Positions 1 through 64,000 are shown, counted from the stretch's first letter. The stretch is 64,000 nucleotides of DNA from Gammaproteobacteria bacterium (GCA_965277715.1 OZ255836.1:3040001-3104000), one strand, 5' to 3'. Translations and numbers: made by a program. The notes: a model not told the origin generated them from the sequence alone.

Positions 1-449
1 ATCGACTCGTACGCTTGCATTTTTTTGCTCAGCTCAGCCAGCTTAGTGTTCCATTGATTGATCCGCCACTCTGAGAGTTCGATAGCACTATTAATCGTGG
101 AGAGCCGGTCATCCCGCGTGGCTAATAAGTCCCGCTCAGTGGTGAATGTTTGCAGCAGTATTTTATCGAGGTGATCCCTTTTCTGTTTTTCCAGGTGTTT
201 TTGCTGGGCCACTTTATTGTCGACAGTGGTCTTAGCAGGTTTAGCTGCCTTTTCACGGTATCTAATAACAACACCGTATGAATTGAGTTCAGCATGGCCA
301 GTATTTCTATTCAATGGCGGCTGATCGGTATAATGGGTAACCCCCCCCTCATCCACCCATTTGTAAGCACCTGCATACAGCCAGCCACTATAAAACCATG
401 CCACCAATAACATGACCAGACCACACAGGCGAACACCTTGATCTACCAC
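1..449 (-). CDS. DUF4124 domain exported protein (partial, runs off window start)
   Basis: Manual translation: hydrophobic N-terminus then AYKWVDEGGVTHYTDQPP, a typical DUF4124 motif; GTG start assumed. Confidence 0.75.
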   Translation of the reverse strand, partial: MVDQGVRLCGLVMLLVAWFYSGWLYAGAYKWVDEGGVTHYTDQPPLNRNTGHAELNSYGVVIRYREKAAKPAKTTVDNKVAQQKHLEKQKRDHLDKILLQTFTTERDLLATRDDRLSTINSAIELSEWRINQWNTKLAELSKKMQAYES

Positions 450-758
450 ATCACCCTTACCTTGCACCCACTGCACTAAACACATCTAAATTAGAAACCG
501 TATATTAATCAATCGTTATTCCAAAAAAAACCTTCTTAAGAACAATTAGTTACAAGACAATACATATCAGGAACAGGTTAGATTTAAAAATTATTTTTTC
601 TAGTTTATTTTTTTAAAGCATATTTCTTTTTAAGACTCACGTATTCCACATTCAAATAATATTTAAAATCAATAAGTTATATTTTAAAATTCAGTGGGCT
701 TTCGCCAATCAGTTGAGCCGACTTCGAACGTTTGGTGCACTGAAGACAAAACCTGTAG

Positions 759-1406
759 TCACCTGTGTACACCATAAATTTGATAATAACGTTCAAGTGA
801 TGACAATTGCCCGGCAAATCCATCATCAACCCGCACAAACTCAACCAAGTCATTCAGAGACACAATATTGACCACCTGCGCCTGGTAGCACTGTTCCACT
901 TCCTGAATAGCAGAAAGCTCACCGCTACCGCGTTCCTGTCGGTCAAACGCAATCGCCACTGCGGCAAACCGGGCACCGGCTGCCTCAATAATGGATACCG
1001 CTTCACGAATGGCTGTACCGGCTGTAATTACATCATCAACGACCAATACCTTACCACACAATGGCGCCCCAACCAGACTGCCACCCTCGCCATGATCCTT
1101 TGCCTCCTTACGGTTAAAGCACCACGGCAAATCGATATTGTGCTGGGTTACCAGTGCAATAGCGGTTGCCACCACCAGGGGAATGCCCTTGTACGCCGGG
1201 CCAAATAACATATCGAACTGCACGCCGGAATCGACAATCGACTGCGCATAAAATCGCCCCAACGCAGTCAGTGCCGCACCACTATTGAATAAACCTGCAT
1301 TAAAAAAGTACGGGCTTTGACGCCCCGATTTGAGGGTAAAATCCCCAAACCGCAACACGTCTTCACGAATGGCAAATTGAATAAACTCTCTTTGATAGTC
1401 ACGCAT
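759..1406 (-). CDS. pyrE: orotate phosphoribosyltransferase
   Basis: [47 protein letters not shown] loop. Confidence 0.97.
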
Positions 1407-1535
1407 GGGTATTGTCGCTTATAGTAGGCCGTTTTCTCAGGCCATATGTGGTTGCCTATTGGGAATAATACACAATTCCCGGTATGGCCAGCCAGAGGCC
1501 GCGCTCAATCTACCATCAACCGGGGGAATAACGCT

Positions 1536-2315
1536 GTGCTACGTGTGATAACACTGAACGCCAATGGCATCCGCTCTGCTGCCCGCAAAGGCTTTTTCGA
1601 TTGGTTACCACAACAAAAAGCGGATGTTGTCTGCATTCAGGAAACCAAAGCTCAAATCGACCAGCTCGAAGACACCGTTTTTCACCCCAGTGGTTACCAC
1701 TGCGCCTATCTCGACGCTGAAAAAAAAGGCTATAGCGGTGTCGCTGTGTACAGCAAACACCCACCAGTGGAGATGATGCGCGGACTTGGTGACCCGTTAA
1801 TCGATGCCGAAGGGCGCTGCCTCGAAGCGCGATTTACCAATCTCTCGGTGATCTCACTCTATCTGCCATCCGGCTCCTCCGGTGAAATACGACAAGCGTT
1901 TAAATACCGCATGATGGACTTGTTTTTACCCTATTTAAAATCGCTGAAACGCAAACGCCGGGAATTCATCATCTGCGGTGACTGGAACATTGCCCACACC
2001 AACGCCGATATCCGCAACTGGAAAGGCAACCGGAAAAACTCAGGGTTCCTCCCCGAAGAGCGCGCCTGGCTATCCGAACTATTCGATGAGGTCGGTTATG
2101 TCGATGCATTTCGTCAACTGCCACAGCAAGAGCACGAATACACCTGGTGGTCAAATCGCGGGCAAGCCTGGGCAAACAATGTTGGCTGGCGCATCGACTA
2201 CCAAATCACCACACCGGGCCTGGCAGGTAAAGTAAAACACACCGCGATTTATCGCCATCAACGGTTCTCTGATCACGCGCCGTTAATCGTCGATTACGAT
2301 TTTGCGCATGCCTGA
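1536..2315 (+). CDS. xth: exodeoxyribonuclease III family AP endonuclease (Crc-like position next to pyrE)
   Basis: NANGIRSA, IQETK, GDWNIAH, YTWWSNRG, GWRIDY, SDHAP motifs; GTG at 1536 is the likely start. Confidence 0.88.
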   Translation: MLRVITLNANGIRSAARKGFFDWLPQQKADVVCIQETKAQIDQLEDTVFHPSGYHCAYLDAEKKGYSGVAVYSKHPPVEMMRGLGDPLIDAEGRCLEARFTNLSVISLYLPSGSSGEIRQAFKYRMMDLFLPYLKSLKRKRREFIICGDWNIAHTNADIRNWKGNRKNSGFLPEERAWLSELFDEVGYVDAFRQLPQQEHEYTWWSNRGQAWANNVGWRIDYQITTPGLAGKVKHTAIYRHQRFSDHAPLIVDYDFAHA

Positions 2316-3669
2316 ACACAGTAGCCATACATGGAGCGAGGCATTACTGAGCTACCTGCGCCGCGACGTACTTACTCTATTTTTTCTTGGGTTTTCTGCC
2401 GGATTACCTTACCTGTTAGTGTTTTCAACGCTGTCTGCCTGGCTGCGGGATATCGGTATAGCACATGCAACCATCGGCTTTTTTAGCTGGGTGGGCATCA
2501 CTTTCTCAGTCAAGGTGCTATGGGCGCCGATTGTCGACCGCATACCTCTGCCACTGTTGCATCCCCTTGGGCGCCGCCGTAGCTGGATGCTCCTGGCACA
2601 GTTGTGCATTGCCGTGGCACTGGCGGGCATGGCCGTCACCGATCCGGTGGTATCCATTACACAATTAGCTGTACTGGCCGTATTAGTGGCCTTTGCCTCA
2701 GCGACCCAGGATATAGCCATCGATGCATTTCGCATCGAATCCTCCAGCGCCGAATACCAGGGCGCAATGGCGGCAATGTATATCTTTGGTTATCGCACCG
2801 CGCTGCTGGTGGCGGGGGCAGGTGCACTGTATATCGCCGACTTTCACGACTGGCAGGCCGCCTACTTTGCTATGGCCGCCATGATGGCCGTGGGCATTAC
2901 CACCGTCCTATTGATTCGTGAGCCACCGCGTACAGAAATGGCTGATCCGGCAATAGAAATACGCGTTACGGCGTTCCTCTCGCGCAGCGAGCACCTACCC
3001 CATTGGTGCCGAATAGTGTGCACCTGGATAATCAGCTCGCTGGTGTGTCCTTTTGTCGATTTCTTCAGCCGCAACAGCAAAACCGCGCTGACGATCCTGC
3101 TCCTGATTGGCCTGTATAAACTCAGTGACATCACTATGGGCGTCATGGCCAATCCGTTTTACCTCGATGTGGGGTTCAGCAAATCCGAGATTGGCAGTGT
3201 TGCCAAAGTATTTGGGTTTTTTATGTTGATGGGCGGCACCGCACTCGGCGGGGTCATGGTGGTACGCTATGGGCTGCTACGCCCACTCCTGCTGGGTGCC
3301 ATCCTGGTTGCCACCACCAATTTACTGTTTGCCGTAATGGCGATAAGCACACCAACACTTACCCTGTTGGCCATGGTAATCAGCGCTGACAACATCAGCG
3401 GCGGACTGGCCACGGCGGTGTTTATCGCTTACCTGTCCAGCCTGACCAACACGCAATACACCGCCACTCAGTACGCCTTGTTCAGTTCAGTGATGACCTT
3501 GCCCGCGAAATTTCTTGGTGGGTTTTCCGGTGTGGTTGTGGAAGGTGTTGGCTATGCGTGGTTTTTTATCTACGCATCCGTGATTGGTTTACCCGCGATA
3601 ATACTGGTTTGGGTGTTATTGCGGCGAGAGTCATCACAGGCCCCTGGACAACACCCGGGATCACCTTGA
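2308..3669 (+). CDS. ampG: AmpG family muropeptide MFS permease
   Basis: LGFSAGLP, KVLWAPIVD, SATQDIAIDAFRIE, TATQYALFSS. Confidence 0.93.
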   Translation: MPEHSSHTWSEALLSYLRRDVLTLFFLGFSAGLPYLLVFSTLSAWLRDIGIAHATIGFFSWVGITFSVKVLWAPIVDRIPLPLLHPLGRRRSWMLLAQLCIAVALAGMAVTDPVVSITQLAVLAVLVAFASATQDIAIDAFRIESSSAEYQGAMAAMYIFGYRTALLVAGAGALYIADFHDWQAAYFAMAAMMAVGITTVLLIREPPRTEMADPAIEIRVTAFLSRSEHLPHWCRIVCTWIISSLVCPFVDFFSRNSKTALTILLLIGLYKLSDITMGVMANPFYLDVGFSKSEIGSVAKVFGFFMLMGGTALGGVMVVRYGLLRPLLLGAILVATTNLLFAVMAISTPTLTLLAMVISADNISGGLATAVFIAYLSSLTNTQYTATQYALFSSVMTLPAKFLGGFSGVVVEGVGYAWFFIYASVIGLPAIILVWVLLRRESSQAPGQHPGSP

Positions 3670-3695
3670 TTGATAGATGGATCAATCCAGCGTTG

Positions 3696-4847
3696 CTAGC
3701 CTCGCTGCGCCAGCGGCACGACCACACGTGGCGCCGGGCCAACATAAATCTGCGTTGGCCGGAAAATACGGTTCTCACGAATCTGCTGCCGCCAATGGGC
3801 CATCCAGCCCGCACTGCGTGACACCGCAAAGATTGGCGTAAACTGATCCAGCGGAACACCCATTTCTGTGTATAAAATACCCGAGTAAAAGTCCACATTG
3901 GGGTAAACACCTTTATCACCAAGACGCTGATTGCAATACGCTTCCAGCTTTTGTGCGGTGGCAAACATCGGCGTCACATCACCACCACGCGATTCAAGTA
4001 CCTGTGGAATAAACTTTTCCAAAATAGTGGCACGTGGATCTTTCACCGAATATTCACGATGCCCCATTCCCCAGATAACCTGCTTTTTCTCAAGGCGCGA
4101 TTCAACATACGCCTCAACGTTATCGGGTGAACCAATTTCATTCAGCATTTCCACTACACGCTGATTAGCCGCACCGTGCAGCGGCCCTGCCAGGGTTCCA
4201 ATAGCGGCGGCGGCAACCATTGAAGGTTGCGCCAACGTCGACCCGGTAACCATAGCCGAAAAGGTCGAGGCATTAATTGTGTGCTCGGCGTGTAACACCA
4301 GACAGGCATCCATAATTGCAGCAAACAATGAGTCTGGCTGCTTACCCGTCATCATCCATAAAAAATTAGCGGCATAACCAAGATCATCGCGTGGTTCAAT
4401 AGGGTCGTAACCTTTTCGCATATTTTCCCACATCGCCACCAACGTACCCATACGGGCAACAATTTTTAGCGCCATTTGGTCAAGATGGTTTTCATCCAGC
4501 ACATCACCCCCCACAATCTCCCGGCTTTCAGGGTAAAACATACCCAGGCTGGCTACTGCCGTTTGCAGCATTTCCATTGGGTGGCCGGTGACAGGCATAT
4601 TTTTCATAATCTCGCGCACGTTGTACTTAACGCGACGACTGTTGCGGTTGTCAAACGCCGCTAATTCAGCACTGGTGGGTAATTCACCGTGCAACAGCAG
4701 GTAAGTTGCCTCTTCAAATGTGCAGTTTTCCGCGAGATTTTCAATTCGGTAGCCACGGTAAGATAAAATACCGTTTTCGCCATCCAGATTGGACACCGCC
4801 GATTTTGTTGCGGGGATGCCAGCAAGACCAGGGACGTATTCACTCAT
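3696..4847 (-). CDS. gltA: citrate synthase (short type, resembling cyanobacterial CS)
   Basis: LHAEHTINAST, GPLHGAAN, GMGHREY, YPNVDFYSG, RIFRPTQIY. Confidence 0.92.
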   Translation of the reverse strand: MSEYVPGLAGIPATKSAVSNLDGENGILSYRGYRIENLAENCTFEEATYLLLHGELPTSAELAAFDNRNSRRVKYNVREIMKNMPVTGHPMEMLQTAVASLGMFYPESREIVGGDVLDENHLDQMALKIVARMGTLVAMWENMRKGYDPIEPRDDLGYAANFLWMMTGKQPDSLFAAIMDACLVLHAEHTINASTFSAMVTGSTLAQPSMVAAAAIGTLAGPLHGAANQRVVEMLNEIGSPDNVEAYVESRLEKKQVIWGMGHREYSVKDPRATILEKFIPQVLESRGGDVTPMFATAQKLEAYCNQRLGDKGVYPNVDFYSGILYTEMGVPLDQFTPIFAVSRSAGWMAHWRQQIRENRIFRPTQIYVGPAPRVVVPLAQRG

Positions 4848-4935
4848 CGTTGTACCGTCTATCGTAAATGGGGACGCTACCCTACTCGACGGGCGGCCAA
4901 TATGCAATTCTACTAAGATATAAGTAGGTGCTCAT

Positions 4936-4962
4936 AAAAAAGGCGCTGTATAAGCGCCTTTT
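4936..4962 (-). terminator. intrinsic terminator downstream of erpA (symmetric, possibly bidirectional)
   Basis: AAAAAAGGCGCT-gtata-AGCGCCTTTT hairpin with A/T tails. Confidence 0.75.
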
Positions 4963-4987
4963 GGTGGGTACTAAAGGAATCAAAACC

Positions 4988-5347
4988 CTAGACGGAAAAT
5001 GACGATCCACAGCCACAGGTAGTCACCGCATTTGGGTTGCGAATAACAAACTGCGACCCCTCCAACCCTTCGGTGTAATCGATTTCCGCACCTGTCAGAT
5101 ATTGAAAACTCATTGGGTCAATCAGTAGTTTTACACCACAGTTTCCCACTTCAGTATCGCCTTCATTAATGGTCTCATCAAAGGTAAAGCCGTATTGAAA
5201 CCCTGAGCAGCCTCCACCTGAAATAAATACCCGCAACATCAAATCCGGGTTACCTTCCTCATCAATCAGGGATTTGACTTTGGTCGCTGCGGCTTCGGTA
5301 AACACCAGCGGGTCAGGCATTTCAAAATCATCTGTATCTATAATCAT
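4988..5347 (-). CDS. erpA: iron-sulfur cluster insertion protein
   Basis: [11 protein letters not shown] and TTCGCGSSF. Confidence 0.96.
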
Positions 5348-5476
5348 TGTTAAAACCCTCTATTTCGCCACCGGTAGGCAATGTGCCAGACAGTGGCTTC
5401 AAGCTGCCCTTCAAAATAAGGTCAACTCAGTAACATACAACCCCTACTCACTACTCTGGGGCTCGTTTCCCCGGGA

Positions 5477-5983
5477 TTAACTCCCCTGAGGGCTGGGTTC
5501 ACTCGGAAACAGTGTCTCACCCGTTATACTGTCAATGGTCGATGCTTTACCCGCTTTGCCCGATGCCTTGGCAGAAGAAGTCTTTTTCTGTACCGATTTA
5601 TCTTCCAGCAAACGCTTTTCGCCCGGTTTGCAATGCACCAGGTTACCATTAATTTCAGCACCCATCGCCATTTCCAGCATATTGTAATAAACATTGCCGG
5701 TAACGCGTGCATGCTTGTGCAGCTCCACCCGATCAGAGGCGTAGACATCACCAATCACCTGACCGTTCAGCAACAGACGCGGCACGCGCACCTCACCTTC
5801 AATACACCCGCGCTCACTGACAATGGCTATCGACGGCGAATCGTCATCCGCCATCACATTGCCTTTAATCACGCCGTGCAAGTGCAAACCACCTTTGAAA
5901 TACACATTACCGGTAAACTCAGTGTTTTCACCAATAAATGTATCAACCTTGGCCGATTTTGTTTTTTTATTGCTACCTATCAT
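5477..5983 (-). CDS. bactofilin (polymer-forming cytoskeletal protein)
   Basis: Beta-helical G-x-(I/V)-x-G repeats; conserved argC-DUF6776-bactofilin-erpA context. Confidence 0.9.
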   Translation of the reverse strand: MIGSNKKTKSAKVDTFIGENTEFTGNVYFKGGLHLHGVIKGNVMADDDSPSIAIVSERGCIEGEVRVPRLLLNGQVIGDVYASDRVELHKHARVTGNVYYNMLEMAMGAEINGNLVHCKPGEKRLLEDKSVQKKTSSAKASGKAGKASTIDSITGETLFPSEPSPQGS

Positions 5984-6741
5984 AATGATTCATGGTTCCT
6001 GGTCAAAGCAGTTTCCCACTTAAATGTTTTCTTTACAGGTTTTAGATGCTCACCTTTCGGCTTGGCAGTAATGGTTATCGATTTTGGCACGAAGCGTGCC
6101 GGAAAACGTATACCACCTGCAAAGCTTTGAAAATATTTAAATTTAAAATGTAACTTATCGGTCTTTGCATCGTCAACATCAGACAACGCATAAACTACCA
6201 CTTGATCATCCAATAAGCCACTAAAGTGCAACGATGACACCCCCACGGCATCACGCTGGTTTTTACGCACCTGTGTCAACACCAGTTTGTAATTGAATAC
6301 CCCAGATTCAACACCCGCCTCTACAGTGAGGCGCTGTATATGCAAGCCCGGGGCCATTTCAGAAGGTGACACCAGACTTCGGTAAAACGCCAGCTCCTCG
6401 CGCAGCTCCAGCGACTGTTGCTGTGAGGCATTTAACGCCACTTTCACCTCATCGTGTGCGCTACGATCAATACGGCTGAAACGATCCAGCATGGCGTTTT
6501 GATCGACCAGCTGATTATTGCGCTCACGCAGGCTGTCAATTTCCTGCTTGAGTTGATCAATATCCTGTTTAAGCTGATCTATTTTCTGCTGCACAATGGT
6601 TTCATCGAAACCACCACGATAACGGCCCACTTCGTACAAACTGTAGCCACCTGTTGCCATCACCGCCAACAGGATCAATGCAATGGCTACCCGCCGCCAT
6701 GGACGATGGTATTGAAGTACAAACTGTGGTGAATTGGCGAT
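5980..6741 (-). CDS. DUF6776-like membrane-anchored coiled-coil protein; start uncertain (ATC 6741 or TTG 6678)
   Basis: TM segment, coiled coil, EELAFYRSLVSP, FKFKYFQ; position upstream of bactofilin. Confidence 0.75.
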   Translation of the reverse strand: MANSPQFVLQYHRPWRRVAIALILLAVMATGGYSLYEVGRYRGGFDETIVQQKIDQLKQDIDQLKQEIDSLRERNNQLVDQNAMLDRFSRIDRSAHDEVKVALNASQQQSLELREELAFYRSLVSPSEMAPGLHIQRLTVEAGVESGVFNYKLVLTQVRKNQRDAVGVSSLHFSGLLDDQVVVYALSDVDDAKTDKLHFKFKYFQSFAGGIRFPARFVPKSITITAKPKGEHLKPVKKTFKWETALTRNHESL

Positions 6742-6780
6742 TGTGTATCATCCCCGTAAGTAATGTAATTTATTCATAAT

Positions 6781-7815
6781 TCACGGCACCAGTGGCGCCA
6801 TCGACAAACCCGTGCACTCATCAAACCCGAACATGATATTCATGTTTTGTACCGCCTGACCGGCTGCACCTTTAACCAGATTATCTTCTACGACCAGTAT
6901 TACCACACGCCTGCCATTGCCTGGCCGGTGTAGCGCAATCCGGCACACATTGGCGCCGCGCACCGAGCGCGTTTCCGGGTGCGAGCCAGGCGGCATAACA
7001 TCGACAAACGGCTCATCGGCAAAACGTGCCTCAAACAGCGCCTGCACATCGATGTCCTGTGTCAGTTCGGCGTACAGGGTAGCGTGAATACCGCGAATCA
7101 TCGGCACCAGATGTGGCACAAATGTCAAATCGACCGGAACATTGGCAAACTGCTGCAAACCTTGGGTAATTTCCGGTTGGTGACGATGCCCGGAAGCTGC
7201 GTAGGCTTTCAGGCTATCCGCCGTTTCACACAGCAATGTCGCCACACTGGCGCCCCGCCCCGCACCACTGACACCCGATTTGGCATCGGCGATCAGGCGT
7301 GAGCAATCGACAGCGTCGCTTTCCAGTAGCGGTAAAAAACCCAGTTGTACCGCCGTGGGATAACAACCTGGATTGGCGATAATACGCGCACCGCGTATCG
7401 CTTCGCGGTTGACTTCCGGTAGACCATACACCGACTCGGGCAGCAGCTCTGGCGAGGCGTGCTGCATACCGTACCACTGGCGCCACACGACAGCATCCTG
7501 AAGGCGGTAATCAGCCGAAAAGTCGACAATGCGCACACCCGCATCCAATAATGTCGGCGCCGCTTTCATCGCGACGCCATTGGGCGTGGCAAAAAACACC
7601 AGATCACAGTGGGTTAGCGGGGTATCGTCTGGCGATGAAAATACCAGGTCGGTTTGTCCACGCAGGCTCGGAAACAGCTCATCCACCCGCTGCCCGGCAT
7701 TGCCCCGCGAGGTAATAGCACTGACCTGCGCCTGAGGGTGGCCCGCCAAAATGCGCATTAACTCGACACCGCTGTAGCCTGTCCCCCCAACAATACCTAC
7801 TGTAATTTTATCCAT
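6781..7815 (-). CDS. argC: N-acetyl-gamma-glutamyl-phosphate reductase
   Basis: [41 protein letters not shown]. Confidence 0.97.
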
Positions 7816-7824
7816 AGAGCGCGC

Positions 7825-8079
7825 TTAATGACCCAACAACGGGTCTAACTCACCGAGACTATCCAACGCCGCAAGGTCGTCGTAACCACCGATATGGCGC
7901 TCATCGATAAAGATTTGCGGCACACTGTCGCGCTGGCTGCGCGCAATCATTTCGTCATACACCGCCTGGCTATCGACAACAATCGATTCAAACGCCGCCG
8001 ATTTACGCATCAGCAATTGTTTCGCCATTTTGCAGTAAGGGCAGGCTGGGGATTCGTAGATAACAATCGATGCAGACAT
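7825..8079 (-). CDS. grxC: glutaredoxin 3
   Basis: CPYC, SVPQIFI, IGGYDDL. Confidence 0.92.
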   Translation of the reverse strand: MSASIVIYESPACPYCKMAKQLLMRKSAAFESIVVDSQAVYDEMIARSQRDSVPQIFIDERHIGGYDDLAALDSLGELDPLLGH

Positions 8080-8099
8080 AATGCGTATTTACTCGCCCG

Positions 8100-8525
8100 T
8101 TATTTACTGACAAGTGGCAAATTGGCTTTTTCCCACGCGGCAATACCACCGTTTAGCGTATAGAGATCCGTAAACCCGGCTTTACGCAGCACACTACACG
8201 CCTTACCGGCACGCATACCGTTCTCACAATAGACGATAATGGGCTTCTGTTTGTATTTGGACAGTTCGCTGGATTTATCCGCCAGTCCTTTAATGGGAAT
8301 ATTTTTGGCATCAATCAAGTGGCCATTTTTAAACTGTTGGTTATCGCGCACATCCAAAAACAGCGCATCACCATCATTTTGCAGGCGCGTCGCCTGACCG
8401 ACCGAGAGTGCACTGCCCGCCGAGGCGGCGCGCTGGTATTCAGTGTAGATAATCATCCCCATCGTCAGACCTAATGCGCCAAACAGAAACGGGTGATTTC
8501 CAAAAAATTCGATATATTGTGCCAT
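8100..8525 (-). CDS. membrane-anchored rhodanese-like protein (YibN-like)
   Basis: N-terminal TM, LDVR, GHL, VYCENGMRA, LNGGIAAW; upstream of grxC. Confidence 0.9.
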   Translation of the reverse strand: MAQYIEFFGNHPFLFGALGLTMGMIIYTEYQRAASAGSALSVGQATRLQNDGDALFLDVRDNQQFKNGHLIDAKNIPIKGLADKSSELSKYKQKPIIVYCENGMRAGKACSVLRKAGFTDLYTLNGGIAAWEKANLPLVSK

Positions 8526-8707
8526 GTGTATGTTCAGACTCGCAGGGGTCAACGGCAAATGAAGAGAAACACATCACCCATACACTTGCCGTCGAGAGCG
8601 GGCTAGTATAGGAGGAATTGGCCATAGTGCAATATTGACAACACACCCGCATTCGATTTATGTATAAATAACAGTATCATTCGCGCCCCAGCCAACTGAT
8701 ACCTCCG

Positions 8708-9640
8708 ATGGAATTAACCCTTATTCTGATTGCTGCCGTAGTAATCGACACCTGCCTGGGCGAGCCAACGCGCTATCACCCGCTGGTAGGGTTTGGCCAT
8801 TTTGCCCATTGGATCGAGCGGGTGCTTTACCCAGCCGATACTGCCCCCCACAGACAACAATTAGTACGTGGTACCGCCGCGCTGGTATGCGCTGTAACCC
8901 CTGTGGCGGCCATTGCGGTCAGTCTGTACTACCTGACCAACGGCATCGTCTACTGGCTGATTTGCACACTGATTGTGTACCTGGCGATTGGCCATGCCAG
9001 CCTGCGTACGCATGCACTGGCGGTGGTTGATGCCCTGGTACAGAGGGACCTTGTTAACTCACGCAAGGCCGTCAGCTATCTGGTCAGCCGCGATACAGAC
9101 ACCCTCGATGCGCAGGCGGTCAGCGCCGCAACCATCGAATCTGTATTGGAAAACGGCAATGATGCGGTGTTTGCCGCACTGTTCTGGTTTATCATCGCCG
9201 GTATTCCCGGTATCGTGATTTACCGGCTGGTCAACACCCTGGACGCCATGTGGGGTTACAAAAATACCCGCTACCACTATTTTGGCCGCGCCACCGCAAA
9301 GCTGGATGATTGGCTCAACTACCTGCCCGCCAGACTCACCGCCACCAGCTACGCGCTGCTCGGCAATACCCGTGCGGCGATCCACTGCTGGCGCACCCAG
9401 GGCACTGCCTGGAAAAGCCCAAACGCCGGGCCGGTGATGGCCGCTGGTGCGGGCGCCCTGCAAGTGCACTTGGGAAGAGCTGCGCACTATCACGGCACAC
9501 TGCAACAGCGGCCACCATTGGGTTGTGGTGAGCTGCCAGGCACCATCGATATTCGCCGCGCATTGACACTGGTATTGCACACGCTATTGCTCTGGCTGGG
9601 GGTAATTGCGGGTATCGCCCTACTGGTTAGCATAAGGTAG
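8708..9640 (+). CDS. cobD: adenosylcobinamide-phosphate synthase CbiB/CobD
   Basis: GEP..HPLVGFG, LVSRDT, ESVLENGND, NTLDAMWGY, SPNAG. Confidence 0.94.
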   Translation: MELTLILIAAVVIDTCLGEPTRYHPLVGFGHFAHWIERVLYPADTAPHRQQLVRGTAALVCAVTPVAAIAVSLYYLTNGIVYWLICTLIVYLAIGHASLRTHALAVVDALVQRDLVNSRKAVSYLVSRDTDTLDAQAVSAATIESVLENGNDAVFAALFWFIIAGIPGIVIYRLVNTLDAMWGYKNTRYHYFGRATAKLDDWLNYLPARLTATSYALLGNTRAAIHCWRTQGTAWKSPNAGPVMAAGAGALQVHLGRAAHYHGTLQQRPPLGCGELPGTIDIRRALTLVLHTLLLWLGVIAGIALLVSIR

Positions 9641-9689
9641 AGAGTGTTTAACTACTTTGTGCTACTGTCTATTTCAATCTTGCATTAGC

Positions 9690-9775
9690 CAGTTGAACCT
9701 ACTACGAATATCTAATGTGCTTTGTATTCAGCACCTTAAATATTCTCACTACGATTCAACTGATTAATTCAGGCT
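9690..9775. mobile_element. degenerate copy of MITE family A
   Basis: CAGTTGAACCTACTACGAATATCTAATG and TTCAGCACCTTAAATATTCTCACTACGATTCAACTG align with the 25713-25835 copy. Confidence 0.6.
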
Positions 9776-9798
9776 AACGTAAACCGGGCAAAACGGGT

Positions 9799-10971
9799 AT
9801 GAGCGAACACACCATCCTCTTTTCCATATTTTTGATCTTCACCGGTGCTGCCGTAATAGCCACCGTGGCCCTGTATGCCCGACAGGCGCTGCTGGTCGCG
9901 TACATCGCGCTCGGCGTGCTACTCGGCCCCTGGGGTTTTGCCCTGATTACCGACGCCAGTCTGATCGCCGATTTTGCCAATATCGGCATTATCTTTTTAC
10001 TGTTCCTGCTCGGCCTAAACCTCGAACCCCGCGACCTAACGCGCCTGTTTCGCGAGGCCACAGTCGTCACCGCGTTGTCATCTGCCCTGTTTGCCCTGAT
10101 CGGCTTCGGCATCGCCCTGGTATTTGATTACAGCCTGACAGACAGCGTACTGATCGGCGCGGCGATGATGTTTTCCAGCACCATCATCGGGTTAAAACTG
10201 CTCCCCACCAGTGCATTGCACCACCAACATATGGGCGAAATCATCGTCAGCATCCTGCTGCTGCAGGACATGGTTGCCGTACTGATTTTACTGTTGTTGC
10301 AGGGTCTGGGCCAAAGCAGTGGCGCACCGTTTAAAGACATCGCCACGCTGCTGATTGCCCTGCCGCTGTTATTTGGCCTGTCTTTCGCCTTTGCAAAGTA
10401 CGTGTTGTTTCGTTTACTACTGACCTTTGATGCCATCAAAGAATACATCTTCCTACTCACCATTGGCTGGTGCCTGGGCATTGCCCAGCTCGCCCACACG
10501 CTGGGCTTATCGTATGAAATTGGCGCCTTTATCGCGGGTGTTTCACTCGCCACCAACCCCATCTGTCGCTATATCGCCGAAAGCCTCAAGCCCCTGCGGG
10601 ACTTCTTCCTGATTATGTTTTTCTTTGCGCTGGGGGCCGGATTTAATCTTGGTGGCCTCGGCGAGGTACTTCTCCCGGCCGTATTACTGGCGGCGTCGGC
10701 TATCGCCTGCAAACCACTTATCTTCAAAACCTTGCTTAAACTGGAAAAGGAAAAAGAGCGGCTGGCTGGTGAGATTGGTGTGCGGCTGGGCCAGATCAGT
10801 GAATTCTCACTATTGATTGCCGTGGTGGCGGTGGAATCGGCGGTCATGTCCGCCTCAGCTTCATCGTTAATTCAGGCGGCGGCGATTCTTTCCTTTATTG
10901 TCTCGTCATACTGGATTGTGTTGCGCTACCCAACGCCGATTGCAGTAGATGAAAAATTGCGTAGAGATTAA
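9799..10971 (+). CDS. CPA2 cation:proton antiporter (Kef-like, no KTN domain)
   Basis: Many TM segments; FSSTII, LLLQD, GAFIAGV, LGQISEFS. Confidence 0.9.
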   Translation: MSEHTILFSIFLIFTGAAVIATVALYARQALLVAYIALGVLLGPWGFALITDASLIADFANIGIIFLLFLLGLNLEPRDLTRLFREATVVTALSSALFALIGFGIALVFDYSLTDSVLIGAAMMFSSTIIGLKLLPTSALHHQHMGEIIVSILLLQDMVAVLILLLLQGLGQSSGAPFKDIATLLIALPLLFGLSFAFAKYVLFRLLLTFDAIKEYIFLLTIGWCLGIAQLAHTLGLSYEIGAFIAGVSLATNPICRYIAESLKPLRDFFLIMFFFALGAGFNLGGLGEVLLPAVLLAASAIACKPLIFKTLLKLEKEKERLAGEIGVRLGQISEFSLLIAVVAVESAVMSASASSLIQAAAILSFIVSSYWIVLRYPTPIAVDEKLRRD

Positions 10972-11079
10972 TCGATACTTAGTAGCGTGCCTGAATACAA
11001 CAAAAATCTACTGTTTGTAGCTGCTTTGCACGCATTCCCTCACTACGGGCACCTAAACCCAACAGGCTCCTGGGAACGA

Positions 11080-11649
11080 CTAATCCAGCGCCAGCAACGG
11101 CACCAACAACCCCTGTATTTGCTGATAGTCAAGTTCCCCACGCGGTGCAACACCCGCTATCGCCCCATCCCGCCCAATCACAATCGTAAAGGGCAGCGTG
11201 GCATGTTGATTGCCTAACTGTTTCATCAACTGACTTACGTTCCGCTGACCGTAAAGCTGCGGATAGGTCACCTTTTTATCATGCAGAAAATCGCGGATAT
11301 TGCCCGGCTCATCAAGCGCAACACCAATAACCTGCACACCCTTTTCGTGGTAATCGCGGTGGATTTTTTGTAGCGCAGGAATTTCGCGCACACACGGCGG
11401 GCACCAGCTTGCCCAAAAGTTAATCAGCAGTATATTGCCATCCCATTGTGCAATGTGTTGTAACTGGCCATCGAGGTCTACCAGTGAAAAATCAGGCCGT
11501 TGATCACCGATACGCAACACCGCAGTCTTTTCTACACCGTCCCTGACGCTGTGACCTTGTAGCACCTGATGCAAATAAAAGCCCACCATACCACTGACAA
11601 TGGCAAGGCCAAATGCCAGCGCAAAAAAACCAGGGGTGTTGGTTTTCAA
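11080..11649 (-). CDS. TlpA/ResA-like thiol:disulfide oxidoreductase
   Basis: NFWASWCPPCVREIP; N-terminal anchor; overlaps the dsbD stop. Confidence 0.92.
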   Translation of the reverse strand: MKTNTPGFFALAFGLAIVSGMVGFYLHQVLQGHSVRDGVEKTAVLRIGDQRPDFSLVDLDGQLQHIAQWDGNILLINFWASWCPPCVREIPALQKIHRDYHEKGVQVIGVALDEPGNIRDFLHDKKVTYPQLYGQRNVSQLMKQLGNQHATLPFTIVIGRDGAIAGVAPRGELDYQQIQGLLVPLLALD

Positions 11650-13946
11650 TGCATAAACACCCGCTCAATATGCACGGCGAACTGATCCGCCGACATAAAA
11701 CCGACAACGCGTGAATTGGGGATCTCCTGTCCGTTACTGTCAAAAAACAAAATAGCGGGCGGGCCGAAAATACCAATATGACGCAGCAGTGCCTGATCAC
11801 GCTCGTCGTTGGGGGTAACATCGGCTTGCAGTAAAACGGTATTGGCCAAACGTTGTTTGACCACCGGATCAGAAAAGGTAAATGCCTCCATCTCTTTGCA
11901 GGAGATACACCAATCCGCATAAAAATCGAGCATAACGGCCTTATTATTGGCGCGGGATGTATCGAGCGCTGCGTTCAGCCCATCGATGCCCTTAATTTGT
12001 TGAAACGGGGTGTGGGATTCACTTACCTGGCCGCTGATTTGGCCGCTGATTTGGCCGCTGATCTGGCCACCCACCTGGCCACCACCGACCAGCCCTTTCA
12101 GTGGATGAATAAACCCTGTGCCTCCCGATGCCGCACCAACCGCCAACATCACACCGTATATAAGCAGGGCGATGCCGAGTGATTTCCACAGGGTAAACCA
12201 GCCGCTGGCAGATTCCCGCAGGGGTTCCAGGGCGCGCATATAAATAGCGCTGGCAATAATCAACAGGGCAGACAGCGCCATCGTTGCCGACAGGGGCAGG
12301 ATACGCTCCAGCATCCAGATACCCAGCGCCAACAGCATCACACCAAATACAGATTTAACAGTATCCATCCAGGCACCCGCTCTAGGCAGTAAAGTGCCCG
12401 CAGAGGTACCAATCATTAGCAGGGGAATACCCATACCAATGCTGAGCGCGAACAGCGCTGCGCCACCAAGTACGGCATCACCGGTTTCGGCGATGTAAAT
12501 CAACGCGCCGACCAGTGGCGCAGTGATGCAAGGACCAACGATCAACGCGGATAAAAAACCCATCACCATCACACCCAACAAGGTGCCACCCTGGCGCGAA
12601 TTACTCCAGCGGGTTAAGCGCGATTGCAGGCCAGCGGGCACTTGTAAATCGTAAAAACCAAACATCGATAAGGCTAACAATACAAACAGCAGCGCAAAGG
12701 ACACCAGCACCCAGGGGGTTTGAAACCATATCTGAATATTTTCACCGGACAGACCAACCGCCACCCCCGCCGCCGTGTAAGTCACGGCCATCGATAATAC
12801 ATAGACCAGTGACAAACTAAAGGCGCGGCGGGTACTGACTTTTTCACCCTGGCCGACGATGATGCTGGATAAAATCGGCACCATCGGGAACACACAAGGT
12901 GTTAGTGCCAGCAGTATGCCCAGGCCTAAAAAAGTGAGAATGGTCAGCCAGGTGTCACCACTGGCCAGCGATGCCGCGATGCGATCCTGCTCGGTGAGTG
13001 GTAACAGCGTATCCGCACTGCCAGCCGGTGCTGTTACCTGGCTGGGTGTCAGATTAACGGGGATTTGTTTTTTGATGGGCGGATAACATACACCTAAATC
13101 GGCACACCCTTGATAAGTAACATTGAGTACCGCCTCGGTGGCGGCGTTGAGATTATTCAATGGCAGTTGAGCGCGCACAAGGTGGCGGTGGACTTCGGTT
13201 TCACCAAAATAGGGGTCATCCTTGATTTTACCCGGCGAGACGATGGCCTCACCCAGGCTGACGCCACCACTGTCTTGCAGTGAAAACTGAAATTTATCGC
13301 GGTAGAGGTAATATTCGTCGGCGATAGCCCATTCGAGAGTGATTTGGTTATCCTTAAACGGCAGTATCGCCAGGGCAAATGCCTGATCGGGTTCGAGCAG
13401 ATCAGGCTCGCTGTTGGCACCACTGCCCCCCGCCAATGACAGCAACGATGACAGTGTGCCGGTAGCCTGCTGTTGTACGGGTGCAGGCAGTGAAACGGTA
13501 AAGTTTTGTTTTAGCGGCGGATAGCACACGCCAAGATCTGCACAGCCCTGCGAAATGGTTTCAAAGGTCAGGGTGTCAGCTATGCCGACACCACGACTGT
13601 ACGGCAAACGGATGCTGAGTGCCTCGCGGTGCGTTTCAACCTCACCGAAAAACTCATCGTGCTTGACCTTGCCAGCCGGGACTACGGCATCACCCAGGGT
13701 GACGCCATCGGTCATCGACTTAAAGCGGAATTTATCGTGGTACAGATAGTACCCTTCGGCAATAGCGAAATCGACTTGCAGCGTTTGCGCATCGACCACC
13801 CTGGCTGAGGCGGCGAAAGCCTGTTCTGGCGCCAGTAGCCGGTCAGCTATATCGTGGTTATCGGCAAAGGCACTGGAGGCGAATGCCAGAACCAGAGCCA
13901 GGGCAGAGATAAATTTAAAGTGTCTTTTCATCGTTGTTGATTGCAT
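11646..13946 (-). CDS. dsbD: thiol:disulfide interchange protein DsbD with duplicated N-terminal domain
   Basis: Two QGCADLGVCYPP motifs, TPCVFPM, GPCITAPL, DFYADWCISCKEME; start 13946 or 13931. Confidence 0.94.
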   Translation of the reverse strand: MQSTTMKRHFKFISALALVLAFASSAFADNHDIADRLLAPEQAFAASARVVDAQTLQVDFAIAEGYYLYHDKFRFKSMTDGVTLGDAVVPAGKVKHDEFFGEVETHREALSIRLPYSRGVGIADTLTFETISQGCADLGVCYPPLKQNFTVSLPAPVQQQATGTLSSLLSLAGGSGANSEPDLLEPDQAFALAILPFKDNQITLEWAIADEYYLYRDKFQFSLQDSGGVSLGEAIVSPGKIKDDPYFGETEVHRHLVRAQLPLNNLNAATEAVLNVTYQGCADLGVCYPPIKKQIPVNLTPSQVTAPAGSADTLLPLTEQDRIAASLASGDTWLTILTFLGLGILLALTPCVFPMVPILSSIIVGQGEKVSTRRAFSLSLVYVLSMAVTYTAAGVAVGLSGENIQIWFQTPWVLVSFALLFVLLALSMFGFYDLQVPAGLQSRLTRWSNSRQGGTLLGVMVMGFLSALIVGPCITAPLVGALIYIAETGDAVLGGAALFALSIGMGIPLLMIGTSAGTLLPRAGAWMDTVKSVFGVMLLALGIWMLERILPLSATMALSALLIIASAIYMRALEPLRESASGWFTLWKSLGIALLIYGVMLAVGAASGGTGFIHPLKGLVGGGQVGGQISGQISGQISGQVSESHTPFQQIKGIDGLNAALDTSRANNKAVMLDFYADWCISCKEMEAFTFSDPVVKQRLANTVLLQADVTPNDERDQALLRHIGIFGPPAILFFDSNGQEIPNSRVVGFMSADQFAVHIERVFMH
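12027..12082. repeat. 12-bp in-frame tandem repeat in the dsbD linker (GQVG/GQIS)
   Basis: (c/t)TGGCCGCTGAT units encoding GQVGGQISGQISGQISGQVS. Confidence 0.8.
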
Positions 13947-13975
13947 CACCAGGCGGTGTATCCGGTTCTGTACTA

Positions 13976-14137
13976 GGAGCCCGTCGGGTTTAGGCGCTCG
14001 TAGCGAGGGAAAGACCGATTTGAGCCATTTTTTGCGCACTATTGAGGAGAATAGTGGTTCTATTTGACGAAATAGTGCGTAAAAAAGGGCCAAATCGGCT
14101 TTTCCGCAGTAGAGCAGTCCTGAACCCAACAGGCTCC
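13976..14137. mobile_element. MITE family B, full copy (162 bp)
   Basis: TIRs GGAGCCCGTCGGGTTTAGG ... CCTGAACCCAACAGGCTCC flanked by TA; long internal hairpin; related ends at ~11053, 28302, 41125, 56236. Confidence 0.8.
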
Positions 14138-14339
14138 TAAGTGCGTATTGCCCGTATCAGACAATAGGCCAATACAGACGTTCGACCGATTTTATACAAG
14201 TCTTACAGGCTTTACTGATGAATCGATAATGCGTTGCTGATCGGTAACCTGCTTGCATCCGGCGCGGACTTGTGATCGACTGACAAGACATTATATCAAT
14301 GTCGTCAACGCGTTTGCCTATAAAATAACGGAACGGTCT

Positions 14340-14798
14340 ATGCCCATTATTTTCTTTTTATTTGTCGCTGTACCCATTATTGAGATATGGGTATTAATCG
14401 AGATTGGATCGCAAATTGGTGTGTTTAATACAATTCTAATGGTCATCCTAACAGCGATTGTTGGCACAGCGATGTTGCGTATCCAGGGGTTATCCATCGT
14501 TGCACGGGTGCGCAGCCAGGTGGCGGCAAACCAACTGCCCACTGCAGAAATCCTCGAAGGCTTGTTTCTGTTGGTAGGGGGGGCACTCTTGCTGACACCG
14601 GGGTTTGTCACCGATGCCATTGGGTTTATGTGCCTGCTACCGCTGACACGTAACATGATGTCGCGGGGGCTGACGGCACGGTTTATTCGACGTGGACATA
14701 CAGCACGGCAGCAATCGGGTGATAACAATGTCCCCAAAAGACCTGCGGGTAGTAGGGAGACACACACCCTTGAAGGCGAATACCAGCGGGAAGATTGA
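14340..14798 (+). CDS. fxsA: FxsA family membrane protein
   Basis: PIIEIWVLI, GGALLLTPGFVTDAIG, C-terminal LEGEY; upstream of groES. Confidence 0.92.
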   Translation: MPIIFFLFVAVPIIEIWVLIEIGSQIGVFNTILMVILTAIVGTAMLRIQGLSIVARVRSQVAANQLPTAEILEGLFLLVGGALLLTPGFVTDAIGFMCLLPLTRNMMSRGLTARFIRRGHTARQQSGDNNVPKRPAGSRETHTLEGEYQRED

Positions 14799-14902
14799 TC
14801 GCCATTCAGTACTGTTGCTCAAGCAGACATAACGTAATGGCTGCAAAATTTCTTAAAATTACCCCCATCATTCGCTTGATTTTCAAAAACCCGCCACTAC
14901 TA

Positions 14903-14929
14903 TTAGCACTCGCATAAAGCGAGTGCTAA
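14903..14929 (+). promoter_or_regulatory. CIRCE element (HrcA operator)
   Basis: Perfect TTAGCACTC-N9-GAGTGCTAA upstream of groES. Confidence 0.96.
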
Positions 14930-15046
14930 CAAAGCACCCCTATTTTGTTTAACCGTAACTATTCACCGAGTAGTTTTATTTGGCTGTAGCTGCCCAGGTT
15001 CCAGAGGGTAGTTACATTTAATCTTTCCATTTAGGAGAAAGTAGTA

Positions 15047-15334
15047 ATGAACATTCGTCCGTTACATGATCGTGTGGTCATCAAACGTATGGAAGAAGAG
15101 CGCACCAGTGCTGGTGGCATCGTGATTCCTGATAGCGCAACCGAAAAACCTGCCCGTGGCAGCATCGTCGCCGTGGGTAACGGCAAAGTCGCCGAAAACG
15201 GTGATGTCCGTCCGCTCGACGTTAAAGTGGGTGATGAGGTGCTGTTTGGTAAATACTCCGGCACCGAGTTAAAAGTGGATGGCGAAGATGTGCTCGTCAT
15301 GCGCGAAGACGACATCATGGCTGTCGTTGGTTAA
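15047..15334 (+). CDS. groES: co-chaperonin GroES
   Basis: [21 protein letters not shown]. Confidence 0.99.
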
Positions 15335-15383
15335 GCGTTATCCACCCGATTCCGCTTTTCGATTTAATTTTCAAACAGTTTAG

Positions 15384-17051
<1,668 letters not shown>

Positions 17052-17126
17052 TAAAAGTTTTATCGCAAGGGTGATAGCCAGGTAATCGTTTTATTACCTG
17101 CTTTCCCTAGCCAGTACCACCAGTCG

Positions 17127-17167
17127 ACCCGGTGTCAGGTTTATAACCTGGCACCGGGTTTTTTTTT
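17127..17167 (+). terminator. intrinsic terminator of groESL
   Basis: ACCCGGTGTCAGGTT-tat-AACCTGGCACCGGGT followed by a T run. Confidence 0.9.
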
Positions 17168-17295
17168 GCCGGTTTTTTGCTTGGTGATAAGGATGATCTA
17201 CAGCACATAAGATACGGTGGGGAAACCGACAATCCACAATAATTGTTGGTTATTGCAGGCTACAACAGGCTGAGGCTATTAAAACTGACGGTGTA

Positions 17296-17979
17296 CTAAT
17301 CAACCAAACGATTCGAAAGGCAACACTCACCTAACGGCGTTTGTAACGTAACAATTAGCTCGTCAACCTCCCCTCCATCAATAGTATCAATCACATCCAG
17401 CGCACCAATCGCTAACAGCTTAGCGCGCAAAGCGACAGCGTTGGTGCTGACCATAGCCACCCGACGCAACGCACAGCCCAGGCTGGTCATCACACGCGCC
17501 GGGTGCGTTGGCGTTTCCCATTGCAGCACCAACGGAAAAAGCCCCGAGTCAACCAACTCACCGTCCCCGGCAAAACCAACCTGCCAGCGCAGCGCATCGC
17601 GATGCATGGCTTCAATCGTGAAGGGGGCAGCAAAATCCCCGGCACACACATTACCCAGTGCCGCATGAATATCGGGTGTATTGACCGCCCACGTCAGCAA
17701 CTGCGGTCGCTGCACCAAAGCCTGCCTGATGCGTGGATTATCCAAACCAAACCAGCGTGGCCGCTGTACGGCAGGTGCCTGTGGGTCGATGGCAATAACC
17801 TCCAGGTAAATATCCTTACCTGGAGGTGTATCCAGGCGCATCACACAATTGTGTGTGCACATTTTTACGTGCTGGCCACCACGTGGCAGTGTTACGCCCA
17901 GCGTGGTTTGAGCCCAGGCCACACCCTGCTCAAGACTGGCAGCACCAATAACAATATGATCAAGTTTTGCCGGGTTCAT
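17296..17979 (-). CDS. VOC / glyoxalase-like family protein
   Basis: LDHIVIGA, GGQH..M.THN, YLEVIAIDP, PRWFGLD. Confidence 0.85.
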   Translation of the reverse strand: MNPAKLDHIVIGAASLEQGVAWAQTTLGVTLPRGGQHVKMCTHNCVMRLDTPPGKDIYLEVIAIDPQAPAVQRPRWFGLDNPRIRQALVQRPQLLTWAVNTPDIHAALGNVCAGDFAAPFTIEAMHRDALRWQVGFAGDGELVDSGLFPLVLQWETPTHPARVMTSLGCALRRVAMVSTNAVALRAKLLAIGALDVIDTIDGGEVDELIVTLQTPLGECCLSNRLVD

Positions 17980-18198
17980 ACGCACTATTTTTAGTTGAAA
18001 GGTGACCACCATAGCAAATTTTCAAGCGATTGATACAAGCGCGACATACGTGGCGTTTTTGTTACTGGTTTCGTTTAGACAAGCCTTTGAAATTAGTTTA
18101 AAAAGCAAGACAAAACCACACGTCTTTCCTGCGTGTTACGTAGTGGGTTCCAGCCGCCGCTGGCGTTTTTTTACCTGTTTCCTGCCGGGAGCGACCCG

Positions 18199-19212
18199 AT
18201 GACAAACACCGCCTACCAACAGCCGCTCTCAGGCACTGATGCTGTGAGCGATACCCGTTACCTGGGCATCGTTTATATTTGTGTCGGTTTAGGTATCTTT
18301 GTCGCCCAGGATGTCATTATCAAACTGTTTTCAGACACATTTAGCGTGCTACAACTGCTGCTGCTACGCAGCTCGGCAGCACCGTTGATTGTGTTGTTTC
18401 TATGCTGGAACGCGGGCCGCTTACATCTTTTGGTACCGCGTGCCACGGGCATGGTGATGCTGCGCGGTAGCCTGGTATTTTTTTCTTACTCAATGTATTA
18501 CGTGGCATTGGCCTCAATGCCGCTGGCAGAAACGATTGCGGTATTTTTTATCGCCCCGTTGATCGTGGTGGCACTGTCCAGCCCCTTGTTGGGAGAGCGC
18601 GTCAGCCTCTGGCAATGGCTGGCGGTGACCGCCGGTTTTGGCGGCACCCTGTTGATGATAAAACCGGGTGGCGAAACGTTTCAACTGCCCGCACTAATGG
18701 TGGTGTTCTCCGCGTTGTTTTACGCGCTCAGTGCCATCGTTGCGCGCAAAATCAGCGTGCCGCTGGATGGCTGGAACCTCTCGTTTTACACCAACCTGGC
18801 ACCGATTCCCTTTTGCCTGATTGGGTTTGTACTGGTGGACTTTACCCAGAGCACACTGCCAGATAATCCCTCGTGGAACTTCCTCACCCTGCCGTGGGTG
18901 TGGCCTAACGCCGAGCAGGCGTGGTGGTTGCTGTTAATCGCGATTATTGGCGCGGTGGGGCACAACCTGATTGGCCAGGCGTACCGCGTTACACCAGTGA
19001 AATACGTTGCACCGTTTGAATACAGTGCCTTGGTATGGGGGGTGGTTTGTGGCTTTATTATCTGGGGTGATTTACCGGATATCGATGCGTGGATTGGTCT
19101 GTCGATTATTGTTATCAGTGGTTTGGCAGTGGTGATGCAGCCGGGCCAGGGGAAAAGCGCAGCGTTGAAATTTGCCAATCGGGGGAGTTCTAATAAGCGG
19201 GTGGGGAAGTAA
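18199..19212 (+). CDS. DMT/EamA family transporter
   Basis: About 10 TM segments; LLGERV, APFEYSALVW. Confidence 0.88.
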   Translation: MTNTAYQQPLSGTDAVSDTRYLGIVYICVGLGIFVAQDVIIKLFSDTFSVLQLLLLRSSAAPLIVLFLCWNAGRLHLLVPRATGMVMLRGSLVFFSYSMYYVALASMPLAETIAVFFIAPLIVVALSSPLLGERVSLWQWLAVTAGFGGTLLMIKPGGETFQLPALMVVFSALFYALSAIVARKISVPLDGWNLSFYTNLAPIPFCLIGFVLVDFTQSTLPDNPSWNFLTLPWVWPNAEQAWWLLLIAIIGAVGHNLIGQAYRVTPVKYVAPFEYSALVWGVVCGFIIWGDLPDIDAWIGLSIIVISGLAVVMQPGQGKSAALKFANRGSSNKRVGK

Positions 19213-19294
19213 TGTGTCTGTGTGCCCGCAAGTGACACTATCTGCATGGTTTGAGTAGCTGGTACATATTTGACCCATCGCGTACTATCGCACC

Positions 19295-20191
19295 ATGCAA
19301 ATCGCCAACCCAATCTACGATGTCGTCTTCAAATACCTGATGGCCGACGAGCGCGCCGCCAAGCTGATTATTGGTGAAATCATCGGTATGGACGTCATCG
19401 ACATCGCCCTGCAACCGCAAGAGCGCCTAGCCAACCTGCCTGAAAAAAACCTCACCGTCTACCGACTCGATTTTTCCGCCAGGGTTAAAACCCGCGATGG
19501 GCAGTTCAAACAAGTCATTATTGAAATCCAGAAAGCCAAATACACCAGCGATATTATGCGTTTCCGGCGCTACCTGGGGCAGCAGTACAGTGATGAAAAA
19601 AACGTCCACGAGACTGTTTCGGCCACGGGGCACAGTACATATCAGGCGCTGCCGATTATTACCATCTACTTTTTGGGCCATACGCTCAACCACTGCACGG
19701 CATCCGTTATCAAAGTAGGCCGGATCTATACCGATGCGATTACCGGCGAAACACTGGCCGACAAAGAAGCCTTTATCGAAAGCCTGACCCACGACAGCTA
19801 TGTGGTACAAATTCCCTACCTGAAAGCCCAACGCCGCAACGACCTGGAGAAACTACTGGAAATATTCGACCAGGATCTACAGGTGGAGAACAGGCACAAG
19901 CTGTCGATTGATGAGGCGCTGTTTCCAAAGAAATACCACGTATTGATCAGGCGTTTGCAGGCGGCGATTAGCGAGCCAGAGATTATCGACACCATGCAGA
20001 TTGAAGACGAGATACTGCTGGAACTGCAAAACAAGGAACGCGAGATCGAGGCAAAAGAACAACTGGTTGAAGAACAAAGCAAAGCACTGAAAGAAAAGAA
20101 CCGGGCACTTGAGGAAAAAGATCAGGCACTCAAAGAAAAAGACAAATTAATCGACGAACTAAAAAGCCAACTCAACCGACTATCTGAATAG
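19295..20191 (+). CDS. Rpn-like / PD-(D/E)XK nuclease-family protein with C-terminal heptad repeats
   Basis: NPIYDVVFKYL, RLDF...IIEIQK motif; ALKEKNR/ALEEKDQ/ALKEKDK tail. Confidence 0.7.
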   Translation: MQIANPIYDVVFKYLMADERAAKLIIGEIIGMDVIDIALQPQERLANLPEKNLTVYRLDFSARVKTRDGQFKQVIIEIQKAKYTSDIMRFRRYLGQQYSDEKNVHETVSATGHSTYQALPIITIYFLGHTLNHCTASVIKVGRIYTDAITGETLADKEAFIESLTHDSYVVQIPYLKAQRRNDLEKLLEIFDQDLQVENRHKLSIDEALFPKKYHVLIRRLQAAISEPEIIDTMQIEDEILLELQNKEREIEAKEQLVEEQSKALKEKNRALEEKDQALKEKDKLIDELKSQLNRLSE

Positions 20192-20432
20192 GACGCAGCG
20201 CTGAATGGCACTTCCTTAATCTATAGTGAGTTGGGCCTTTTCATTTATACCATTACCATGTGATCGGGGAGGTCAGTTAAGATTGGTTTATTAGAAATAT
20301 ACGGGAATAACGGATCGACATAAGCCGGAACTGATGCGGTTCGTACCTCACTACATTCTGCAATCTTTGGGGAATCGATAGGGTGCAATGGTCATTGATT
20401 ATTGCGATCTATCAGACTACTTTCCACAGAAA

Positions 20433-20488
20433 CAGTTGCCGACGACTGTAGGGATACAGGAGCTAGAGCAACGCAGGAGCAGTTGCCG
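20433..20488. repeat. solo copy of the 47-bp repeat unit
   Basis: CAGTTGCCGACGACTGTAGGGATACAGGAGCTAGAGCAACGCAGGAGCAGTTGCCG, 2 mismatches to the 25437 array. Confidence 0.85.
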
Positions 20489-20559
20489 GGGAGCGGTAGC
20501 TTCACTCTGCAAAGCGCAAAGAAAAACGCCAAAGCATCGCCAGTGAACCCCACAATACC

Positions 20560-21753
20560 CTATAAAGTATTTATACCTTTACCCGAAGCCAACGACTTCC
20601 CCGGATCAAAAAAGGGCTTAGGCACCACCGTAACCACCCGATCTCCACCATCCGCCTTTACAACCATAGAAGTCCCCAGCTCAGAATACTCAACCTCCAC
20701 CATCGCCAAAGCAATATTCTTCTCCAACCGTGGAGAGTACACAGCAGAAGTCAAGGTACCAATACGTTTTTCCCCAACCATAACCGGCCAATGTTGATCA
20801 TTAGGGCCGGGTAACGGTGCACCACCCACTTCAAACCCAACCTGGCACTGACTCACCCCCTGCGCATAAATGCGTTTCAAAGCCGCCTTGCCAATAAAAT
20901 CAGCCGCCATATCCAAATCGACCAAACGCCCCAACCCCACTTCATAAGGATTATTGTCACTGTTTATATCCGCGACATAAGACAACATCCCCCCCTCTAT
21001 ACGCCGAATAGTCGACGTGTGCCCAGGCGACAAACCCAGAGGCCCACCCACCTGCATAAGCAACTCCCACAACTGATCACCATACTGTCCATCACGCAGG
21101 TAAATTTCATACCCCAACTCACTGCTCCAACCCGTGCGGGATATAACCAATGGCATACCTTGATGCACTAATTCCCGTAAACGGAAATACCTTAACCCCC
21201 CCACCCAATCGCCAAACACTGCCCGCATAATCTCACCCGCACGTGGCCCCTGGAGCTGCAACGGAGAGACATCAGGCTCACAGATAGAGATATTAAGCCC
21301 CGCGTGTATCTGTACACCCTTGGCCCAAAGCAATACATCGCTATCGGCCAACGATAACCAAAAATGGTTTTCAGACAGTTTGAGTAATACCGGATCATTG
21401 ATAATGCCGCCGTGTGCATCGGTAATAAAAACGTATTTACACTGGCCTATCTCGCACTTTTCCAGGTTTCTCGGTGTGAGTAACTGGACAAACTGCGCCG
21501 CATCCGGCCCGGTAACTTCTACCTGCCGCTCCACGGCCACATCACACAGAATCGCCTCGTTCACCAAATTCCAGAAGTTTTGTACAGGATCGCCAAAACT
21601 ACGCGGGATATACATGTGGTTATAAACCGAATAGCCCTCGGCGCCCCAGCGCTGGGTGGCGGCGAAATAAGGTGACTTGCGGATTTGCGTACCAAACCCT
21701 GTTTGAGAGTGCCGGGAAACGACTGCGCCCGGTAATGCGGTGTTTTTTGTCAT
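20560..21753 (-). CDS. GcvT-family THF-dependent aminomethyltransferase/demethylase (DmdA-like paralog)
   Basis: YSVYNHMYIP, CDVAVERQVE, INDPVLL, SRTGWSSELGYEIY, IRRIEGG. Confidence 0.85.
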   Translation of the reverse strand: MTKNTALPGAVVSRHSQTGFGTQIRKSPYFAATQRWGAEGYSVYNHMYIPRSFGDPVQNFWNLVNEAILCDVAVERQVEVTGPDAAQFVQLLTPRNLEKCEIGQCKYVFITDAHGGIINDPVLLKLSENHFWLSLADSDVLLWAKGVQIHAGLNISICEPDVSPLQLQGPRAGEIMRAVFGDWVGGLRYFRLRELVHQGMPLVISRTGWSSELGYEIYLRDGQYGDQLWELLMQVGGPLGLSPGHTSTIRRIEGGMLSYVADINSDNNPYEVGLGRLVDLDMAADFIGKAALKRIYAQGVSQCQVGFEVGGAPLPGPNDQHWPVMVGEKRIGTLTSAVYSPRLEKNIALAMVEVEYSELGTSMVVKADGGDRVVTVVPKPFFDPGKSLASGKGINTL

Positions 21754-21795
21754 AAAAAAGTACTTAGTAATAGCGCGTACGAATAATTAATCACA

Positions 21796-22236
21796 TCAAA
21801 TAACCGATACCAAAACCCCTAAGAACAAAAGCCCTGCACCAATTATTTTTTTCACTGTAACGGGGTCTTTGGGTGATTCCAAAAAACCAAAATGGCTTAT
21901 CACCATCGCCATGATTATCTGGCCAGCAATAGAGAGTATAAATAAACTCCTTGCGCCCAGTTTTGGAATAAGAAACGTGATGGCCAGTACAATAAACGCA
22001 CTGATAAAGCCGGTTAAAAATAAATGCGGGGGCACATTTTTAATATTGCCGACTGTATCAAGCTTACCCCAAATAGCAAACAACACAAAAGAGGTGAGTA
22101 GCGCCACTGTATAAAACGTTATATTTGCCGTTAAAGGTGAACCAATATGCTTTGAAACGGTACTGTTCATCGGTAGGTAAATGGCCGATATTACGCCAAT
22201 AAGCAAGGCGCCTAAAATATAGAGTGTCGTTTGCAT
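21796..22236 (-). CDS. small DMT family transporter (YdcZ-like)
   Basis: 146 aa, about 5 TM segments; LIPKLGA, AGQIIMAMVISHFG. Confidence 0.8.
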   Translation of the reverse strand: MQTTLYILGALLIGVISAIYLPMNSTVSKHIGSPLTANITFYTVALLTSFVLFAIWGKLDTVGNIKNVPPHLFLTGFISAFIVLAITFLIPKLGARSLFILSIAGQIIMAMVISHFGFLESPKDPVTVKKIIGAGLLFLGVLVSVI

Positions 22237-22270
22237 AAAACAGTCTGCGCCCGGTTTGTACGTTCATTAT

Positions 22271-23332
22271 TTAATTATGTGACGCTGTATTCCTGGAGAA
22301 TTCACTGTAATCCAGGCCACCTTTAAAATACGTGGTTTTCCCCGTTTGTTTCTGAATCCCCTGGCCTTCATAAATGCGCAGCGCATCAACCGCCGGGCGC
22401 GGTTGGTGTGCCACCAGCCACAAACGCAAGAGGTGCCGCTTTTTTTCGGGAATGTCTGAGTCTTCAAACGCTGTGCGGTTGTGCAGTATGGTTAAGTTAT
22501 TAAAGAAAACCGCTTCACCTGGCTGGGTGATAAATTTCAATGCAAACCGCTCATCGTGTGCGATGCTATCAACCAGGTCGAGCGCTGCCAGTTCATCACT
22601 GCTTAGCGCAACGCCTAATTCCTGGGCAGCCATGTCGATATAGGCGCGCAGATAGTTAATGCTTAAATAGCCTTGTGTAAATGAGAAAACCGGGATTTTC
22701 TCTTCAGTTACTGGCGACTGCCCCGGCAACTCTTCACCAAAGCGATGGTAGTGGAATCCCTCGATTAAAACAGGCATCAGATCAGGGCGGCGGGTGAGTA
22801 CTTCGTTATAGACGGTAATGGCACTGACGTAGCCACTGTAACCGCCCGATTCGGCTTTTTGCAGGCACATCATCGCGACTACATCGCAGGAGTCAGTGTG
22901 CATGGCCAGCTCGGTGCTGTTGCGGTAGGCGCGCTCTTTTGGGTCTTTCCCCCCTACATTAATCACGTCACCGAGGCGGTCACCCATAACACTTTGTGAC
23001 ATTGCCGTGCCAAAGTGGGTGCCGATGCCCCAGTGGAGGATAGCCATTTCTGCTTTGCTGTAGGTATCGACAGGGAAACCACTGAGTATCACCATGCCAT
23101 GACTGTCCATCACCCGCTCTCGCCAGGCGTTAACGTCAGCGGCAATCTCAGCGAGGGGAAAGTGTTCACGGGTGATCGATTCGGTTTCCAGGTTATTGGC
23201 CTGCACATCGCGGAGGGCTTTATCCAGCGCGGCGAGGTGCCTACCCGATAGATGAACCGTAAACGTATCACGACCGGATTGATCTGCGCGCCAGGCACTG
23301 GCGTGTTCGATTATTTTGAGCGGGTTGTCCAT
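22271..23332 (-). CDS. TauD/TfdA family Fe(II)/2-oxoglutarate dioxygenase
   Basis: HTD iron motif, NNLTILHNRTAF, RHLLRLW. Confidence 0.9.
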   Translation of the reverse strand: MDNPLKIIEHASAWRADQSGRDTFTVHLSGRHLAALDKALRDVQANNLETESITREHFPLAEIAADVNAWRERVMDSHGMVILSGFPVDTYSKAEMAILHWGIGTHFGTAMSQSVMGDRLGDVINVGGKDPKERAYRNSTELAMHTDSCDVVAMMCLQKAESGGYSGYVSAITVYNEVLTRRPDLMPVLIEGFHYHRFGEELPGQSPVTEEKIPVFSFTQGYLSINYLRAYIDMAAQELGVALSSDELAALDLVDSIAHDERFALKFITQPGEAVFFNNLTILHNRTAFEDSDIPEKKRHLLRLWLVAHQPRPAVDALRIYEGQGIQKQTGKTTYFKGGLDYSEFSRNTASHN

Positions 23333-23355
23333 GTATTGAATCCTCGTCCAGTGTA

Positions 23356-25070
23356 TTAGCGGGCCACCACCGCCGAGCCAATCCCCCGGGGATCACTGGC
23401 GGCGGTCACCTGTTTAGTGTTTGTATCCCAAATCACTGTATGCATATTTCCCCAGGTACGATTGCCCTGTTTCAGGGTATGGCCTTTCGCCTGTAAGCCC
23501 TGAATAAGCGCTGGGGAGAGTGCATTGGGTTCGTAAAAGATCGTGTCTGGCAGGTATTGATGGTGAAATCGCGGTAGCGACACCATGCTCTGTGCATCAC
23601 CACCGGCATGAAATTCCAGTGCTGCCAGTAATACCATGGTGATGATACGGCTGCCACCGGGGGTGCCGACGATGGCTATACGCCCGTCCTTTTGCAAAAA
23701 CGTGGGTGACATGCTCGATAACATGCGTTTACCGGGGGCGATGGCATTGGCTTCGGCGCCCACCAGACCATACAGATTGGGCACACCGGGTTTGGCGGAG
23801 AAGTCATCCATTTCATTGTTTAGCAAAATACCGGTGCCCTCTGGCATATAACCGGAGCCAAACGGGTAATTGACCGAAAGCGTGGCCGAGACCTGGTTGC
23901 CCTGCTTGTCGATAATCGAAAAATGGGTGGTATCAGTGCCTTTACCGGTATCGCTGACACCGGGCAGAACGCTGCTGGGGGTCGCCTTTTGTGGGTGAAT
24001 CGTGGCGCGTAAACCCTCGCCGTAAAAAGGGTTGATCAGCCGTACAATGGGCACATCGACAAAATCGCTGTCTCCCAGGTATTGGGCGCGGTCGCGATAG
24101 GCGCGGCGCATCGCCTCGACAATAAAATGATGCCGATCGGCGGGTGAGTAATTTGCCAGGTCACCATAACCCGCCAGAATAGACAAAATTTCGCCTAGAG
24201 CAACACCACCGGACGATGGTGGTGCTACCGATACCACCTGCATACCGTGGTACTGGCTTTGTATGGGCGTGCGCTCAACCACGGTGTACTGGCGCAAATC
24301 ATCGTGCGTCCAGATTCCCCCTGCTGCGCGTGTACCGGCGACTAACTTATCGGCTACCGCGCCCGCATAAAAACCGTTTACGCCGGATTTGGCCAGGGCT
24401 TCGAGGGTCGCCGCGAGGTCGGTTTGTTTTAGTTTATAGCCTGCCTCGGGGACTTCACCATCAGCCAGCATGACTGCACGGGCAGCGGGCGAAGCGCGCA
24501 GTGCAGCGAGGCGAAACTTTGCCAGGCGGCGGTATACCTCATCGACCGGGAAACCGTCTCGCGCCAGGATGATCGCCGGTTGTAAACTCACGGTGAGCGG
24601 CAGTGCGCCGTAGTGATCCGCGAGCTGCGCGAGGGCGGCGGGAATGCCGGGAATACCAGCGGCCAGCGCACCATCGACAGATAAATTTGGCGCCACCTCA
24701 CCGGCTTCGTCCAGGTACATATTGCGCTCTGCGGCCAGTGGCGCCCGCTCGCGGGCATCGAGCATAATAGCGCGCTCGGATTGCGCTTTTTTCAGCAGAT
24801 AAAAACCACCACCACCCAAACCCGAGCTATAAGGCTCGACCACAGCGAGCACGGCGGTAACCGCTATTGCCGCATCAAATGCATTGCCACCCTGATTCAT
24901 TACATCGACACCCGCCTGCGTCGCCAACGGGTGCGCACTCGCCACTGCCAGTGCGCCTGGGGTTAGCCCATCAGGGCTGCTCTGGGCGTAAGTTACAGGT
25001 GACAGCAGCAAGTAGCAGAGTGTAGTAATAAGCGTTGCAGTCACCCGGTTGAGTAGGCATTGTTTTCGCA

Positions 25071-25071
<1 letters not shown>
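23356..25071 (-). CDS. ggt: gamma-glutamyltransferase
   Basis: GGNAFDAA, TTHFSIID nucleophile, NNEMDDF, RMLSSMSP, GTPGGSRI. Confidence 0.96.
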
Positions 25072-25340
<269 letters not shown>

Positions 25341-25394
25341 TCATACTGAGAGGGTGATTCTAGCACTGGATGGATTGACAGCGGTCAGTTGAAT

Positions 25395-25436
25395 CTAGAC
25401 CCCTATGTATTAATTTGCACACAAGTTAATACATAT
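25395..25436. repeat. palindromic repeat family C (right end lost where the 47-bp array begins)
   Basis: CTAG-ACCCCTATGTATTAATTTG-caca-CAAGTTAATACATA, matching 30406-30453. Confidence 0.65.
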
Positions 25437-25595
25437 GCAGGAGCAGTTGCCGACGACTGTACGGATACAGGAGATAGAGCAACGCAGGAGCAGTTGCCGA
25501 CGACTGTACGGATACAGGAGATAGAGCAACGCAGGAGCAGTTGCCGACGACTGTACGGATACAGGAGATAGAGCAACGCAGGAGCAGTTGCCGAC
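25437..25595. repeat. tandem array of 3 identical 47-bp units plus 18 bp
   Basis: GCAGGAGCAGTTGCCGACGACTGTACGGATACAGGAGATAGAGCAAC starts at 25437, 25484, 25531 and (partial) 25578. Confidence 0.95.
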
Positions 25596-25712
25596 ACCTC
25601 TGTTGATTAGCAAGGTATTCTCACCGACTGTAACTGACTCACTTGCAGTGCGCATAGAAAATGCCAATAAGAACGCCGGTCTTTAGCGCGCTGGATTAAA
25701 AACTATCCTTTA

Positions 25713-25835
25713 ACCTAAATTCCGCAGTTGAATCTACTGCGAGCACCTAATGCACAGAATCCAAAGCGCTTTTACCAGCATTTCAGCTTCAGCACCTTAG
25801 ACGCCCTCGCTACGATTCAACTGCGGAATTTAGGT
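25713..25835. mobile_element. MITE family A, short form (123 bp), TSD TTA
   Basis: TIR ACCTAAATTCCGCAGTTGAATC ... GATTCAACTGCGGAATTTAGGT. Confidence 0.92.
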
Positions 25836-28237
25836 TTAACCCGCCAACCACCAGGATCATAAGCCGCATGACAACTCACCCTGCCACTACACAGAGTACC
25901 TGCAACATCAATCGCCACACATCCCCCCTCCCAATCGACACCCTCCACCGTATCGAGATAAGCCAACGCAAGTGGGCGCCCCACTCGATAACCAAATGCC
26001 GCCGAAGTAGTTTTACCCACAATAACCCCATCCCAATAAACCGGCTCATTACCCAGCGGAACAGCGTGAATATCATCGAGCAGAATAGTAACCATACGCG
26101 ATTGCGGTGGCTGCCCACGCAGCGCATACAATGCATCGCGCCCAATAAAATCGTTACCCCAGTCGATAGCAAAATCCAGCCCCGCCTGCAGCGGATTGAT
26201 ATCGGTATCGAGGTCATGGCCATAGGCCAGAAAACGCTTTTCGATACGCATGGCACTCTGCGCCAACACCCCCGCAGGCTGCGCACCGACAGCGTGTAAC
26301 GCCCGGTACACCGCATCGGCATCCGCCGCCCGGCAGGTGATCTCCCAGCCCGCCTCACCGACATAAGACAGGCGCGCCGCCCGCACCGCAACACCGGCAA
26401 TGCTTGTTTCGGTATGGCAGAAATAGCCGAGGGTGTTCAGTTCATCTGCGCCAATTTGCCTTGCCATCTGTGCCGATTCCGGCCCCATCAAACCGATAAC
26501 GGCGAATTGTTCGGTTTCATCGTAAAGACCAAGTTGCTGGCCAACATTGAGGTGGCGTTGCAACCAGGCCATATCCCGTTTGATGGCCGCTGTACCGACG
26601 TACAGGTGATAGAGGGTATCGCTGATACGCAAAGCAGTCAGGTCACTCTCAAAGCCCCCGCGTGCATTGAGCATGGCGGTGTAGATGGCACGGCCAGGGG
26701 CGCAGGTCATGTCATTGGCGCATACACGGTTTAAAAACGTCTCGGCGTCACGCCCTTCGACGACGATTTTGCCAAAGGTTGACTGGTCAAAAATAGCCGC
26801 GTGTTGCTGGGCCTGAACCACTTCACGGCCAACCTGATCAAACCAGGCGGGGCGGCCAAATGTCAGTACAGGCTCGGTGGCTTTATTAAAGTATAAGGGC
26901 CGTTCCCAACCGAAAAACTGGCCAAAGTGCGCGTTGTGTTTAAGCCATTGCCGGTGCAGGGGCGTAGTGCGCAATCCACGTGCGCTCGACCACTGGTGGC
27001 CGGGATAGCTGATGGCGTAGTGTTCACCCAATACTTCAGGCGCCCGCTGCGCCAGTGCCGCCGCCGAGTTAAAGCACGCCGGGAAGCGCTTCGGGTCGAC
27101 CTCGTGTAAATCAGTGGGGGTATGGCCGTGGGCAATGCAGTGTGCCAGCGCCATACCGGCACCACCGCCCGTGGCCACACCCACGGAATTCATGCCACAC
27201 CCCAGAAACAAACCGCGTGTTTCCGCCGACTCGCCGAGCATAAAAGTCCCATCCGGGGTAAAACTTTCCGGGCCGTTTAACAGCATCCTCACCTCTGCAT
27301 CGGCCAGGCATGGTAGGCGGTGCAGTGCATTTTTCATCATTGGTTCAAAGTGATCCCAATCCTCCGGGAGCAACTGGAAGGGTGTGTTTTCACCAATACG
27401 CTGTGCAGAAATAGACTTGCCAAGCGGTTCAAAACAACCGACCAGCAACCCCCCGGAGTCATCGCGGATGTACAGGTGGCCATCGTGATCAGACAGGGTT
27501 GGCAGGTTACCTTGTGCGCCCTCCACCGCTTTAGTCAGCAGGTAAAAGTGCTCGCACGGCCAAACGGGGGCGTCGACCCCTGCCAGCGCCGCATTGCCCT
27601 GACTCCACAGCCCCGTGCACAGCGCAATCGCATCACAGCGAACAGTCCCTGCCGTCGTCTCCAGCCCGGTGATTTTGCCACCTTTGGTAAACAGCGCGGT
27701 TACGCCCGTGTCTTCAAAAATACATGCGCCGTGTGCTTTGGCGCCCTTGATCAATGCGGCGCATAAGTCAGACGGGCTAACCCGGCCATCATCAGGTGAC
27801 CACACCGCCCCCAGTACATCGTCGGCATTCATCAACGGCCAGCGCTCACGGGCCTGCGCAGCGCTGATAGAATCGGCCTGGATACCAAATAAATGTGCCA
27901 GCGCCTCTTGGCGTTTGATATGCGTGAGCCGGTCGGGGCGGGTGGCGATAGACAGCGAGCCTTTGTTGATCCAGCCGGTTGATTGCCCGGTTTCCTGTTC
28001 CAGCGAACGGTACAGTGAGATCGAATAGCGAATCAGGTCGGTCAGGTTGCGCGTCGAGCGCAAGGCGCGCACCTGCGCCGCAGAGTGCCAGGTAGTGCCA
28101 GATGTGAGTTTGTTACGTTCGATCAGTAGCGCATCACCAATGCCCTGTTTGGCGAGGTGGTACAGTGTGGAGCACCCCATAATACCGCCGCCGATCACTA
28201 CAACAGAGGCGTGCGAAGGAAGTGAATTTTTGTGCAT
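25817..28237 (-). CDS. FAD-dependent oxidoreductase with GcvT domain (dimethylglycine/sarcosine dehydrogenase family)
   Basis: GGGIMG, LTSGTTWHSAA, NGPESFTPDG, GWERP, RLSYVGEAGWE. Confidence 0.92.
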   Translation of the reverse strand: MHKNSLPSHASVVVIGGGIMGCSTLYHLAKQGIGDALLIERNKLTSGTTWHSAAQVRALRSTRNLTDLIRYSISLYRSLEQETGQSTGWINKGSLSIATRPDRLTHIKRQEALAHLFGIQADSISAAQARERWPLMNADDVLGAVWSPDDGRVSPSDLCAALIKGAKAHGACIFEDTGVTALFTKGGKITGLETTAGTVRCDAIALCTGLWSQGNAALAGVDAPVWPCEHFYLLTKAVEGAQGNLPTLSDHDGHLYIRDDSGGLLVGCFEPLGKSISAQRIGENTPFQLLPEDWDHFEPMMKNALHRLPCLADAEVRMLLNGPESFTPDGTFMLGESAETRGLFLGCGMNSVGVATGGGAGMALAHCIAHGHTPTDLHEVDPKRFPACFNSAAALAQRAPEVLGEHYAISYPGHQWSSARGLRTTPLHRQWLKHNAHFGQFFGWERPLYFNKATEPVLTFGRPAWFDQVGREVVQAQQHAAIFDQSTFGKIVVEGRDAETFLNRVCANDMTCAPGRAIYTAMLNARGGFESDLTALRISDTLYHLYVGTAAIKRDMAWLQRHLNVGQQLGLYDETEQFAVIGLMGPESAQMARQIGADELNTLGYFCHTETSIAGVAVRAARLSYVGEAGWEITCRAADADAVYRALHAVGAQPAGVLAQSAMRIEKRFLAYGHDLDTDINPLQAGLDFAIDWGNDFIGRDALYALRGQPPQSRMVTILLDDIHAVPLGNEPVYWDGVIVGKTTSAAFGYRVGRPLALAYLDTVEGVDWEGGCVAIDVAGTLCSGRVSCHAAYDPGGWRVKPKFRS

Positions 28238-28301
28238 AAAGCATCCCGAACAGGTTGAACCTTAACGACGTGCACGGTATTTTACCGTGCTTATATCCCC
28301 A

Positions 28302-28352
28302 GGAGCCCGTCGGTCTTTCCCTCGCGACGAGCGCCTAAACCCGACAGACTCC
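28302..28352. mobile_element. internally deleted mini copy of MITE family B
   Basis: GGAGCCCGTCGG...GAGCGCCTAAACCCGACAGACTCC; reverse complement matches the start of the 13976 copy. Confidence 0.75.
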
Positions 28353-28379
28353 TGGGCATAGTACTTTGGAGTAAACCCA

Positions 28380-29579
28380 ATGCAAGCGTTTTCCGCTCTT
28401 CGCGTTATCGACCTCACCCATGTTATAGCCGGGCCGTTTTGCACTTACCAGCTCGCGGTGATGGGCGCGGATGTGATAAAAATTGAGTCTCCACAGGCAC
28501 CGGATATGGTGCGTGAGGACGGGCCGCTGGCGGAGGAGGTTGCACGCGGTATGGGGTCGGTATTTACCGCACAAAATGCCAATAAGCGCTCAATAGCGCT
28601 GGATCTGAAATCGCCAGAGGGGCGCGATATTGCCATTACTCTGATTCGCGATGCCGATGTGCTGGTGGAAAACTACCGCAGTGGTGCGCTGGCTGAGCTG
28701 GGGCTGGGTTATCAGGGTATCCGCAAAATCAACCCTGACATTATCTACTGCTCGCTAACCGGCTTTGGGCAAACCGGGCCGAAAGCGCAACACACCGCCT
28801 ACGATAACGTGATTCAGGCATTCTCTGGTTTGATGGCGTCGACAGGGGATGAACATACTGCGCCGATGAAAGTGGGGCCGCCTGTACTGGATTACGGCAC
28901 CGGTGCCCAGGCGGCATTTGCCATCGCGGCGGCATTATTTCAGCGCAGCCAGACGGGTGAAGGGCAATACATTGATATCGCCATGCTGGATTCGGCGCTG
29001 ATGCTGATGTCGGCCAATATCACCCACTACCACGCCGCCGGTAAGCCCGCTGCGCTGACAGGCAATAACAGCGCCTCCAAGCCCGGTTATGCCTGCTACT
29101 CCACCGCTAAAGGTTTATTGATGATCGGTGCTTACACCAGCAAGCAGCACGCGGCCATGTGGCGGGTACTGGGTAGTGAACGGCGCGCCCAGGCCGCAGA
29201 GTCGGCTAGTCTGGCTGAAATCGGTGCACAGATGGACGAGGATATACAGGCGATATCTGCTGTATTAGAGACAAAATCAGCCGATGAATGGGAGGCATTA
29301 ATGAACCAGGCAAAAGTCCCCGCCGCACGCGTGCGCACGGTCGACGAAACCCTGGCGCATGAACAGGTTTTATCCCGCTCAGTTATTCAGGCACAGGCCG
29401 ATGCAGGGGCTTCCGGGCCACTACCGGTGGCATCATTTCGCTACAATCACCACGGCCCACAAGTGAATACGCCGCCGCCATTACACGGCCAGCACACGCG
29501 GGAGATTCTGTCCTCGCTCGGCTTTAGTGCGGAAAAAATAGCGGCATTGCAGCGTAGTGGTGTGGTGAAGTTTGGGTAA
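28380..29579 (+). CDS. CaiB/BaiF family (class III) CoA transferase
   Basis: DLTHVIAGP, GADVIKIE, NANKRSIALDLK, AYDNVIQAFSG. Confidence 0.93.
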   Translation: MQAFSALRVIDLTHVIAGPFCTYQLAVMGADVIKIESPQAPDMVREDGPLAEEVARGMGSVFTAQNANKRSIALDLKSPEGRDIAITLIRDADVLVENYRSGALAELGLGYQGIRKINPDIIYCSLTGFGQTGPKAQHTAYDNVIQAFSGLMASTGDEHTAPMKVGPPVLDYGTGAQAAFAIAAALFQRSQTGEGQYIDIAMLDSALMLMSANITHYHAAGKPAALTGNNSASKPGYACYSTAKGLLMIGAYTSKQHAAMWRVLGSERRAQAAESASLAEIGAQMDEDIQAISAVLETKSADEWEALMNQAKVPAARVRTVDETLAHEQVLSRSVIQAQADAGASGPLPVASFRYNHHGPQVNTPPPLHGQHTREILSSLGFSAEKIAALQRSGVVKFG

Positions 29580-29650
29580 TTACGCTGTACCCCAAAGAGG
29601 CTTCGTTGATAAACTGGATGGCACAGAGAGGCTGAATTTTTTTGGGTGGT

Positions 29651-30217
29651 TCACGCTGCCTCCCAGCAGCGCCGACCAGAAAAGCGCGCTTTTAAGTACA
29701 CCATTTGATCGCCGAGGATTTGCCGGTTGGCGAGGTACATAAACTCAAATACATTCGGTTCAAAGGGGATTGCCAGCAGTTGCATATTGGCCTGCTCTGG
29801 GGTTTTCCCACCCTTGCGGTGGTTGCAACGGGCGCAGGCGGCAACGACATTTTTCCAGCGGTCAGTGCCGCCCTGTACACGCGGCACGATGTGGTCGCGT
29901 GTCAGTTCGTCTTCACGAAATTCGATGCCGCAGTACATGCAGGTGTATTCGTCGCGCCGGAACAGGAAACGGTTGTCGAGTGCTGGGGTGAAGCTGTATT
30001 TTTCAGTGCTGCCTTCGCAGGCGATAATCGGCGCCAGGGCAATTTGCGATTGGATGCCCTGGCAGTTGATACCGCCACGCATTAAAAAGGGGGACTCGCC
30101 CAGGCTCCAGACAACCTGGTCTTTGAAGTACAGTGTCGCGGCCTCTTCACGCGATACCCAGGCACGCGGCAACCCTGACTTGTTCAATCGAAGTATGCGC
30201 ACGTTGCCATTGGTCAT
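29651..30217 (-). CDS. HNH endonuclease (McrA-like)
   Basis: RRDEYTCMYCG, TRDHIVP, NVVAACARCNHRKG. Confidence 0.92.
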   Translation of the reverse strand: MTNGNVRILRLNKSGLPRAWVSREEAATLYFKDQVVWSLGESPFLMRGGINCQGIQSQIALAPIIACEGSTEKYSFTPALDNRFLFRRDEYTCMYCGIEFREDELTRDHIVPRVQGGTDRWKNVVAACARCNHRKGGKTPEQANMQLLAIPFEPNVFEFMYLANRQILGDQMVYLKARFSGRRCWEAA

Positions 30218-30405
30218 TGTTGTTTCCCGCTTATTTTTTTCTGGACTGTAGAGTACTCGTTGTTGTCACTTGCGCAGTGTGCCAAAGTTTTGTGAATTTA
30301 CAAGGTGTTCTTTCTTGTGGGTATCGTGGGAGTTGTATGGTTTCACTCGCGGTGTTAAAGATCGGTGTTCTTATTGGCATTTTCTATGCGCACTGCAAGT
30401 AACAC

Positions 30406-30453
30406 CTAGGCCCCGTGTATTAACTTGTACACAAGTCAATACATGATGTCTAG
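30406..30453. repeat. palindromic repeat family C flanked by CTAG
   Basis: CTAG-GCCCCGTGTATTAACTTG-taca-CAAGTCAATACATGATGT-CTAG; half copy at 38797. Confidence 0.7.
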
Positions 30454-30517
30454 CCAGGCTCGAAACATTCTTGTAGGCAAAACTAACTATTTGTATTGAT
30501 GTGGACAGTAAATATTA

Positions 30518-31009
30518 TTATTCGTAAAAAATTTTATTAATAGTGAAGTACTTCGTTTCACTATTAATCGTCAGTGAAAACTCGTCATCAGTCGATTTCT
30601 TTAGCATTGCCCGCGCCATGGGGGAATCAATAGAGATATACCCTTTGCGCTCGCCAATTTCATCCGCGCCAACAATGCGGTAGGTAAATGCTTCACCCTG
30701 TTCGTTTTCCAGTGTGACCCACGCGCCAAATAATACTTTATCTGTATTACCCACTTCATTAACTACTTTTATGTTAGGTAGGCGTTTCTGTAAATAGCGG
30801 ATACGCCGGTCAATTTCTCGGAGTTGTTTTTTGCGGTAGATGTATTCGGCATTTTCTGAGCGGTCGCCCTCGGCAGCAGCGGCGGTAACAGCGGCGGTGA
30901 CTTCCGCCCGTTGTGTCCATAAACTTTGTTGTTGCTTTTGCAGGCGGGAGTAACCTTCAGGTGTGATGTAGGCCGATGATTTCGGCAGGGGTGGTTTCCA
31001 GCGCCCCAT
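30518..31009 (-). CDS. greB: transcription elongation factor GreB
   Basis: YITPEG, AAEGDRSENAEYIYRKKQLREIDRRIRYL, ISIDSPMARA. Confidence 0.96.
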   Translation of the reverse strand: MGRWKPPLPKSSAYITPEGYSRLQKQQQSLWTQRAEVTAAVTAAAAEGDRSENAEYIYRKKQLREIDRRIRYLQKRLPNIKVVNEVGNTDKVLFGAWVTLENEQGEAFTYRIVGADEIGERKGYISIDSPMARAMLKKSTDDEFSLTINSETKYFTINKIFYE

Positions 31010-31014
31010 TCAAT

Positions 31015-31722
31015 CTAGGCAGCACGCTGCATCGATGCACTGACAAACGCGTCGATTAAGGGGTGTGTTTGGCCTGTCAGGGCCGAGCGCTCCGGCTGAC
31101 AGGCGATGCCAATAAAAAAACGGTGTTGTGGAATTTCGATAGCGCATGGATCACCTTCGCTGGTGTGCGCACTGAAGTGCAGGGCGCTGCCGTCAAATAA
31201 GTCTGTGTAATCCCGGTTGAGCCCATAGCTGCAATTATATTTTTCCCGGATATGAGCACGCGCATAAAATGCGGCAAGGCGTGAACCATCGCGCAAATGG
31301 ATGTCGCCCTCCTGCTCTACCATTGCGCACACCAGGGGGGCAATTAATGGAAAAGCGGTGCCTGGGTCTTCTTCACTGTTATTAGCCCGATCATGCCCAA
31401 GGACGTTACGGGCAAACTCCAGCAGTGCGTGCTGGTAGCCGCCGCAAGTGCCGAGAAAGGGTGTGCCGTTTTCCCTCGCGTAGCGAATGGCACTGATGGC
31501 GCCCGCCGGGTTATTGTAGGGGCTGGCGGGTACGCACCATATCCCCTGGTACTGACGCAGTACCGCATCGTTGTTTTCACTGAGGTCGTTTGTTGCTATC
31601 CATTGCGCATTAACCTCGCAGGCCGTATTGCTGGCGACGATGTCAAGTGCTTGAGGAATCGCTCTGTGCGCGGTTACCACACCACTGTAATCACCGATCA
31701 GGGCAATATTAATGGGCAACAT
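31015..31722 (-). CDS. stand-alone CTP synthase-like glutamine amidotransferase domain protein
   Basis: IALIGDY, PFLGTCGGYQH, YNCSYG, QPERSAL. Confidence 0.85.
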   Translation of the reverse strand: MLPINIALIGDYSGVVTAHRAIPQALDIVASNTACEVNAQWIATNDLSENNDAVLRQYQGIWCVPASPYNNPAGAISAIRYARENGTPFLGTCGGYQHALLEFARNVLGHDRANNSEEDPGTAFPLIAPLVCAMVEQEGDIHLRDGSRLAAFYARAHIREKYNCSYGLNRDYTDLFDGSALHFSAHTSEGDPCAIEIPQHRFFIGIACQPERSALTGQTHPLIDAFVSASMQRAA

Positions 31723-31908
31723 GATGGGGTTACCGGTTGATTAATATTAGGGGGGATGTTCTCAATCACCATGAACAGATCTATTGTGGCCCTTTTCCGC
31801 ACTGGCTGTGTTGCAATTCGTCGCAATAGAAACACTATTACCCCTCATGCCTTGCTAGCACAAAAAAGGCCTCACAATCGATCTTGCCCAGGTAATTGAG
31901 AACACCCC

Positions 31909-32238
31909 CTAGTTGTTTGGATCAACACATTTATAAACGTGGAATTTCTGCTTGCCATCGACGAGGGTTGTGGCGGCCACAATGGTGTCACCCCCCATAT
32001 CGGCGGCGGCATTTCTGGCTTCTGTGTATAGGTTTTCTTCAACGCTGTCTTCAGGGAGTGGTACAAAGCCCAGTTTTTCTAATACGCTGGAAGAAAGTGC
32101 ACCCAGCTTGCGGCACGAAACGACCTCATCAATGGCCAGTACGCGCACCTTTTCGCCACCTGTCGTCAAGTCGATAAAAGAACAACCTCCCGCGCCAAAT
32201 ACGGCGAATGAGATAAGGAGCAGTATACGTGCAATCAT
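31909..32238 (-). CDS. DUF4156-like lipoprotein
   Basis: Lipobox-like GGC, ARNAAADMGGDTIV, YKC. Confidence 0.8.
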   Translation of the reverse strand: MIARILLLISFAVFGAGGCSFIDLTTGGEKVRVLAIDEVVSCRKLGALSSSVLEKLGFVPLPEDSVEENLYTEARNAAADMGGDTIVAATTLVDGKQKFHVYKCVDPNN

Positions 32239-32298
32239 GGGTTATCTCTCTTTATTCACTGAGTCTGCTATTCCAGCATAACATCAATTGTCTGTACA

Positions 32299-32868
32299 TT
32301 AATTGCCTGTTTCGAGGCTACCTGTTTTTAACCATGCATTATAAGCCGCATTTATTTTTTCGGCGGTTATTTCTGGCAGGGTATACGATGTATCGACAAC
32401 CAGATCGTAGTTTTCGTGGTTGCGAAAATGAATATTGTACAGCTTTGTAAACCTCACATCTTCAAGCTGTTGCCTGTCGTTGTTATTGGTCAGGGTTTGT
32501 TCTAGGGAGGGGTTTTCCTCGCTACGCCTTTTTGCCTGGAACACACGCTCGGCCCCCACCATGGGGTCGACGGACAGGTAGACTTTAAAAGAGTCTGGAA
32601 TAAAGTGCCAGGCCAGCCTCGAATCGACGATTAACTGGCTTTCAGTTTTACCGATATTGATTAGCTGGGAGTCTATTTCGTCGTCGACGCTTCTATCGGT
32701 TTGTGACAGTTTGTTAAGCGCCAGTGTCGTCATGCCGCGTTGTTCTGCTATGGCCCGCTGTATGCTGCCCGTCCCGAGTATTGCAAAGCCGGTTAACTGC
32801 TTCAGCGCACTGGCGACGGATGACTTTCCACTACCTATATCACCCGAAATGGACAGGATTTGTTTCAT
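32299..32868 (-). CDS. cytidylate kinase-like P-loop kinase (archaeal-type cmk family)
   Basis: ISGDIGSGKSS, IVDSRLAWHF, YDLVVDTS. Confidence 0.8.
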   Translation of the reverse strand: MKQILSISGDIGSGKSSVASALKQLTGFAILGTGSIQRAIAEQRGMTTLALNKLSQTDRSVDDEIDSQLINIGKTESQLIVDSRLAWHFIPDSFKVYLSVDPMVGAERVFQAKRRSEENPSLEQTLTNNNDRQQLEDVRFTKLYNIHFRNHENYDLVVDTSYTLPEITAEKINAAYNAWLKTGSLETGN

Positions 32869-32988
32869 ATTTACACTCGTTGTCGACTGGCCCTTTCGCT
32901 AAAGGGGTAAATTTTCCAGTATTATAGTCTCTGTGAGGTGACAGCACATAGCCAGTCAAGTTTCCCCGTTAGTGTTATATTACTTTTA

Positions 32989-33111
32989 ACCTAAATTCCG
33001 CAGTTGAATCGTAGCGAGGGCGTCTAAGGTGCTGAAGCTGAAATGCTGGTAAAAGCGCTTTAGATTCTGTGCATTAGGTGCTCGCAGTAGATTCAACTGC
33101 GGAATTTAGGT
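32989..33111. mobile_element. MITE family A, short form (123 bp), TSD TTA
   Basis: Near-exact reverse complement of 25713-25835. Confidence 0.92.
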
Positions 33112-33172
33112 TTAAGGTTTCTCACACCCGGCACCGCAGATAGACAATAACAATTTTGACAAGGCATACTCC

Positions 33173-34120
33173 ATGACCAGGCTATACCCGCAAATACGGC
33201 ACAACTGTGAACACGCTTTTGAGGTTGGCGATGGACATACCCTGTATGGACGCGAATACGGTAATCCGGCGGGTATTCCCGCTGTATTCTTACACGGCGG
33301 GCCGGGGTCGGGTTGTGAGCCTTATCACTCGCGTTTTTTTGACCCTCAAAAATACCGCATTATTTTATTCGACCAACGGGGTGCCGGGCGCTCTACACCA
33401 CACGCCGCTCTGCACGCCAATACAACCCAGCATTTGATCGACGATCTTGAGCACATTCGCAATGCGCTGGGCGTTGACCGCTGGCTGGTATTTGGTGGCT
33501 CCTGGGGGTCGACGCTGGGTTTAGTGTATGCGCAGACCCACCCAGACAAGGTATTGGCGTTGGTGTTGCGCGGCATTTTTCTGTGCCGGGACAGTGATGT
33601 GCAGTGGTTTTACCAGCACGGCGCCCACCATCTGTTCCCCGATTATTGGGCCGATTTTTATCAGCATATTCCCGCCAGTGAGCGCGGTAATATGGTGGCC
33701 GCCTATCACCGTCGGTTGACGGGTGATGATGAGATTGCCCGCATGGCTGCCGCCAAGATCTGGTCGCAGTGGGAGGGGCGAACGGCGTCACTATTGCCCA
33801 GCCCTTCATTGCGTGATCACTTTGCCGATTTGCATGTGGCGCTGAGCCTGGCACGTATCGAGTGCCATTATTTTTTCAATCACTGCTGGTTGGAGGCGGG
33901 ACAGTTACTGCGCGATGCCGGGCGCCTGCACGATATTCCCGGTGTGATTGTGCATGGCCGCTACGATGTGGTGTGCCCGATAACGCAGGCGTTTGAGTTG
34001 CACGCTGCCTGGCCTCAGGCGGAACTGCAGGTTATCCTGGATGCCGGTCATGCGGCGTCTGAACCGGGTATCAGCGCGGCGCTGGTGCAGGCCACCGATA
34101 AATTTGCCCGCCAGTTGTAA
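33173..34120 (+). CDS. pip: prolyl aminopeptidase
   Basis: HGGPGSG, DQRGAGRS, GGSWGS, HGRYDVVCP, DAGH. Confidence 0.95.
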   Translation: MTRLYPQIRHNCEHAFEVGDGHTLYGREYGNPAGIPAVFLHGGPGSGCEPYHSRFFDPQKYRIILFDQRGAGRSTPHAALHANTTQHLIDDLEHIRNALGVDRWLVFGGSWGSTLGLVYAQTHPDKVLALVLRGIFLCRDSDVQWFYQHGAHHLFPDYWADFYQHIPASERGNMVAAYHRRLTGDDEIARMAAAKIWSQWEGRTASLLPSPSLRDHFADLHVALSLARIECHYFFNHCWLEAGQLLRDAGRLHDIPGVIVHGRYDVVCPITQAFELHAAWPQAELQVILDAGHAASEPGISAALVQATDKFARQL

Positions 34121-34123
34121 GCG

Positions 34124-34576
34124 TTGATTGGTTTACTGCAACGCGTTTGTCACGCCAGTGTGGTGGTTGGTGGTGAGACAGTTGCCACAATCCAACAAGG
34201 CTTGCTGGTGCTGGTGGGGGTCGAGCGCAAGGATCAACACGCGCAGGCTGACCGGTTATTGGCGCGCTTATTGGGGTACCGGGTATTCTCTGACGCAGAC
34301 GGCAAAATGAATCACAGCGTGCGCGATGTTGGCGGCGGTTTATTGCTGGTCCCACAATTTACCCTGGCTGCCGATACACACAAAGGTGCCCGCCCCAGCT
34401 TTACCCCAGCGGCACCCCCGGCAGAGGGGGAGGTATTGTTCAATTATCTGGTTAAGCAGGCAAAGACACTGCACCAACCTGTTGAGGCCGGTATTTTTGG
34501 CGCTGATATGCAGGTGAGCCTGGTCAATGACGGGCCAGTGACATTTTGCCTGACAGTACGCAATAGCGAAGGTTAA
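34124..34576 (+). CDS. dtd: D-aminoacyl-tRNA deacylase
   Basis: [26 protein letters not shown]. Confidence 0.96.
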
Positions 34577-34753
34577 ACCTAAATTCCGCAGTTGAATCGT
34601 GGCGAGGGCGTATAAGGGGCTGAAGATGAAGTGTTTTTACCCGCATTTTAGCCATCCTGTCGTCATTCTACAGGTGAAGCTGAAATGCGGGTTAAAGCGC
34701 TTTAGATTCTGTGCATTAGCTGCTCGCAGTAAATTCAACTGCGGAATTTAGGT
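34577..34753. mobile_element. MITE family A, long form (177 bp), TSD TAA
   Basis: Same TIRs plus a 54-bp internal segment; lies between two convergent stop codons. Confidence 0.92.
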
Positions 34754-35610
34754 TAAAACACCGCACGTTCCACTGAAAAACCACGCGCTTTCAGTAGTTG
34801 CAGTAAACCCTCTTCGCCGACCAGGTGAAGTGCACCCACGAGTATCAGTTCAGTTTCGCCTGTGTTTAGCATGTTGATAATCTGCGGTAGCCAGTCATTG
34901 TTGCGATTCACTAATAACAATTGGTACAGCTCGGGATAGTCGCGCTGCATGGGGGCTAACGCGGCGCGTTCCAGGCGTTCCATATCACCATCGCGCCAGC
35001 TTTGTTTTATTTCATGTAAGACGGGTTTTAAATTTTCCAGATCACGCAGGGTGTTAAGCAGTAAGGCATCTTCGTTGCCCTCACCCATACTGGCAATGAA
35101 CTGAATTTGTTGTTCCGGCTGTTCCAGTTGGCCTGTCAGTTTATGCTCGTTGCGGGCGCGCTCAAAAAAGTATTGATCGACACCTCTTTCGTCAAGCCCC
35201 AGGCGCTTTATCTCTATCACTGACATGGACAGGCTAAGCATTGCCGGTTTGATGTGTTCAAAGGCAGTCACCGACATACCGCGCGCGGTAAAAAAATTTT
35301 TTACTAATTGGTAAGTGCGCGGCTGTAGCTGTGTTTTTAGGGTTTTTCCATTGCGATATGTCACTTGCTGCATCAACAATTGTTGAAGATGGGGTTGGCT
35401 GAGTTGGAGTAAATCGGTTTCTAATACGACTATATCGGCTGACAGGTAGGCCTGATCGAATGCCTGTGGCAGCGGAAAATCGTCTGGACCAAGCATATGG
35501 ATCGTACCGCCCAAATACAGTGTGTGGTCGCTGTTACTGATTTGCCACAGTGAGGTTTTCGCCACACTGCTGGTGGCAAACAAAGTGAATAGGAGAATAA
35601 ACCAGCGCAT
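34753..35610 (-). CDS. TraB/GumN family protein
   Basis: Signal peptide, YLGGTIH, GVD, RNNDW, VGALHLVG. Confidence 0.9.
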   Translation of the reverse strand: MRWFILLFTLFATSSVAKTSLWQISNSDHTLYLGGTIHMLGPDDFPLPQAFDQAYLSADIVVLETDLLQLSQPHLQQLLMQQVTYRNGKTLKTQLQPRTYQLVKNFFTARGMSVTAFEHIKPAMLSLSMSVIEIKRLGLDERGVDQYFFERARNEHKLTGQLEQPEQQIQFIASMGEGNEDALLLNTLRDLENLKPVLHEIKQSWRDGDMERLERAALAPMQRDYPELYQLLLVNRNNDWLPQIINMLNTGETELILVGALHLVGEEGLLQLLKARGFSVERAVF

Positions 35611-35630
35611 ATTGATACCATCTTTTGTTG

Positions 35631-36377
35631 TCAATTACCGCCGGTAACATCAATAAACGTGCCAGTTGAATAACTGGATACCGCTGAAGCCAGCCACAAA
35701 ATAGCCTCGGCGACTTCCTCTGGTTGGCCACCGCGCCGCAACGGCACATTGGCTTTAACGCGATCGACACGCCCCGGCTCACCGCCACTGGTGTGTATGT
35801 CTGTATAGATATATCCGGGGCGCACCGCGTTAACGCGAATACCCTCGCCAGCAAGCTCCTTCGCCAAGCCAATGGTCAGGGTGTCGATAGCCCCTTTTGA
35901 GGCGGCGTAGTCGACATACTCTCCCGGTGAGCCGAGCCGGGCAGCGCCGGAGGATACATTCACGATAGCGCCGCCATCGCCACCGTGCCTGGTCGACATA
36001 CGACGAATAGCCTCGCGAGCACAGAGGAAACTGCCGGTAATATTGGTGGCAAAAATCCGGTTTAGACGCGCTGCATCCATCGCCTCGACACGCATTTGTA
36101 CGTCGAGGATGCCCGCGTTGTTGACCAGCACTGCAAGCTGACCAGGCAGTTGGTCTATCTGCCCGAACATCGCCATCAATTCCGCTTCACTGGCAATATC
36201 GGCAGCTATCGCTACCGCTTTGCCGCCATCCCGCTGAATGGCGGTCACCACATCCTGTGCCGCCTGGTGGTTATGTTGGTAGTTGATACAGACACTGTAT
36301 CCCTGGCTTGCAGCCAACCGGGCAGTGGCTGCACCAATGCCACGACTGCCGCCGGTAATTAATAGAATGTTATCCAT
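35631..36377 (-). CDS. SDR family oxidoreductase (YgfF-like)
   Basis: TGGSRGIG, NNAG, YAASKG. Confidence 0.93.
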   Translation of the reverse strand: MDNILLITGGSRGIGAATARLAASQGYSVCINYQHNHQAAQDVVTAIQRDGGKAVAIAADIASEAELMAMFGQIDQLPGQLAVLVNNAGILDVQMRVEAMDAARLNRIFATNITGSFLCAREAIRRMSTRHGGDGGAIVNVSSGAARLGSPGEYVDYAASKGAIDTLTIGLAKELAGEGIRVNAVRPGYIYTDIHTSGGEPGRVDRVKANVPLRRGGQPEEVAEAILWLASAVSSYSTGTFIDVTGGN

Positions 36378-36447
36378 TAGTACACCGTCTACCTTATATT
36401 GACGGGTTTAGGCGTTCGTGACGAGAGGGCCGGAAAGCCGTTTACTT

Positions 36448-37722
36448 TTACTGCGGCGCAGGAATCGGCGTGTAACTGTCCTGGTGGTAATAGTCATATC
36501 TATTGAGTGTTTCATTGGTAAATGTCCACGCTTCGTTGTAGCTGAGATTACTGTCATCCGGGATAATCACCTTAATATAAAGCTGGTTTTTATACTGTTG
36601 TTTTAATGCGGCCAGCTCGGCGTGCATAGCGGCCTTATCAACAGTATAAAACGCAGCGTCTTCAGGTTTTTTCATCGTGATGACGCGGTTATCACCGTCG
36701 CGGGTGTAGCGTAGTGATACGACGTACTTACCTTTTGCACTCCGCGCAGGCCGCACCAGCTTATCGTATTTTGATTTCAGCTCGTTGTATTCGTTACGCA
36801 ATTCGGCGAGTCTTTCCTCTGATAGCTGCACGGTTTCAATTTGAGTCGACGATGCACTTTGCAGTTGTTCTATACGCGTATCCGAGGCCGCCAATTGGGC
36901 AATCATCTGGGTCAATTCCCCGCGTGACAGGTTGTATTGTTGTTGCAAGGCATTCAGCGATTGGCTGGTTGACTCAAGCTGTGCGAGGGTAGATGCCAAT
37001 TCACCCTCGGTACTGAGCCGCTGTTGTTGTGACTGTTCGAATTGTTGTTGGGATTGTTCAAGTTGCTGCTGCAGCGCAGCAAGTGTTCTATTCGCCGTCT
37101 CATTGCGTGTTTGCGATTCGGCGAGCTGTGTTTCCAGTGTCGCACCGCGTGCCTGTGAGGCGGCCAACTGCGTTTCCAGTGTCGCACCACGTGCCTGTGA
37201 GGCAGCCAACTGCGTTTCCAGTGTCGCACCACGTGCCTGTGAGGCGGCCAACTGCTTTTCCAGTGTCGCACCGCGTGCCTGTGAGGCAGCCAACTGCGTT
37301 TCCAGTGTTGCAGCGCGTGCCTGTGAGGCGACTAGCTGCGTTTCCAATGATTCACGCGTGAGTGTGAGTGCCGCAATTTTCTCCTGTGCTGTGGTCAGTT
37401 GGCCTTTCAGGTCGAATTTCTCTTCCATCGTTTGCAGTTGCTGCAAGCGCGACATGGCCAATTGATGCTGAGTGGCCTCCAGACGCTCCTCCAGCGTGGC
37501 ATTTTCTGCCAGCGACCCTTCAATGAGTTTAGTGGCAAGTTGCTTGGCCTCTTCCGATTCGGTCAGTTGCTGCATCAATTCGCTGTTGCGCAGAATCAAT
37601 GTTGCCGAGGTGATTAAAAAAATCATCACCACGACCATCATAATATCGGTAAACGAGGGCCAGAAACTTTCGTCTGCCTGGCCTCCTACGTGATTGAGCC
37701 GAAGATCGGTAAAGCCGCTCAT
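36448..37722 (-). CDS. MotB/ExbD-like membrane-anchored protein with long coiled coil and unrecognised C-terminal domain
   Basis: FWPSFTDIMMVVVMIFL TM containing Asp; Q/E/L-rich coiled coil; coupled to the upstream MotA-like gene. Confidence 0.7.
   Translation of the reverse strand: MSGFTDLRLNHVGGQADESFWPSFTDIMMVVVMIFLITSATLILRNSELMQQLTESEEAKQLATKLIEGSLAENATLEERLEATQHQLAMSRLQQLQTMEEKFDLKGQLTTAQEKIAALTLTRESLETQLVASQARAATLETQLAASQARGATLEKQLAASQARGATLETQLAASQARGATLETQLAASQARGATLETQLAESQTRNETANRTLAALQQQLEQSQQQFEQSQQQRLSTEGELASTLAQLESTSQSLNALQQQYNLSRGELTQMIAQLAASDTRIEQLQSASSTQIETVQLSEERLAELRNEYNELKSKYDKLVRPARSAKGKYVVSLRYTRDGDNRVITMKKPEDAAFYTVDKAAMHAELAALKQQYKNQLYIKVIIPDDSNLSYNEAWTFTNETLNRYDYYHQDSYTPIPAPQ
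37096..37347 (-). repeat. 42-bp in-frame tandem repeat (5 near-identical plus 1 degenerate; LETQLAASQARGAT)
   Basis: Visible in both DNA and protein. Confidence 0.93.
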
Positions 37723-38651
37723 CAGTGATCGAGTCGAAAGCCTGCGCGTAGGGTTGTCAACATGTCCTGGAGTTGCTGGTTCATAAGATGCAACTGCTCA
37801 GACTGCTGGTCAATACTGGTTGTCAGTTGGTTGCCGCCGCCACCGCTGGCGGGGTCTCCCTGCATTTGCTGCATCGATTCACTGACACTGCGCAAGGCAT
37901 TCACCAGGCTGGCGATATCACCGAGCACTTTGTCCTGGGAAACACTGAAACGCGGCATTAAACGCTCCAGCGAAACGCACTCCAGCACGCTGATAACATG
38001 GGTTTGAATATCGGCGGTACGCACGTAGAAATAACCAAAAAACATAAAACAGACAATCGCGGTAATGGTGGTGGACAACGCCGTGGACATGCCGTGTACA
38101 ACCAGGTTCATGCCCCCCAGACTCTCCGTAGTCTGCAATAAATCAGAGGCCCCGAGCAATGCAATCGACAGTGAAACAATAGTGCCAAACACACCTGTGA
38201 GAATCAGTATGTTATTGACAAATTTTGGCAGGCTGTTACGTGAGCTTTCTTTGGCCACCAGAATCGCGGCCAGTGCACCCTGATCAATCGGTGAGCTGTT
38301 GCGCCACATGCTTTGCATACTGGTGTAGCGTTGCCCGATAAGCGAATGCTCATCGATATTGGCCATCGCCATATCGGGGTTGATGAAATCATTCTCAAGA
38401 AAGTGACTGATAGCAATTTCCTGCTTCCGATAAAACAGCAGATTACTAACCACCTTGCCTATACCAAGTACAAACATCAGCAAAATAAGCCCGTTAACAA
38501 ATGCGCCGGTTTGGGTCAGTTGTTTACTAAAGTAGACATTGATCAGAAAATTATGATTGAGCACTATAATGACGACCACCCCAATAGTGGCCAATAGCAT
38601 CAATAATAGTGTGTTTCGACTCAGCGACGGTGTGTATTTTTCTATCTGCAT
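37722..38651 (-). CDS. MotA/TolQ/ExbB proton channel family protein
   Basis: LILTGVFGTIVSL and GMSTALSTTITAI channel helices. Confidence 0.85.
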   Translation of the reverse strand: MQIEKYTPSLSRNTLLLMLLATIGVVVIIVLNHNFLINVYFSKQLTQTGAFVNGLILLMFVLGIGKVVSNLLFYRKQEIAISHFLENDFINPDMAMANIDEHSLIGQRYTSMQSMWRNSSPIDQGALAAILVAKESSRNSLPKFVNNILILTGVFGTIVSLSIALLGASDLLQTTESLGGMNLVVHGMSTALSTTITAIVCFMFFGYFYVRTADIQTHVISVLECVSLERLMPRFSVSQDKVLGDIASLVNALRSVSESMQQMQGDPASGGGGNQLTTSIDQQSEQLHLMNQQLQDMLTTLRAGFRLDH

Positions 38652-38867
38652 AAACTGCGAAAATTCCGTGCGGGTTTAAAATTATCGGTTTGCGAGCCTG
38701 CACGCGTACCATCTTTTCAGGCAATGCAAAAGGGTAATCTAGCTGGCCATATGACACAAGAGCTACATTCAGTGAAATTTTTGTGGAAAACGCCGACTAG
38801 GCCCCATGTATTAGCCAATAATTGCTCCAGAAAAAAATGTTCTGGAGCAATTGGTTGCAGATTAATA

Positions 38868-39491
38868 TCAATCGTAATGCTGCGCCCATACTTTCGATAC
38901 GGCCGGTCGTTGACGCACAGTGTCACAAAGACATTTGAGTTTTGGGCAGCGCGCCAGTAATACCTCTGGCTGTTCATGCCAGAACACCAGCATTAACAGG
39001 TAGGGGTCGATGACGCTGTATTGGTCACCCAGCATATACGGCCCCGCACCGATTTCACCTTCCAGTAAGTCCCAGGCTTCGTCCATATAGGTTCTGGCCG
39101 ATTGCTGGACTTTGTCTGCGCTACTTGCGTCGGTGGTGTATCGGTCGCTGTAGTACAGGCGTAAGTCTGCCTCGTAAATATTCGTTGCCGCATACAGCAA
39201 CCAGCGATAAACCTGGGCGCGGGCTGCGCTACCAGCGGCGGGCAATAAACCGGCAGCGGGATGACTATCGGCGATCTGCAACATCATGGCGGCTGATTCG
39301 GTCAGTATTGACCCGTCTGCCAGGGTCATCGCCGGGATTTGCCCACGCGGGTTAATCGCCAAAAAATCGGCGTGCGTTTCCTCCCCCTTATCCATGTCCA
39401 ATACCACACGCTGGTAATCGACACCGATCTCCTCCAGCGCTATCTGTGGCGCCAGCGCGCCTGTTTGTTTGGCCCAATAGAGTGTGTACAT
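38868..39491 (-). CDS. glutathione S-transferase family protein
   Basis: INPRGQIP, LTESAA, YSVIDPYL. Confidence 0.92.
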   Translation of the reverse strand: MYTLYWAKQTGALAPQIALEEIGVDYQRVVLDMDKGEETHADFLAINPRGQIPAMTLADGSILTESAAMMLQIADSHPAAGLLPAAGSAARAQVYRWLLYAATNIYEADLRLYYSDRYTTDASSADKVQQSARTYMDEAWDLLEGEIGAGPYMLGDQYSVIDPYLLMLVFWHEQPEVLLARCPKLKCLCDTVRQRPAVSKVWAQHYD

Positions 39492-39638
39492 AGATTTTCA
39501 CCTGTTGTAATTATTGACAGTTACAACACATAGTGTGAAGGTTTATACACATAAATCATACCGCTTTCATCCGTATGCTTCAGCGCCTTACTGCGCACTA
39601 TGAAAATGCACTTATGCGGAATTTAGGATTATCGACCC

Positions 39639-40904
39639 ATGAACAGTTTTTTTACCAACAGTCTCGACATCAGTGACCCATTGCTTGGCGAAGCCCTGCG
39701 CGGCGAACAACGGCGACAACAAACCCAAATAGAGCTTATCGCCTCAGAAAATAGTGTCAGCCGTGCAGTACTCGATGCGTTGGGCCACCCAATGACGAAC
39801 AAAACATTGGAGGGATACCCCGGCAACCGGTTTCACGGCGGGGCTGAGTTTGCCGATATTAGCGAGCGTGCAGCTATCGAACGCGCCCAGATGTTATTTG
39901 ACTGTGAATATGTCAATGTACAACCGCATTCCGGTACACAGGCAAACCAGGCCGTATTTTTTGCAGCTCTCCAGCCAGGGGATAGAATTCTCAGCCTCGA
40001 CCTGGCAGCCGGTGGGCATTTGAGCCACGGTGCAAAGCCGAATTTATCGGGGCGTTGGTTTTCAGCGCACCACTATGGTGTCGACCGTGACAGTGGCCTG
40101 ATTGATTACGATGCCCTGGAAGAGCAGGCTGAACAGGTGCGGCCAAATATGCTGATTACCGGTGGTTCAGCCTACCCACGCGAAATTGATTTTCAGCGGA
40201 TGCAGGCCATTGCCCGGCAGGTTGGTGCCGTATTTTTGGTCGATATGGCGCACATTGCCGGTCTGGTTGCCGCTGGCGTTCACCCCTCTCCACTCGACTA
40301 CGCGGATGTGGTCACCTGCACTACCACAAAAACCCTGCGCGGCCCACGCGGTGGCCTGATTCTGTCACGCGATAAACAGTGGGAAAAACCCCTGCAATCC
40401 GCTATTTTTCCCGGTGTTCAGGGCAGCCTGCACACACAGGTTATCGCCGCTAAAGCTGTGTGCCTGGGCGAGGCGCTACGCGATGATTTCAAAGTATACG
40501 GTCAGCAGCTCAAACACAATGCGCGCACCTTGGCGGCGACACTGCAGGCACGTGGTATTGGTATAGTCAGTGGTGGCACGGACACGCACCTGGTGCTGCT
40601 GGATTTACGTGAATGCGGGCTAACAGGGCAAACGGTACAGGATATTTTAGGCGAGGCCAATATCACTTCAAACAAAAACCCGGTGCCCTTCGATTCACCA
40701 CGACCGTCGGCCTGGGGTGGTTTGCGGCTTGGTGCGGCGGCGGCAACCACACGTGGCCTACAACAGGAAGCGTTCACTGCGCTGGGCAATACAATTGCCG
40801 ATTTAATTGACGCATGCAACCGCAGCGACCAACAAGCGGTTATTGACCGGTCACGACATACTGTGGCGGACTTATGCCAGCGCTTTCCGATTTACACCAC
40901 CTGA
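39639..40904 (+). CDS. glyA: serine hydroxymethyltransferase (divergent copy)
   Basis: ELIASEN, NVQPHSG, GGHLSHG, DMAHIAGL, TTTKTLRGPRGG, SGGTDTH. Confidence 0.92.
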   Translation: MNSFFTNSLDISDPLLGEALRGEQRRQQTQIELIASENSVSRAVLDALGHPMTNKTLEGYPGNRFHGGAEFADISERAAIERAQMLFDCEYVNVQPHSGTQANQAVFFAALQPGDRILSLDLAAGGHLSHGAKPNLSGRWFSAHHYGVDRDSGLIDYDALEEQAEQVRPNMLITGGSAYPREIDFQRMQAIARQVGAVFLVDMAHIAGLVAAGVHPSPLDYADVVTCTTTKTLRGPRGGLILSRDKQWEKPLQSAIFPGVQGSLHTQVIAAKAVCLGEALRDDFKVYGQQLKHNARTLAATLQARGIGIVSGGTDTHLVLLDLRECGLTGQTVQDILGEANITSNKNPVPFDSPRPSAWGGLRLGAAAATTRGLQQEAFTALGNTIADLIDACNRSDQQAVIDRSRHTVADLCQRFPIYTT

Positions 40905-41148
40905 GCCTGATTGCCACCGAACCCGGTACGGGAAAGGGCCACAATGGATCCCGTCCACGGTGATTAAAAACGCCCCAGAAGAAGCTATAAACAACGAATA
41001 AGGAACGTACACGAAACAAATTCCGGGATTCGTCAGTGCGATGTTCATTACAAACGCTGCATCACTACTACGCACAGCTCCGCCCCAGTGCTGTGCTTCG
41101 ATACTCTTCTTATCTGCCTGCCCGGGAGCCTGTCGGATTCAGCTTAAT

Positions 41149-42396
41149 TTAACGCAGTCGCACTAATAAACCAGAGCGCACTTTAGGATCAAACCACGTC
41201 GATTTTGGCGGCATCACTTCACCCGCATCGGCAATCGCCATCAATTCTTCAATCGACGTTGGGTAACAGGCGAACGCCACTCCCCAGTCCTGATCGATGC
41301 GGTGTTGTAACTCTGTCAGTCCAAAGGCACCAGGTACGTAGTCGATACGCGGATCGAGGCGGGGGTCATCAATGCCCAGCAGCGGGCCAAGCACATAGTC
41401 TTGTAAAAAACACACATCCAGTGAACGCACTGGGTCGTCCCACACAACCTGATCGGGGTAAGCGGTGAGGCGATACCAGCGTGCATCAAGGTACATGGCA
41501 AATTGATTGCGCTCGGTAGGGCGCGCCTGTTCGGCATGCTCTACATTGAGCAGCTCGATTTCAAAATAGGGGCGCATTTGTTCAACAAAAATATCAGTGG
41601 GTATATTGTTAAGCCCACGCACCACCCGGTTGTACTCCAGGATACGATTTTCCCTATCTGGAAAAATAGCGGTGAGAACAAAGTTATAGGGTTCTTTACC
41701 GGTGTGGTCGGGGTTGTCTTCGCGGCGTTTCTGCGCCCAGCGCTCACACACGGCAGAGCGGTGGTGGCCATCGGTTAAATACAGGGCGTCGAGCTGCGAA
41801 AAAGCACTTTGCAGGGCGGTAATATCGTCGGTGCCGTCGATAAACCAGAGTGTCTGTTTGAGGCCATCAGGGGAGGTGAAGTCAATCAACGGTTGGCCCT
41901 GCTGGGCCTTGCGGGTAATGACCTCTACCTCGCCTATCGCCGGGTAGGTCATGGTAATGGGAGTGGAACTGGCACGCACTTCATCGCGGTATAAGATCAA
42001 TGCGTCCTCTTTATCCTGACGGGTGTGCTCGTGCTTTTTGATGCCACCCTGAATAAATTCCTCAATTGGCAGCTCGACGACCAGCCCGGTTTGTACGTGC
42101 CCGCCCACTGCTAAACGATACAGGTAAAACCCAGGCGCATCATTTTTGATATAGGTGCCGTTGCTGAGCAGTTCCTGCAATTTTTTTGAGTTGCGTTGCA
42201 AATTTAGATCAAATGGCGGGCGCTCAAATTCTGGAAATTCCTCAGTGGAGCGCATGACATTCAGGTAGTTACTCGGGTTGGCCAGGGCAAACTCGTGGCG
42301 TTGTCCCGGTGTCATGGCATCGTAAGCCGGGCACGCAACTTCTTTCGCCAACGATGGATTAGCGTAATAGCATGGGAAGGGACGGATCATCGTCAT
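41149..42396 (-). CDS. DUF1015 family protein (ParB/Srx-like motifs)
   Basis: PAYD, IKKHEHT, YLTDGHHR, MPPKSTWFDPK; follows serC. Confidence 0.88.
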   Translation of the reverse strand: MTMIRPFPCYYANPSLAKEVACPAYDAMTPGQRHEFALANPSNYLNVMRSTEEFPEFERPPFDLNLQRNSKKLQELLSNGTYIKNDAPGFYLYRLAVGGHVQTGLVVELPIEEFIQGGIKKHEHTRQDKEDALILYRDEVRASSTPITMTYPAIGEVEVITRKAQQGQPLIDFTSPDGLKQTLWFIDGTDDITALQSAFSQLDALYLTDGHHRSAVCERWAQKRREDNPDHTGKEPYNFVLTAIFPDRENRILEYNRVVRGLNNIPTDIFVEQMRPYFEIELLNVEHAEQARPTERNQFAMYLDARWYRLTAYPDQVVWDDPVRSLDVCFLQDYVLGPLLGIDDPRLDPRIDYVPGAFGLTELQHRIDQDWGVAFACYPTSIEELMAIADAGEVMPPKSTWFDPKVRSGLLVRLR

Positions 42397-42424
42397 GCTG
42401 GCGTACTCCCGGTGAAACGCTGGT

Positions 42425-43510
42425 TTAGCTGTTTTCGCGCTGAAACTGCTGCATAAAATCCGCTAACGCAGCGACACTGGCTTTTGGCATTGCGTTATAA
42501 ATACTGGCGCGACACCCTCCCACGCTACGGTGCCCCTTGAGGTTTTTCATGCCTGCAGTGTCAGCTTCTGCAAGAAATTTTTTCTCCAGGTCTTCACTCG
42601 GCAGGCGGAATACCACGTTCATATGCGAGCGGTGTGCCGTACTGACCGGGCAGTTGTACCAGCCGTTACTGTTGTCGATGGCGGCGTAGAGCTGTGCGGA
42701 TTTTTCCGCTGCCTGTTGTTCGATCACCGCCAGACCACCTTTGGCTTTCATCCATTTCAATACCTTGCCAATCATGTAGATGGCAAATACTGGTGGGGTG
42801 TTAACCAGGGAGTCTTTGCTTGCGTGAACACCGTATTGCAGATAAGTGCCGATGTTGGTATTGCAATCGGCGAGTACCGAGTGGCGAATAAAAATAATTG
42901 AAGCACCGGCTGGACCCAGGTTTTTCTGTGCGCCACCGTAAACCACATCAAACTTCTCCCAGGGAATGGCGCGTGACATATAGTCTGATGACATATCACC
43001 GATCAGCGGCACATCCACATCGGGCCAGTTGATCAGGCGAATGCCACCAATGGTTTCATTGGAGGTAACGTGCAGGTAGCGGGTGTTGTCCTGCAATTGA
43101 ATTTGTTCATTGCCTGGCATCTCTACGTAACCGGTTTCTTTGCCATCCCATGCCAGGTAGCAGTCACCGTAATGTTGTGCATCTTTAAATGCACCACTGG
43201 CCCAGGAGCCGGTGCCGACGTAAGCGCCTTTTTGGCCTGCCTTGAGCAGGTTCATCGGTATCATTGAAAATTGCAGTGTTGCACCACCCTGTAAAAACAG
43301 CACGGCGAACGTGTCGGGCACATTAAATACTTCGCGTGCCAATGCCATCGCTTCCATATGTACCGCATCGTACTCCGCAGAGCGGTGGCTCATTTCGATG
43401 AGTGACATACCCGCATTCTGGTAGTCGACAAATTCCTGTTGGGCTTCTTCAAGCACTTCCAGCGGTAGGGTACAGGGGCCTGCGCAGAAATTGTGTATAC
43501 GGTTACTCAT
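42425..43510 (-). CDS. serC: phosphoserine aminotransferase
   Basis: NFCAGP, EMSHRS, SNETIGG, DMSS, GAQKNLGPAG, GHRSVGGCRASIYNA. Confidence 0.96.
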   Translation of the reverse strand: MSNRIHNFCAGPCTLPLEVLEEAQQEFVDYQNAGMSLIEMSHRSAEYDAVHMEAMALAREVFNVPDTFAVLFLQGGATLQFSMIPMNLLKAGQKGAYVGTGSWASGAFKDAQHYGDCYLAWDGKETGYVEMPGNEQIQLQDNTRYLHVTSNETIGGIRLINWPDVDVPLIGDMSSDYMSRAIPWEKFDVVYGGAQKNLGPAGASIIFIRHSVLADCNTNIGTYLQYGVHASKDSLVNTPPVFAIYMIGKVLKWMKAKGGLAVIEQQAAEKSAQLYAAIDNSNGWYNCPVSTAHRSHMNVVFRLPSEDLEKKFLAEADTAGMKNLKGHRSVGGCRASIYNAMPKASVAALADFMQQFQRENS

Positions 43511-43560
43511 GGTGGGGTTTCCTCAGTCCGGGCAGGTGTTGCGCGGTGCTGCTAAGTGAA

Positions 43561-44523
43561 TTATAGATTTACGCAGTGCAGTACAGTGCCCTTGCCAAGC
43601 GCTTCGATCATGCGAACGCACTCTTCGGCGACTGCATTTTGTGCCTGCTCGGTGGAAGCGCCAATATGGTGACTACCAATGACATTCGGGTGTTGCGCAA
43701 GAGCGGATGAAAAGGTTGCCTGACCACTGGCGGGTTCGTCGTTATAAACATCCAGGCCCGCCCGGATGCCTTTGCTGTCCATTGCGCGAATCAGCGCTGC
43801 CTCGTCGACAATTTCACCGCGTGAAGTGTTGAGCAGAATAGCGCCGTCCTGGCACTTGTCGAGCAGTGCCTCGTTAACCATACCTTTAGTATCGGCATTG
43901 GAGGGCACATGGAAGGAGACCACATCGCAGGCGCTGAGCAGCGCGTCAATATCGGTGACCTCAGTCGCGCCAATGGCTTGCAGGCGTGTAGTCATATCGG
44001 CATCGCGACCCGGTTTGGCGATAACGTGAATATGCATACCAAAGGCCGCACCGCGCTCGGCAAGTGCCATACCGATACCACCGAGGCCAACAATACCGAG
44101 CTTACGACCATAAATGCCCTCGGCTTTCGAGTATTTCTTTTTGTCCCACTGACCATTGCGCAAATCGATGACCGCATCGGGGATATTGCGGTCAATGCAC
44201 AGTAGCAGGCCAAATGCGAGCTCGGCAACAGCCAGGGCATTTTTACCGGGGACGTTACATACAGGGATATTCTTTTCCGCCGCCGCCGCTTTATCGATGG
44301 TGTTGGTACCCGCGCCTGCGCGAATAACCATTTTTAACGTATCGGCCGCGTCGATGGTTTCACGCGTTACCTTGGTACTGCGCACCACGAGAATATCGAC
44401 ACCGGGGATTTTTGCGGGAATCTCTTCTGCACTGAGGTTTGCCTGTACATCACAATCGTGACCAGCAGCTTCAAGCTGTTGCAGGTAGGCGGGCTGAAAC
44501 TTATCGGCGAACAGTATTTTCAT
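43561..44523 (-). CDS. serA: D-3-phosphoglycerate dehydrogenase-like enzyme, no ACT domain
   Basis: VVRST, RAGAGTNTID, GLGGIG, NTSRG, HIGASTEQAQ; upstream of serC. Confidence 0.8.
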   Translation of the reverse strand: MKILFADKFQPAYLQQLEAAGHDCDVQANLSAEEIPAKIPGVDILVVRSTKVTRETIDAADTLKMVIRAGAGTNTIDKAAAAEKNIPVCNVPGKNALAVAELAFGLLLCIDRNIPDAVIDLRNGQWDKKKYSKAEGIYGRKLGIVGLGGIGMALAERGAAFGMHIHVIAKPGRDADMTTRLQAIGATEVTDIDALLSACDVVSFHVPSNADTKGMVNEALLDKCQDGAILLNTSRGEIVDEAALIRAMDSKGIRAGLDVYNDEPASGQATFSSALAQHPNVIGSHHIGASTEQAQNAVAEECVRMIEALGKGTVLHCVNL

Positions 44524-44658
44524 GCTCTCTCTTTGGTGGTGTATTGGTAAAAGGCGAAACCGAATAGTGTTGGCCAGGCCGCCGGGAACCGATAATCCTA
44601 TCATATAGATATTTTTAGTATCAAGATGTGGCGGCGGTGTTTTGTGCTGAAGGTATGA

Positions 44659-44835
44659 TCCTAAATTCCGCAGTTGAGTCGTAGCGAGGGCGTCTAAGGT
44701 GCTGAAGATGAAGTGTTTTTATCAGCATTTTAGCCATCCTGTCGTGATTCTACAGGTGAAGCTGAAATGCTGGTAAAAACGCTTTAGATTCTGTGCATTA
44801 GGTGCTCGCAGTAGATTCAACTGAGGAATTTAGGA
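44659..44835. mobile_element. MITE family A, long form (177 bp), TSD TGA
   Basis: TGA-TCCTAAATTCCGCAGTTGA ... TCAACTGAGGAATTTAGGA-TGA. Confidence 0.92.
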
Positions 44836-44918
44836 TGATGCATATGCGACCCGTTTGCCGCATATGCCCGTGTTAGAGAGTGGATTATTCCAACTCGCCG
44901 CTAAGGCATTTCACCTTT

Positions 44919-46310
44919 CTAAGCCGTGTTTTTATTGCCTAGATAATTAAGCAAATCGATGTCGGTAATAATGCCGAGCAGGCTGTCACCGTTATCCGGA
45001 TCGGTAATCAGTGGCACTTTACCATCGGTGACCAACCGGGAAATACGATCAACAGAATCACCCGGCTTCACAAATTCAATGGAGGTATCGACCAGGCTAT
45101 CGATGCTGTCATCGACACTGACCTGCTGATTAAAGATCGCTTTGAGTATCGCACTCTCGCGCACAATACCCTTGACCCAACCGTTTTCATCGGTGACCGG
45201 CATCTGGCTGATGCCCGCCTCGCTGAGTTTACCGATAGTGGTGGCGATTTTATCGAACTGATTCGCCAGTAAAATATCGCCGGGCTTCATTTGCAATGTA
45301 CTGATCAGATCACTGACCAAACCCACTCTGGATTCGAGAAACCCGGCCTCACGCATCCAGTCATCATCGTAAACTTTAGAGACATAACGATTGCCACTGT
45401 CTGGAAAGACAATCAGCACGTTTTTGCCGTGCATACGCTCGCCCTGTTGCGCCAGCCAACGCATAGTACCGACAAATGCACTCCCCGAGGAGACCCCGGC
45501 ATAAATGCCCTCACTGGTGAGTAATTGCCGGGTCATCACAAATGATTCTTTGTCTTCCACTTGTACGATGTCATCGATTTGTTTGAAATCGTAATTGGCA
45601 GGAATAAAATCCTCGCCGATCCCCTCAATCAGGTATGTGCCAGCGGGCGATTGTGGCGTGCCATATTTAAACGTATCGTAGACAATCGAACCGATGGGAT
45701 CGATAGCCAACACCTCAACGCCGGGCTTGTTTTCCTTTAAATAACGACCAGTGCCCGTGATAGTACCACCCGTACCGATACCAGCGACAAACACATCGAT
45801 ATCCGGCATTTGCCGCAGGATTTCCGGGCCGGTATGCGTGTAGTGATACTCGCGATTGGCGAGGTTATTGTACTGATCAATATACAGTGAATTGGGTGTT
45901 TCCCTGGCCATACGCTTGGATACAGAGTAATAACTGCGCGGGTCATCCGGCTCGACGGCGGTGGGTGTAACAATCACCCGGGCGCCGAAAGCGCGCAGGT
46001 TTTTGATCTTCTCCTCTGACATCTTGTCCGGCAGGATAAAAATGCATTGATACCCTTTAATCGCCGCAGCAATCGCCAACCCCACCCCGGTGTTACCACT
46101 GGTGCCCTCGACAATCGTACCGCCGGGCTTCAACAGCCCGCGCTCCTCAGCGTCTTCAATCAAATACCAACCTATACGGTCTTTTATCGACCCGCCGGGA
46201 TTAGTGAACTCCAGCTTTGCATACACATTCGCCTGAGTACTGGCGGCTACTTTATTGAGCCGGACAATGGGTGTATTGCCAATGGCATCGATAACTGAGT
46301 CAAAGACCAT
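44919..46310 (-). CDS. cystathionine beta-synthase / cysteine synthase family PLP enzyme with C-terminal CBS pair
   Basis: NPGGSIKDR, TSGNTG, GTGGT, EGIG, PDSGNRY; GISQMPV CBS domain. Confidence 0.9.
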   Translation of the reverse strand: MVFDSVIDAIGNTPIVRLNKVAASTQANVYAKLEFTNPGGSIKDRIGWYLIEDAEERGLLKPGGTIVEGTSGNTGVGLAIAAAIKGYQCIFILPDKMSEEKIKNLRAFGARVIVTPTAVEPDDPRSYYSVSKRMARETPNSLYIDQYNNLANREYHYTHTGPEILRQMPDIDVFVAGIGTGGTITGTGRYLKENKPGVEVLAIDPIGSIVYDTFKYGTPQSPAGTYLIEGIGEDFIPANYDFKQIDDIVQVEDKESFVMTRQLLTSEGIYAGVSSGSAFVGTMRWLAQQGERMHGKNVLIVFPDSGNRYVSKVYDDDWMREAGFLESRVGLVSDLISTLQMKPGDILLANQFDKIATTIGKLSEAGISQMPVTDENGWVKGIVRESAILKAIFNQQVSVDDSIDSLVDTSIEFVKPGDSVDRISRLVTDGKVPLITDPDNGDSLLGIITDIDLLNYLGNKNTA

Positions 46311-46597
46311 GTTTTTTCCTGTGTGGTTTTATCTGGAAGTAGCACAACGGGGTAGGCATGCTTACGCAATTGATAGCTGAATAATACCAGCTAAGGCTAG
46401 CTGCAATCCAGCCAGCACACACTTAAAGAGGCACAACCTCACAACACCTTCCATCTGGATGAAAACAAAAACCAGATAAGTCATCATACCTACTACTCCC
46501 CAACCGTGGATTAATTCGTATATGTAAGATGATCGAATTCAGCGTATTGAAACTAATAGCCCACAAATTCAAAACTGACAATACACTAGTACGCCGT

Positions 46598-47848
46598 CTA
46601 ACTCCCTGCATTGAGTAATCGACTGATATACCTAAAAAACAAAAACAACACCGCAGCCACAACAACACCGAGATAAAACGCATCCGACAGTATCGGCAAA
46701 AGCGCCGCCTCACTAACCGCCTGCCCCGTCTCAATTGTGGATGACAACACCAGCAACAGCAACGCAAACACCAAACGCTCAGATAGCCCCTGTATTGACA
46801 AATACGTGGCGCGCTGTTCACTGTCAATGCGCGGCGCAATGGCGGCATTAACCGGCGCGTGAACCAATGCCATCGGAAAATTGCGGGCGAAAACCAACAC
46901 CAAAACTGCCGCGTGCACCAGTAACGCCATGCTGGCAACAATACTGAGCTGAATCAATGTTGCCACCGCCAACAAGCCGACCAGGCCCAGTCTGGATTGC
47001 CAGGCCACGCTCACCTTAGCGGCCAGTGCACCGCCAAACATAGAGACAGCAATCACAACACCAGAGATCAGTGGTGTGTAATGGCTGGCTTCAAACGCGG
47101 CAATATCGAGCAGTGCAATATACGGCTGGTAAAATTCGTAAACAATATGTGCCATTGCATACAGCAAAATCATCGTGAGGAAAATCCAGCCCAGCACCGA
47201 ATCACGCAAACGGCCAATACAACTGGACAACACACTGATAAAACTGGCGGGCGGGGTGGTTTCCCCACTGGTTGGCTCATTGGCCAATGCATTTGTTGGC
47301 TCCACCAACTGCCAAACCAACGCCCCCATTGCAAGCGCCCCAAACAGCGAGAACACATAGGCGAGGCGCAGGTCGATCATGCCCAGTGCACCACCGCATA
47401 AAGTGGCAATGGCCAACATGGTCAAGCCCCATTGTTCGGCCTTGGCTTCACGCACTGAATATTCACTTTCGCGCCCCAGTGATTTTAATGCATCATAGTG
47501 AAAAGCCGTATCAGTGCCCGATTGTAAGGCGACCCCAGCGGCCAGAAAAAACTGCCCGGCAACAAATAACCAAAACCCGGAACCGACGATAAAACAGGCA
47601 AACGCAACAGCCAGACACAGCGCCGCCAGCAGCAGCGTGGTACGCCGACCAATGCGATCAGAAAAGTATCCGGACGGGACCTCCAGGATGAACACAGCGA
47701 GATAGTAAATAGCCGATAGCTGAATCACACGATCCAGTGGCAATACGCTACTCATATACAAAAAGAAAACGGGAATCCAGGCATAGCAGCTATCTGCTGC
47801 AACACGAAACCACGGGTACAGGCGGAGGTTGTTTTCGTATTGGTTCAA
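46598..47848 (-). CDS. MFS transporter
   Basis: EVPSGYFSDRIGRR motif A; many TM segments; start uncertain. Confidence 0.88.
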   Translation of the reverse strand: MNQYENNLRLYPWFRVAADSCYAWIPVFFLYMSSVLPLDRVIQLSAIYYLAVFILEVPSGYFSDRIGRRTTLLLAALCLAVAFACFIVGSGFWLFVAGQFFLAAGVALQSGTDTAFHYDALKSLGRESEYSVREAKAEQWGLTMLAIATLCGGALGMIDLRLAYVFSLFGALAMGALVWQLVEPTNALANEPTSGETTPPASFISVLSSCIGRLRDSVLGWIFLTMILLYAMAHIVYEFYQPYIALLDIAAFEASHYTPLISGVVIAVSMFGGALAAKVSVAWQSRLGLVGLLAVATLIQLSIVASMALLVHAAVLVLVFARNFPMALVHAPVNAAIAPRIDSEQRATYLSIQGLSERLVFALLLLVLSSTIETGQAVSEAALLPILSDAFYLGVVVAAVLFLFFRYISRLLNAGS

Positions 47849-47978
47849 AGAAGCATAATCTTCAATTTTATCGGGGCTCGATCGTAATACAGAACAAAGA
47901 CATATTAAGATTTTTTAAAAAAACCTAAAAACAATACGTGCAGTGGCTGAGTGAGTACTCGATTTAGCCTTAGCAGGA

Positions 47979-48548
47979 TCAAACAGCATTTTTCAGCATT
48001 TCCTTTTTCAACAATTCAATACGGTATACCGCTTCACCCGAGTAGGGCTTGATACGCAATAACTCCTCAAAAGCGGTTATCGCCCCCAGAAAATCGCGCT
48101 GCCAGCCAAAAATCATCCCCTTCCCCCAAATCGCCCCAAAATGATTCGGCTCCAGTGCCAGGGTGCGTTCGATATCAGCCAGTGAGCCCTCGTAGTCGTT
48201 TTGGTGGTAACGCACTGTGGCACGTCGGTTCCAGCCTTCGGAAAATGCTGGTGCTATTTCGGTAATACGGGTAAAAATAGCCTCCGCCTCGGCCAGCTTA
48301 CCAGCCTGCATCGCCTTTCTGCCCTCTGCCATCAAGGCATCGATATCCTCACGGCCACTGTCATACCATATCGACCAGATGGTTAGCTCGGTCTCCTTTT
48401 GCACACGGTCACTCTTGCTGCTTTGCAGCGTTGAAAACAGCGCCTCCAACCGCTCATCGGTTTGATCAGCCAAACTGCTCAATGGTAGCAGCAGTGCCAA
48501 ACAACATAACTGGGTAATACCTGACACAGAATTGATTTTCATTTCCAC
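47979..48548 (-). CDS. exported tetratricopeptide repeat protein
   Basis: Signal peptide; EGWNRRAT, LALEPNHFGA TPR motifs. Confidence 0.85.
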   Translation of the reverse strand: MEMKINSVSGITQLCCLALLLPLSSLADQTDERLEALFSTLQSSKSDRVQKETELTIWSIWYDSGREDIDALMAEGRKAMQAGKLAEAEAIFTRITEIAPAFSEGWNRRATVRYHQNDYEGSLADIERTLALEPNHFGAIWGKGMIFGWQRDFLGAITAFEELLRIKPYSGEAVYRIELLKKEMLKNAV

Positions 48549-48691
48549 CCCCGCCGGTTTATTCAGTATAGTCCGCCCTATACTGCAGTCCTATCAGCAT
48601 TTTGTAAAAGGTTTTAACTAAAAAAAAGCGATTCCCGCTGGACTAAGCCAGCGAGAATGCCGGACTAAAAAATCAATCCAGGTAACCAACC

Positions 48692-50377
48692 ATGTCATCG
48701 GATATAAAAACACATTACGACTACATCATCGTCGGCGCAGGCTCTGCGGGGTGCGTGCTGGCCAACCGCCTGAGCGAAGACCCTGACACCTCTGTGCTGT
48801 TACTCGAATTTGGTGGTAGTGACCGCAGTATTCTGGTGCAAATGCCCACCGCCTTATCGATTCCGATGAATATGCCCAAATACAACTGGGGATTTGAATC
48901 AGAACCGGAACCGTTTCTCGATAAACGCCGTATGGATACACCGCGTGGCAAAGTATTGGGCGGGTCTTCCTCAATCAACGGCATGGTTTACGTGCGGGGT
49001 CACGCGCTGGACTTTGAAGAGTGGCAGGCACTCGGTGCCGACGGCTGGGGATACCGACACTGCCTGCCTTACTTCAAAAAGGCCGATGACTGGAAATATG
49101 GTCGTGACGAGTACCGCAACAACACCGGGCCACTCTCCGTCTGTAACGGCAATGAAATGCAAAACCCACTGTACCGCGCCTTTATCCAGGCGGGTAAACA
49201 GGCCGGTTACAGGCAGACCGACGATTACAATGGCGCCCAGCAGGAAGGGTTTGGCCCAATGCACATGACAGTAAAGAACGGTGTGCGCTGGTCGGCGGCC
49301 AATGCTTACCTGAAGCCAGCACTATCGCGCCCTAACCTGACGGTGCTTACTCAAGCGCTGACGCACAAAGTGCTACTTGAAGGTACACGGGCGGTCGGCG
49401 TCGAATACGAACGCGCCGGGAAAAAGACCGCAGCCTACGCCGACAGAGAAGTACTAATCAGCGCTGGCTCAATTGGTTCACCGCATTTATTGCAACGCTC
49501 CGGTATTGGCCCTGCCAGTGTCTTACGTGCAGCGGGCATTGACGTCATTCACGATTTGCCCGGCGTGGGGGAGAATTTACAGGACCACCTGGAGTTCTAC
49601 TTTCAGTTTCGCTGTAAAAAATCGCTTACACTCAACGCCGAGCTGACACCGTGGCGCAAGTTTTTGATCGGTGCCAGGTGGTTATTGACCAAAAAGGGGC
49701 TGGGGGCCACCAATCATTTTGAATCCTGTGCATTTATCCGCTCTAAACCGGGCATGCAATGGCCGGATATCCAATACCACTTCTTACCCGGTGCCATGCG
49801 ATACGATGGTCGCGCTGCATTCGAGGGCCACGGGTTTCAGGTACATGTTGGCCACAACAAACCCAAGAGCCGGGGCTGGGTGCGCACCACCTCCGCCGAC
49901 CCGCGTGATAAACCGCGCATCCTATTCAACTACTTACAGCACCAGGACGATATTGAAGGCTTTCGCGCCTGTGTACGGCTGACGCGGGAAATTATTGGCC
50001 AGTCATCGATGGATGATGTGCGCGGTGCAGAAATTCAACCGGGCGAAGCGGTACAAAGTGACAGTGAAATCGATGCATTTGTGCGCAGTGCCGTTGAAAG
50101 CGCCTACCACCCCTCATGCACCTGCAAAATGGGTAGCGACGACATGGCCGTAGTTGACCCCGAAGTGCGGGTGCATGGCATCGACAATCTACGGATTGCC
50201 GACTCATCAATCTTCCCGACAATCCCAAACGGCAACCTCAATGCACCAACAATCATGGCCGCCGAACGGGCGGCGGATATTATTAAAGGGCACGTATTGC
50301 CCGCAGCAAAAATTGACATACTGATTGGCGCCGACTGGGAAAATCTACAGCGTTCGACAGAGGTTGTTTCAATCTAA
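48692..50377 (+). CDS. betA: choline dehydrogenase
   Basis: [54 protein letters not shown]. Confidence 0.94.
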
Positions 50378-50542
50378 TACTTCAGCCTGGCTAGGTGCCA
50401 ATAAGGAGTGCGCACGAAACAACTTCCACTTTTATTATATTATCTCAATCATGTGTCATTTTTTAATCACACACTCAAGTCAACTCAGCTATAAGGTAAA
50501 TCGGTGCATTTACGAATCCCGGAATTTATTTCGTGCACATTC

Positions 50543-51445
50543 CTAACCTTTTTCCACCACCAATACCCCCGGCTTACGCCGCTCCCGCCAGGCAATCAAC
50601 AACCCCCCTGCAACAATAAAAACAACCCCTGGAAACAACTGATCAAACGGCGCTTCAGCAAAAAACAACCACCCGAGCACAAATGAAAAGGGAATACCAA
50701 AATATTCAAAAGGCGAAAGACTGCCCGGCTTCGCCAGTCGATACGCAGTAATCATCGATAACACAGCAAACCCACCAACCGTACCCATTGCCAACAGCCA
50801 AAGCCAATCGACCAACTCATTGACAGGGACATAAACAGCCGTTGTAAACAACATAATGATAGAGCCCACCAAGGCACCGACAGAAGCGTATAAATTAATC
50901 GTTGCGGTAGGCACAGCATCATCAATCAACCGAACACTAACCGTCGATAACGAATAACCAAATGATGCACAAATTGGCAATAGCGCATACAACGTAAACA
51001 CATCCGTACCCGGCTGCATAATACTCAATACACCAATAAAACCAACAATCACCGCAAACCAACGCCACACACCGACACGGTGTTTCAATAAAGGAATAGA
51101 TAAGAGCGTGATAAACACCGGGCCGATAAAGGCCAGTGTAGAGGCCGTGGCAAATGCCATTTTAGTCAGCGACAGATAGAGGCAAAACTGTGCACCGGCA
51201 ACATACAAACCACGCAACAAACCCAGACGCCATTGCGTCATTGCCAATACGCGGCCCTTACTGTGCCACTCCTGCGAAAACAGCAGAACTAAAAAACTGG
51301 GAATTAAACCGAAAATATTGCGGAATGTAGCGAGTTGCTGAACGGGGTAACGATCACCCATGTGTTTGATAATGGCACCTTGCACATCAAACAAAAAAAT
51401 GGCCAGTAAAATAAAAAAAACCGCTTTGGTAAAGCTGGCCGACAT
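50543..51445 (-). CDS. DMT/EamA family transporter
   Basis: About 10 TM segments; SPFEYFG. Confidence 0.88.
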   Translation of the reverse strand: MSASFTKAVFFILLAIFLFDVQGAIIKHMGDRYPVQQLATFRNIFGLIPSFLVLLFSQEWHSKGRVLAMTQWRLGLLRGLYVAGAQFCLYLSLTKMAFATASTLAFIGPVFITLLSIPLLKHRVGVWRWFAVIVGFIGVLSIMQPGTDVFTLYALLPICASFGYSLSTVSVRLIDDAVPTATINLYASVGALVGSIIMLFTTAVYVPVNELVDWLWLLAMGTVGGFAVLSMITAYRLAKPGSLSPFEYFGIPFSFVLGWLFFAEAPFDQLFPGVVFIVAGGLLIAWRERRKPGVLVVEKG

Positions 51446-51554
51446 AACATCTTTACCCGGAAATAGCGTCCTGCATAACTATAAGCGTGTGCCTTTGGCA
51501 CGTTAGATGTCGTGGCTTGCACTCAACACTGCAAGCCACGCCATCACTGGGCAA

Positions 51555-51761
51555 TCAGACTGTTACGATATTCTCTGCTTGCGGACCTTTCTGGCCTTGC
51601 GTTACAGTGAACTCAACGCGTTGACCTTCAGCCAGGGTTTTGAAACCTGAGCCAGAGATAGCGCTGAAATGAGCAAAAACATCGGGGCCGGAAGCTTGTT
51701 CAATAAAACCAAAGCCTTTGGATTCGTTAAACCATTTAACCGTACCGGTAGTTGTAGACAT
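51555..51761 (-). CDS. cold-shock protein (CspA family)
   Basis: [15 protein letters not shown]1, VFAHF RNP2. Confidence 0.97.
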
Positions 51762-52014
51762 AATAATATCCTGTGTATTTCATGAGTAATAGAAGCCTGC
51801 TTACAGGCGGTTTGCTGTGGAAGTGTTGTGATTACTTATGTTGAACAGGACGAGGAACGAACAGATGGGACATCGAAATGGTGTGCATAAATTAAGACGT
51901 ACTTTCAAGCTCAACGGATTATATACTGCTTTAATAGACAGTCAACAACCTAAATCGGCTATTTATCGCTAAATTGACACCGTCTATCCAACAATTAAAC
52001 CTGATACCACTGCA

Positions 52015-53337
52015 ATGTCTTTATTACAAAAAACGTTTTCCTTAAAAAACCCCTCTGAAACCCGTGAGCACACAACATCATACTATGCCGCCAGCACCAA
52101 TTATCGTAGTGACTATCCTGTGTTAACGGGCGAACAACACGCCGATGTGGCTATCGTTGGCGGCGGTTTTAGCGGTATCAATACAGCGCTGGAATTGGCT
52201 GAGCGCGGCTACAAAGTCGCGGTTATTGAAGCCAGCCGCGTTGCCTGGGGTGCCTCGGGGCGTAATGGTGGGCAGGTGGTCGGGGGCATCGGCCACGCAT
52301 TGGAACGCTTCCAACAGGCAATTGGCACAACGGGCATTCAGGCGATTCAAGCGATGGGAGTCGAATGCTGCGAAATCATTCGGGAACGAGTGAAAAAATA
52401 CCAGATCGACTGCGATCTCACCTGGGGTTACTGCGATGTAGCCATCAAACCCCGCCACATGCGCGAACTGGAAGCGGAAAAAACCCATCAGGAAAAATGG
52501 GGGTATCCGCATGCGCTGGAGTTGCTCGATGCAGAGCAGCTTGGCGAACAGCTTGTATCACACAAATATATCGGTGGTTTGTTAAACCGACTTGGATTTG
52601 GCCATTGCCATCCACTGAACCTATGCCTGGGTGAGGCACAGGTGGCGCAGCAGATGGGGGTGTCAATTTACGAACAATCCCGTGTGAGCAGGCTGGTTCA
52701 GGGGGTAAACCCAGAAGTGCATACTGAACAGGGCCTGGTTAAAGCAAAACATGTTGTACTGTGTGGCAATGCCTACCTCGGCAACCTGGTGCCCGCACTG
52801 GCAGCGCGGGTACTGCCCGCCAACAGCTCGATTATTGCCACCGCACCGCTGAGCGATGAGCAGGTGCGCAACACCCTGCCCGGTAACCCCGCCGTCTGTG
52901 ATTTAAATACCGCCTTGGATTACTTTCGACTGTCTGCAGATAAACGCCTGTTATTTGGTGGGCTATCCAACTACACCGGTATGGAACCGCAGGACAGAAT
53001 GGGGGTTATGCGCAAAAAAATGCAGCGGGTATTTCCTTCACTGGGTAATGTGCCAATCGACTTTAACTGGAGCGGTCAAATCGGCGTTGGCTTAAACCGT
53101 ATGCCACAACTTGGCCGTTTGCACGGTAATGTTTATTATATTCAGGCGTTTGCAGGCCACGGTGTGGCACCCACCCATATTATGGGGCGTATTACAGCGC
53201 AAATGATCGCAGGCCAGGCTGAACGCTTTGATGTGTTTGCAAAGATAAAGCACCCCGCGTTTCCAGGGGGGCGATTACTGCGTCGCCCAGTGCTGGCACT
53301 GGGTATGTTGTATTACCGCCTAAAAGATTTATTGTGA
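52015..53337 (+). CDS. FAD-dependent oxidoreductase, PuuB/OrdL (gamma-glutamylputrescine oxidase-like)
   Basis: SYYAAS, GGGFSG, GASGRNGGQ, HPLNL, GHGVA. Confidence 0.88.
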   Translation: MSLLQKTFSLKNPSETREHTTSYYAASTNYRSDYPVLTGEQHADVAIVGGGFSGINTALELAERGYKVAVIEASRVAWGASGRNGGQVVGGIGHALERFQQAIGTTGIQAIQAMGVECCEIIRERVKKYQIDCDLTWGYCDVAIKPRHMRELEAEKTHQEKWGYPHALELLDAEQLGEQLVSHKYIGGLLNRLGFGHCHPLNLCLGEAQVAQQMGVSIYEQSRVSRLVQGVNPEVHTEQGLVKAKHVVLCGNAYLGNLVPALAARVLPANSSIIATAPLSDEQVRNTLPGNPAVCDLNTALDYFRLSADKRLLFGGLSNYTGMEPQDRMGVMRKKMQRVFPSLGNVPIDFNWSGQIGVGLNRMPQLGRLHGNVYYIQAFAGHGVAPTHIMGRITAQMIAGQAERFDVFAKIKHPAFPGGRLLRRPVLALGMLYYRLKDLL

Positions 53338-53350
53338 GGTGTGCTAAATA

Positions 53351-53719
53351 ATGTCCGAGCTATTTGAAAACTGCAGTGGGCAAAAAGCCCTCAACCTACC
53401 GCAGACAGGCAGTGTCGATATTTCGGCAAACGCATTGGCGTGGCAACCTTGCGGTGCGGATGGATTTTGGATTAAAGCCCTGTATGAAAACCCACAGTCA
53501 TCCCAGCGCACCTGGCTAATGAAAGTGGATGCCGGTGCCTGGTCACCGCTGCACGCCCATACCGAACTTGAGCAAATCTACGTGGTGGAAGGGGCGTTTT
53601 ACGATCAGGAAAAAGAATACCTTGCGGGTGATTATATTATTCGTGCACCGGGTGCAGCGCATACAGCAGGAAGCCATGATGGCGCTTTGGTTATATTATT
53701 TTATACAGCGGCGGCGTGA
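53351..53719 (+). CDS. ChrR-like cupin domain protein
   Basis: HAHTELEQIYVVEG, RAPGAAH. Confidence 0.85.
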   Translation: MSELFENCSGQKALNLPQTGSVDISANALAWQPCGADGFWIKALYENPQSSQRTWLMKVDAGAWSPLHAHTELEQIYVVEGAFYDQEKEYLAGDYIIRAPGAAHTAGSHDGALVILFYTAAA

Positions 53720-53794
53720 TAATGCTGGGCTGATGGCCCTGAAAAGCACCCGGTACGTCAGCCGTACCGGGAATTGGCTATTCACTTCAAAAAA

Positions 53795-54013
53795 TTAAAC
53801 GCGTACGGTGTGGCGCTCAACACCAATATCCTGCAGCAAGTGGCTGGATAACCCGCGCAGTTCATGTTCTGCCTGGGCATCAGCCATTGCCTTGTTCATC
53901 ACATTTGAGAGTTGGGTGTACCAATCGCTGATGTGCGCAAACAATGATTTCTCGCTCGGCGTAAAGGGAAACAGGTGTGAGCCGGCGGTCTGCAAATCGA
54001 GATACGTTGTCAT
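53795..54013 (-). CDS. DUF1127-like small protein
   Basis: ELRGLSSHLLQDIGV motif; GAGGA RBS. Confidence 0.8.
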   Translation of the reverse strand: MTTYLDLQTAGSHLFPFTPSEKSLFAHISDWYTQLSNVMNKAMADAQAEHELRGLSSHLLQDIGVERHTVRV

Positions 54014-54024
54014 GTCGTCAGTCC

Positions 54025-54111
54025 TCAATTAATGATTGTCAAAAAGCCAGTAAAAAGAATAATGCCGCCAATATAAGCAGCGCCCATTTTGATAATAACG
54101 TCAATCACCAT
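54025..54111 (-). CDS. 28-aa hydrophobic microprotein (not in the ORF track)
   Basis: GAGG RBS then MVIDVIIKMGAAYIGGIILFTGFLTIIN*; its stop overlaps the RBS of the DUF1127 gene. Confidence 0.6.
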   Translation of the reverse strand: MVIDVIIKMGAAYIGGIILFTGFLTIIN

Positions 54112-54206
54112 TGCCTCGTCCTCTGTTAACACCGCCGACCCATTCGGTGGTGTTTGTCGATGGGTGTAATATAGGTGTGAATCTGACTGGCATCAAAGGA
54201 AGGTTT

Positions 54207-54223
54207 TTCATACAATGTATGAA
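54207..54223. promoter_or_regulatory. putative LysR operator
   Basis: Perfect palindrome TTCATACA-A-TGTATGAA containing T-N11-A, between divergent genes. Confidence 0.55.
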
Positions 54224-54243
54224 TATTTACTCATGTACTAATT

Positions 54244-55203
54244 ATGCCTGTCCGCATCCCCCCTGTCGCTGCATTGCGCGCTATCGAATCCGCCAGTAGG
54301 CACCTCAGTTATACGCGTGCTGCCGAAGAGCTATTTGTTACACAAAGCGCTATCAGCCACCAGATTCGCCACGTCGAGGAATTGTGGAACCTGAAGCTGT
54401 TTGAGCGCCGGGGCAGGCAGTTGGTGCTCACCGAAGCGGGGCAGGCGGTGAGCCCGGTGATTCGCAATTTTATCGTGAAGATATCCTCAACTGTTGAAAC
54501 ATTGCAAAAAACCGATGTTGGTAAGGCACTGCGGGTCACGCTGTTGCAGTCGTTTGCCTTTAAGTGGCTGGTGCCGAGGCTCGGCCACTTCAACAAGCGC
54601 TGCCCAGGCATCGACATTTGGCTATCGACAACGGAGGAACTGATTGATTTTTCACTGGCCAATGCCGATGCCGGGATTCGACTCGGGCCGGGCGATTGGC
54701 ATAATGTATTTAACGAGCGCTTGTTAAGCGAGCACGTGTTTCCGGTGTGCAGCCCCACTTTTCTCGAAGAACACGGCAAACCGGAAAACCCCGAAGCACT
54801 GCTCAGTTATCCATTGTTGAGGCGCAGTGTGGCCGATATTTGCCCACGCTGGAAAGACTGGTTTAAAGACGCCGGCATCGAGCTCACTCTGATGGCGCAC
54901 GGGGCCAAATTCCCAGGCACCAGCCTCGCCATCCAGGCGGCTATCGACCACCAGGGCGTCGCGCTGGCCCGCAGTGCGCACGTTGTCGAAGACCTCAAGG
55001 CGGGGCGGCTGGTCAATATGTTTCCCGATGTGCTCAGCCCCTCGCCTATCTCATACTACTTTGTTTGTGCGTTAGGGCGCGAAAACGAACCGGAGATCCA
55101 GGCATTTCGCGATTGGCTAAAAGAGGAAGCGGCAATATCCCAACGGGAGTTTGATGAAATCACAACGGGTATACAAAGCGCACAGGCACAGATAGAGTTT
55201 TGA
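54244..55203 (+). CDS. LysR family regulator, GcvA-like
   Basis: RHLSYTRAAEELFVTQSAISHQIR, WLVPRL, GVALARS. Confidence 0.93.
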   Translation: MPVRIPPVAALRAIESASRHLSYTRAAEELFVTQSAISHQIRHVEELWNLKLFERRGRQLVLTEAGQAVSPVIRNFIVKISSTVETLQKTDVGKALRVTLLQSFAFKWLVPRLGHFNKRCPGIDIWLSTTEELIDFSLANADAGIRLGPGDWHNVFNERLLSEHVFPVCSPTFLEEHGKPENPEALLSYPLLRRSVADICPRWKDWFKDAGIELTLMAHGAKFPGTSLAIQAAIDHQGVALARSAHVVEDLKAGRLVNMFPDVLSPSPISYYFVCALGRENEPEIQAFRDWLKEEAAISQREFDEITTGIQSAQAQIEF

Positions 55204-55313
55204 CTTGAAAGGCATTAACCTAAACAGGCAAGATTAATAAATGGAATGGCAAACACACGGTAGGTTTTTCTATAATCACCCTCAGGCAGTATGACGAAAA
55301 CACACTGGATTCC

Positions 55314-56219
55314 ATGACTATAATATTCACAGCGGTTGCCCTGTATATCCTATCGATCATTTTCGTGCGCGTGCGCAATAAAGATAAATTCAGCCTGGCA
55401 CGCCAACTCAGTGATTTTTCCACCTTTATGGTGATCTTCAACATTCCCGCCTACCTGTTGTCACGCATTCCTATTCGACCGATTATCGATAAAAAATGTT
55501 ACCCGGAGTTACACGCCCTGGAAGAAAACTGGGAGGTGATCCGCGACGAAGCGCTGGCGCTGTACACAAGCGGCCACATCGATGTGGGTGACGATATGCC
55601 CGCCAGTAGCTTCTACAAAAATGGGCGCTGGAAAAGTTTCTATCTAAAATCGTATGAAAATGACATCCCCTCTGCCTACCAATTAGCCCCAAAAACCATG
55701 GCGTTGATAGACCAGGTGCCGTCGATGAACATGGCCTTGTTTGCCGCCCTCATGCCAGGCAAGCACTTAAAAAAACACCACGATCCATTTGCCTTTACCT
55801 TGCGTTACTCGCTTGGTCTGAGCACACCCAACTCTGAGCAATGTGGCCTGCTTGTCGACGGTAACAACTATACCTGGCAGGACGGCGACGGCGTAATCTT
55901 CGATGAAACCTACATGCACTCGGCGTACAACGACACCGATAAAGTGCGCTTGATCCTGATGACCGATGTCGACCGGCCACTGCATTCAAAAATTGTGCAA
56001 AAAATTTATTACTGCTTTGGCCGGTTTTTTAACCGCTTATTTGCCATCGATAATATCGACAGCAACTACTCTGGGATAGGCAATAAAATAGGCAGAGGCA
56101 TACTCGCCTACAGCGCAATGTTGAAGAAATTTAAACGTAAAAATAAAGCCCTGTATGTCCTGTTTAAAATCGTTGTGACATTTTCTATTTTGGGTGGCAT
56201 TGCCTGGTTGTTAATTTAG
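55314..56219 (+). CDS. aspartyl/asparaginyl beta-hydroxylase domain protein (LpxO-like)
   Basis: N- and C-terminal TM, WKSFYLK, HHDPF, FDETYMH. Confidence 0.88.
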   Translation: MTIIFTAVALYILSIIFVRVRNKDKFSLARQLSDFSTFMVIFNIPAYLLSRIPIRPIIDKKCYPELHALEENWEVIRDEALALYTSGHIDVGDDMPASSFYKNGRWKSFYLKSYENDIPSAYQLAPKTMALIDQVPSMNMALFAALMPGKHLKKHHDPFAFTLRYSLGLSTPNSEQCGLLVDGNNYTWQDGDGVIFDETYMHSAYNDTDKVRLILMTDVDRPLHSKIVQKIYYCFGRFFNRLFAIDNIDSNYSGIGNKIGRGILAYSAMLKKFKRKNKALYVLFKIVVTFSILGGIAWLLI

Positions 56220-56235
56220 CCATTGCCCACTCTCA

Positions 56236-56293
56236 GGAGCCTGTCGAATTCAGGACTGCCTGCCCTACTGCGGAAAAACCGATCTGGCACTTT
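56236..56293. mobile_element. end fragment of MITE family B
   Basis: GGAGCCTGTCGAATTCAGGACTGC...CTACTGCGGAAAAACCGAT matches the reverse complement of the right end of the 13976-14137 copy. Confidence 0.65.
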
Positions 56294-56833
56294 GTGCTTA
56301 ATGAATAATGAGTTAGTTTTACAGCACCGAATCATTACATAACCTGGAAGGTGTCAACGAGGTGCTCTCCAGACAGCAAAAACCCTTTGCATTGCGTTAC
56401 GCTGTAGCAGCGCACCCAACAATGGATCAGTTTTCTCACTGTGAATCAGTTGCAATATAAACAATGGGTAAAAGGGCAATATTGGAGGGCCGCTTGTTTT
56501 AAGCAAATTCTATTCTACACTTAAGGAAAGCGCATAAAACTGGTGCGATTAACTATTTTTATAAACGTGCCCAGGAGCTCAGTGAGGCTATTTCAGAAAA
56601 TTTCATGGATTCGGGAGAGCGACCGGCTTATGTCCTCGATCAGAAGAGACAGGGGGACTGTTGCCCCCTATTGATCAATAGCAGCCGACCCCCACCCGAT
56701 AAAGGGTTGAAGAGGCGCAGCCATAGATTTCCCCGTTACAACTGACAACGCCATCATATGCTCATTTTTCTTCTATAGTAATACTGTAATAAATATTTTT
56801 ATAAATAAAAAACCCTAACCCAGAGTAACCACC

Positions 56834-59039
56834 ATGATAAAAAAAGAATGTAAAAACTACCCTGACCCAATAGTGCCAACTGCAAATAATATAGCGTGTT
56901 GGGATAGCGATGGCAGTATCGCCATAGTGACAAAACGCCTCAAGGAAATGTTTGTCGAAATGGGGCAGAAAACAAAAATTGAAAGAGGCCAACAACCTGC
57001 CGAACGTGCTGTTTTCAGAAAACAACATGGCGTCGCCTATGGCAACTTCGTCATCAACAAAGATATTCCGGGAAAATTTAAAGTAGGTATTTTTTCTAAA
57101 GATGAATATGAATGTGCTGTTCGGTTTTCCAGCGACACATCGCCAACATCCCCCGATTTACATACGACTATGGGGGTGGGTTTAAAACTCTTCGGCGTTG
57201 AAGGCCCCAAATTACTTGGGAAAGGAACCAACGCTGATTTTATTTTCCAGAATATTGACCGTTTTTTTGCACGCGATGCACAGCAAATGTGCAGTTTTAC
57301 TACCGCCGGTGCCGTAGACCATGATTATGACGCCTATATTGAAAAACACCCGAAATTAGCGCATGTTTTACACGCTATGGCCAAGGAAGAAGCGAGCTGT
57401 TTAAGCGCCAGCTATTGGGCCATTTTACCTTTTAAATTGGGTGATAATAATATTGTCAAATATCGCCTGATCCCTACAAAAGATACCGAGAGGGGCGCGC
57501 CTTTTGACAATAATAATTACCTCGCGCTTGACCTGGAACAACGTCTTCGCACCAAAGAGGCAAGGTTTCGTTTCGAGATCCAATTGAGAACGAACGACAA
57601 CACCATGCCATTAGATGATGCTCAAGTGGTTTGGAGTACTGAAGAAAGCCCTTACATCTGCATTGCTGAATTTACATTTACCACAACAGGATATCTGCAC
57701 CATAGGGCAGGCAGAGTTCGGCACTAATTTGTCTTTCAACATTTGGAGAACACTGGAAGCGCATCAGCCGTTGGGCTCTATTGCTGAAGTAAGAAAGCAG
57801 GTATACGCAGCAAGTGCAGAAGCCCGGCATCAGGCCAATGGTCAACAATTGCAGGAACCCAAAGAGATAAACCCGGCGTTCCAGGGAAATACAGATGAAG
57901 ACAGCCATTGTATTGTGAGAGCGGCTATCTATCCCCCTATAGGTGTAATGCGTGTTGGTAACAGTGAGAGCGAATACTTTATTGGGCCGCAAGTAGATAA
58001 CCCTGCACCAGAAACCGATGAATACGCTTACAGAGACAAAACCGGTGCGTTAAAACGCCAGGCGGCTGAATTTAGAATATATGGATTTAATGCAGCGGGA
58101 AAGGCGATTAAAGAATTAACCGCAAAAAATGCTGAGATCAAATGGCATTCGCATTTGGCCAACCAAAAATCCTCATGGTATGAATTTCAAATAGCATTGG
58201 ATATTCCCGAAGCGGCTGATGCACCCGCTTCCATGCTGCGTAATATCGATATAAAAGACAGAAGCTCACTGCTGATCGATGGGGGGCCACAAAGTATTTC
58301 CGGGTTGAACGTCAAAAATGGGCATCGTTTTGAAGGCAGGTTCCAATCCAAGCCCGTGTACTTAGGCGAAATGCGCACCGACAAAAAAGGGCGTTTAATT
58401 ATGCTGGGGGGGCATGGTAAGTCAGAGAATATTAATGGTGATATCGCCATTACTTTTGCCAACAATGAAGGTTGGTATGACGATATTTCAGACGGGCCAG
58501 TAACGGCTGATGTAGAGTACAAAGGAGTCAGGTTGAAGGTTGACCCTGCCTGGGTAATTTGTGCGCCGCCAGATTATGCACCCATGCAAAAATCGGTACG
58601 TACCATGTGGGATTTAATGCGTGATGTGTCTGTTCAGGCTGAGCTATTAGAACGACCGGCACGCCCTTCCTTCAGCAAAGACATTTTGCCCATCTTCGAA
58701 CGCATGACTAATCTGCAGTGGGTAAATGCGGGTTTTGCTGCGGCCTTTGGTTTCGGTGGCCAATTCAATTACACCACCCTGCAATGGGTGAAACGATTAA
58801 ATGACCCTTCTTCCGCCAATTATGAAATGCGCCGCACTATTTCCAATAATTTCCGACGCTTTAATGTTACAGGAGCTGAAGCGCCTCAATTATGGCCATG
58901 GTTATATGGCGATGCGATTAGCATTCCACCCACAGGTTCTGTTCGTCAGCACGCTACTTTATCCAATCTGCAGTTGGCGTTTCTCGATCAGTGGGTGGAG
59001 GGTGATTTTGGCGCTGATTTTATCGATATGAGCGGCTGC
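56834..59039 (+). pseudogene. catalase-fold domain fused to LodA/GoxA-family CTQ oxidase; 1-bp frameshift near 57670, C-terminus truncated
   Basis: RAVFRKQHG, VRFSS, DFIFQN in ORF1; PLGSIAEVRKQVY catalase end, then IYPPIGVMRVGNS, LKRQAAEFRIYG, NNEGWYDDISDGPV LodA motifs in ORF2. Confidence 0.85.
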
Positions 59040-59155
59040 GCTGTGCGACAACCGAGGATGGCATTCAATGCTGACCATTGATCCTGTGTTGTTGATGCCC
59101 CGTAACGCGCTTTAAACCGATCTTGATAGGCATGAACAACCTGTACAACGTCCAC
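59036..59155 (-). pseudogene. IS91-family transposase, N-terminal remnant
   Basis: VHAYQDRFKARYG...QWSALNAILGCRTAQ (start of the zinc-binding region) directly after the recombinase. Confidence 0.75.
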
Positions 59156-59156
59156 G

Positions 59157-60062
59157 CTACACCTCACCATCGAATTGAAGACGCAAACGTTGCACCAGAC
59201 GACTAATGACGTCATGGGTATTGTTTTGAGTGACATCGGTTAGCTGGGTATACAGCGCAGTGGTTTTGGGGCATTCATGGCCCATTTGCTGTTGAATGGC
59301 ACGCAGATGCAGACCTTCTTCGACCCGGTGTGCGCCATAGCAATGGCGTAGGCTGTGTGGGGTGATGGCCTTGTGAATACCATCGCTTTTGACAATCGCT
59401 TTGAACGACTTTTGCAGACTGCCGCGATCCATCACGTCCACCGCACAGCGTCTCGCCTCGGGTGTTTTACCTCCAGGAAAAATGAACCGGGGATGCCGGT
59501 GCGTTTTCCAATACTGGCGTAAGGCACTCAGTGTTACCGCCAGTAACACGACAAAACGATTCTTTTTGCCCTTGCCCAGGCGTACATGCACCTTCATACG
59601 CTCCCTGTCAATATCGCCAACTTGTAGATGCAACGTCTCGCCCAAGCGTAACCCCATGCTGTAGGCGGTTAAAATAAACATTTGGTAACACAACTCACGC
59701 GTGTTGTTGATCACCTGTTCAATCTCGCCTACCGACAGAATATCGGGCAGTACTTTCTCAATGGGCGGCTTGATGATATCGACCCACACCCATTTTTTGT
59801 TCAACACATGCCGGTAGAAGAATTGGAGGCCATTGCGGTCACACTTGATGGTGCTCCAGGAGTGACTTTTGATTAAAGCATCGAAATAGATTTTGATACC
59901 CTCGACACTGAGTCGATCCAAAGGGCGGTCATAAAAATCGACAATACGGCGCACGGCTCGCGCATAGGCATCAATCGTATTGGGCGCCTTGCCTTGGCGC
60001 TGTAATGCGTTAAGATGTTGTTGATACTGTGAATCGAGTTTTTTCTGTTGAATCTTGTTCAT
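59157..60062 (-). CDS. tyrosine recombinase of an IS91-associated element
   Basis: GLRLGE, GKGKK, HSLRH, MGH, TTALY catalytic motifs. Confidence 0.92.
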   Translation of the reverse strand: MNKIQQKKLDSQYQQHLNALQRQGKAPNTIDAYARAVRRIVDFYDRPLDRLSVEGIKIYFDALIKSHSWSTIKCDRNGLQFFYRHVLNKKWVWVDIIKPPIEKVLPDILSVGEIEQVINNTRELCYQMFILTAYSMGLRLGETLHLQVGDIDRERMKVHVRLGKGKKNRFVVLLAVTLSALRQYWKTHRHPRFIFPGGKTPEARRCAVDVMDRGSLQKSFKAIVKSDGIHKAITPHSLRHCYGAHRVEEGLHLRAIQQQMGHECPKTTALYTQLTDVTQNNTHDVISRLVQRLRLQFDGEV

Positions 60063-60159
60063 GTGAATCTTCCTCTTGTTGTCGGATTCCGGGTAGAGTC
60101 CGTAGAGGAAGTATTCACCTTATTTCATCGAAGGGCTTTTTCTGCCGCATAGCGGCTTC

Positions 60160-60239
60160 GTTCAACAAGGCCATTAAAAATCGCGCGTTTCACGCGCTGG
60201 ATTCGCACAAGTTGCTCGCCTTTTATGGCGGCGTTATCA
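60160..60239 (+). other. attC site 1 (hybrid R'' GTTCAAC)
   Basis: AAC...GCCAT[T]AAAA / TTTTATGGC...GTTATCA with an extrahelical base. Confidence 0.75.
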
Positions 60240-60284
60240 GCCGTAAGCTCAACATAAAATCAAGAGTAAAAAACAAATAATCTT

Positions 60285-61166
60285 ATGATCAATTTAGCTA
60301 AAACCTTATCCCATCTATCTGAAGACAGAGTAAGTGAATTAGAAGTCATCACTCAACGAATCGTGGGGACAGGTAAAGCTGAAATTGTGGTTCTTTTTGG
60401 TTCCTATGCCAGAGGAGATTACAAAGAACAGAGAGGGAAAACCAAAGGGAAAAAGAGTGATTATGATATTTTGATAGTCACCTCCGACTATAATAACCAA
60501 AAAGATTTACGTTCAGAGCTCAGGGAGATATTTCAGGATATTGGCATTGCTGTACAATTGATCGTTGAGGAAATTATTTTTGTTAATAACAGTTTAGAAG
60601 AAACTCAATATTTTTTCACTGATATTAAACGAGAAGGAAAAATTCTTTTTGATTCAGGCCAATATGAGCTCGCCGATTCTAAAGAATTGACACCGACTCG
60701 CAGGCGGGAAATTGCGGAAGCTGATTTTAAACAGTGGTTTAAGACAGCAAAAGGGGCGAATACAAATTATCAGAATAGCATTATACACAAAGATTTTGGT
60801 TGGGCTTCCTTTCATCTGCAACAAGTAGTTGAGATGTGTTATACCGCTATTGAAATGGTATTTGCTCATTACAATCCCCATGAGCACAATTTGCAAGTGT
60901 TACGAAGCCGAGTACTCCAGTTCGACAGCCGTGTCAAAACAGTGCTGCCTTACGAAACGGAAGAGCAGCAAGAACTTTTTGATTACCTCAACTTTGCCTA
61001 TATTGGAGGGCGCTATCGGAGTGAAGAAGAATTTCCGATCACCCAGGAAAAGCTGGATTACTGGAGCAATGAATCAAAAAAATTAATAGACCTGACTGAG
61101 GTTATTTGCAATGATCGAATTGAATGCCTCAAGCAGATTGAGCAAGAATTGAATATAAAAAGCTGA
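60285..61166 (+). CDS. fused nucleotidyltransferase (MNT)-HEPN protein, gene cassette
   Basis: LFGSYARGD..SDYDIL; ASFHLQQVVE, HNL, AYIGGRY. Confidence 0.88.
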   Translation: MINLAKTLSHLSEDRVSELEVITQRIVGTGKAEIVVLFGSYARGDYKEQRGKTKGKKSDYDILIVTSDYNNQKDLRSELREIFQDIGIAVQLIVEEIIFVNNSLEETQYFFTDIKREGKILFDSGQYELADSKELTPTRRREIAEADFKQWFKTAKGANTNYQNSIIHKDFGWASFHLQQVVEMCYTAIEMVFAHYNPHEHNLQVLRSRVLQFDSRVKTVLPYETEEQQELFDYLNFAYIGGRYRSEEEFPITQEKLDYWSNESKKLIDLTEVICNDRIECLKQIEQELNIKS

Positions 61167-61232
61167 TAACAAAAGTGTCAATTTGATGTGTTTTCGCCTC
61201 GCTTCAATGCACAAATTACACAGGCGTTATGT
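61164..61232 (+). other. attC site 2
   Basis: R'' TGATAAC is complementary to the cassette start GTTATCA; GTGT[C]AATTTG / CAAATTACAC; R' GTTATGT. Confidence 0.88.
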
Positions 61233-61253
61233 GGCTTAAGGGAATAGCAACTA

Positions 61254-61577
61254 ATGAAATATGAGTTAACGTTTGCCTCTAATGTCGATGAAAATCGTGT
61301 CGGTGCAGAAATCATTTGCAAGCGTTGGTAAAAATCTTTCTGGGAAGATGTTGCAATCATCTACAAAATAAACGGTGAGTTTGTCGTAGAGCAGCGTGAG
61401 TGCTTCAAGCAAACTAAGGAAGTAGCTAAATTAGTTGAAGCTGCGAAATTCGGCCTACAAAACTATATCAACGCTGAAGGTGTTGAGTTTGAAGAAGGCG
61501 CAATCAGAGCAGAGGTGGCTTTAGAATTGCTATTAAAAGAAGACGGTACAAGCATGGGAGTACAGTTTGAAATCTAA
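61254..61577 (+). pseudogene. orphan cassette gene (107 codons) with in-frame TAA at codon 26
   Basis: MKYELTFASNVDENRVGAEIICKRW*KSFWEDVAIIY...MGVQFEI* fills the cassette. Confidence 0.75.
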
Positions 61578-61585
61578 ACAAGGCC

Positions 61586-61655
61586 ACATAACCAGGCAAA
61601 GCACTGCCACTTCGCTCGGACGCGCCACCGCGCGCCCGTGTTTGCGGCGTTAGCG
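61586..61655 (+). other. attC site 3
   Basis: GCCACATAAC is complementary to the cassette start GTTATGTGGC; GCAAA[G]CAC / GTGTTTGC; R' GTTAGCG. Confidence 0.9.
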
Positions 61656-61658
61656 GTC

Positions 61659-61931
61659 TTAGTACTGACGGCTTTCTTGTACCTCTTTTGCAAGCCAAGC
61701 TTTTATAAGTGATTGATAAGGCATATCTCGTTTATTGGCTTCTACCTTAATACTGTCTAACAAACCTTGCGGTAGCCTTAGTGAAATAGTTTTAGTTGAA
61801 AGTTTAAGGTTAGGTAAAACTGCACGTTCAGCTCTACTTAAATCTAAATATTCACTCGAATCATTACTTTCCCAAAAGCCACGCTCTTCTTTTTCATTCT
61901 TAAAATTGGGTATTTTTTTAAGTTTCGTCAT
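61659..61931 (-). CDS. BrnA/CopG-like antitoxin
   Basis: EERGFWESND, TKTISLRLP, ANKRDMPYQSLIK. Confidence 0.9.
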   Translation of the reverse strand: MTKLKKIPNFKNEKEERGFWESNDSSEYLDLSRAERAVLPNLKLSTKTISLRLPQGLLDSIKVEANKRDMPYQSLIKAWLAKEVQESRQY

Positions 61932-62217
61932 AAGCCATCTTCTCTTTTTTGTGCATATCTCGCGCAGAAATCACACGTATTAACGTGTTCCCCTCTCTTA
62001 GAGTAAAAGCAATATGCAATTTTCTCGCATCATTAGTTTTACCGTAAGCATGGTATCGAGCTTCATGCCTACTGTGCTTTTCATCTACCAACAACAGCAA
62101 CGGGTCATTAAAAAATATTTGCTCTGCCTCTGCTTGGGTAACATTATGCTTTTCTTGGCTTTTTCTGGCATTACCATCATCCCAGTTAAAACCAATTATT
62201 TTAGTCAAATCAATCAT
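61918..62217 (-). CDS. brnT: BrnT family toxin
   Basis: FNWDDGNARK..KH.V, HS..E.R, IRVISAR. Confidence 0.92.
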   Translation of the reverse strand: MIDLTKIIGFNWDDGNARKSQEKHNVTQAEAEQIFFNDPLLLLVDEKHSRHEARYHAYGKTNDARKLHIAFTLREGNTLIRVISARDMHKKEKMAYDET

Positions 62218-62254
62218 ATTATGTATATTATCAAAATATACATTTTTATCAAAG

Positions 62255-62261
62255 TGCTAAC
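62255..62261 (+). other. R'' box of truncated attC site 4
   Basis: TGCTAAC pairs (1 mismatch) with the cassette start GTTAGCG; the rest of the attC is absent. Confidence 0.6.
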
Positions 62262-62321
62262 ATAAATATAAATGAAGGGACCAGATTAGTGATCTAGTAT
62301 AGGTTATGTCAATACCACCCC

Positions 62322-62862
62322 ATGCCAAGATCTCACCGTATAGAATATGAAAACGCCTTCTACCATATAATGAACCGTGGTCGGGAGCGTAAGACGGTTT
62401 TTCATAGCGAAGCTTACTATCAAGCGTTTCTCGCCACATTGACCGAAGCCGCAGAGCGTTTTCACGCCGTGATTCACGCTTATTGCCTAATGGGCAACCA
62501 CTACCACCTCACAGTTGTCCGAGTACAAAGAAAGCCAGAGTGGCGTTGATGTGTGGCCACAATTGCGGGAAAAAGTAGCCAGCAGTGTGATAGTAAAAAC
62601 GGTGGCAAATTGTTGCCGAGTGAGTGAAGGCAGTGTTTTGGATAGTCAAAGTAAAGGAGGTAGCGCGAACACTCCTCGCAAATTGACCATGTACTACTGC
62701 CAGCGGTTTGGTGATATGTTGTTAAAGGCAATTACTCAACATTTTGGGTTAAGTCACCCTGGTGGTGTGTCGAGTGCAATAGCTCGCGTCAAGAAAGAGC
62801 TAGACAAGGGAGAACTTAAAGAGGTGATGCATCAAATTGAAAATCAGCTAAATAGTAAATAA
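62322..62862 (+). pseudogene. RAYT/Y1 transposase with C-terminal DnaA-like HTH, internally deleted
   Basis: MPR..RIEYENAFYHIMNRG, HAYCLMGNHYHL; out-of-frame C-terminal PRKLTMYYCQ..HFG; ends CCTGACCCTT. Confidence 0.8.
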
Positions 62863-62879
62863 CTTGCCTGACCCTTTTG

Positions 62880-63254
62880 ATCTTCTCAAGCATGATCAGT
62901 TATTGACAGCAAGAGCCTGGGCGATAAAAGAACTCTTTCGTGATTTTTGGATGTATAAGACAGCAGGTTGGGCAAAGCGTTTCTTTAGCGCATGGTATTC
63001 GTGGGCAAGTCGGTGCCGATTGGACAGTATAAAGAAAGTGGCAAAGATGATAAAAGCTCACTTGTCGAATATATTGACATGGTTTAAGTACACAATAAGC
63101 AATGCAGTGTCAGAGGGTTTGAATTCAAAAATTCAGACAGTCAAATCGAATGCAAGAGGATTTCGTTCGTTTGAAAGTTACCGGCGGAGTATTTTGTTTT
63201 ACTGCGGAAAGCTGGATATGGAACCAGTGGCTTCACAATAATCGGGGAAGAACC
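62880..63254 (+). mobile_element. ISL3-family transposase 3' fragment with right terminal repeat
   Basis: TARAWAIKE, SNAVSEGLNSKIQ, ARGFRSF; end GGGGAAGAACC. Confidence 0.85.
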
Positions 63255-63409
63255 AGAAAAACTATGAAGAGCCATAAATGAAAACCATTAATTCAGTAGA
63301 TCAATTATTTAAAGTTGAGTTTAAGCGGCGTAATGGGAAACGCCGTGTAGCGACAGCCTACAAAAAAAAGAAAAAAAGAGAAAAAAAGGGGTCAATCGTA
63401 TTTAGTATT

Positions 63410-64000
63410 TTACAAACAATTGAAAACCTGCTCAAACACGCCCTTCAAGCTGCCGTCTGACAGCCCACTCTTTACATAATCAATTGCAGGAGAAAGGCTA
63501 CTAACACGACTATATCCAAACATATCAACCAGCGTTTTTAACGGCATATCTCCCAATTGCTGACAACAATATATCGCTACTTTACGAGGCAGATTCGCCC
63601 GTTGTCTCCCCCGCTGTCGCGTAAGTACATCACTCGTGTTAACGCCAAACACCGCTGCCACTGCATCGACTATAGCTGCACCGTTTGGCTTGTCCGTCAC
63701 AATACGGGACAAGTCCCCCGATATGTACATCGACTCCCGGTTTTCGGCAATATACGTCTTGAAGGATTTGTCACCCAGCATCGTCGTCACATTGCCTTTG
63801 TTATAAAAACGGCCAATGTCCTCATCAATACCTTGACCAACATATGCCTTATAAGCAACGTAACGTTGTTTAGCACCGAGTGCACTATAGGTTGCCTCTC
63901 GATACAACCATTCCGGTGCTTTGGCTTGGTTGATGTAAGCGTGGTAACTCGACCAGGAATAGCTATCGAGCTTATCCGCTGTTACACTCTTTGACTTCTA
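63410..64000 (-). mobile_element. second RAYT/Y1 transposase, C-terminal part (runs off window end)
   Basis: YSWSSYHAY motif; NLPRKVAIYCCQ HTH domain paralogous to 62515-62862. Confidence 0.75.

Follow-up and report, generated by a model that had tools for sequence, protein, structure and literature searches.

A probable decayed copy of an attC-targeting, IS91-type mobile element beside a short cassette array in a gammaproteobacterium

Are attC sites, the folding recombination sites of integron cassettes, also the targets of transposable elements that carry single-strand-specific transposases? The question is raised by positions 59036-62862 of a 64,000-nucleotide stretch of DNA from a Gammaproteobacteria bacterium (GCA_965277715.1, OZ255836.1:3040001-3104000; hereafter the window), where a short cassette array lies between an IS91-type element on the left and a RAYT/Y1-type gene on the right. 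A sequence-only reading had proposed that both element types target or exploit attC hairpins, at the AAC of the R'' box, and that the left one might mobilise cassettes without IntI. The analysis described here bears out such targeting for the family of the left element and gives no such support for the right-hand one.

The window array is a short attC cluster, in which three cassettes and three attC sites (attC1-3), all on the plus strand, are real. Cassette 1 (60234-61226) carries a fused nucleotidyltransferase/HEPN gene (60285-61166; Pfam HEPN, Polbeta and NTP_transf_2), cassette 2 (61227-61649) an open reading frame (61254-61577) with a single in-frame TAA at codon 26, and cassette 3 (61650-62261) a brnT gene (61918-62217; Pfam BrnT_toxin) and a brnA/CopG antitoxin gene (61659-61931; Pfam CopG_antitoxin), both on the minus strand. 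As had been claimed from the sequence, the start of each cassette is complementary to its own R'' box, a boundary rule obeyed by all three: TTATCAG (60234) pairs with CTGATAAC (61163-61170), TTATGTGGC (61227) with GCCACATAAC (61583-61592), and TTAGC (61650) with GCTAAC (62256-62261). attC1 (60164-60239), attC2 (61163-61232) and attC3 (61583-61655) fit R'' RYYYAAC and R' GTTRRRY boxes at a spacing of 50-140 nt, the pairs being GTTCAAC and GTTATCA (60233-60239, matching the attC2 R''), TGATAAC and GTTATGT, and ACATAAC and GTTAGCG, respectively. Their inner repeats (L''/L') are imperfect, with an extra T, C and G, respectively, read in the 5' arm. On a home-made arm-pairing score, which overlooks many sites that are attC-like by eye, they reach 14, 16 and 12 (12 is reached by 5.2% of random anchors), and their minimum-free-energy folds are no better than those of shuffles (z -1.27, +0.26 and -0.70). 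Cassette 3 ends in the R'' box TGCTAAC (62255-62261), all that is left of attC4: a body and R' sought behind the box are absent, and the arm score there, 7, is background. An intI gene and attI site beside the array, as in a complete integron, are lacking within the 64-kb window, in which no integron integrase was found, the only tblastn hit, both for an IntI1 fragment and for the recombinase of the window itself, being 59157-60062.

This hit is the tyrosine recombinase gene of the left element (59157-60062, minus strand), which encodes 301 aa in one open frame (Pfam Phage_integrase, 91.6 bits, and Phage_int_SAM_4). Among the NCBIfam models it comes closest to TIGR02249, that of the integron integrase, but with 138 bits it stays under the cut-off of 265, and the match is split into two stretches at the place of the extra domain of IntI; with 82 bits against 435 for NF011946, the protein falls outside the curated definition of IntI in both its scores and the IntI-specific extra domain. 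At the stop of this gene begins a putative IS91-type transposase remnant (59036-59155, minus strand), cut off after about 40 codons against a 3'-truncated LodA-like gene (57615-59081, with LodA_N as the sole domain in the ORF). Pfam finds no family in the remnant; its residues 1-37 are weakly similar to residues 1-35 and 1-38 of the transposases of two relatives, L019 and L176 (single BLASTP comparisons, with E values of 0.019 and 3e-4), and its position agrees with that of the gene in complete elements.

The integrase-proximal end holds a subterminal hairpin, GCCGC-ATA-GCGGC (60144-60156; -5.9 kcal/mol, z -2.07), which homologues keep with varying loops, and the terminal inverted repeat GCGGCTTCGTTCAAC (60152-60166), right after whose CAAC the similarity to homologous elements ends. 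The stretch GCCGC-ATA-GCGGC-TTC-GTTC (60144-60163) has the composition of a terIS as given in PMC13181058, namely one subterminal palindrome beside a GTTC-type cleavage site. The hairpin, the GTTC (60160-60163) and the AAC (60164-60166) are present as the sequence-only reading had described them. GTYC is part of the inverted repeat, which is terIS-like, and not of a target; because GTTCAAC as a whole (60160-60166) is a conserved element terminus in homologues, attC1 is not a site torn open beside a target GTTC. Its R'' AAC is the same three bases as the last three of the element, the rest being the resident attC body and R', and the terminus GCGGCTTCGTYCAAC adjoins this body with the extra-base arm towards the element (60152-60239). 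At the transposase-distal end, the attC-like hairpin and old R'' box found in relatives are gone, and left of 59036 lies the LodA-like gene; since this end is missing, the insertion geometry is taken from relatives. As a whole, 59036-60166 is best explained as the decayed remains of a mobile element that targets attC, a reading to which we give a probability of about 0.8.

In complete relatives, which span about 2.4 kb, a tyrosine recombinase resembling IntI and Xer is combined with an IS91 transposase and with the element's own attC-like hairpin, here termed attE. In gene orientation these relatives start with TTGRAC-GAAGCCGC-loop-GCGGCA, followed by the recombinase gene and, overlapping it, the IS91-type Y2 transposase gene, and then by a AAAAAGATATTT box, GGGCTT-GTYCAAC and attE, a conserved hairpin of about 50 nt ending in G. 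This other end reads GGGCTTGTYCAAC in inverted orientation, and the element ends are inverted repeats of 13-15 bp. As in the IS91 family, the transposase is a Y2 HUH enzyme with an N-terminal zinc-binding domain (Y2_Tnp and Zn_Tnp_IS91; 362 bits on the IS91 family model NF033538), and RefSeq labels the two proteins 'site-specific integrase' and 'IS91 family transposase'. The conserved terminus lies upstream of the integrase gene in 12 of 16 distinct loci found via the protein, with similarity stopping at CAAC; as the metagenome search pattern forced a terminal CAAC, conservation of the AAC is judged on this smaller, protein-found set. attE carries both R boxes (R'' and R'), a stem of L boxes and, in its 5' arm, an extra base. 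In an alignment of 25 sequences, paired cells make up 96.8%, compared with 30-40% once the partner is slid; 7 of the 12 stem pairs have changed on both sides, and none of 500 shuffles reached the score. Element copies with near-identical ends occupy unrelated sites: in nine pairs, the ends are at least 93% alike inside and the flanks 23-35% alike. A miniature derivative of the element is found in L089.

The insertion point of complete relatives is precisely AA|C in the R'' box of a resident attC, and their orientation is always inverted with respect to the cassette array. In L019 an array attC is split, its R'' GTTACACCTAAC lying at the attE junction and matching the cassette start TTAGGTGTAAC over 11 nt, and the other element end leads into the typical attC body of the array; the aadA1 attC of a class 1 integron, on the E. 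coli plasmid NZ_LT985243.1, is split into TGTCTAAC|attE and GTTCAAC|AATTCGTTCAAGCC. The integrase-proximal repeat gives the attC body a new GTYCAAC, and the old R'' remains beside attE. The check for enrichment of recombinase/IS91 ends at the R'' AAC, suggested by the sequence-only reading, proved strongly positive: an arm score of at least 14 is reached by 38 of 118 flanks (metagenome and genome ends), compared with 35 among 800 random CAAC anchors (p 1e-17), and a score of at least 10 by 53 flanks against 78 anchors. Orientation is marked by the extra base: of 39 flanks with a score of 12 or more, 31 have it solely in the arm on the element side, none solely in the far arm, 5 in both arms and 3 in neither. 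As for the cassette rule, the 9-mer after attE recurs as a cassette start in 9 of 23 loci, compared with 3 matches for 230 control 9-mers. About half of the ends adjoin sequence that is not clearly attC by arm score (e.g. L179 and L020), so the target rule is a preference or some sites are unusual. Group II introns occupy the same attC as the element in three loci (L014, L136 and L177).

Several known systems share parts of this design. Canonical IS91 members lack inverted repeats and a recombinase and insert next to GTTC/CTTG; the present family has the HUH Y2 transposase in common with IS91, IS801 and IS1294, but differs in its inverted-repeat ends, its recombinase, its folded attC site and a target sharing only AAC, and so departs from the IS91 definition of a GTTC/CTTG target tetranucleotide without inverted repeats. 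IntI inserts at G|TT of R' in array orientation. It is the nearest curated model for the element's recombinase and both join at the conserved AAC/GTT triplet, whereas the element joins at R'' (target top strand) rather than R', and its enzyme travels with its own site and a transposase. The IS1111-attC group (IS110 family), with a DEDD transposase, and group IIC-attC introns, with a ribozyme and reverse transcriptase, are mobile elements specialised on attC like the present family, from which they differ in enzymes and insertion points. The gene pair itself is already known: ISShvi3, ISSod25, ISSde12 and ISAzo26 (ISfinder names) are IS91-family ISs with an upstream tyrosine-recombinase gene, and have in common with the present elements an integrase gene and, behind it, an overlapping IS91-type transposase gene (NF033538, Y2_Tnp, Zn_Tnp_IS91). 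In the papers searched, no description was found of the target rule (inverted insertion at AA|C in the R'' box of attC), of the element-borne attC-like hairpin or of the inverted repeats as R boxes; there is one passing mention, in PMC9229058, of an ISShvi3 copy 'adjacent to an attC site'. The same paper mentions the IS1111-attC group and the group IIC-attC introns, the latter also appearing in the abstract of PMC3001079.

How the element might reach AA|C can be proposed from these parts. The transposase would produce a bottom-strand single-stranded circle, the two repeats of the circle would pair around attE to form one long attC-like hairpin, and the element's recombinase would carry out strand exchange at AA|C with the target attC, folded from its top strand, in the way that IntI acts on bottom strands. 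Which protein makes the attC junction is something we infer from sequence comparison, and it is conceivable, albeit unlikely, that the HUH transposase alone selects and cuts the attC hairpin, with the recombinase as an accessory in, for example, resolution or regulation. The integrase-proximal end resembles the terIS of IS91, IS801 and IS1294, a single subterminal palindrome beside GTTC/GTCC, and IS91 uses single-stranded circles, the bottom-strand circle being the functional intermediate of the family and one that the present elements would share (PMC13181058 for both features); L004, moreover, carries CTTG in place of GTTC/GTCC. The target bases, however, are not GTTC/CTTG but GTCT|AAC in aadA1 and CCT|AAC in L019, with AAC alone in common, and a recombinase acting at the junction is favoured by inverted-repeat ends that double as R boxes round a covarying attC-like hairpin, the type of substrate used by IntI-like recombinases, as well as by the match of the recombinase to the integron integrase model.

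On the right, TGCTAAC and the ATG of the Y1_Tnp gene (62322) are where the sequence-only reading had placed them, but the gene is internally deleted and the break may fall anywhere in 62262-62276. The left end of the Y1 element (62262-62321, plus strand) is a diverged one, made up of an A-rich stretch with GGGACCAG and a hairpin (62277-62297); loose ends of other copies were observed as well. Next comes a Y1_Tnp/DnaA_C-type HTH pseudogene (62322-62862, plus strand), whose N-terminal part runs to 62509 and whose C-terminal part (62515-62862) is in another frame. Y1_Tnp is matched at 30.5 bits (threshold 23) over the N-terminal 75 aa only, and Bac_DnaA_C at 26.7 bits, under the cut-off of 31.5; the deletion joint is at 62508/62509, where loose ends occur in three metagenome runs. 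Beyond it lie an inverted copy of the Y1 end motif (62857-62878, minus strand, reading ..AAAAGGGTCAGGCAAGTTATTT; compared with the loose-end consensus), a C-terminal fragment of an ISL3 transposase (62864-63241, plus strand; Pfam DDE_Tnp_ISL3, profile positions 136-239 of 240), which by depth is very highly repeated in metagenomes, and a second DnaA_C-type gene of the Y1 family (63410-64000, minus strand; Pfam Bac_DnaA_C, 34.8 bits), which runs to the window end. With RAYT and IS200/IS605 elements the Y1_Tnp pseudogene at 62322-62862 shares the Y1_Tnp domain, and hairpin motifs with GGGGTCA at their core lie inverted on either side of the gene; it differs in its C-terminal DnaA_C-like HTH and in belonging to a multi-copy family that forms tandem truncated copies.

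That the R'' AAC is a target of this Y1/RAYT-type element as well, and that the element took away the attC4 body, is quite improbable. The AAC is only 15 nt from the GGGACCAG hairpin end, the tandem truncated copies show a mobile family, and the junction is bridged in three metagenome runs (X1, X2 and X6). Yet no common target is seen among 35 homologous copies in 30 loci, whose ATG is preceded at 45-60 nt by an A-rich run, GGGGTCA and a hairpin, and CTAAC lies at a comparable distance in only one of them (L150, with GGCTAAC 18 nt before its GGGGTCA), so attC targeting by Y1 is not supported and the check for it came out negative. The gene is followed in the window by the ISL3 fragment and not by the attC4 body, and the A-rich run that bounds the family on the left is variable, which prevents the join from being fixed at the AAC. 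Positions 62262-64000, the right edge, hold unrelated debris from a Y1/DnaA_C-type element with a deletion, from the ISL3 transposase gene and from a second gene of Y1 type, and the attC4 body would have been lost in a rearrangement there.

It is very unlikely that the left unit is an ordinary integron cassette carrying int and tnp and moved by a host IntI, which would insert it at R' G|TT in array orientation; the join is at R'', the orientation marker (31 to 0) is opposite, copies also occur at non-attC sites (L179), and no integron integrase was detected in the 64 kb of the window, even if the unit in its own orientation obeys the cassette rule (start TTGRAC, own R'' GTYCAAC, attE behind) and ISShvi3 beside attC is called 'a new gene cassette structure' in PMC9229058. 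Assembly chimeras at repeats, which the X6 contigs might suggest by stopping at 60141-60170 and also at several positions past 62340, where repeats start, are scarcely credible, as both junctions are bridged by contigs from sponge metagenomes of other studies that differ from the window by SNPs (58810-61713 in one 9.8-kb X1 contig with 14 differences and in two overlapping X2 contigs, 59954-61713 in X3, and 61849-62369 in X1, X2 and X6).

For the window, an attC-targeting element would have inserted into attC1 and later lost all beyond about codon 40 of its transposase gene at the junction with the LodA-like gene, a loss that would have removed attE together with the former R'' box and the preceding cassette. 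More generally, and at somewhat less than even odds, attC sites may be used by a second, IntI-independent system, a self-mobile 'cassette mimic' whose IS91 transposase would peel off a single-stranded circle and whose IntI-like recombinase would pair the attC hairpin of the circle with a resident attC on its top strand, so that the element lands at R'' in an orientation avoided by IntI. If this is true, such elements and their miniatures, as in L089, could shuffle or carry neighbouring cassettes, and IS91-type elements and integrons may be evolutionarily linked through them.

The end of the element at the left edge of the cassette array, GCCGC-ATA-GCGGC-TTC-GTTC, agrees with the IS91-family terIS, for which PMC13181058 gives a single subterminal palindrome with a GTTC cleavage site next to it. 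Among 400 gammaproteobacterial genomes sampled, nine encode homologous recombinases (E <= 1e-50), and a search of genome contigs with a single recombinase protein yielded five loci. Upstream of the recombinase gene, 12 of 16 distinct loci carry a 24-nt terminus composed of the hairpin, TTC and GTYCAAC; in the locus L004, CTTG replaces GTYC, and similarity among the termini ends exactly after CAAC. The AAC ascribed to attC1 thus doubles as the final three bases of the conserved terminus; of the sequence-only reading, the end of the element at the attC1 AAC stands, and the assignment of this AAC to attC1 alone does not.

An end-pattern scan of metagenome contigs returned at least 120 stretches, of which 118 distinct flanks of at least 140 nt were analysed; the pattern imposed CAAC and left the flank sequence free. 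Using a home-made score for the pairing of attC arms, 38 of the 118 flanks among the matches listed reached at least 14, against 35 of 800 random CAAC anchors from the same loci (Fisher p 1e-17), and 53 of 118, again among the matches listed, reached at least 10, against 78 of 800 anchors (Fisher p 8e-19). The proposal that ends of the recombinase element are enriched at attC is thus borne out. Many low scorers look like attC by eye, and these counts are therefore lower bounds; about half of the 118 flanks among the matches listed are not clearly attC. Energy-based and symmetric-pair scores separated flanks from controls poorly, and the arm score was used instead; an attC covariance model was abandoned, since 28 flanks, and then a set of 18, gave MAFFT alignments without a consistent structure. 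For 39 flanks among the matches listed the score is 12 or more; the extra base is confined to the element-side arm in 31 of them and to the far arm in none (three lack it and five have it in both arms), and with the arms swapped in the algorithm the orientation is 30 to 0 among the matches listed. From this bias it follows that the resident attC always turns its R''/L'' side to the integrase-proximal end. Nine end pairs among the matches listed are at least 93% identical inside and have unrelated flanks (23-35% identity), which indicates recent movement.

Complete copies contain a conserved AAAAAGATATTT box downstream of the IS91-type transposase (NF033538, 362 bits; Y2_Tnp and Zn_Tnp_IS91 domains), followed by GGGCTTGTYCAAC, the inverted partner of the other terminus; a strict pattern for this second inverted repeat gave few matches, and the end was then placed from the transposase stop. 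Behind GGGCTTGTYCAAC lies a conserved hairpin (here referred to as attE), about 50 nt long with GTT at its end; it has the architecture of an attC, with the extra base in the 5' arm in the gene orientation. Its arms pair in 96.8% of cells across 25 sequences, compared with 30-40% when the partner is slid, and 7 of 12 stem pairs have changed on both sides; none of 500 shuffles attains the covariation score. One locus, L089:18-389, is a gene-free miniature element of 372 nt that has both termini and attE and is located next to one inverted cassette and an attC; its 1183-nt contig repeats the first 113 nt at the end and is thus either a circle or a tandem.

Two cases place the insertion within the R'' of an attC, at AA|C. 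In the locus L019, a cassette starts with TTAGGTGTAAC and its R'', GTTACACCTAAC, lies at the attE junction, while the typical attC body of the array, ATCGCAATCAACC...GGTTATTGCGGGCGTT, of which an intact copy is found at 2410-2497, follows the other terminus. In the Escherichia coli IncC plasmid NZ_LT985243.1, the element sits inverted in a class 1 integron, with aadA1 on one side and qacEdelta1 on the other, and its junctions are ...AAATAATGTCTAAC|attE and ...GTTCAAC|AATTCGTTCAAGCC...; AAATAATGTCTAAC and AATTCGTTCAAGCC are the two halves of the aadA1 attC. AAC is all that the junctions of L019 and the plasmid share. More generally, in 9 of 23 loci the 9-mer after attE is found again at a distance of 340-654 nt, where it begins a cassette; 230 control 9-mers gave 3 hits. 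Other PLSDB records hold no near-identical copy of the plasmid element, except for a 248-nt match in a Shewanella plasmid. At three loci (L014, in the flank after 2227; L136; L177:1682-3154), a group II intron start or ltrA lies on the far side of the element-bearing attC, and here two kinds of attC invader occupy one site.

This layout would be produced if the element, as in the IS91 family, whose functional intermediate is a bottom-strand single-stranded circle (PMC13181058), formed such a circle itself. The two inverted repeats would then pair around the bottom strand of attE to give one long attC-like hairpin. Exchange of strands between this hairpin and a resident attC folded from its top strand, at AA|C and putatively catalysed by the IntI-like recombinase of the element, would place the old R'' next to attE and the new GTYCAAC next to the resident body, with the element inverted, exactly the product observed. 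Insertion at attC by the transposase alone is weakened by target bases other than GTTC or CTTG. An ordinary cassette moved by IntI is likewise disfavoured by the join at the R'' position, by the 31-to-0 orientation among the matches listed and by copies at non-attC sites too (L179).

The window copy of this attC-targeting element is a dead remnant, worth one further independent instance. Its tyrosine recombinase (301 aa, minus strand, 59157-60062) has the integron integrase TIGR02249 as best curated model; at 138 bits against a cut-off of 265, and split into two stretches, the match makes it IntI-like, not IntI. Directly 3' of this gene, about 40 codons align weakly to residues 1-35/38 of IS91 transposases (E 0.019 and 3e-4), and the reading frame of this remnant continues into a LodA-like gene, which keeps the N-terminal domain (LodA_N) only, in two overlapping frames (56834-57727 and 57615-59081), and breaks off at about 59036, where the transposase remnant is joined to it. 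The window integrase is one ORF and the A-run is absent; at 24 loci (L011, L014, L021-L024, L027, L030, L054, L058, L060, L066, L068, L070, L073, L077, L083, L085, L088, L097, L114, L129, L133 and L136), the integrase frame shifts at a conserved stretch of 7-9 A (in ATTAAAAAAAAG) at about codon 228, just before the C-terminal catalytic part, which may be programmed slippage.

The array itself comprises three integron-type cassettes on the plus strand (60234-62261), encoding a fused nucleotidyltransferase/HEPN gene (plus strand, 60285-61166), a small ORF of 107 codons with a single in-frame TAA at codon 26 (61254-61577) and a brnT/brnA toxin-antitoxin pair (minus strand, 61659-62217). As proposed, all three cassette starts are complementary to their own R'' boxes (TTATCAG/CTGATAAC, TTATGTGGC/GCCACATAAC and TTAGC/GCTAAC). 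The arm scores of attC1, attC2 and attC3 are 14, 16 and 12 (5.2% of random CAAC anchors attain 12), and all three carry the extra base in their plus-strand 5' arm, which shows that the array is plus-oriented. Within the 64 kb, tblastn searches with an IntI1 fragment and the window's recombinase detected no further tyrosine recombinase, so that the array within the window is an attC cluster without an integron integrase. Five GroEL sequences compared were all 76-79% identical, with no close relative among them.

That the junctions are assembly chimeras can be set aside, as contigs from several sponge-metagenome studies bridge them. The stretch is present in runs of four studies: 58810-61713 is covered by a single 9.8-kb contig with 14 differences in run X1 and by two overlapping contigs in X2, 59954-61713 is covered in X3, and 61849-62369, with the attC4 R'' and the start of the Y1 gene, is spanned in X1, X2 and X6. 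X6 matches the window without differences and may be its source sample; the remaining runs carry SNPs. A minor X6 contig joins the element terminus (60167) to the attC3 body (61594), skipping cassettes 1 and 2; with a depth of 5.5 versus 281 and a short side of 26 nt, it is too weak for interpretation.

At the right edge, attC4 lacks a body behind its R'' TGCTAAC (62255-62261; arm score 7), and the break could lie anywhere within 62262-62276; reading attC4 as short but intact, with GTTATGT at 62303 for its R', was rejected, since the arms fail to pair in register. The Y1_Tnp gene that follows (62322) has family members in 70 of 400 sampled genomes (a tally including the unpublished genome G308, which entered this count alone), and in 35 copies at 30 loci the ATG is preceded, at 45-60 nt, by an A-rich run, GGGGTCA and a hairpin. 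Such motifs lie upstream of Y1_Tnp/DnaA_C-type genes (loci L146-L175; window 62277-62297), and in the window they flank the gene on both sides, inverted (62277-62297 and 62857-62878), which may represent a RAYT/REP-like pair. Several copies are tandem and truncated, so the family is mobile; in tandem genes at L147, L169, L170 and L171 the upstream copy is cut and a fresh GGGGTCA end follows directly, the cut falling shortly behind the HUH-motif codons in L147 and L171 and at a later position in L170. In the window copy, the deletion begins at the same point (62509), with an internal joint at 62508/9 and loose ends there in three runs. The second part of the earlier claim, that this element also targets the R'' AAC of attC, is not supported: CTAAC occurs at a window-like distance at L150 alone among the 35 copies (30 loci). 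The other side of the Y1 copy is a 5'-truncated, highly repeated ISL3 gene, so its two flanks do not add up to one interrupted site. The ISL3 transposase fragment (62864-63241) is an extremely abundant repeat in one sponge metagenome run, where its contig depths sum to as much as about 220,000.

The literature searched yielded no description of the target rule (R'' AA|C of attC); the sole related mention was in PMC9229058, which notes ISShvi3 beside an attC and whose Figure S2 shows the contexts of this element. Integron cassette arrays are, to our knowledge, thought to be rearranged by IntI alone, and we know of no specialised attC invaders other than IS1111-attC elements and group IIC introns; the IS91 members in ISfinder include some that carry an integrase. 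If true, the present element would be a third kind of attC invader, with its own IntI-like recombinase and attC-like site and acting on the R'' side of its target; how strand choice is set in folded attC recombination would become testable, and 'orphan' recombinases in the middle of arrays would be explained. For annotation, copies of the element split attC sites and create cassette-like units, and one relative is located in a clinical class 1 integron.
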